NCBI RefSeq assembly: GCF_000270205.1
Contig: NC_015913.1
Location: forward strand, 960,001-992,000
From: Candidatus Arthromitus sp. SFB-mouse-Japan
Lineage (GTDB): Bacteria > Bacillota > Clostridia > Clostridiales > Clostridiaceae
Direction of reading: 5' to 3'
Length of the DNA: 32,000 nucleotides
The notes under the pieces: model-generated
What the model saw: the letters and a program-made list of their open reading frames with translations, nothing else
Database searches by the model: none
What the model was told of the DNA's origin: nothing
Shown: positions 1-32,000 of the stretch, one piece after another
How positions within the stretch are numbered: the stretch's first letter is position 1
Layout: the number at the start of each line of letters is the position of its first letter
Translations under genes and position numbers: made by a program

Positions 1-211
1 GACGCTTAATATCAAAATCTAAAATTGAAACTACATCACCAATTTTCACTTTATATCCAGACTTAATGACCTTTTTATTAACAAGTATCTTTTCATCGCT
101 AATAAGTCTCTGAATAAAACTTCTAGTATAAGATTCACCTAAATAATCTAAAATAAATTTATCAATTCTTTCATTTAAATTATTTTCATTATCAATAATA
201 ATTTCTTTCAT
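1..211 (-). CDS. rluD: Pseudouridine synthase, RluA/RluD family; only the N-terminal S4 domain is present (the 3' part of the gene lies beyond the window start)
   Basis: Absent from the ORF track because no stop falls in the window. Manual translation from the ATG at 211 gives MKEIIIDNENNLNERIDKFILDYLGESYTRSFIQRLISDEKILVNKKVIKSGYKVKIGDVVSILDFDIKR. The ERIDKFL...R..IQ.LI......VN...K..YK...GD pattern is typical of the S4 N-terminus of RluD-type synthases. An AGGAAG SD lies 6 nt upstream. Confidence 0.55.
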   Translation of the reverse strand, partial: MKEIIIDNENNLNERIDKFILDYLGESYTRSFIQRLISDEKILVNKKVIKSGYKVKIGDVVSILDFDIKR

Positions 212-235
212 ACATATCTTCCTAATTTTTATATA

Positions 236-271
236 AACAAAAAGCACCTAATGAAATAATCACTTAGGTGC
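236..271 (-). terminator. Rho-independent terminator closing the dcw/divIVA operon
   Basis: The minus strand reads GCACCTAA-12 nt loop-TTAGGTGC followed by TTTTTGTTTAT, 14 nt downstream of the divIVA stop. Confidence 0.6.
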
Positions 272-284
272 CAACTAAATAAAA

Positions 285-983
285 TCAACTCTCACTTATA
301 AAAAATTTCTTAATATTCTCAAGATCGGAATCAACATCTTGCGATGTTTTAAGTCTTGACGATACATTTTCATGTTCAAAAGAATTATCATCAAGATTTG
401 TTTGTACAGTAACATCATTTTCATTAGATATTATTTCTGTATTATCTTGCTCTATTTCTTTATCCTTAAAAGCTATCCCATCATCTTCAGAATTTGCTTT
501 ATCCCTAACATTATTCAAATTATAATTCTTAATAAAATCTTTCTCCAAATCTTCAAAAGTATCCATTTGAACAGTAATAAAGTTTCTAAACTTCGCTCTA
601 AATTTTACAAATTCTTGCTTAAGCCTATCATATTCTTGAGTTATAGAAACAACATCTGTATGAGCTTTATCCAAAATTTTCTTAGCAGAATCATTTGCAT
701 GCTTAATAACCATATCAGCTTCTTTTTGAGAAGAAACTTTCGCCTGCTCAGCAGCATTTTGTGCTAATAATAAAGTATTTTGAATAGTTGACTCAATTTT
801 TGAATAATGCTCAATTTTTTCATTCATAGCATTAATCTTCTCTTTAAGAAGAGAATTCTCCTTAAAAAGCTCCTCATAATCTTCAACAATCTGATCTAGA
901 AACTCATCTACTTCTTCAGGGTCATACCCCCTAAGCATTTTTCTGAATTCTTTATTTGTAATATCAACCGGAGTTATCTTCAC
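285..983 (-). CDS. divIVA: Cell-division protein DivIVA
   Basis: The N-terminus MKITPVDITNKEFRKMLRGYDPEEVDEFLDQIVEDYEELFKEN is the DivIVA domain signature, followed by a coiled-coil region. The track starts at GTG 992. GTG 983 is preferred because AGGTG sits 6 nt upstream and it gives the canonical M-x-(L/I)-T-P start. The stop is TGA. Confidence 0.9.
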   Translation of the reverse strand: MKITPVDITNKEFRKMLRGYDPEEVDEFLDQIVEDYEELFKENSLLKEKINAMNEKIEHYSKIESTIQNTLLLAQNAAEQAKVSSQKEADMVIKHANDSAKKILDKAHTDVVSITQEYDRLKQEFVKFRAKFRNFITVQMDTFEDLEKDFIKNYNLNNVRDKANSEDDGIAFKDKEIEQDNTEIISNENDVTVQTNLDDNSFEHENVSSRLKTSQDVDSDLENIKKFFISES

Positions 984-1006
984 ACTCTTCACCTCAAATA
1001 ATAAAT

Positions 1007-1783
1007 TTAAATAAACTTGTCTACAATTATCTTATTTTTATTTTTAGATGTACTTCCTAAACTCTCTTTAAATTTAAATTTACCAAATCCAGCTATAACG
1101 ATTATATCATTTTCACAAACTTTCCTATCTGGATTTGATTCAAAAATTCCATTTATCTTAACTTTACCTTCTTTTACAATAGCCTTTGCTTTATCCCTAG
1201 AAAGATTTATCAAAGACGATACTATATTATCAATACGAAGTGACGATACAATTTTATATAGAATTTCGAATCTTTTCTGAGGTAACCTATTAAATAACTC
1301 GACTGTAACATTAACTGGAGAATATCTAACTTTTGTTAAATTTTGAACTATATAATTCACAAAATCACTAACTACTGGCGTATAAACACAATTACCTTCT
1401 ATAACTAAATCACCTATTTTTTCTCTAGAAAATCCTAATGACATAATGCTTCCTAAAAAATCCCTATGTGATAATTTGCTAAATTTATCATTGTAAGATA
1501 TCTTTACCACCTTCGCAGCATTATCAAAAATCGAAACGTCAATACTTGCTAACGAAAAAGCAATTAAACATCTCTCAGCATCATCAGAAAAACCATAACC
1601 CGAAACATTAAGCTCTTTGCTAGATAAAAAATTTTTAAGAGTGTTGCAAACATTAATTGTATAAAATTCATTTGTAACAATCGTTCTTCCACTTTTCAGT
1701 GCCGATACATACAACGAAAACAGCTTGTCTGCATCTTCAATAGAATTACCACAACTTTTTATAAAATCATTCTTAGATAACAA
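1007..1783 (-). CDS. ylmH: YlmH-like RNA-binding S4-domain protein (cell-division associated)
   Basis: 258 aa with a C-terminal S4 motif (RIDNIVSSLINLSRDKAKAIVKEGKVKINGI). Its position between sepF and divIVA matches the Firmicute ylm cluster. TTG start 3 nt after the sepF stop. Confidence 0.75.
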   Translation of the reverse strand: MLSKNDFIKSCGNSIEDADKLFSLYVSALKSGRTIVTNEFYTINVCNTLKNFLSSKELNVSGYGFSDDAERCLIAFSLASIDVSIFDNAAKVVKISYNDKFSKLSHRDFLGSIMSLGFSREKIGDLVIEGNCVYTPVVSDFVNYIVQNLTKVRYSPVNVTVELFNRLPQKRFEILYKIVSSLRIDNIVSSLINLSRDKAKAIVKEGKVKINGIFESNPDRKVCENDIIVIAGFGKFKFKESLGSTSKNKNKIIVDKFI

Positions 1784-1786
1784 TTT

Positions 1787-2260
1787 TTACTTCGCCCAAC
1801 TAAACAAACTACTCTTAGTTTGTATTTCTTTTTTAAGCTCATTAGTAACTTCAACATTTGAAGGAGCCAATATGTAAATTGATTTTTCAACCTCTTGAAA
1901 TTCAGCATCAAGAGCATAGCTTGCCCCACATAAGAAGTCAACTGTTCGTTGAGCAACCTTAGGTTCTAAAATTGTTGCATTAACGATAACTATTTTTCTA
2001 TTTTTTAAGTCATCACAAATGCCTAACACTTCTTCATAAGCAACAGGTTTTATGATAGTCATTCTAGCCAAACTATTTCCTGTGTGTAAGTTAACAACCT
2101 TACCATTCAAATTTTGTGATTCCATTGTATTATTTTGTTTATTCATTGAAAAAATCTCATCATCATTATTTTGTTTAATTTCCTTTTCTAAGGAATCCTC
2201 ATATTCATCTTTCAAACCAAAAAAGCCCCATACCTTTTCAGCTGCATTTTTTAATGCCAT
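1787..2260 (-). CDS. sepF: Cell-division protein SepF
   Basis: 157 aa. The conserved C-terminal core is [65 protein letters not shown]. Confidence 0.9.
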
Positions 2261-2359
2261 ACTATCTCTTACCTTCCCCCATAAATTTTCACATTGTTTA
2301 GTTAAAATATTCTATAAAAGTTCATAAAATCCTTCTTAAAAATATAGAAAATTTTTATA

Positions 2360-3124
2360 TTATTGAAGCGAAACAACAGGATGACTTTTAGTTCTAACAT
2401 CAATATATCCTGTCATTTTATTATATCCTTCATTAGAATTAATAGTATTTATAGCAATATTTAATTTTTGTCTAAGATCTGAATTATTTCCTATCTTAAT
2501 TATTATATTTTTATATCCTATAACAACGTTATAAATATCTGTTAAATCAATATAATCAAATTTTATATTCGTTTTATTTAGCTTAAGTAAACTGCTCATG
2601 TTTTTAATCCAATCTAATTCTCTACTACCATCTTCAAACAATTGATCTCCAATATTTAAGTTTCCTGAAAATTCAATTCCCTTTATTTCTAAAATTTCAA
2701 AATCTTCTTTATAATCCAACACATCAACTAGCACTGAATTTGAATCAAATATGTAAAATGAACCATTAAAATAAACATAATAATCTATAACTTTTTCCTC
2801 AAGAATAATGTTTAATTTATTTGGAAACTTTTTCTTGTATGTAACACTCTCAACATATTTATTTTGCCTTAAAGTTGTAAGATTCTGCTCTATAGAATGA
2901 AATAGAAGATTTTTATTATATAACATATTTAGTTCTTGCTTTACATACTCCGGAGATAAAAGCTTATTTCCACTAACATCTATATACTTTATATTAAACA
3001 ACGGTGAATTAATTAAAACTAATAAAAATATCACAAATATTAAAAATAATAAGATAATTCTTCTAATTAAAAATATTCTTCGTCTTCTTATCAATCTATT
3101 CTTATTTATTATTTTCTTATCCAT
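2360..3124 (-). CDS. ftsQ: Cell-division protein FtsQ/DivIB (POTRA domain)
   Basis: 254 aa with a basic N-terminus, a single TM helix, and a POTRA-like segment IKYIDVSGNKLLSPEYVKQEL. It sits in the dcw cluster after ftsW. Confidence 0.8.
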   Translation of the reverse strand: MDKKIINKNRLIRRRRIFLIRRIILLFLIFVIFLLVLINSPLFNIKYIDVSGNKLLSPEYVKQELNMLYNKNLLFHSIEQNLTTLRQNKYVESVTYKKKFPNKLNIILEEKVIDYYVYFNGSFYIFDSNSVLVDVLDYKEDFEILEIKGIEFSGNLNIGDQLFEDGSRELDWIKNMSSLLKLNKTNIKFDYIDLTDIYNVVIGYKNIIIKIGNNSDLRQKLNIAINTINSNEGYNKMTGYIDVRTKSHPVVSLQ

Positions 3125-3148
3125 ATAATATAAGTTTACCTCGTATCG

Positions 3149-4309
3149 CTACCATTTGACCCTATTTCTAGATACATTTAAAAGAATTCCAACGGCTGTC
3201 ATATTAAACAACAATGATGACCCTCCATAACTTATAAATGGAAGTGGAACTCCAGTAACAGGCATAGTACCAGTAACAACAGCTAAATTTATAATTGCCT
3301 GTATTGCAATAACAGATGTTATTCCCATTGCAAGTAATGTTCCAAAATTATCTTTACATTTTATAGCAATAACAATTCCTCTCCATATCAAAATTGCAAA
3401 TAAAAATATAATTATTAACCCTCCTAAAAATCCTGTTTCTTCTGCTATAACTGAAAATATAAAATCATTATGTGGTTCAGGCAAATAATAAGCCTTTTGT
3501 CTAGACATTCCAAATCCTAAACCTAAAAATCCTCCAGAACCTAATGCTAATAATGACTGAATCAATTGATATCCATCTCCCCTAGGATCTGCCCATGGAT
3601 CCATAAAACTCATAAGTCTCTTCAATCTATAAGGAGCTGCAAGTATAAGAGTCATACCAGCTGCAAGACCAATACCACCTAACGTAAAAAGATGCTTCTT
3701 TTTAGCCCCCGATACTGTTATAAGAATAAATGCAACAAACATTATAACAGATGTTATGCTGAGATTCTTTTCGGCAAGAACAAGTCCTGCAAAAATTCCG
3801 GCTACCATAAGTGTTGGAAACACTCCTGACCAAAATTTCTTTATTTCATCCCCTTTCTTATCCAAACTCCTCGCAAGATATATAACTACAACATACTTTG
3901 CCATTTCAGATGGTTGAAGCGACAAAGGTCCTAACTGTATCCATCTTTGAGCTCCATTTATTGGAGGAAATAAGAAAACCAACAATAAAAGTATTATTGT
4001 TATTATCATCAACGTTACAACAAGTCTTGGATTTCTAAATTTATGGTAATCCCACCTTATAAAGAAAACTATAGATACAGCACCCGCAAATACAAATATC
4101 AATTGTCTTTTTAAATAATACATACTATCTTGAAGTTCATTGGCAGCCCTATAAGAACTTGCACTATATATCATTATCGCCCCAATAGCAACAAGAAGTA
4201 TTACGGTATAAAATAAAATGTAATCAATCTCACCATCTGCCTTGTTTAATTTAAAAAGTCTAGATATTCTAGTACTTTTAGGATTCAATTCATTTTCGTT
4301 ATTTTCCAT
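3149..4309 (-). CDS. ftsW: SEDS-family peptidoglycan glycosyltransferase FtsW (FtsW/RodA/SpoVE family)
   Basis: 386 aa polytopic membrane protein. SEDS hallmarks include LQPSEMAKY, HNDFIFSVIAEETGF and PLPFISYGGSS. Confidence 0.9.
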   Translation of the reverse strand: MENNENELNPKSTRISRLFKLNKADGEIDYILFYTVILLVAIGAIMIYSASSYRAANELQDSMYYLKRQLIFVFAGAVSIVFFIRWDYHKFRNPRLVVTLMIITIILLLLVFLFPPINGAQRWIQLGPLSLQPSEMAKYVVVIYLARSLDKKGDEIKKFWSGVFPTLMVAGIFAGLVLAEKNLSITSVIMFVAFILITVSGAKKKHLFTLGGIGLAAGMTLILAAPYRLKRLMSFMDPWADPRGDGYQLIQSLLALGSGGFLGLGFGMSRQKAYYLPEPHNDFIFSVIAEETGFLGGLIIIFLFAILIWRGIVIAIKCKDNFGTLLAMGITSVIAIQAIINLAVVTGTMPVTGVPLPFISYGGSSLLFNMTAVGILLNVSRNRVKW

Positions 4310-4325
4310 ACAAGCGTCATTCCTT

Positions 4326-5297
4326 TCACAGCATTAAAAAAGACAAAATGCATGCTATTAATGTAATTGTACCGAACACATAAACAATTTTGTTTTCGCT
4401 CCAACCCAAATGTTCAAAATGGTGATGTATAGGTGCCATCTTAAACACTCTCTTCTTCGTTAACTTGTATACTAAAACTTGAATGATAACGGATAATGTT
4501 TCAATAACATAAATAATTCCTACAAAAATCATTATAACTTCAATTTTAAATATAAATGCGATTGCTGCAATCGCTCCACCCAGAGCAAGAGATCCTGTAT
4601 CACCCATAAAAACCTTGGCAGGATTGACATTAAATATTAAAAATGCCATTAATGCTCCAACAAGTATGAATGCAAAAATGCTTAAATCAATTTTCCCAAT
4701 CATAAATCCAACTACAAACAAAAACAACAATACAATTATTGATACAACTGTAGCTAGTCCATCTAATCCATCTGTTAAATTAACAGCATTAGTTACACCA
4801 GTAAAATAAACAAACAAAAACGGTAAATAAAAAAATGATAAATTTATAGTACTATTTAAAAATGGAATATATATCATCCTAAAGTCTTGATAATCTTTAG
4901 TGGTAAAATATATAGCCAAACTTATAATAATCAATAATGCCATCTTTTGATATGCTCTTAAACCCAAATTATTTTTTCGTAAAATCTTTAGATAATCATC
5001 CAAAAATCCAACAAATCCAAAAGATAAAAATATACCTAAAGCTATAATAACTTCATTAGAAAATGTCCCAACATAAATTATTGAATATAAGATCGTAACT
5101 ATTGTTGTAGCAACTATAAAAATTAAACCACCTATTGTTGGTGTTCCTTGTTTTTTTAAATGGGATTGTGGTCCCTCTTCTCTTATACTTTGTCCATATT
5201 TCATACGATGTAAAATTGGAATTAAAATTTTGCCTAATATGTACGCTAAAACAAATGAACAAATCAAAGGAAGAACTAATAATACTAATATTTCCAT
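4326..5297 (-). CDS. mraY: Phospho-N-acetylmuramoyl-pentapeptide transferase MraY
   Basis: 323 aa. Motifs: KKQGTPTIGG, NAVNLTDGLDGLA, FMGDTGSLALGG and APIHHHFE. Confidence 0.95.
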   Translation of the reverse strand: MEILVLLVLPLICSFVLAYILGKILIPILHRMKYGQSIREEGPQSHLKKQGTPTIGGLIFIVATTIVTILYSIIYVGTFSNEVIIALGIFLSFGFVGFLDDYLKILRKNNLGLRAYQKMALLIIISLAIYFTTKDYQDFRMIYIPFLNSTINLSFFYLPFLFVYFTGVTNAVNLTDGLDGLATVVSIIVLLFLFVVGFMIGKIDLSIFAFILVGALMAFLIFNVNPAKVFMGDTGSLALGGAIAAIAFIFKIEVIMIFVGIIYVIETLSVIIQVLVYKLTKKRVFKMAPIHHHFEHLGWSENKIVYVFGTITLIACILSFLML

Positions 5298-5350
5298 AAA
5301 TACGCCTAAACTTATACAGCCATATAAGTTTAGTCCCTCCCTTTCATTTC

Positions 5351-6715
5351 TTAAAATATATTTTTTATACTCTCAACAACTCGCTCGAGTTTAGCTGATC
5401 GAGAAGCTTTAACAAGCACAGTTTCATTCCCATTTAAGATGCTCTTTATATTTTTTTCAAACTCTTCTACATCCTCAAATAAAAAGCAATTTTCTTTGCT
5501 ATTAAAATTAATACAATACTCATTTCTATATTTCCCAATGGCTATCAGTTTATCTGATCTACCATTAACATACTCAGAAATTTCTCTGTAATATTTATCT
5601 GCAAACTCTCCGATCTCTGCCATATCACCTAAAATACATACTTTTTCATTTTGGTATAAAGAAAGTATATCTAATGCACTCTTAATAGAAGTTGGACTCG
5701 CATTATAACAATCATTTATAATCGTAATATCTTTATATTTAATTATCTCCTGCCTCATACTAGCTGGAGTTAATGAATCAAATTTATTTCTAACAACATC
5801 CATGGGAATATTAAAGATTTCACATAATTTAAACGCGATAAGAGAATTTAGTACATTATGTTTACCATTGATTGGCAATGCAACTGTTTCATTCTTTCCA
5901 TTATATAAAACATCGAATTTAATCTTATTTAATGATATTTCCTCATTACTCGCATACATATCACATTCTTCAGAAAATCCGATCCTACTAACTATAAAAT
6001 CTGACGACTGAACTGTCTTTAATAAATCATCCTCATTATTTACAATTAAAATATCATCTTGATCAAAATAATTTACTATCTCCATTTTAGCTTTGAATAT
6101 ATTTTCCTTCGTTTTCAAAAACTCTATATGACTTACTCCAATGTTTGTTATAACCCCAATATGTGGCCTTAAAATACTCACTAAATGATCAATCTCACCC
6201 ATCTTGTTCATTCCAACTTCAAATACACCAATTTCAGCATCATCATCGATATTAACAAGGGACATAGGCATACCCAAATGATTATTAAGATTTCCAAAAC
6301 TTTTATAAACTTTATAATTTGAAGATAAAAAATCATAAATCAAATCTTTTGTAGTCGTCTTACCCACTGATCCTGTTACAGCTATCAAATCTATATCTAA
6401 TTTTGACCTTACATAAATAGCAAGATTATTAAGTGCCTCAAGTGTATTGTCAACTAATATAATGGAAACATCATAAGGATCAAATTCTTTATCAACAAAA
6501 TAATTTCTATCAATAATACAGAGCTTAACTCCTTTCTTTATTGCATCAAAAATATACTTATTACCATCAAAATTTTCTCCTCTTATTGCCAAAAATATAT
6601 CTTGATCATTTATAGTTCTAGTGTCGATCGATATCTTATTAAATTCACGATATGTACCTTTAATTAGCAAATCCCCAAAGACACATTTAACAATTTCCTC
6701 AATATTAAGAGTCAT
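5351..6715 (-). CDS. murF: UDP-N-acetylmuramoyl-tripeptide--D-alanyl-D-alanine ligase MurF
   Basis: Mur ligase P-loop AVTGSVGKTTTKD and MurF length. The track starts at TTG 6748. ATG 6715 is preferred because GAAGGTG lies 8 nt upstream. Confidence 0.9.
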   Translation of the reverse strand: MTLNIEEIVKCVFGDLLIKGTYREFNKISIDTRTINDQDIFLAIRGENFDGNKYIFDAIKKGVKLCIIDRNYFVDKEFDPYDVSIILVDNTLEALNNLAIYVRSKLDIDLIAVTGSVGKTTTKDLIYDFLSSNYKVYKSFGNLNNHLGMPMSLVNIDDDAEIGVFEVGMNKMGEIDHLVSILRPHIGVITNIGVSHIEFLKTKENIFKAKMEIVNYFDQDDILIVNNEDDLLKTVQSSDFIVSRIGFSEECDMYASNEEISLNKIKFDVLYNGKNETVALPINGKHNVLNSLIAFKLCEIFNIPMDVVRNKFDSLTPASMRQEIIKYKDITIINDCYNASPTSIKSALDILSLYQNEKVCILGDMAEIGEFADKYYREISEYVNGRSDKLIAIGKYRNEYCINFNSKENCFLFEDVEEFEKNIKSILNGNETVLVKASRSAKLERVVESIKNIF

Positions 6716-6749
6716 TCTTATCACACCTTCAAAATAAAATATTGTCAAA

Positions 6750-8210
6750 TTATTTCTGTTTTAATATTTCATCAATGACTTCTCTTTCATCAAAATGTAT
6801 AACCTTATCTTTCAATATTTGATAATCCTCATGTCCTTTGCCTGCTATCAAAATTATATCATTAGTTTTTCTGTTTTTTATAGATTTTTTTATCGCATCA
6901 AATCGACTTATTACAACTTCATAATTCGACTTATTAACACCTGCAACAATATCATTTATTATGGATTCAGGATCTTCACTTCTCGGATTATCAGAAGTTA
7001 TATAAACATAATCACTAAGCTCTGATGCAATTTTCCCAATTTGTGGTCGTTTCTCTTTATCTCTGTCTCCACCACATCCAACTACACAAATAATTCTTCC
7101 TTTGGAAATATTTCTTAAGGTAGAAAGACAATTTTTAAGACCATCTGGCGTATGTGCATAATCCAAATAAATGTCACAATCTAATCCATATTTTTTAGAA
7201 ACATTTTCGAGTCTTCCGACTACAAAAATATTTTTTAAACTTTCATTAATTACATTTACCGAAATTCCCTCATTAAGTGCTATAGCAATGCAAGGTATAG
7301 CATTATATACATTAAACTTTCCTACAAGGTTGTAATCAAATTCATACCTATTACCAAATTTATCACAGACAGTAAACTTTGTTGAGTTATCATTAAACAC
7401 AATATCCTTCGCAACAAAATCATTCATATTTTCATCAAGACCATATGTAATAACATTCGAAGAAATCATATCAATTATTTTTCTTCCATATTCATCGTCT
7501 TTGTTTATAATAATTCTCTCACTATTTTCAAATAATTTAAATTTAGCATTAAAATATTCTGAAAAATTCTTATGAAAATCTAAGTGATCTTGAGTTAAAT
7601 TCGTAAAAATTCCATAATCAAATTTAATCCCATAAACCCTATCCAATTCCAAAGCATGTGAAGATACCTCTATAAAACAATACTCAACACCTTCTTTATC
7701 CATTTCATTCAACAAAGAGTTTAACTGTAAAGCTCCTGGTGTTGTACCTTCAGACTTTATTTTCTTATCATTGATAAAGTTACTTATAGTACCTATAACT
7801 CCCGTTTTAAAACCAGCATTCCTAAAAATCTCTCTAAGAATAAATGTCGTTGTAGTTTTACCATTTGTCCCTGTAACACCAATAATCTTAAATTTTTCAT
7901 GTGGTCTTCCATAAAAATTTATGGACGCTACTGATAAAGCTTTTCGTGTATCCTTAACACAAATCAAAGTAACACTACCTACAAAATCAAACCTGCTTCC
8001 ATAATTACTATCAACAACAATAGCTTTAACTCCCTTTGATAAAGCTAAATCAATAAAATTATGACCGTCAAAATTATATCCTCTTATACAAAAAAACAAA
8101 TCTCCATCCAAAATATCATTTGTATTATCCGTTATTTTATTAATATCTACATCATCACTTCCAGAAATAATTTCATAATCAAATGACTTAAACAATTCTG
8201 ATACTCTCAT
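6750..8210 (-). CDS. murE: UDP-N-acetylmuramoyl-L-alanyl-D-glutamate--2,6-diaminopimelate ligase MurE
   Basis: 486 aa with P-loop GVTGTNGKTTT. It contains the DNPR motif (ITSDNPRSEDP), which established MurE work associates with meso-DAP-adding enzymes. Confidence 0.9.
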   Translation of the reverse strand: MRVSELFKSFDYEIISGSDDVDINKITDNTNDILDGDLFFCIRGYNFDGHNFIDLALSKGVKAIVVDSNYGSRFDFVGSVTLICVKDTRKALSVASINFYGRPHEKFKIIGVTGTNGKTTTTFILREIFRNAGFKTGVIGTISNFINDKKIKSEGTTPGALQLNSLLNEMDKEGVEYCFIEVSSHALELDRVYGIKFDYGIFTNLTQDHLDFHKNFSEYFNAKFKLFENSERIIINKDDEYGRKIIDMISSNVITYGLDENMNDFVAKDIVFNDNSTKFTVCDKFGNRYEFDYNLVGKFNVYNAIPCIAIALNEGISVNVINESLKNIFVVGRLENVSKKYGLDCDIYLDYAHTPDGLKNCLSTLRNISKGRIICVVGCGGDRDKEKRPQIGKIASELSDYVYITSDNPRSEDPESIINDIVAGVNKSNYEVVISRFDAIKKSIKNRKTNDIILIAGKGHEDYQILKDKVIHFDEREVIDEILKQK

Positions 8211-8267
8211 ATTCCCTCCAGTATTATAATTAAAGAAGGATAAAAATCCTTCTTTAATTATTTTTTA

Positions 8268-10454
8268 TTAATGAATATCTTTAACACTAAAGATTAATTC
8301 TACTACATCGCCCTTTTCTATTATTTTTCCTGCTTCAATGCTCTGACTGACAAGAAGTCCTTCACCACTTATATTATACTTAAGACCAATACTCTCAAGT
8401 ATCTCAATGGCCCCCTGCTTGCTATAACCGTACAGATCGGGCATCAAAACCTGTTTATCTATCTGCGAAGAATCACCTCTATATATAACTATCTTAGTTC
8501 CTTCTTTAACTGAATAACCTGGTTTTGGTGTAATATCTACAATCTTATCACCCTCGCCAACAGTTTCATAATCTAAATTTAATTCTTTTAATAATTGTTG
8601 TCCATCTTTAACACCAAATTCTCTAATCTCAGGAACTATTACATCTTTAAGTAAGCTTTTTCTAACCTCTTCATCTGTAGACTTAACGTCTATAGCTAAA
8701 TAATTAAATATATCTGAGAATAATTGTCTAGCAACAGGCGTTGTAATTACACCAGCATAATACTCGCCAGCTGAAGGCTCATCAATTGAAATAAATATAC
8801 TAACCTTTGGATCACTTGCTGGTGCAAAACCAACGAATGATGAAATATATTTCCCTGCTCCATAAGTTCCTGTTTCAGTATCAACCTTTTGGGCTGTACC
8901 AGTCTTACCAGCTATTTCATAGCCTTCAATAAAAGCTCTTGAACCAGAACCCTCAGATACAACTGACTCAAGTATATCTCTCATGAGAGCTGAACTTTCT
9001 TCACTTACAACACGTTTCTCCCCATAATCATCAAATTTTTCATCAACAATATAATTAAATTCATCATCATAATGAGAAACTTCTTTCATAAAATGCGGTC
9101 TAACCCAAACTCCATCATTCGCAACGGCATTAACAGCTGCTAAAAATTGAATAGGAGTAGTTGTATTTGTTTGACCGAATGAAATTGTTGCAAGATCAAC
9201 AGTTGATATATTTTCAACCTTCTTTATAATTCCTTTAGCTTCTCCAGATAAATCTAGTCCTGTCTTCTGACCAAATCCAAATTTTTCTATATATTTACTT
9301 AACTTCTCTGCTCCAAGTCTTTCCCCAATCTCCATAGTTCCAACATTACATGAATTTTGAAGAACTCCTTTAAAATCTAAAGTTCCATGACCTGTTCTCT
9401 TCCAGCAGTGTATAATCCTTCCTCCAACTTCCTTGTGTCCATTACAAACAAAAGTATCTGATTCAGATACAAGTCCTTCTTCAATGGCCGCAATAGCAGT
9501 AATAATTTTAAATATAGATCCAGGTTCATATATGTCATTAACCGCTTTATTCCTCCAAAGTTTTTGAAGTTCATCATAAGTAGCAACTTCATCTCTTACG
9601 GTATTAGGATTAAAATCTGGCTTATTGACCATTGCTAAAATTTCACCATTTTCAGGATTCATAACAATAACCGAAACTGCCTTTGCTTTATTATCATCAA
9701 GTGCTTGCTTTGCAACTTTTTCAGCAAAGAACTGTATCTTTTCATCAATTGTCAAAACAACATTTTTACCATCAATAGGTTCTATGTACTCACTTATTGA
9801 ATATGGAAGATCTCTTGATTTTGCATCAAGCTCAACTATTCTAAAACCATCTACACCTGTAAGTTGTTCATCATACATAAGCTCAATTCCTGTAAGACCT
9901 CTTCCATCAATGTCTGTTGACCCAAGCACATGAGCTAAATAAGCATTATTTGGATAATACCTCTTTGTATCAGGAGAAATAATTATACCAGATATATTAA
10001 GTTCTTGAACTTTATCTACCTTTTGCTTTTCAACTCTTCTTATCAAATAAGCTGATCCTGCTGGATTACCTTTACTATCCTTAGTATTTAAAACTTTCAA
10101 TACTTTCTGTTCATCCATCTCCAAAGCTTCAGATATTTTAGGAGCAATGTCTTCATATGTCAAAGAATTATTCTCTAAATATTCACGTATCGTCTTCAAA
10201 TCTAAATCAACACGATAAACATTAGCACTAACAGCTAATTCTTTTAAATTTCTATCTAAAATCGATCCCCTTCTCGCTTGAATTTTAACAGAACTAGTCC
10301 ATTGATCTTCTGCTATAGCGTAATACTCATCTCCCTTTATAATCATAACCCTAAAAAGATTAGCTAAAATGACTGATATCAAAAAATAAAATATAAACAT
10401 AGTCACTATAGCTCTTTTCTTCATCAAAAATCTATCGGTAAACTTATGTTTCAT
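8268..10454 (-). CDS. Class B penicillin-binding protein (FtsI/PBP2B/SpoVD type) with two C-terminal PASTA domains
   Basis: 728 aa with an N-terminal TM anchor. Transpeptidase triad: SIFK (SxxK), SCN (SxN), KTGTA. Two ~60-aa PASTA-like repeats at the C-terminus (VIVPEIREFG..., VLMPDLYGYS...). Confidence 0.9.
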   Translation of the reverse strand: MKHKFTDRFLMKKRAIVTMFIFYFLISVILANLFRVMIIKGDEYYAIAEDQWTSSVKIQARRGSILDRNLKELAVSANVYRVDLDLKTIREYLENNSLTYEDIAPKISEALEMDEQKVLKVLNTKDSKGNPAGSAYLIRRVEKQKVDKVQELNISGIIISPDTKRYYPNNAYLAHVLGSTDIDGRGLTGIELMYDEQLTGVDGFRIVELDAKSRDLPYSISEYIEPIDGKNVVLTIDEKIQFFAEKVAKQALDDNKAKAVSVIVMNPENGEILAMVNKPDFNPNTVRDEVATYDELQKLWRNKAVNDIYEPGSIFKIITAIAAIEEGLVSESDTFVCNGHKEVGGRIIHCWKRTGHGTLDFKGVLQNSCNVGTMEIGERLGAEKLSKYIEKFGFGQKTGLDLSGEAKGIIKKVENISTVDLATISFGQTNTTTPIQFLAAVNAVANDGVWVRPHFMKEVSHYDDEFNYIVDEKFDDYGEKRVVSEESSALMRDILESVVSEGSGSRAFIEGYEIAGKTGTAQKVDTETGTYGAGKYISSFVGFAPASDPKVSIFISIDEPSAGEYYAGVITTPVARQLFSDIFNYLAIDVKSTDEEVRKSLLKDVIVPEIREFGVKDGQQLLKELNLDYETVGEGDKIVDITPKPGYSVKEGTKIVIYRGDSSQIDKQVLMPDLYGYSKQGAIEILESIGLKYNISGEGLLVSQSIEAGKIIEKGDVVELIFSVKDIH

Positions 10455-10499
10455 GATTCACCTCTTTAAATAATAAAGAATCTAGATATATAATCTCCT

Positions 10500-10922
10500 C
10501 TATTCCTTTCCCATTATTTTATCATATATCCTAATAATAAACGGTCTATTGGGCTCTTCCTTTACTTCAACATCAAAATTATCTTTACTTAAATCAACAA
10601 ATACAGAGTCACCAAGCTTAGCTGGAGTCATTCCTAAAAATTCTGCATATTCCATAACTTTATCAAACCCTTTTAGATTCAAAATCTCAAGTTGTAAACT
10701 TTCAAGTTCCTCTGTCAATCTACTAATTTGGGATTTCAAAACATTAACTTCCCTTTGCTTTTTATAGACCTTAGAACTGCTACTAATAAGAAATGCACTA
10801 CAAATAATAAAAAATATAAACGTACAAAAAAAACTGCGTCTAACATAAATGTTAAAGGAACGTTTTTTTATAGACATCACCTCTTCTTCTTGACCATTAA
10901 AAATTTTTTTATTTTCTTCCAT
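10500..10922 (-). CDS. ftsL: Cell-division protein FtsL-like (TM helix plus coiled coil)
   Basis: 140 aa with a single TM helix (FFCTFIFFIICSAFLISS) followed by a leucine-zipper-like LKSQISRLTEELESLQLEILNL. Located between rsmH and the PBP gene. AAGGTGA SD. Confidence 0.7.
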   Translation of the reverse strand: MEENKKIFNGQEEEVMSIKKRSFNIYVRRSFFCTFIFFIICSAFLISSSSKVYKKQREVNVLKSQISRLTEELESLQLEILNLKGFDKVMEYAEFLGMTPAKLGDSVFVDLSKDNFDVEVKEEPNRPFIIRIYDKIMGKE

Positions 10923-10955
10923 GTTTACTCACCTTTTAAGAATTTTATTACTTAA

Positions 10956-11894
10956 TTAATAAATTAATTTTTCTGCAACTCTTAATTTAGCCGAAGCTGA
11001 TCGTGAATTTTTAGAAAGCTCTGTTCCTGATGGCAAAACAGGTTTCTTATTTATGATTGATATTTCTTTTTTCTTTTCACATCTACAAACAGGAAAATCT
11101 TTTGGACAAACACATTCAGTCGCTAGATAATTAAAAGTATTTTTAACTATTCTATCTTCTAATGAATGAAAAGTTATAATTGAAATGCGTCCACCTACAT
11201 TTAAATGATTAATAGCATCAATTATCGCTTTCTCCAATATTTCAAGTTCTCCATTAACTTCTATTCTCAACGCTTGAAAAACTTTTTTAGATAAATGTCC
11301 TCTCTTTTTTATCTCAAATTTTGGTATGACCTCATCTATTAACTTAACTAAATCATGTGTTGTTGATATTTTATTTAGTTTTCGTGATTCAACAATTTTA
11401 TTTGCTATTCTTCTATGATACTTTTCTTCACCATAAACCTTAAATATGTAACTAAGTTTTTCTTCATCATATCCATTTATGATATCATAAGCTGAAAAAC
11501 TTTGGGATGTATCCATTCTCATATCAAGCTTACCATTTCTTATGTAACTGAATCCTCTATCATCAGTGTCAATTTGATATGAAGAAACACCCAGATCCAT
11601 TAAGATACCATCGACTTTTTCTATTCCAATCATTTTGAGTATTAAATCAATATTTTTAAAATTATCTTGTACGAAACTTATATTATCATATCCCGAAAAT
11701 TTTTGTCTGCAATAATCAATCGCATATTGATCTTGATCTATTCCTATTAGTCTTCCTGTATTATTTAAACCATCCAAAATTTTTGATGAATGTCCTCCTC
11801 CTCCAAGGGTACAATCAACATATATTCCTTCTTGTTTTATATTAAGTGAATCTATACTTTCATCTAACATTACAGAAAAGTGATTAAATTGCAA
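10956..11894 (-). CDS. rsmH: 16S rRNA (cytosine1402-N4)-methyltransferase RsmH (MraW)
   Basis: 312 aa. Matching segments: H.SVML.E, DCTLGGGGHS, DLGVSSYQID, FHSLEDRIVK. TTG start with a GGGGA SD. Confidence 0.92.
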   Translation of the reverse strand: MQFNHFSVMLDESIDSLNIKQEGIYVDCTLGGGGHSSKILDGLNNTGRLIGIDQDQYAIDYCRQKFSGYDNISFVQDNFKNIDLILKMIGIEKVDGILMDLGVSSYQIDTDDRGFSYIRNGKLDMRMDTSQSFSAYDIINGYDEEKLSYIFKVYGEEKYHRRIANKIVESRKLNKISTTHDLVKLIDEVIPKFEIKKRGHLSKKVFQALRIEVNGELEILEKAIIDAINHLNVGGRISIITFHSLEDRIVKNTFNYLATECVCPKDFPVCRCEKKKEISIINKKPVLPSGTELSKNSRSASAKLRVAEKLIY

Positions 11895-11942
11895 AATTTT
11901 TCCCCATTTCTATTTAACTAATTTAAGTATATATTTTACTTA

Positions 11943-11971
11943 ATTATATAAAAACCTTTTATAATCTTCAA
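11943..11971 (-). promoter_or_regulatory. Sigma-A type promoter of the dcw operon (TTGAAG-17 nt-TATAAT)
   Basis: On the minus strand, -35 TTGAAG is at 11971-11966, the spacer is 17 nt, and -10 TATAAT is at 11948-11943. It lies about 50 nt upstream of the rsmH start and directly downstream of the preceding terminator. Confidence 0.55.
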
Positions 11972-11982
11972 AGTTTTTAATT

Positions 11983-12017
11983 AATAAAATGAAAGCTGAG
12001 CCTTTTATAGACTCAGC
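11983..12017 (-). terminator. Rho-independent terminator after the M16 peptidase pair
   Basis: The minus-strand RNA reads GCUGAGUC-UAUAAAA-GGCUCAGC (8 bp including one G.U) followed by UUUCAUUUUAUU. The G.U becomes a C.A mismatch on the plus strand, so the hairpin favours the minus strand. Confidence 0.6.
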
Positions 12018-12022
12018 CAATC

Positions 12023-13279
12023 CTAAACTACTCTAGAATACACCATATTAAATTCATTAAACATATTTTTAAACTCAAATACGATATCATCAAGAGTAAC
12101 TTTATTTAATTCATTGAAATAATCAAAAATATTTAAATTGTTATTGATCAATTTAATCATCAATTGTGAAATATAGTCAATATTATTAAACAAGTTGATA
12201 TAATTTCCATACATGGCTTTCTTAACTCGATCAAAAACATGCTTATCTTTTGAAAAATCATAGTTATTGTAATGACTAAATAAAATCTCAGGAAGTTTTT
12301 TAAATGAATCACCATCACCACCGAATAAATAATATCCATAATCATTTTCATTAATATAATCAGTGTAATAACTTCCATTTATTATTCCATCTTTATAAAT
12401 CTTTTCATAAAAGTTTGATGTCGCTCTAAAAAACATCCTATGTATCATTTCAAAAACTATAAGTTTTCTTATGTAATTTGTAGATCTAGTTACATCCTTA
12501 AATCCTATTAAGTTTGTTGGTACACTCATTTTCATATCTTGTTCTATATAATGAGTATTAATCTTATCAAGTGCATCAAAATTTTCTCTAATTACATTTC
12601 CACTAAATTTATTTACAACAAATCTCTCTAGCATAGTTTTACACTCTTCAGCTTTAACATTACCAACCAAAACCAGAAACATATTATTATTTGAGTAAAA
12701 GGTATTATAACAATCTTCCAGATGGCTTTTTTCAATAAATTTAATTGTGTTTACATCTCCACCAATATCAAATCTAACAGGATGATAGTTATACATTACA
12801 GAAAGTAAATTTCTATGAACTCTGTTATATGGATCATCATCATACATTCTAAGCTCTTGTTCAATAATTGGTTTCTCTTTCTCCACTCTTTCATTTGTCA
12901 AATTGAGATTATAAATCATATCACAAAGGTATTCGAGTGATTTTTCAAAATTATTAATTGTACTAAAATAATAATTAGTTATATTGTTTGACGTATAGGC
13001 ATTAACATCCGCACCAATCTCTGAAAATTTCTTAAAAACTTCATCATCACCTGCACCGTCAAACATTTTATGTTCCAAAAAGTGGGCAATACCTAGTGGA
13101 TATTTCTTAAATCTATCTTCACTGTCAAGTTTAAAAGAAATATCATTCGATCCATATTTTATGACAAATGAAGCTGAGGCAGTAGAAAATTGATTTTTCT
13201 CCATAACATAAACTTTAAGTCCATTGACTTCAAAACTTTTAACGGACTCACCTAAAAGATCATTTTTTAAAATATTCAT
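12023..13279 (-). CDS. M16-family zinc peptidase, catalytic subunit (HxxEH present)
   Basis: 418 aa. Inverted zinc-binding motif HFLEH (GIAHFLEHKMF) near the N-terminus, as in pitrilysin/insulinase-family enzymes. Confidence 0.8.
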   Translation of the reverse strand: MNILKNDLLGESVKSFEVNGLKVYVMEKNQFSTASASFVIKYGSNDISFKLDSEDRFKKYPLGIAHFLEHKMFDGAGDDEVFKKFSEIGADVNAYTSNNITNYYFSTINNFEKSLEYLCDMIYNLNLTNERVEKEKPIIEQELRMYDDDPYNRVHRNLLSVMYNYHPVRFDIGGDVNTIKFIEKSHLEDCYNTFYSNNNMFLVLVGNVKAEECKTMLERFVVNKFSGNVIRENFDALDKINTHYIEQDMKMSVPTNLIGFKDVTRSTNYIRKLIVFEMIHRMFFRATSNFYEKIYKDGIINGSYYTDYINENDYGYYLFGGDGDSFKKLPEILFSHYNNYDFSKDKHVFDRVKKAMYGNYINLFNNIDYISQLMIKLINNNLNIFDYFNELNKVTLDDIVFEFKNMFNEFNMVYSRVV

Positions 13280-14509
13280 CTATTCCACCTCCTTCATAGG
13301 CCTAATAGAAAATATAGCAGATTTGACTATTGTCTTAGAAACCTCAATTATTCTCTCTCTAGTAACTTGATTTATATTATTCAAAAACTCATCAACGTCT
13401 ATATATCTATCGAAAATATACAATGGTGAAACAAACGAATGCATTGTTGAAACCCTATCATGTATGGATATCAAAAGACGTCTTATACTCATTTTAGCAT
13501 TTTCTATTTCCAAATCTGTGATATCTCCATTTTTCATGCTCTCAATTTCTTTTAAAATAGTCTGCTTAGTATGCTCTAAATTTTTATCATCAACTCCGCA
13601 CTCAATAGACACTAAGCCTTTGAACTTTTCATAATAAGAATTTATATAATATACAAGACTTTGTTTTTGACGAACTTCTCTATAAAGTTTTGAGTAACCG
13701 CCACCCAAAATACAATTAAACACAAAAAATGCATAATAATCTCCATTAAAAATAGTTACATCAGTTTTAAAATTTATAACTAGTTTAGTCTGAGTAACTT
13801 CATGATTTTCAAATTCTTCAACAAAAGGAGTACTTATAAACTTATTATTATTTGTTGAAAAACTTTTTTTAATATTATCGCCGAATCTTTCACTAAGCAT
13901 CTCTTTTATCTTTTCTTCATCAAAGTCGCCCATAACAATAAAATAATATGGAAGAGTTTTTAAATTTTTATAATACTCATAAAGATTAAATTCATCAATC
14001 TTATCTAACCTTTCAATATTTCCATAAGAATAATTTGAATAAGGTTCATTTTTAGTCGCTAACTGTTCACATTTTATGTACGCATAATAACCTTTCGAGT
14101 CAACAAGACTCAAGATATTTGAACGAAGACTTTCCTTTTCAATTTTAAGAAAATCTTTTTTAAAACAATTTCCATCATTTAAAGTGTTATAAAAAATCTC
14201 ATATAGAAAGTCTATAACTTCTTTCCACAACGAAATATTTTCTATGATATATTTATCTTTCAAGAAACTTATGTAAATTGTAAATATAACGACTTCACCA
14301 TGCTTATTAAGATAACAATCAAATTGAGCTCCGTACATCTCTTGAAGTTTGCTATAAAGTTTTTTAAATGAATCATATTTCTTTGATCCTACCTTAATCA
14401 TTTCTGTCACCAAATTTAAATCTGTAACTTTCTCATCTAAATCCATTGGAATATTCAATGTAATGCTATTAGATTTAAACTTATCATTTTTAATAAATTT
14501 TATATTCAT
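13280..14509 (-). CDS. M16-family peptidase-like protein, non-catalytic partner (no HxxEH)
   Basis: 409 aa, of similar size and directly abutting the downstream M16 gene (stop TAG immediately followed by ATG). The GGAGGTG SD of the downstream gene lies in its last codons. I found no HxxEH motif. Confidence 0.65.
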   Translation of the reverse strand: MNIKFIKNDKFKSNSITLNIPMDLDEKVTDLNLVTEMIKVGSKKYDSFKKLYSKLQEMYGAQFDCYLNKHGEVVIFTIYISFLKDKYIIENISLWKEVIDFLYEIFYNTLNDGNCFKKDFLKIEKESLRSNILSLVDSKGYYAYIKCEQLATKNEPYSNYSYGNIERLDKIDEFNLYEYYKNLKTLPYYFIVMGDFDEEKIKEMLSERFGDNIKKSFSTNNNKFISTPFVEEFENHEVTQTKLVINFKTDVTIFNGDYYAFFVFNCILGGGYSKLYREVRQKQSLVYYINSYYEKFKGLVSIECGVDDKNLEHTKQTILKEIESMKNGDITDLEIENAKMSIRRLLISIHDRVSTMHSFVSPLYIFDRYIDVDEFLNNINQVTRERIIEVSKTIVKSAIFSIRPMKEVE

Positions 14510-14544
14510 ACAAAAATGAAAACCTCACTTAATATTATTTTTGT

Positions 14545-14573
14545 TTGACATCCTAAAAATAATCAACTATAAT
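14545..14573 (+). promoter_or_regulatory. Perfect consensus sigma-A promoter (TTGACA-17 nt-TATAAT) driving the tRNA gene
   Basis: TTGACA at 14545-14550, a 17-nt spacer, TATAAT at 14568-14573. The mature tRNA 5' end lies 18 nt downstream. Confidence 0.75.
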
Positions 14574-14590
14574 CAATACATATTGCATGT

Positions 14591-14687
14591 GAGAGTAGAT
14601 GAGTTCTGGTGGACTTGCGAGTCTTCAAAACTATGTTGTCGTGCTAATACCACGATAGGTGGGTTCGATTCCTACATACTCTCGCCA
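14591..14687 (+). tRNA. selC: tRNA-Sec (anticodon UCA), CCA encoded
   Basis: Hand fold of 97 nt. Acceptor GAGAGTA(G)/(A)TACTCTC gives 7 WC pairs plus a terminal G/A. D arm is a 6-bp stem GAGTTC/GGACTT with the 4-nt loop TGGT. The anticodon loop CTTCAAA is identical to the E. coli selC loop (anticodon TCA at 14625-14627). Long variable arm TGTCGTG-CTAATAC-CACGATA, T arm GTGGG-TTCGATT-CCTAC, discriminator G, then CCA. The 8/5 acceptor/T geometry and the 6-bp D stem are tRNA-Sec hallmarks. Caveat: the anticodon stem pairs poorly in my fold. Confidence 0.75.
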
Positions 14688-14704
14688 CATTAATTCCAAA
14701 AATT

Positions 14705-14732
14705 AAAGCATATCTTACGATATGCTTTTTTT
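14705..14732. terminator. Rho-independent terminator after the tRNA (possibly bidirectional)
   Basis: AAAGCATATC-TTAC-GATATGCTTT followed by TTTT on the plus strand. The reverse strand has the same hairpin followed by AATTTTT and faces the 3' end of the 14799-15473 gene. Confidence 0.7.
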
Positions 14733-14798
14733 ATTGCAAAAATATAACATATAAATTTGGATAAATCAATAACCTATTCAATGATAGTTTATAAATAC

Positions 14799-15473
14799 TT
14801 AATCTAATGGTATATGCAAAGCTTCAAACACAAGTTTATCTGGATCAACACCATCTCTAAACTTAAAAATCCGTCTGAAGTCTTCTGTTTCAAGATTGAT
14901 TTTAATTTTGTCTACTGAAGCGGTTAAACACGAACGATCAACTGTAAGTAAATGTTTTTCAAGCGTTGCAGGAGATCCATTACTAGGATATTTCAATTTA
15001 TAAAGGGCTACTTTTTCTCCACCTTCAACGATTTCTTTATGAGTTAAAACTTTTACACCATCTGTATTAGGAACTATCTTACACAATTTTTTAATACCAT
15101 CTTTTGACGTTGTATATATAGCCAAACCATCACCTGTATCAAGTTGTACATCATTATTTCCTCGAATAGTCCTTAAATTTTCAAACCCATAACCACCGCC
15201 GTTACTTTTCATTCTGTAGATTTCATCCCCTGGTTTTATATCCAATCTCCTACTTGCTGGCAAATGATAATTTCCTGCTGGTAATCTAAGTTTTACTAAG
15301 CTTGAGCCATCTTTATTCATTTTTACAAATCCACACTTCTTCCTAGTACCAAGTTGGGTAAAAACTCTCATAAAATTTCCTTGTGCATAAACAGAAATTT
15401 TTGGTAAAACACAAACACAAGATATCAATCCTAATGTTGCAGATACAAAAACACCTAATTTCTTTTTATTCAT
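14799..15473 (-). CDS. Secreted protein of unknown function, paralog family copy A (intact)
   Basis: 224 aa. GAGGA SD 9 nt upstream. Sec-type signal peptide MNKKKLGVFVSATLGLISCVCVLPKISVYA/QG. Shares four colinear sequence blocks with copies B, C and D (see findings). I recognised no known domain. Confidence 0.8.
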   Translation of the reverse strand: MNKKKLGVFVSATLGLISCVCVLPKISVYAQGNFMRVFTQLGTRKKCGFVKMNKDGSSLVKLRLPAGNYHLPASRRLDIKPGDEIYRMKSNGGGYGFENLRTIRGNNDVQLDTGDGLAIYTTSKDGIKKLCKIVPNTDGVKVLTHKEIVEGGEKVALYKLKYPSNGSPATLEKHLLTVDRSCLTASVDKIKINLETEDFRRIFKFRDGVDPDKLVFEALHIPLD

Positions 15474-15583
15474 ACATACTTATCCTCAGTATTTAAAAAT
15501 ATATTCATTCAGAAAATAATAATGAAGTCGAATAAAATTGATGTATTATATATACTCGTCCTAATAAGAAAATCAATTTAATC

Positions 15584-15700
15584 TTAATTAATACTTCTAC
15601 TATTTTCCGTAATATCTTGAGGATTATCACTTGACCTTGTAAAAATTAATTTAAGCATACAACTAACGAGTCCAAATCTCCCTATGGTAGCTCTAAAGTA
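15584..15700 (-). pseudogene. Decayed relic of a fifth family copy (homologous to the region of copy C around its TGA)
   Basis: The minus-strand translation ...IGRFGLVSCMLKLIFTRSSDNPQDITENSRSIN* aligns with copy C ...GRVYGF[..]SCML[..]KL*DVLTRVDVDGKPEDIPITN. This includes a 14-nt exact DNA match (TAAGCATACAACTA, 15652-15665 vs 16846-16859). There is no start or signal peptide, and stops flank it. Confidence 0.5.
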
Positions 15701-15835
15701 TTAACCACACAAAATACAAGGAAAATATGTAAAGCAAGACAACACAAGCACATAAGCACTTAAATCTAAAAATTATTAACAAATATATATTCTCTATACT
15801 ATCTTGAGAAAATCTACATATTTAATAATAATTTT

Positions 15836-16456
15836 TTATCTATAACTAGTTCTAGATTGTCCAGTAGGATTTGTAAGATTAGTCGATGAAATTGATACAG
15901 TAACTGATCTGTGAGTACCATCATTCTCATTAACTGTAATAGATTCCCTAGTAAGTATTGAAGGTGAACCATCACCTGAATTTTTAACCCTAATTTCCTT
16001 AATCCTACCATTACCATCAACAAATTTTTGAGTCAGGACTGTTACACTATCATTTCCTGGTTTTACAAAAATATCTTTACTTACTCCTGAACCTGATTTA
16101 GTTGCTATATGAAGTCCTTCTTCTGAACCTAAAACAACTTCTGAATTACCATCAAAAATACTAAGTTTTGTAGACCTACCACCATTACCAGTTTTATAAA
16201 TCTTATCACCATCTCTCAAGCTCAATCTATGAGTTGATGGAGAAGATCCACCACCTGATTTTTGTAATTTTACAATTGTAGAACCTAGACCACCTTTCCT
16301 AATAAATCCTTCCCCAGTCAAAGCTAGCCTAGTCATAAGAGCTGTAACTCCAACCTTTCCTGGAGCAGCCGAAGCTTCAATTTTTGATAAAACACAAATT
16401 GAAGATGTCAATCCTAAAGTAGAAAGCACAGACTTCGCTAAATATTTTTTATTCAT
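15836..16456 (-). CDS. Secreted protein of unknown function, paralog family copy B (intact)
   Basis: 206 aa. AGAGGTGA SD. ATG 3 nt after the stop of copy C. Signal peptide MNKKYLAKSVLSTLGLTSSICVLSKIEASA/AP. The mature part is Gly/Ser/Thr-rich and colinear with copy A. Confidence 0.8.
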   Translation of the reverse strand: MNKKYLAKSVLSTLGLTSSICVLSKIEASAAPGKVGVTALMTRLALTGEGFIRKGGLGSTIVKLQKSGGGSSPSTHRLSLRDGDKIYKTGNGGRSTKLSIFDGNSEVVLGSEEGLHIATKSGSGVSKDIFVKPGNDSVTVLTQKFVDGNGRIKEIRVKNSGDGSPSILTRESITVNENDGTHRSVTVSISSTNLTNPTGQSRTSYR

Positions 16457-16459
16457 TAA

Positions 16460-17155
16460 TTAATTATCACCTCTTAAATTTCTCAAACCTTCTTTTGTTA
16501 GTATCTCAGATGTAGATGTACCCAATCCTCTTGAGTCCCATTCTAACTTTTCCATTTCTGCTCTCGGAGAGTTAAAAGTTAGCTTATATTCAACCCATTT
16601 ACCACTACCATCACTTCCCCTAGTTTCACTTGTAACTTTTAAACCAGTAGTATCATGTGCTTGCATTGTATATTTCTTTTCTATAAAAACTAATCCTAAA
16701 GATTTTGTCCTATCCACAATCAACTTTTCACAATTTCTTAATCCAACAAACTCAAATAAATTTGTTATAGGTATATCTTCGGGTTTACCATCAACATCTA
16801 CCCTAGTCAATACATCTCATAATTTCAAAGTAAATCCCATCGTTCTAAGCATACAACTATCCTTAGTTCTGGTATGTATCTTAGTAAATCCATAAACTCT
16901 TCCAAAGAATGAACCTGTACCACTAATTGCTTGTTCCACAAGCCCTCTAACACCCGTAGTTAGTTGCTTCGTTGCTACATCTCCAGAACTTGCTCCTTGT
17001 CCAAGCATAGCTGAAGCTTTAACTCCAGGAATGATAGCAAATACAGATGCTAAACCTAATATAGCAGCCATACCTCCACTTAAAAGTTTTTTATTCTTAA
17101 ATAAGGTTAATAGAGGTTTATATCCCCCCTCCTCTATTCTTGGAGATGTTTGCAA
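16460..17155 (-). pseudogene. Paralog family copy C, probable pseudogene (in-frame TGA plus lost initiation codon)
   Basis: Track ORFs 16817-17155 and 16460-16810 share one reading frame and are separated only by TGA (16819-16817) plus two codons. At the family start position ATG-AAT-AAA-AAA, this copy reads AAG-AAT-AAA-AAA (AAG at 17098-17096). The track TTG start at 17155 lies inside a TATAAT -10 box. The only downstream in-frame ATG (17071) has GGAGG only 1 nt away. Confidence 0.6.
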
Positions 17156-17183
17156 TTATACCTTTGCTTGAAAATCTGTTCAA
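17155..17183 (-). promoter_or_regulatory. Sigma-A type promoter (TTGAAC-17 nt-TATAAT) for the copy C/copy B transcription unit
   Basis: On the minus strand, -35 TTGAAC is at 17183-17178, the spacer is 17 nt, and -10 TATAAT is at 17160-17155. The -35 hexamer sits between the 7-bp inverted repeats AAAATCT (17171-17177) and AGATTTT (17184-17190). Confidence 0.5.
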
Positions 17184-17329
17184 AGATTTTTTCACAACAA
17201 CACTTTCTTTCCCTAAAAATAATTTATTTGATACTAAAAAATTATAACAAATAAGTTCATAATGTCAAATAAAATTTAAAATTATTAATAATATGTTTAT
17301 TTTATTTTAATAAAAAATTACATAATATA

Positions 17330-17357
17330 TTCAATTTTATTAATTATTTGATATAAT
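17330..17357 (+). promoter_or_regulatory. Candidate extended -10 promoter for copy D (TTCAAT-16 nt-TGaTATAAT)
   Basis: TGATATAAT at 17349-17357 and a weak -35 TTCAAT at 17330-17335. It lies about 40 nt upstream of the preferred ATG at 17397. Chance matches are common in AT-rich DNA. Confidence 0.4.
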
Positions 17358-17396
17358 CTAATGAATAAAATTTTATATTTTGAGGATAAAAGTAAT

Positions 17397-18343
17397 ATGA
17401 AAAAACATTATTTAAAAAATTATATAGTCGCATTTGGAGTAGCATCTTCTTTTTGTTTTTTCCCAAGTACTACAGCTAAAGCTGGACTATCAAAAAATCC
17501 AAGTGCTCTTAGTCTTTTATATAAATCTTTTACAAACCCAGATAAATCATTCGTTCGTCAAACAAATGATGGAAAAACTTTAGTTAGACTTTTATATTCA
17601 GATAATCCAACTACCACGACATCTAGACTGATACCACGACATCTAGACTGACTATACCAAAAAGCTCTGTTATTTTTACACAAAATGATAATGGTGAAAA
17701 TATTAAATTAGTAGAGGGTGGTAAAACAAAGCAGACTGTAAATTTACAAACTAATCAAAGTATATATGTAAAAACAACAACTAAAAATGGAGGTAGAAAA
17801 ATCATAACTGTAAAGCCTACCTCTACATCTTTAACAATTACCAGCGAAAAAATAAATAATAGAAATGAAGATGAAACAAAAGTTACAAAATTTAACTATC
17901 CGTCCGATCAAAATCCAAACGGAAGTTTCGAACAAGATATACATAAAAATAGTCGAACAGACCCATCATTACAAACTAGATATTACACTCGTGCTGATGG
18001 TTGGGATCTATCACTTTATAAAATATTTACTGAAAATAAAAATAGTGATGGTATTAATTCTAGATACGAAACCAAAGATTTAACTTTCGAAACACACGTA
18101 AATTCTAATGGTACTGCTCTGCAAAATGTTAAATTTAGCAGCGGAAATACCGAAACCACTTATACTACTACTGATGGCGTTACTGTCGTGACATCTAATA
18201 GTGGTGATAAATTTACTAGAAGTATATTTAATCCAGATAGTGAACTAATTTCAAAATTTGTTTCAACTCCTTTAGGATACGAAGAAACAACCTTCAATAT
18301 TGATGGTAGCATTAAATTATCATATAAAGTGACCAATCATTAA
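17397..18343 (+). pseudogene. Paralog family copy D, frameshifted by a 20-bp tandem duplication (repaired length 308 aa)
   Basis: GAGGA SD 10 nt upstream of ATG 17397. Signal peptide MKKHYLKNYIVAFGVASSFCFFPSTTAKA/G. The frame stops at TGA 17649-17651, inside the second repeat copy. A stop-free frame (+2) then runs 17651-18343 with no ATG, so it is absent from the ORF track. Deleting one repeat copy fuses both parts (235+692 nt = 309 codons) and restores the family motif TTSRLTIPKSS across the junction. Confidence 0.7.
17612..17651 (+). repeat. Perfect 2 x 20-bp direct tandem duplication (TACCACGACATCTAGACTGA)
   Basis: 17612-17631 and 17632-17651 are identical base for base. 20 is not a multiple of 3, and the second copy supplies the premature TGA. 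Confidence 0.95.
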
Positions 18344-18363
18344 ACAAAATCTAAAAAGCAAAA

Positions 18364-18392
18364 AAGCAAGTACAAACCGTACCTGCTTTTTT
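18364..18392. terminator. Bidirectional rho-independent terminator between convergent copy D and the ABC operon
   Basis: AAGCAAGTAC-AAACC-GTACCTGCTT (9/10 bp), flanked by an A-run upstream and TTTTGTTTTT downstream. Both strands therefore read a hairpin followed by a U-tract. Confidence 0.7.
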
Positions 18393-18409
18393 GTTTTTAT
18401 AAATTAATC

Positions 18410-20221
18410 CTAATTATTTTCTTCAAATTGACTGTTATACAAATCAGCATAAACACCATTTTGAGCCATAAGCTCATCATGATTACCATGCTCAATTATA
18501 TTTCCTTGTTTCATTACAAGTATCATATCAGCATCTTTTATAGTCGAAAGCCTATGAGCAATAACGAAGCTCGTTCTATTCTTCATAAGATTCTTCATTG
18601 CCTTTTGAATTAAAACTTCCGTTCTTGTATCTACATTACTTGTAGCCTCATCAAGAATAAGAATCTTCGGATCGGCAACAATCGCTCTAGCAATAGTTAA
18701 AAGTTGCTTTTGTCCTTGTGATATATTTGAAGCATCTTCATTTAATACAGTATCATATCCGTGTTCAAATAACCTTATAAACTCATCTGTGTGAGCTGCT
18801 TTGGAAGCTTCTATTATTTGATCATCTGAAACATTCTCAGAGCTATAAGATAAATTTTGTTTTATCGTACCATTAAACAACCAAGTATCTTGAAGAACCA
18901 TCGCAAAATTACTTCTCAAATAATCTCTTGTCATATCATTAATATCAACGCCATCAATCTTTATACTTCCACCGTTTATATCATAGAATCTCATCAAAAG
19001 ATTTATAAGAGTCGTCTTCCCTGCTCCTGTATGACCCACAATAGCTACTTTTTGACCAGGTTTAACCTCAAAACTAATATCAGTCATAAGAGGTTTCTCA
19101 GGATTATATCCAAATTTTACATGTTCAAAAGTAACTCTCCCATGTACTTCTGTTATTCTAGCATCTTTTGTAGATTCTGGAGTAAGTTCCTTTTCATCTA
19201 AAAATTCAAACACTCTCTCAGCAGCTGCCAAGGTTGATTGAAATAAACTAGCAATACTTGCAATCTGGTTTATTGGCATTCCAAATTGTCTTGAATATTG
19301 AATAAATGCTTGAATATCACCTATCCCGATTTTACCTATTATACTAAAGTATCCTCCAAGTAAAGCTATAATAATATAGTTTATGTTATTAACAAACATC
19401 ATTACAGGCATGATGACACCTGATATAAATTGAGCCTTCCAACCGCTTTCATATAAATTATTATTAATCTCATCAAACCTTTTAATATTATTAGGTTCAC
19501 GTCCAAAAGCTTTTACAACATTATGTCCTGAATACATTTCTTCAATATATCCATTAAGCTCTCCTATAGTCTTTTGCTGTTTCTTAAAATATTTTTGTGA
19601 TCTATTAACTAACGGCTTTATAATATTAGTACCAATAAATAAAACTGCAACAGTAATGATTGTCATAATAGGACTTATAGTTATCATAACAGCTATAACT
19701 CCAACTATAGTTATAATCGCAGAAATAAATTGAGTTAAGTTTTCTTGCAATGTTGTAGCAATCAATTCTATATCATTAGTTAATCGACTCAAAATTTCCC
19801 CATGAGTCTTAGTATCATAATAATTTAAGGGTATCCTAGAAATTTTCAAGTCTACATCACGTCTTAAATCATACATGGTACTTTGTCCAAAACCAGCCAT
19901 TATATAGTTCTGTAAATAAGTAAACAAACAACCCAATAAATAAAGAACAATAAGTAGTAAAATTATCTTTCCAATAAATCCAAAATCAATTCCACCGATT
20001 CCAGTTGCTATTCTAATAGATCCATCAAACAATTCATTAATTGCTAATCCCATAATCTTTGGACCCACAATATTAAATGCTTGACCTAAAATAGCGAAAA
20101 CAATAATCGATACTAAAATCCATATCCTAGGTTTAAAATATCCAAATAGTCTCTTGGCTGTCCCCTTAGATGGTTTGGTTCCTTTTAACTCTGAGAAATG
20201 TCCTACATCTTGTTTCTTCAT
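18410..20221 (-). CDS. ABC exporter permease/ATPase fusion subunit with canonical Walker B and degenerate signature motif
   Basis: 603 aa: a six-helix TMD plus an NBD. Walker A GHTGAGKTT, Walker B ILILDEATS (catalytic E present), and signature ISQGQ in place of LSGGQ. Confidence 0.85.
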   Translation of the reverse strand: MKKQDVGHFSELKGTKPSKGTAKRLFGYFKPRIWILVSIIVFAILGQAFNIVGPKIMGLAINELFDGSIRIATGIGGIDFGFIGKIILLLIVLYLLGCLFTYLQNYIMAGFGQSTMYDLRRDVDLKISRIPLNYYDTKTHGEILSRLTNDIELIATTLQENLTQFISAIITIVGVIAVMITISPIMTIITVAVLFIGTNIIKPLVNRSQKYFKKQQKTIGELNGYIEEMYSGHNVVKAFGREPNNIKRFDEINNNLYESGWKAQFISGVIMPVMMFVNNINYIIIALLGGYFSIIGKIGIGDIQAFIQYSRQFGMPINQIASIASLFQSTLAAAERVFEFLDEKELTPESTKDARITEVHGRVTFEHVKFGYNPEKPLMTDISFEVKPGQKVAIVGHTGAGKTTLINLLMRFYDINGGSIKIDGVDINDMTRDYLRSNFAMVLQDTWLFNGTIKQNLSYSSENVSDDQIIEASKAAHTDEFIRLFEHGYDTVLNEDASNISQGQKQLLTIARAIVADPKILILDEATSNVDTRTEVLIQKAMKNLMKNRTSFVIAHRLSTIKDADMILVMKQGNIIEHGNHDELMAQNGVYADLYNSQFEENN

Positions 20222-21948
20222 GACAATTCCTCCTCTGATAACTGAGATTTTGCAATTTCTCTATATACTTCACAATTATTAAGTAATTCTCTATGCGTTC
20301 CTATTCCAACAATTCTACCATTATCCATAACAATAATTTTATCTGAATGCATTACAGATGTTACCCTCTGACCTACAATTAAAACAATAGCATTCTTTAT
20401 ATTTTCTTTAAGAGCAGCCCTCAACTTAGAATCTGTTTTAAAATCAAGTGCAGAGAAACTATCATCAAACATATAAATTTTTGAATCCTTAACTAAAGCT
20501 CTTGATATCGATAATCTTTGCTTTTGTCCTCCCGAAAAATTCGTTCCACCTTGCGAAACATATGAGTCAATTCCATCTTCAAGACCGCTTACAAATTCAT
20601 AAGCCTGAGCAATTTTTAACGCTCTTTCCATTCTCTCATCAGTCGCAGATTCATCACCATATTTCAAGTTAGATCTAATAGTACCTGAGAATAACACAGC
20701 CTTCTGAGGAACATATCCTATACTATCTCTTAAATCCTTTTGAGTAATATCTTTAATATCAACACCATTCAAAAGTATTCTACCCTTAGTTACATCATAA
20801 AACCTCGTGATAAGATTCAAAATACTTGATTTACCTGAACCTGTTCCACCAATAATTGCAATCGTATCACCAGATTTGCATTCAAAATTTATATTTTCCA
20901 GATCATACTCTCCAGTATTATTGTAGGAAAAACTTACATTATCAAATTTTAAAGTAACTTCATTTGAATCAATTAATTTTTTAACATTCTCTATATCATT
21001 TATAGAAAAATCTGTTTCTAAAACTTCATTTATACGTTTTGCAGATGATATAGCTTTAGGTATCATACCAAAAAGCATGAAAAACATCATAAGAGAAATC
21101 ATTATTTGATTTGAATACTGTATAAATGCAATCAAATCTCCAACCATAAGAGTACTATCAGCAACTCTATGACTTCCAAACCAAACAACAGCTAAAGAAT
21201 TAAAATAAAATATAAGAAACATTATAGGAATTAACTTTGCGAAAATACGATATGCCTTACTAACCGAAAAAGTTAAATCTTTATTCGCATCATCAAATCT
21301 CTTTTCTTCATATTTTTGTTTATTAAAAGCTCTAATAACTCTTATACCAGTTAAATTTTCCCTAGAAATCAAATTAACCTTGTCAAGTTTTTTTTGTATT
21401 TTAGAAAATATTTTAATTGCTCTACTTCCTATTAAAAATACAACTATAAGAAGTATAGGGATTGATATTAAGAGTATTGTAGCTAACTTAATATCTTTAT
21501 ACATAGATACTATTAAACCACCTATAGCCATCATAGGACCTAATATCATCATTCTAAGTATTAATAATGTTACATTTTGAACTTGAGTTATATCATTAGT
21601 TGTTCTAGTTATAAGTGATGCAACTCCAAATTTATCAATTTCTTTTGAAGAAAATCCCTGAACTTTAATAAATACTCTCCTTCTTATCTCTTGTCCAAAT
21701 TTGACAGAAACTACAGATGATAACAAAATTGAAAATAAAGAAACTATAATTGCAACAATGACAACTCCAAGCATTTTCAAGCCTTGAATACTTATGATTT
21801 TCATATCACTATTCAATATTCCTTCATCTACAACTTTTGACATTATCGTAGGCAATAACAATTCCATCATTGATTGTACAAAAATTAAGAAAAATATAAG
21901 TAAAATCAAAAACTTATACTTCTTAAGATATTTAAACAAAGAAAACAT
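20218..21948 (-). CDS. ABC exporter permease/ATPase fusion subunit with degenerate Walker B and canonical signature motif
   Basis: 576 aa. Walker A GGTGSGKSS, signature FSGGQKQR, Walker B IYMFDDSFS (Asp replaces the catalytic Glu). Overlaps the downstream partner by 4 nt. GAAGGAGGA SD. Confidence 0.85.
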   Translation of the reverse strand: MFSLFKYLKKYKFLILLIFFLIFVQSMMELLLPTIMSKVVDEGILNSDMKIISIQGLKMLGVVIVAIIVSLFSILLSSVVSVKFGQEIRRRVFIKVQGFSSKEIDKFGVASLITRTTNDITQVQNVTLLILRMMILGPMMAIGGLIVSMYKDIKLATILLISIPILLIVVFLIGSRAIKIFSKIQKKLDKVNLISRENLTGIRVIRAFNKQKYEEKRFDDANKDLTFSVSKAYRIFAKLIPIMFLIFYFNSLAVVWFGSHRVADSTLMVGDLIAFIQYSNQIMISLMMFFMLFGMIPKAISSAKRINEVLETDFSINDIENVKKLIDSNEVTLKFDNVSFSYNNTGEYDLENINFECKSGDTIAIIGGTGSGKSSILNLITRFYDVTKGRILLNGVDIKDITQKDLRDSIGYVPQKAVLFSGTIRSNLKYGDESATDERMERALKIAQAYEFVSGLEDGIDSYVSQGGTNFSGGQKQRLSISRALVKDSKIYMFDDSFSALDFKTDSKLRAALKENIKNAIVLIVGQRVTSVMHSDKIIVMDNGRIVGIGTHRELLNNCEVYREIAKSQLSEEELS

Positions 21949-22434
21949 TTTGTTCCTCCTTCTTTTTATAATTTTATCGCAATTAAACTATTTTATCAGT
22001 TTTAAAATTAAAATTAGTTTCAAATAGGTTAAATTTATTAAATTAAGTTGAGTTATTAAATAAAAATTTATACAAAATTATAAAAAATATTTATCAAAAA
22101 ATAAACATTCTATAAACTATATCGATTATAAAAATAAAAACACTGTTATAAACCCTAAATAATAAAACGAAATATCATTTATTTTATGTGAATTTCAAAA
22201 TTTAATTTTGACACAATATTATTTAATTCCACCATTTTCATTTTGTTGCAATTTTAAATTCACGTAAAATATTTGAGATTTTGTTTTAAAATGAATCTGT
22301 GTCAATCAAAAAATTATAAGACTAAAATATAAATTTCACGTATTTTTAATGCTAGTTTGTTTAAAATATGTTAAAATTAAAACATAGTAAATGAAAATTA
22401 TTAGTGAGATTTCTAAAGTTTTGGAGGTAATTTA

Positions 22435-24174
22435 ATGATTGAGGTAATTATAAATGATAAAAAAATATCAGTTGAGAAAGGGAAAACTATACTACAAATT
22501 GCCAAAGATAATAACATAGAAATTAAAACACTATGTTTTATGGAAAATTGTTTAAATGTAAATCGTTGCGGAACATGTATGGTTGAAATTGAAGGGACTG
22601 GCGAAATCGTTCATGCTTGTTCGACTTTAGCTGAAGATGGAATGTTAATAAGAACAAATAGTGAAAGAGCAAATGAAAAAGTAAAAGAAAATATCTCAAA
22701 AATTCTTGATTCCCATAATTTTACTTGTGGTAAATGTAAACGTCGTGAGACTTGCGAACTTTTACCTATGGTTGTAAAAACTAAAGCTCGAGCATCTAAG
22801 CCATTTATTGTTAAAAATCATGAAGAATACATAGATAGTAGGAGTAAATCAATAGTTTTAGATAGATCAAAATGTATAAAATGTGGAAGATGCGTTGCTG
22901 TTTGCAAAGAACGTGTTGGAACTGAATCAATAATTTTTCATGATATAAATGGAGAAATTGTTGTTGGACCACAACATTTAGATTGTTTCGATGATACAAA
23001 TTGTATACTCTGTGGTCAGTGTGTAAATGTTTGCCCTGTTGATGCATTATCTGAAAAATCACATATTGAAAGAGTTAAAGAAGCACTCGAAAATCCAGAT
23101 ATTCATGTAATTGTTGCTATGGCTCCGTCTGTTAGAACTGCTTTAGGTGAACTGTTTAAAATGGATTATGGAGTTGATGTTACAAACAAAATTTACACTG
23201 CATTAAGAAAAATTGGATTTGATAAAATATTTGATCTAAACTTTGGTGCTGACTTAACTATAATGGAAGAAGCAACAGAACTTGTAAACAAAATTAAAAA
23301 TAATGATACAAATTTCCCAATGTTTACTTCATGTTGTCCTGGCTGGGTAAGACTTGCTGAAAATTATTTTCCAGAACTTTTAGACAATTTTTCTACAGCA
23401 AAATCACCTCAACAAATTTTTGGTGCTGCAAGTAAATCATACTATCCAGCTATAGAAAATCTTGATCCAAAAAAAGTATTTACTGTAACCATAATGCCTT
23501 GTACAGCTAAAAAATTTGAAGCTGATAGACCTGAAATGGTTAATAATGGAATAAGAAACATTGATGCTGTTATAACTACTCGTGAATTTGGAAGAATGCT
23601 AAAAGAATTAAAAATAGACTTTTCATCTCTTGAGGATGGAGAATTAGATGAGGCTATGGGACTTTATACTGGAGCTGGAGCAATCTTTGGAGTTACTGGT
23701 GGAGTTATGGAAGCTGCCCTAAGAAGTGCAAAAGATATGCTTGAAAATAAAGATCTTGACAAAATTGAATATAAAGATGTTCGTGGTTTCGAAGGAATCA
23801 AAGAAGCAACTGTTGAAATTAATAATAAAGAATACACCGTAGCCGTTGTTAATGGTGCATCTAACTTTTTCAAAATGATGAAAGACAATTTACTCGAGAA
23901 AAAACAATATCACTTCATTGAAGTTATGGCATGTTATGGTGGATGCATTAATGGTGGAGGTCAACCTTACGTTACTCCTGAAATGAGAAGTAAGATCGAT
24001 TATAAAAAATTGCGTGGAAATGTTCTATATAATCAAGATAAAAATTTAAAATATAGAAAATCTCATCACAATCCTGCCTTACTAAAAATGTATGATACTT
24101 ATATGGGGAAACCTGGAAAAGGATTGGCACACGAAATATTACACCAAAAATACAAAAAGAAAGAGAACAATTAA
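22435..24174 (+). CDS. hydA: [FeFe]-hydrogenase, CpI-like monomeric (M3) type
   Basis: 579 aa. N-terminal 2Fe-2S and multiple 4Fe-4S Cys clusters (CIKCGRCVAVC, CILCGQCVNVCP). H-cluster motifs TSCCPGW, MPCTAKKFE and EVMACYGGCINGGGQP. GGAGG SD. Confidence 0.93.
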   Translation: MIEVIINDKKISVEKGKTILQIAKDNNIEIKTLCFMENCLNVNRCGTCMVEIEGTGEIVHACSTLAEDGMLIRTNSERANEKVKENISKILDSHNFTCGKCKRRETCELLPMVVKTKARASKPFIVKNHEEYIDSRSKSIVLDRSKCIKCGRCVAVCKERVGTESIIFHDINGEIVVGPQHLDCFDDTNCILCGQCVNVCPVDALSEKSHIERVKEALENPDIHVIVAMAPSVRTALGELFKMDYGVDVTNKIYTALRKIGFDKIFDLNFGADLTIMEEATELVNKIKNNDTNFPMFTSCCPGWVRLAENYFPELLDNFSTAKSPQQIFGAASKSYYPAIENLDPKKVFTVTIMPCTAKKFEADRPEMVNNGIRNIDAVITTREFGRMLKELKIDFSSLEDGELDEAMGLYTGAGAIFGVTGGVMEAALRSAKDMLENKDLDKIEYKDVRGFEGIKEATVEINNKEYTVAVVNGASNFFKMMKDNLLEKKQYHFIEVMACYGGCINGGGQPYVTPEMRSKIDYKKLRGNVLYNQDKNLKYRKSHHNPALLKMYDTYMGKPGKGLAHEILHQKYKKKENN

Positions 24175-24191
24175 TTGTTCTCTTTCTTTTT
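24154..24191. terminator. Perfect 38-bp palindrome spanning the overlapping hydA and hydF stop codons (probable bidirectional terminator)
   Basis: AAAAAGAAAGAGAACAATT|AATTGTTCTCTTTCTTTTT has 19-nt arms with no mismatch, centred between 24172 and 24173. Both strands read hairpin-UUUUU. Confidence 0.6.
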
Positions 24192-25391
24192 AAATATTTC
24201 TATCGATCTTTCAAGTATTCCAGTCAAATAAGCTAATACAACCCCATAATTTGTAATACTAATTTCCTTCTCTTGACAAAAATTAATGCGATTAATAACA
24301 CTTTTCCTATTTATCATACAAGCACCACAATGTATAACCAAATCATATTCGTCAATATTTTCAGGAAAATCATTGCCAACATAAAAATCATATTTAAGTT
24401 CATATCCAACACGCTTATTTAATAATCTTGGAATTTTAACTCTTCCAATATCTTCATGTGAAATATTGTGACTACAACTCTCTGCAATCAATATTTTTGA
24501 ATCTTTATTCAATTTTTCAATCCTCTTAACACCTTTAACAAAACTCTCTAAATTTCCCTTATGCCTTGCAAACAAAATAGAAAAACTAGTTAAAGGTATA
24601 TTCTTTGGTACAATCTCCGAAACTTTTTTAAAAGCTTGTGAATCTGTTATAACAAGATCAATATCCTTCAGATCCTTTATACCTTCTTCAAGTTCTGTAT
24701 CCCTCAAAACATAGCTCTTTATACCATGATCTAAACAATCACGAATACATTGAACTTGTGGCAAAATTATTCTCCCCTTTGGTGCCTCTGAATCTATTGG
24801 TACGACCATAACGACCTTACTATTATAAGGAAGGATATCTCCAATTATAGGGATATCATGCTCACTTTCAGTAAAGATTTTAATTATTCTATTCTTTAAA
24901 TCGTCAATACCTTCTCCGCTCTCCGTTGAAACAAATATAGGACTTTCAAAATTATTATTTAATTCTTCACGATCCAAATTATCTAACAAATCAACCTTAT
25001 TTATAACAACTATATGAGGTATATTAAATTTCTTAAAATTAACCCTCATTTTCTCATATGAATGTTTATCTAAATCGTTACAATCAAACACATATATAGA
25101 AAGATCAACTCTCTTTAACGTATCATATGTCTTATTAAATCTTAACACTCCAAGTTCTGTATTATCGTTACTTCCTGCTGTATCAATAAACAAAACAGGT
25201 CCTATCGGTATAAGTTCCATTGGTTTTAAAACTGGATCTGTAGTAGTTCCTCCAATCGGTGAAACAATAGAAACATTTTGTTCCATAATCTTATTAATTA
25301 AAGAAGATTTCCCAGCATTCGTCTTTCCATAAATTCCAATATGCTTTCTATTGGAATTTGGAGTGCTAAACATATAAATCCCTTTCTCCAT
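24171..25391 (-). CDS. hydF: [FeFe]-hydrogenase maturation GTPase HydF
   Basis: 406 aa. G1 motif GKTNAGKSSLIN, then DTAG and NKVD. C-terminal cluster ligands CSHNISHED...HCGACM. An alternative start at ATG 25373 (MFSTPN...) has a better-spaced GGAGAAAGGGA SD. Confidence 0.9.
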   Translation of the reverse strand: MEKGIYMFSTPNSNRKHIGIYGKTNAGKSSLINKIMEQNVSIVSPIGGTTTDPVLKPMELIPIGPVLFIDTAGSNDNTELGVLRFNKTYDTLKRVDLSIYVFDCNDLDKHSYEKMRVNFKKFNIPHIVVINKVDLLDNLDREELNNNFESPIFVSTESGEGIDDLKNRIIKIFTESEHDIPIIGDILPYNSKVVMVVPIDSEAPKGRIILPQVQCIRDCLDHGIKSYVLRDTELEEGIKDLKDIDLVITDSQAFKKVSEIVPKNIPLTSFSILFARHKGNLESFVKGVKRIEKLNKDSKILIAESCSHNISHEDIGRVKIPRLLNKRVGYELKYDFYVGNDFPENIDEYDLVIHCGACMINRKSVINRINFCQEKEISITNYGVVLAYLTGILERSIEIFKKKENN

Positions 25392-26742
25392 TCCTTAATC
25401 TTTCTATTCTTTTCTCAATCATCTCACGGACATGTTTCTTTTCAAAATCATCTTTAATATTATCAATAAGTTTATCTACCTTATTCCTAATCTCATCATC
25501 ACCATAATCAAGTGCATATTCTACCAAGCTCATCAATGCATTGGGCTCACAAACATTCTGTATTTGTCCAGTTTTAGCAAGACTCATAAATCTTTCCCCA
25601 GTTCTACCTTTTCTATAACAAGCAGTACAATAACTTGGAATATATCCATCATTAACAAGACCTTTTAATACTTCAAGAGGACTTCTATCATCACATGTCT
25701 CAAATTGATTAACACTTTTCCTATCTTCTTTTTCTTTATATCCTCCAACTCCTGTCACAGACCCTGCACTAATCTGAGAAACCCCATATCTTAAAAGTTC
25801 TCTTCTCATCTCTTGATTTTCTCGAGTAGACAAGATTATCCCAGTAAAAGGAACAGCTATTCTTATAATTGCTACAATCTTTTTAAAAGTTTCATCATCT
25901 AAAACATTTGGAAAATCCTCTAAATTCATACCTTCTGCCTTCTTAAGACGTGGGACAGAAATTGTATGGAATCCTACATTGAACTTTTCTTCCAAATGCT
26001 CATTATGCAACATAAGTGCCAAAACCTCAAATTTAGGATCAGCTAAACCAAATAAAACACCTGCTCCAACATCATCAATTCCAGCCTCCATAGCCCTATC
26101 AAATGAAGTTAAATGATAATTATAGTCTCCTTTTATTGATTTAGGATGCATCTTTTCATAAGTTGGCTTATGATAAGTTTCTTGAAACAATATATAAGTA
26201 CCTATATTAGCATTCTTCAATTTTCTATAATTTTCAACAGTGGTTGCTGCAATATTTACATTAATACGTCTAATTTCTCCATTATCATTTTGAGTTTTAT
26301 AAATCGTATCAATACATTCCAGAATATAATCAATTGGAACATTCACAGGATCTTCTCCAACTTCAAGTGCAAGTCTTTTATGACCCATGCTTTCCAAAAT
26401 CTTAACCTCATTTTTAATTTCTTCTTGAGTTAATTTCCTTCTTTCAAATTTATTATCTCTTCTATAACCACAATATAAGCAATTATTGATACAATGATTG
26501 CTAACATACAAAGGAGCAAACATAACTATTCTCTTTCCATAAATAGATTCTTTTATCTCTCCCGCAATTTTATAAATACTATCTAATTGATCTTTATCTT
26601 CAAGCTGAAGCAATATCGCAACATCTTTATGATTAAGACCTTCCTTATTTTTAGCCTTATTAATTACAACTTGTACATCCTCTTTCGATACAAGTCTACT
26701 CTCATCCAAAATTTTTTCAATATAATCATGATCAATAAACAT
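25366..26742 (-). CDS. hydG: [FeFe]-hydrogenase maturase HydG (radical SAM tyrosine lyase)
   Basis: 458 aa. Radical SAM CINNCLYCGY. C-terminal auxiliary cluster motif CTACYRKGRTGERF...VCEPN. Confidence 0.9.
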   Translation of the reverse strand: MFIDHDYIEKILDESRLVSKEDVQVVINKAKNKEGLNHKDVAILLQLEDKDQLDSIYKIAGEIKESIYGKRIVMFAPLYVSNHCINNCLYCGYRRDNKFERRKLTQEEIKNEVKILESMGHKRLALEVGEDPVNVPIDYILECIDTIYKTQNDNGEIRRINVNIAATTVENYRKLKNANIGTYILFQETYHKPTYEKMHPKSIKGDYNYHLTSFDRAMEAGIDDVGAGVLFGLADPKFEVLALMLHNEHLEEKFNVGFHTISVPRLKKAEGMNLEDFPNVLDDETFKKIVAIIRIAVPFTGIILSTRENQEMRRELLRYGVSQISAGSVTGVGGYKEKEDRKSVNQFETCDDRSPLEVLKGLVNDGYIPSYCTACYRKGRTGERFMSLAKTGQIQNVCEPNALMSLVEYALDYGDDEIRNKVDKLIDNIKDDFEKKHVREMIEKRIERLRNGERDLYV

Positions 26743-26760
26743 AAATACCCCCCTTATAAA

Positions 26761-27870
26761 TTAAAATCCAAGTATACTATTTATAGAAACTTGCTGTTCA
26801 TCATATTGCTTAACATCAGGATTATCCTGACTCCACTTAACATTATCACCTCGAGTCACAGCGATTTCAAAACCTGCATTATTCATCCTTCTCTCTATAC
26901 ATTTTCTACACTCTGCGGCCTCGTCACCAGTACAAATTTTACCATCATAAAGAGCATATTTTTCTCTAACATTAGTAGGAGACAAATTTGGCATAACAAC
27001 ATTGCCACCTGCCTTTATACCTTTTTCCCTTCCCATCTTATCAATACTCCCAAGAGCTGTTGTTGCAGGTAATAAAACATTAGGCAAAAGAAGTCTAACA
27101 AGTGCAAGCATAATAACAGTATCTTCCAAAGTTCCAGCAGTATACCCACCAAGAGATGTTTCCTTCTGAGGTATAAAAGGACCAATACCACACATATGGG
27201 GTTCAATTTCCTTAACGAATCTCAAATCTTTAACCAAATCTTTCTTCGTTTGCCTAGGTAATCCAACCATAAATCCAGCACCAAATTGATACCCTATCTC
27301 CTTGAGATTATAAAGACATTTTATCCTATCTCCAAAAACCTCCCCTGGATGAAGCCACTCATACAATTCTTTTGAAGCCGTTTCATGCCTTAACAAGTAT
27401 CTATCTGCTCCAGCATCAAACATCTTCTTATAAGAATCATAACTTCTCTCACCTAAAGATAAAGTTATAGCGTTATTAGGAAACATTTTCTTAATTCCTT
27501 TTATGATTTCAATCATCCTGTCATCAGTAAAATAAGGATCTTCACCTCCCTGCAACACATAAGTCTTATAACCAAGCCTATCTCCAATAATTGCACATTC
27601 CATTATCTGATCATAAGTAAGTCTATACCTATCTGCCTTTTTGTTTTTTCCCTGTATACCACAATACTCACAATTTTTCTTACAATAATTAGTAAACTCA
27701 ATAAGACCTCTCATAAAAACTTTATTTCCATAAGTTCTCATTCTAGTTTCATGTGACTTCTCTATTAAGTATTCCTGACTATCTTCGTCAATATTTTCTA
27801 AGATATATAAAAGTTTATCGTCTGACAAATCATTGAATTTGAACAATTCATCAATATATTCTTTTATCAC
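26761..27870 (-). CDS. hydE: [FeFe]-hydrogenase maturase HydE (radical SAM)
   Basis: 369 aa. Radical SAM CKKNCEYCGI, BioB-like fold motifs (YVLQGGEDP), and context upstream of hydG-hydF. GTG start with a GGAGAG SD. Confidence 0.85.
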   Translation of the reverse strand: MIKEYIDELFKFNDLSDDKLLYILENIDEDSQEYLIEKSHETRMRTYGNKVFMRGLIEFTNYCKKNCEYCGIQGKNKKADRYRLTYDQIMECAIIGDRLGYKTYVLQGGEDPYFTDDRMIEIIKGIKKMFPNNAITLSLGERSYDSYKKMFDAGADRYLLRHETASKELYEWLHPGEVFGDRIKCLYNLKEIGYQFGAGFMVGLPRQTKKDLVKDLRFVKEIEPHMCGIGPFIPQKETSLGGYTAGTLEDTVIMLALVRLLLPNVLLPATTALGSIDKMGREKGIKAGGNVVMPNLSPTNVREKYALYDGKICTGDEAAECRKCIERRMNNAGFEIAVTRGDNVKWSQDNPDVKQYDEQQVSINSILGF

Positions 27871-27905
27871 AACAACTCTCCTTAAAATAAAATATTATAA
27901 ATTCA

Positions 27906-27934
27906 ATTATACATAATATAAAGTATCGCTTGAA
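27906..27934 (-). promoter_or_regulatory. Candidate promoter of hydE-hydG-hydF (TTCAAG-17 nt-TATAAT)
   Basis: On the minus strand, -35 is at 27934-27929 and -10 TATAAT at 27911-27906, preceded by TG. It lies about 35 nt upstream of the hydE GTG. The -35 is weak. Confidence 0.35.
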
Positions 27935-27962
27935 TAAAAATAAAGGTTATCATAAGATAACC
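27933..27962 (-). terminator. Rho-independent terminator after ychF
   Basis: The minus strand reads GGTTATC-TTAT-GATAACC followed by TTTATTTTTATT, 15 nt after the ychF stop. Confidence 0.6.
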
Positions 27963-27976
27963 CCAAAAAATTTAAA

Positions 27977-29071
27977 TTAAACATTAAACCTAAAATTTAT
28001 GATGTCCCCATCTCTAACTACATATTCTTTCCCTTCTAAACGATAATATCCCTTTTCTTTAGCAGCAACCTCACTCTTACACTCAATCATTTTATCATAA
28101 GATATAACTTCTGCACGTATAAACCCACGTTCAATATCTGAGTGAATTTTACCTGCTGCTTGAGGTGCCTTAGTTCCTTCAGTTATAGTCCAAGCTCTTA
28201 CTTCCTGAACTCCAGCAGTTAAATAACTTATAAGACCAAGCAAACTATAACTCTTAACAATTAATTGATCCAACCCCGATTCTTTAATATCATACTCTTC
28301 CATCATTTGAGATCTATCATCTTCATCAAGCGAAGACAACTCCTCCTCAAATTTCGCACAAAGAGTAATTGCTTCAGATTTTTCATTCAAAGCAAATTCC
28401 TTGACTTTCTTAACCATATCATTTTCTATCTTATTAATAAATTCATCTTCAGATATATTACAAGCATAAAGAGTCTTCTTGCTGGTTATCAAAAAATACT
28501 TCTTAACCCTTTCCTCTTCCTCTTTGGTCAAATCCATACTTCTAACCATTTTACCTTGTTCTAAGTGAACCTTAACTCTTTCCAAAATATCAAGCTCTAT
28601 TTTGGAATCTTTATCTCCAGATCTTGCTAACTTTATGATCTTATCTATTCTTCTCTGAACGATTTCCAAATCAGACAAAATTAACTCCAAATTTATAATT
28701 TCTATATCATCTAATGGATCAACTTGACCATTAACATGAACGATATTGCTATCTTCAAAACATCTTACAACATGAACTATTGCCTCAACTTCACGAATAT
28801 GGGATAAAAATTTATTTCCAAGTCCCTCTCCTTGACTAGCTCCCTTAACTAATCCAGCAATATCATAAAATTCAATTGAAGCGTAAACCTTTTTCTTAGT
28901 ATCATATATCTTTTCTAATTCATCCAACCTATTATCAGGCACTGTAACAATACCTACATTAGGCTCTATAGTACAAAATGGATAATTAGCAGATTCTGCT
29001 CCTGCCTTAGTGATAGCATTAAACAAAGTGCTTTTACCAACGTTTGGTAAACCAACAATACCTAATTTCAT
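27977..29071 (-). CDS. ychF: Ribosome-binding ATPase YchF (Obg-like GTPase family)
   Basis: 364 aa. The N-terminus MKLGIVGLPNVGKSTLFNAIT and the C-terminal TGS-like segment RAWTI..GTKAPQAAGKIHSDIERGFIRAEV are near-invariant YchF sequences. Confidence 0.95.
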   Translation of the reverse strand: MKLGIVGLPNVGKSTLFNAITKAGAESANYPFCTIEPNVGIVTVPDNRLDELEKIYDTKKKVYASIEFYDIAGLVKGASQGEGLGNKFLSHIREVEAIVHVVRCFEDSNIVHVNGQVDPLDDIEIINLELILSDLEIVQRRIDKIIKLARSGDKDSKIELDILERVKVHLEQGKMVRSMDLTKEEEERVKKYFLITSKKTLYACNISEDEFINKIENDMVKKVKEFALNEKSEAITLCAKFEEELSSLDEDDRSQMMEEYDIKESGLDQLIVKSYSLLGLISYLTAGVQEVRAWTITEGTKAPQAAGKIHSDIERGFIRAEVISYDKMIECKSEVAAKEKGYYRLEGKEYVVRDGDIINFRFNV

Positions 29072-29183
29072 AAAAAACTACCTTTCTACATTAATTTTTA
29101 ACATATATTTACACTTATTTATCAAATTAAATAAAGACATACTAAAACAATAAAATTTAAATTTATTAAATGGAGGATTTAAA

Positions 29184-29993
29184 ATGAAAAAAAATATTAT
29201 CACTTCATTTCTAATATTAACCAGTTTAATATCAACAAATTTCATTCATATAAAAACCAAAACATCATATAGTATCACAGCTAACTGTTCAAATTTAAAC
29301 CCAAGTACTCAGGAACTAGACTGGTACATAGTCCCAAATAAAGAACATATATCTCCTGAACCAAATAAAAACGCTATACCTATATTAAATAATTTCTCAG
29401 GCTACTATTTAGGAGACACTGAAAAGAAAATACTCTATCTAACATTCGATGAGGGATATGAAAATGGCTATACATCTAAAATACTTGATATATTAAAAAA
29501 TCAAAATGTACCAGCTGCATTTTTTGTTGTAAAACCTTATATTAAAACAAATAAAGATCTAATATTAAGAATGATGAATGAAGGTCACTTAGTATGTAAT
29601 CACTCCTCCTCACATCCCTCAATGGCAAAAGTAACAGACCCTGAAAAATTTAAAAAAGAATTTACAGATGTAGAAGAAGAATACAAAAAAATAACAAATA
29701 CTGATATGCCTAAATATTTTCGGCCACCTATGGGCAAATTTAGTGAATATTCTATGAAACTTACAAATGATCTTGGATATAAAAGTATATTTTGGAGTTT
29801 AGCTTACAAAGATTTTGATGTTAAAAACCAACCATCAAAAGAAATGGCTAAAGATAAAATTTTAAGTAGAATACACAACGGATCTATAATCCTATTACAT
29901 GCAGTATCAAAAACTAATACTGAAATATTGGAAGAAATAATACTTGAATTAAAATCTCAAGGATACGAATTTAGACCTCTAACAGATTTCTAA
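29184..29993 (+). CDS. pdaA: Polysaccharide deacetylase, PdaA-like (delta-lactam-biosynthetic de-N-acetylase family), secreted
   Basis: 269 aa with an N-terminal signal sequence. YYLGDTEKKILYLTFDEGYENGYTSKILDILKNQNVPAAFFVV...GHLVCNHSSSHP...YFRPPMGKFS...LLHAV is closely colinear with my recollection of B. subtilis PdaA (NodB/CE4 fold). Confidence 0.8.
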   Translation: MKKNIITSFLILTSLISTNFIHIKTKTSYSITANCSNLNPSTQELDWYIVPNKEHISPEPNKNAIPILNNFSGYYLGDTEKKILYLTFDEGYENGYTSKILDILKNQNVPAAFFVVKPYIKTNKDLILRMMNEGHLVCNHSSSHPSMAKVTDPEKFKKEFTDVEEEYKKITNTDMPKYFRPPMGKFSEYSMKLTNDLGYKSIFWSLAYKDFDVKNQPSKEMAKDKILSRIHNGSIILLHAVSKTNTEILEEIILELKSQGYEFRPLTDF

Positions 29994-29994
29994 T

Positions 29995-31227
29995 TCAAGA
30001 TTCATCTTTAACATATCCCATAATTAACCAAAATGCAATTCCAATTAAGCTTGGCGTATACAATAATACAGACTCAAACATACCTATGAATAAAAAACTC
30101 AATACAGCAGAATATAAAACTATATAATTAAATTTATCAATATTTTTTTTAAGTATCGTATACACCTTAACAAGATAGACAGATATAAATGAAACAAAGA
30201 GAATCAACGCTATAATACCATAAGATAGCAAAATATCAAGAAAAGTATTATGAGTTCCACCTTCTCTGACCCCAGACAAAAATCTTATAGTACTGTTAGC
30301 TAAAATATTTATCGAATCCGTCTTAGAATATCCGAACAAAATATTATCTTTGACTATAGATAATACTTGCTCCCAAATTTCATACCTTCCATTTAATAAC
30401 CTGATCAGTAAATCATTATTAATCAATAGATAAACAGAAAACAAACAACACACTATAAAAAACAATATAACTATCCACTTATTTTTAAACGTTATAGCTG
30501 TAAAAACAAAACAAAATACCAAAAACGCAATAACAGCACTACGTGCACTAACTAAAAATAGCATTATAATCGACAATATAATATTAATTATAGCTATCTT
30601 CTTAAACAGAATATCTTTGTAATAATTCAAAAAAATAAATGAAAATACAATTCCTATAAAACAAATTATCCCCAAAATATTTTCATTATCATAAATACCT
30701 GTAAAAGAACCATCAAAATGGAATCCATAAACCTTATTTAAAACAAACCTAACCCTAAATATGTAAAAAATTATACTAAATATGTGAGATATAAAACAAA
30801 TACCCAATATAACTGAAGAAAGTATTTTTAATTTTATATCCTTATTTTTGATAAGTACATTAAAAAATATAAAAAATTGAAACATTCCTAATAAAATAAA
30901 CTTTATTTCATTAACATATTCACTCATACTATATGAATTTAAATACATCGTAACGACTGTAGATAATAAGAACAAAATAAAAATACAATTATAAAAACTA
31001 AATTCAAACTTGTTTTTATATATATCATAAACAAACATCAAAATAAATACCGCATAAAATAAATAATTTAACCCACTTATAAGATAAGATAATTCACCAA
31101 TTATACTGATATAGGAAAAATTAAATATCAAATATGCCAATGTAATATAAAATTTAATCATATCAAAATCTAATTTAAGTCTGTTCCCTACTGGCTGTAA
31201 AATTTTTGATTCTAACCACTTAAACAC
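29995..31227 (-). CDS. O-antigen ligase/polymerase (Wzy/O-antigen-ligase-like) polytopic membrane protein
   Basis: 410 aa with about 10-12 hydrophobic helices. It has one larger loop with SARSA and HNTFLDILLSYG-type segments, as seen in O-antigen ligase family proteins. It is adjacent to a glycosyltransferase. The assignment is by architecture only. Confidence 0.55.
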   Translation of the reverse strand: MFKWLESKILQPVGNRLKLDFDMIKFYITLAYLIFNFSYISIIGELSYLISGLNYLFYAVFILMFVYDIYKNKFEFSFYNCIFILFLLSTVVTMYLNSYSMSEYVNEIKFILLGMFQFFIFFNVLIKNKDIKLKILSSVILGICFISHIFSIIFYIFRVRFVLNKVYGFHFDGSFTGIYDNENILGIICFIGIVFSFIFLNYYKDILFKKIAIINIILSIIMLFLVSARSAVIAFLVFCFVFTAITFKNKWIVILFFIVCCLFSVYLLINNDLLIRLLNGRYEIWEQVLSIVKDNILFGYSKTDSINILANSTIRFLSGVREGGTHNTFLDILLSYGIIALILFVSFISVYLVKVYTILKKNIDKFNYIVLYSAVLSFLFIGMFESVLLYTPSLIGIAFWLIMGYVKDES

Positions 31228-32000
31228 GTTACATACACGTCCTTTAATTTATCTATGATAATGCTTTTCTCAAAATTATTTAAGAAATAACTGCGTATAG
31301 TTGTATATTTATACTTATTAATATTAAGAATCATTTCTACTATAGCCTTAGATAAATTATCCTTGCTATTTGTATCTACCAATATACCCACATCATCTAT
31401 AATAATATCCTCAGCCCCTCCATTTTTTACTCCTATAACCGGTTTGCCACAAGCTAAAGCTTCTATATATACCACACCAAAGGTTTCATAAGAAGATGCC
31501 AAAATAAATGCATCACACTTATTCATATAAAATACAACTTCATCCCTATTAAGAATTCCCAAAAATTTAACATAATTGCATAGTTTTTTATCAATAATCT
31601 TTTTCTCTAACTCATTTCTTAAATATCCATCTCCACCTATTTCCAATACGAAATCATATCCCTTACCGATCAGATATTCACAAGAATCTATTAAATTTTC
31701 AAAACCTTTACCCTTAACTAAAAACCCTAATGTAAAAAAGGTAAATTTAAAATTAGACCTTATTCCTGTAACAATATTAAACTTGTTGCCATCAATAAAA
31801 TTATGTATAACACTTATATCATTACCCACAAACTCTTTCAATTCCCTCTTCAAAGAATTACTAACGCTTATCAATTTGTCAGCATTGTTATATGCATCAT
31901 AAATATATTTCAAATAACTTCTTTTAATCTTATTGGAATAATTTATACCTGTATGTTCAGTCAAAACATATGGTATATTAAATTTTTTCTTAATATATGG
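31212..32000 (-). CDS. Glycosyltransferase family 4 (GT-B), C-terminal part; the gene continues past the window end
   Basis: The open frame extends to 32000 (PYIKKKFNIPYVLTEHTGINY...), so the track's TTG at 31964 is internal. The C-terminal Rossmann motif is FILASSYETFGVVYIEALACGKPVIGVKNGGAEDII (EX7E-type). It overlaps the downstream gene by 16 nt. Confidence 0.8.
   Translation of the reverse strand, partial: PYIKKKFNIPYVLTEHTGINYSNKIKRSYLKYIYDAYNNADKLISVSNSLKRELKEFVGNDISVIHNFIDGNKFNIVTGIRSNFKFTFFTLGFLVKGKGFENLIDSCEYLIGKGYDFVLEIGGDGYLRNELEKKIIDKKLCNYVKFLGILNRDEVVFYMNKCDAFILASSYETFGVVYIEALACGKPVIGVKNGGAEDIIIDDVGILVDTNSKDNLSKAIVEMILNINKYKYTTIRSYFLNNFEKSIIIDKLKDVYVTCLSG

Follow-up and report, generated by a model that had tools for sequence, protein, structure and literature searches.

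The stretch of DNA analysed here (the window; 32,000 nucleotides, positions 960,001 to 992,000 of contig NC_015913.1) comes from Candidatus Arthromitus sp. SFB-mouse-Japan, a segmented filamentous bacterium (SFB) living as a symbiont in the mouse gut, and carries, at 14799–18343, an array composed of two intact genes (A and B), a pseudogene (C), a broken gene (D) and the deletion relic of a fifth gene (E). The features of the array and its borders are collected in Table 1. The slot is bordered on the left by a tRNA-Sec gene, which likewise flanks the array in L007, L008 and L009, and on the right by an ABC exporter that begins at 18410 and belongs to a heterodimeric pair adjoining the array in all SFB lineages. 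A promoter scan detected a perfect TTGACA-17-TATAAT sequence ahead of tRNA-Sec (14545–14573), and the hairpin following this gene has a 10-bp stem with T-runs on both strands. The predicted promoter at 17241–17268 reads into C and probably also into B, whose ribosome-binding site sits within the end of C. The leader segment of A recurs upstream of D (17360–17389, 83% match), indicating that duplications carried the leader along.

Table 1. Features of the array and its borders, in window coordinates
Feature	Position	Strand	Basis and remarks
tRNA-Sec, anticodon TCA	14591..14687	+	ARAGORN; Rfam RF01852, 58.3 bits; left border of slot
Bidirectional hairpin terminator	14705..14728		Terminator scan; between tRNA-Sec and 3' end of gene A
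Gene A (SFBM_0905, BAK56671.1), 224 aa, intact	14799..15473	-	ORF; exact look-up
5' leader and ribosome-binding-site segment of A	15480..15509	-	Inverted repeat I1
Relic of gene E, two pieces	15587..15765	-	blastn against P0012; in A-B spacer
Gene B (SFBM_0906, BAK56672.1), 206 aa, intact	15836..16456	-	ORF; exact look-up
Pseudogene C	16460..17098	-	Start ATG lost; in-frame TGA
Predicted extended sigma-70 promoter, TTGACA-16-TG-TATAAT, perfect	17241..17268	-	Promoter scan, 12/12 match
Gene D, frameshifted in this strain	17397..18343	+	Family core plus ~150-aa C-terminal beta-hairpin extension
Hairpin terminator, 16-bp stem	18359..18393		Terminator scan; common to convergent 3' ends of D and ABC exporter gene

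The sequence-only reading, which had described A and B as intact, C as disrupted by an in-frame TGA and a lost ATG, and D as split by a 20-bp duplication, was borne out at each of these points. By inspection, all copies share a Sec-type signal peptide with an AxA site for SPase-I (MNKKK...VYA/Q in A and MNKKY...ASA/A in B), and the sequence blocks and cleavage sites quoted earlier (VYA/Q, ASA/A, ASA/M and AKA/G) were all found as quoted. An L-I-S-C lipobox match occurs in A alone, as had been stated, and is absent from the A orthologs P0006 and P0007. At the start of C (17096–17098), the family ATG (MNKK) is now AAG (KNKK). Its TGA, at 16817–16819, is present in L001, L002, L003 and L020 and conserved across all mouse-SFB strains sampled; L002 has an additional TGA and a frameshift, and L008 and L017-19 have a 108-132-bp deletion. 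No intact homolog of C was found among 5.8 billion proteins; the "intact" C proteins in databases (P0128 and a 235-aa call in L002) are products of gene callers reading TGA as Trp. The lesion in D is a perfect tandem repeat (17612–17631 and 17632–17651), and removal of one copy yields a 308-aa ORF that aligns colinearly to intact alleles from L008, L017 and P0008. The relic of E, previously put at ~115 bp, is real but larger. One piece (15639–15765, minus strand) is the signal-peptide/N-terminal part and matches the 5' part of P0012, an intact 213-aa gene in the sister SFB lineage L009, and the other (15587–15634, minus strand) consists of the last ~16 codons and stop, matching the 3' coding end of P0012 (76% identity; blastn E = 1e-21 and 3e-22). 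Between the two pieces, the ~427-bp core of the gene is missing.

Comparison of the mature parts with shuffled sequences gave z = 28 for A and B (BLASTP E = 7e-19), z = 15 for A and D, and z = 7 for B and D, so that the earlier assignment of all full-length copies to one family clearly holds for these three. Mature C did not reach significance against any single paralog (z <= 2.5), but scored 10.2 bits, colinearly, against a 15-member family HMM, where the best of 5000 shuffles reached 10.1; C thus counts as a probable but very divergent family member, at the profile level only. As the sequence-only reading had it, the family has no recognisable domain: no Pfam, NCBIfam, PHROG or PDB-sequence match was obtained. 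A scan of 1.84 billion representative proteins returned 17 matches, of which ~10 are true relatives, all from SFB, and all of the short matches are members of the SFB locus; the six long matches scanned were WD40, PD40, ankyrin or SdrD repeat proteins and were rejected as spurious. A search of 5.8 billion proteins gave 6 matches. The family is found only in SFB lineages.

When four SFB lineages separated by dS 0.6-1 were compared, the slot between tRNA-Sec and the ABC exporter was occupied in every lineage sampled, with a gene set that differed from lineage to lineage. L009 carries D, a truncated B-like gene, an intact E and A; the rat-SFB lineage L013-15 carries four genes of 214, 223, 224 and 305 aa, all intact; and L012 carries two, of 325 and 351 aa. 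The differences were greatest between host-specific lineages (mouse versus rat). Each of A, B, C and D is broken in some mouse-SFB strain, A by a nonsense mutation and B by a frameshift (86-aa truncation in L017-L019). The gene birth and death proposed earlier can thus be seen directly, and the frequent null alleles show that the bacterium can do without any one of the genes. The genes were inactivated by ordinary mutations of an irreversible kind, and no homopolymer or SSR tracts, invertible promoter or silent cassette system that might serve as a switching mechanism was evident.

Gene A is the hypervariable member of the array. Between mouse-SFB strains it differs by 4.9%, as against 0.1-0.5% for the flanking genes. 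Compared with L001, A shows 33 nonsynonymous and 0 synonymous differences (binomial P = 2.7e-4), and when A, B and D are pooled only 6 of the 90 changes are synonymous (P = 8e-5). Among 17 population alleles of A, 53 of the 224 residues (24%) vary, residue 182 taking six states, and mean pairwise protein diversity is 7.0% for A and 2.6% for B, versus 0.45-0.77% for flanking genes. Since housekeeping genes also approach omega 1 at this low divergence (M16b, 4 nonsynonymous and 1 synonymous), the argument for selection rests on rate and not on omega alone: the nonsynonymous divergence of A is 6.3-6.6% versus 0.8% in the flanking spacers, and its nonsynonymous rate is 8.7x the rate in the non-coding spacers next to it (P = 6e-8). 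Diversifying selection, an earlier guess for the copies at large, is thus measurable for A. For D, nonsynonymous divergence within the species (4.2%) matches that of the neighbouring pseudogene and spacer (3.7%, P = 0.6), where neutral divergence is locally raised, so that positive selection on D is not separately supported within mouse SFB; the gene may belong to a block that is locally divergent or has recombined. Between species, whole-gene omega is below 1 (family range 0.55-0.9), with 0.91 for A and 0.55-0.61 for D versus 0.05-0.09 for the flanks. The mutation spectrum is ordinary, with mostly transitions in both directions, and this rules out DGR-type mutagenesis.

AlphaFold predicts an all-beta architecture consisting of a long run of antiparallel beta-hairpins. 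The AF2 model of A has a pLDDT of 70, and that of P0008, an allele of D, has a pLDDT of 78, rising above 90 for residues 200-308. The nearest Foldseek matches are Borrelia OspA and MORN/YD-type sheets, and are weak (E = 3e-3 to 1e-2, TM ~0.2).

SFB have no sortase, and their extracellular hypothetical proteins evolve fastest and have been proposed as host-specificity factors (PMC7474095). As a whole, we consider it probable that the array encodes Sec-exported, host- or immune-facing SFB proteins on which diversifying selection acts, together with gene birth and death. The proteins (200-350 aa) would leave the cell by means of a classical Sec signal peptide with SPase-I cleavage at AxA, and the mature part is modelled as one long antiparallel beta-hairpin meander, OspA/MORN-like. 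Having no known wall anchor, they would be released or held at the surface by some other means. The content of the locus turns over by tandem duplication (5' leader included), deep divergence, and loss through point mutation, frameshift or deletion. Within mouse SFB, replacements in A accumulate about tenfold faster than changes at neutral sites, and A, B and D all segregate for null alleles. This pattern indicates that the protein is exposed and that selection on it is diversifying or frequency-dependent. That the proteins are exported and lie outside the cell is our inference, as are the selecting agent and any binding role: the agent would be the host, the main candidates being secretory IgA and T-cell recognition, or else a polymorphic ligand of the ileal epithelium, to which SFB attach host-specifically. 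With duplication, breakage and residue change far above that of their neighbours, these predicted exports are good candidates for host or immune contact.

The selective agent could equally be bacteriophages or competing bacteria, the same architecture and export then serving an arms race not directed at the host (for example, as a phage receptor or decoy). Phage receptors typically combine diversifying selection with frequent loss-of-function alleles, the features of SFB that vary most include phage genes and CRISPR arrays (PMC3371716), and the predicted beta-hairpin models bear a weak resemblance to BFVD proteins of phage tails and appendages. Nonetheless, the family has no PHROG match, its gene set differs most between the mouse and rat lineages, and the proteins have no anchor for a stable receptor. 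None of these points is decisive, and we regard this version as a whole as unlikely. We give slightly less credence to neutral decay of a dispensable orphan family, in which high replacement rates and broken copies would reflect relaxed constraint in a reduced genome. C and E are indeed dead, A, B and D are each null in some strain, omega of A is ~0.9 between species, and D diverges at the local neutral rate. However, neutral decay cannot raise dN over the neutral rate, as found in A with zero synonymous changes; moreover, lineages at dS 0.5-1.1 from one another have retained the ORFs, the signal peptides and four sequence motifs, the rat-lineage genes are intact (4/4), and the omega of D between species denotes constraint.

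A genomic island bringing foreign cargo to the tRNA-Sec gene is very improbable: the array does follow immediately downstream of a tRNA gene, and such genes are classical sites of integration, but no integrase or mobility gene occurs between tRNA-Sec and the ABC exporter, a search for direct repeats of the tRNA 3' end found none, GC content shows no compositional shift (0.30-0.35 in the array versus 0.25-0.32 in the flanks), there is no PHROG match, the slot is occupied in all four lineages, and the family is absent outside SFB among the 1.84 billion representatives. It is just as doubtful that the proteins are cargo of the adjacent exporter pair in a bacteriocin-like secretion system; the pair stands alongside in all lineages, but the leaders are Sec-type and not double-glycine, the exporter subunits contain ABC_membrane and ABC_tran domains only, with no C39 peptidase, and the exporter is convergent to D with a terminator between and evolves like a housekeeping gene (omega 0.07). 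That C is a selenoprotein gene, its TGA (2 kb from tRNA-Sec) being read as selenocysteine, has almost no likelihood, since despite the conservation of this TGA in all sampled mouse-SFB strains and the adjacent tRNA-Sec gene, the sequence downstream of it forms no SECIS-like hairpin (MFE -8.9 kcal/mol, z = -0.37), C has lost its start codon and is damaged further in other strains (by a second TGA, a frameshift or the 108-132-bp deletion), the position aligned to the TGA is not Cys in the paralogs, and the "intact" calls stem from reading TGA as Trp.

The best structural match of the D-type model is Borrelia OspA (PDB 2af5, 7jwg, 2g8c and others; probability 0.84-0.96). Both are continuous antiparallel beta-hairpins without a classical globular core, and both are exported proteins (here by prediction) of a host-attached bacterium, occurring in variable paralog sets. 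However, the two are unrelated in sequence (neither Pfam nor PDB sequences gave a match), the structural match has TM ~0.2 only and rmsd ~16 A, OspA is a lipoprotein whereas here the lipobox-like motif occurs in A alone and is not conserved, and SFB are Gram-positive clostridial relatives. A likeness to MORN/YD proteins (RHS, teneurin) is suggested by Foldseek, which lists RhsA, teneurin shells and viral MORN-repeat proteins, and by a repeating 'DG[ST]xxxT' hairpin rhythm in the C-terminal extension of D-type members, but the SFB proteins measure only 200-350 aa and have no toxin tip or cocoon-sized shell, and Pfam MORN, RHS and YD gave no match to the family even at E <= 1. Antigen multigene families, such as Borrelia Erp/Mlp, Mycoplasma surface lipoproteins and Helicobacter Hop, likewise consist of tandem paralogs and pseudogene copies, show replacement changes in excess and are switched on or off in a strain-specific way; the SFB array differs in its irreversible lesions and has no evident switching mechanism. 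Within SFB itself, the relevant comparison is with clusters 1 and 3 of Pamp et al. 2012, which include the group of the Th17 antigen P3340 and are SFB-only and predicted secreted (PMC3371716; PMC7474095). What defines those clusters is a conserved DUF4214-like motif at the C-terminus, a proposed anchor, which a Pfam search did not find in the present family, and the latter is predicted to be all-beta and occupies one locus only; both, however, show polymorphism among lineages of mouse SFB and have diverged strongly in rat SFB.

The ORF list and the raw sequence agreed on an array of copies A, B, C and D between tRNA-Sec and the ABC exporter, as the sequence-only reading had described it, and the AxA cleavage sites and motif blocks quoted there were all found. 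The relic of a fifth copy was also borne out. Comparison of the A–B spacer with the intact 213-aa protein P0012 (copy E of a sister lineage) revealed two blocks with 76% identity (E = 1e-21 and 3e-22), between which approximately 427 bp had been deleted. Removal of one 20-bp copy from D restored a 308-aa ORF. When the mature parts were aligned and compared with 300 shuffles each, A and B (z = 28, E = 7e-19), A and D (z = 15) and B and D (z = 7) scored far above chance, thereby indicating homology. The claim that the four full-length copies form one family held for these three, but not for C in pairwise comparison, where nothing significant was detected outside the signal peptide (z ≤ 2.5); C joined the family at the profile level only. 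Its score against a six-member HMM (6.0 bits) was equalled by 4 of 2000 shuffles, and its score against a 15-member HMM drawn from all lineages (10.2 bits) exceeded all 5000 shuffles (maximum, 10.1), in a colinear alignment covering the second half of the domain. C is best taken as a probable family member, very divergent or decayed, and not as a clear one.

Features of the array and its surroundings (window coordinates)
Feature	Position	Strand	Description
M16-family peptidase gene pair	12023-14509	-	418 and 409 aa
Sigma-70 consensus promoter	14545-14573	+	perfect 12/12; before tRNA-Sec
tRNA-Sec	14591-14687		borders array
Gene A (SFBM_0905, BAK56671.1)	14799-15473	-	224 aa, intact; annotated hypothetical; ORF list and exact look-up
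Leader of A	15480-15509		duplicated with leader of D
Relic E, 3' block	15587-15634	-	matches 3' end of P0012
Relic E, 5' block	15639-15765	-	matches 5' part of P0012
Gene B (SFBM_0906, BAK56672.1)	15836-16456	-	206 aa, intact; annotated hypothetical; ORF list and exact look-up
Copy C	16460-17098	-	start ATG to AAG (KNKK vs MNKK in paralogs); in-frame TGA 16817-16819
Extended sigma-70 promoter	17241-17268	-	perfect 12/12; before pseudogene C
Leader of D	17360-17389		duplicated with leader of A
Copy D	17397-18343	+	broken by perfect 20-bp tandem duplication, 17612-17631 / 17632-17651
ABC exporter	from 18410		two genes; borders array
[FeFe]-hydrogenase region	22435-27870		hydrogenase gene (579 aa, +); HydF GTPase and radical-SAM maturase gene on opposite strand

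Exact look-ups of the A and B sequences placed the window in Candidatus Arthromitus sp. SFB-mouse-Japan, one of the segmented filamentous bacteria (SFB). The 5' regulatory region was copied along in the leader duplication of A and D. Two adjacent paralogs of the rat-type lineage (L013:6385-7894) likewise have near-identical upstream leaders (...CYNLL(I/T)NKN..SIEVKVHM), so that the duplications appear to have taken in the 5' regulatory region in both settings. The second gene of the M16 pair carries the UniRef name EF-P 5-aminopentanol-modification-associated protein YfmF, and in all SFB lineages the pair has the dcw cell-division cluster on one side and tRNA-Sec on the other. Farther downstream, the GC skew reverses locally at 22-24 kb, which the hydrogenase region explains.

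No known domain had been recognized in the family, and database searches confirmed this: A, B, C and D had no Pfam match at E ≤ 1, and NCBIfam, PHROG and PDB sequence searches returned no family match. With A as the query, 6 proteins were matched among 5.8 billion. A family profile searched against all 1.84 billion cluster representatives gave 17 matches at E ≤ 1e-3, and the short ones were all encoded at the tRNA-Sec/ABC locus of SFB lineages. The six long matches scanned were WD40, PD40, ankyrin or SdrD (SdrD_B) repeat proteins, reached via many weak repeats, and were rejected as relatives because they are repeat or composition artefacts. The profile attracts such multi-repeat proteins through central "SKDG..K / DG.KV" hairpin motifs (profile positions ~50-118). 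This attraction is probably an artefact of composition or hairpin rhythm, although a very remote tie between the family hairpins and those of propeller blades retains a small chance; none of the four copies matched a WD40 or PD40 propeller family in Pfam, and the best PDB sequence match of the family profile was a designed "Pizza" propeller (E = 0.26). A contig search of genomes with A as the query yielded no relative, and the same search with the M16 peptidase yielded only a 26% match in a Pyrinomonadaceae MAG. As judged by these searches, the family is narrowly confined to SFB, and its members are paralogs with predicted Sec-type leaders.

The slot flanked by the M16 pair and tRNA-Sec on one side and the ABC exporter on the other was filled in every lineage recovered. 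In mouse SFB (the window strain, L001-3, L008 and L016-20), it contained D, C, B, relic E and A. Locus L009 (flanking dS ~0.6) encoded a 307-aa D, a 162-aa truncated gene, an intact 213-aa E and a 218-aa A with 48% identity. The rat-SFB lineage (L013-15, including BAK81327/8 of SFB-rat-Yit) carried genes of 214, 223 and 224 aa together with a 305-aa D-type gene, all intact, and L012 carried two long genes (325 and 351 aa). Since the slot was always occupied and its gene set was lineage-specific, the array is old, with a fixed position and fluid content. The truncated gene of L009 (9479-9967) joins a C-like signal peptide (KKLL...GVKASA) to a B-like mature part (GFVSK...VKLQK...DDQVYKTG) before the frame is lost, and may be a recombinant of paralogs or else ancestral to B as well as C. 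Cargo of a genomic island integrated at the neighboring tRNA gene is a disfavoured explanation: there was no integrase among the ORFs of the slot, no att-like or direct repeat of the tRNA end and no phage-family match, the GC content resembled that of the flanks, and the slot was empty in none of the SFB lineages examined.

Within the mouse-SFB population, copies were found in several states of decay. C carried the same TGA in every mouse-SFB strain seen, with an additional TGA and a frameshift in L002 and a 108-132-bp deletion in L008 and L017-19. An in-frame TGA could denote a selenoprotein, a reading that we rejected because no SECIS-like hairpin was detected 3' of the TGA (fold z = -0.37), the start codon is gone and other strains carry further lesions. 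Protein collections do contain "intact" C proteins of 231-235 aa (P0128, a cluster of 63 members, and a 235-aa call in L002). The loci behind these entries (window 16460-17155, L002:79-786 and L020:216-911) stop at the TGA under table 11, and the entries are artefacts: on short contigs, the gene callers had translated TGA as Trp. The protein search returned no intact C homolog anywhere. C is an old pseudogene. Because it retains a perfect promoter and its last codons contain the ribosome-binding site of B, C may have been kept as the leader of B, the promoter probably driving B through the dead reading frame. Among the other copies, A had a nonsense allele (E84*, L016), B had a frameshift allele reducing it to 86 aa in three samples, and D was intact in L008, L017 and P0008 (an intact D allele) and broken in the window strain only. 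Irreversible knock-out alleles therefore circulate. Together with the lineage-specific gene sets, the broken A, B, C and D alleles substantiated the proposed birth and death of copies.

Diversifying selection, which had been suggested for the family, was supported for A but not for D. Between the window and L001-3 or L008, flanking genes differed by 0.1-0.5% and the spacers flanking A by 0-0.8%, whereas A differed by 4.9% (L001-3) or 2.1% (L008) and D by 3.6%. A and its L001 allele were separated by 33 nonsynonymous and 0 synonymous changes (524 and 148 sites, respectively; binomial P = 2.7e-4), and nonsynonymous changes had accumulated in A at 8.7 times the rate of the spacers next to it (P = 6e-8). 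When A, B and D were pooled, 6 of 90 changes were synonymous (P = 8e-5). Since housekeeping genes also approach a dN/dS (omega) of 1 at such low divergence, the argument rests on the rate contrast. Across the population alleles of A (17 distinct ones), variation affected 53 of the 224 residues, 11 of them with at least three states; residue 182 was C, D, G, L, R or S. Hot spots were located at residues 43-47 and 197-208, the latter being the last predicted strand. Mean pairwise protein difference was 7.0% for A and 2.6% for B, as against 0.45-0.77% for the M16 peptidase, ABC exporter and hydrogenase, and between-species omega was 0.91 for A, 0.55-0.61 for D and 0.05-0.09 for flanking genes. 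These data reveal a large excess of amino acid replacement in A, next to which neutral decay, a reading of the array based on its broken copies, is disfavoured. Import of divergent alleles by recombination is also disfavoured for A, because synonymous changes would have come along. DGR-type mutagenesis was rejected: the substitutions had an ordinary spectrum (mostly transitions in both directions, not adenine-specific) and were spread along the whole gene, and 14400-18500 showed no template-like repeat. The nonsynonymous divergence of D equalled that of its neighbors, pseudogene C and the C–D spacer, where divergence is raised (3.7%; P = 0.6). With local neutral divergence as high as this, we make no claim that D is under positive selection within mouse SFB. 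Compared with L008, the segment from D through the C–D spacer to C (16460-17400) was 3.5-4% divergent, non-coding positions included; the A–B spacer showed 0 differences in 362 positions, and flanking genes differed by 0.1-0.2%. This pattern suggests that the D–C block is a recombined or long-maintained haplotype.

The signal peptides were called by eye (basic n-region, hydrophobic h-region and AxA at -3/-1). Each begins with M(N/K)KK and continues with 15-20 hydrophobic residues, followed by VYA/Q, ASA/A, ASA/M or AKA/G. The family fits Sec/SPase-I secreted proteins, for which export is predicted, and the mature proteins would be extracellular. Export as cargo of the ABC exporter, whose genes border the array, is disfavoured beside these Sec-type leaders. 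The lipobox consensus [LVI][ASTVI][GAS]C was matched in A alone (L-I-S-C), as first noticed; B (SSIC), D (SSFC), E (YFPC) and the A orthologs P0006 and P0007 (SYIC) failed it. The translated sequences likewise contained no LPXTG motif, which says little because SFB genomes lack sortase (PMC7474095).

As a whole, the initial observation and its interpretation were upheld. Among commensals, SFB are the textbook case of Th17 cell and IgA induction in the intestine, and they attach to no host species but their own. No bacterial molecule is known to underlie this attachment and its host specificity, and SFB are not known to be open to genetic manipulation. Considering in part that extracellular hypothetical proteins are the fastest-evolving class in SFB and are proposed host-specificity factors (PMC7474095), we infer that the pressure on the array comes from the host. 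Pressure from phage or competitors is a live alternative and, if the family faces phage, it would mark the pressure that phage exert on a symbiont that cannot be cultivated. Returning to the host, one specific and rather unlikely proposal is that the family represents the host-facing molecules long sought in SFB, namely ligands or antigens of beta-meander build that are secreted or associated with the holdfast. The lineage-specific repertoire would then add to the strict host specificity of attachment, and in mouse SFB the alleles of the family and their on/off state would be driven by SFB-provoked IgA and Th17 responses. If so, the locus would give direct genetic access to differences in immunogenicity between strains. 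Mouse-type and rat-type lineages possess different gene sets of this SFB-only family, and the replacement rate of A, about tenfold that of neutral sites, together with the circulating null alleles of A, B and D, provides a candidate shortlist and natural experiments; adhesion, IgA coating and Th17 induction could be set side by side between colonies that have different or null alleles. The place of SFB in mucosal immunology lends weight to the finding, any role of the family there being putative.

The AlphaFold model of mature A (6-row alignment; pLDDT 70) consisted of nine consecutive strands and terminal helices, and none of its PDB matches fell below E = 0.06. P0008 was also modelled by AF2 (14-row alignment; pLDDT 78, above 90 for residues 200-308), giving ~21 consecutive antiparallel strands. 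The best PDB matches of this model by Foldseek were to Borrelia OspA (E = 3e-3 to 1e-2, probability 0.84-0.96, TM ~0.2), followed by RhsA and teneurin shells; among viral models, MORN-repeat and tail/appendage proteins were best (TM 0.2-0.35). The predicted architecture is that of an OspA/MORN-type meander of repeated beta-hairpins, a resemblance that is no sign of membership and that gives this unclassified sequence family some structural interest. OspA has ~21 consecutive antiparallel strands, including a single-layer sheet, a fold that the P0008 model may share at a weak match (E ≥ 3e-3). No OspA (Lipoprotein_1) match was found in Pfam at E ≤ 1 or OspA chain in the PDB profile search at E ≤ 10, and OspA is a lipoprotein with a lipobox, unlike all copies except A. 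MORN and RHS-YD repeats (PF02493, PF07661 and PF05593) had no Pfam match at E ≤ 1 and resembled the family in structure only (TM 0.13-0.35). A DUF4214-like C-terminus (PF13946; PMC3371716) defines the polymorphic secreted proteins of SFB Cluster.1 and Cluster.3, among them the Th17 antigen P3340 group; the array family gave no match to it at E ≤ 1. Sortase-anchored proteins differ in their LPXTG motif. The protein family and its SFB setting appear undescribed: no database family covers them, locus tags SFBM_0905 to SFBM_0910 occur in no paper of the searchable library, and a 2026 human-SFB paper contains nothing on selection or secreted families. The pattern itself, a fast-evolving array of exported paralogs in a host-restricted bacterium, is already known.
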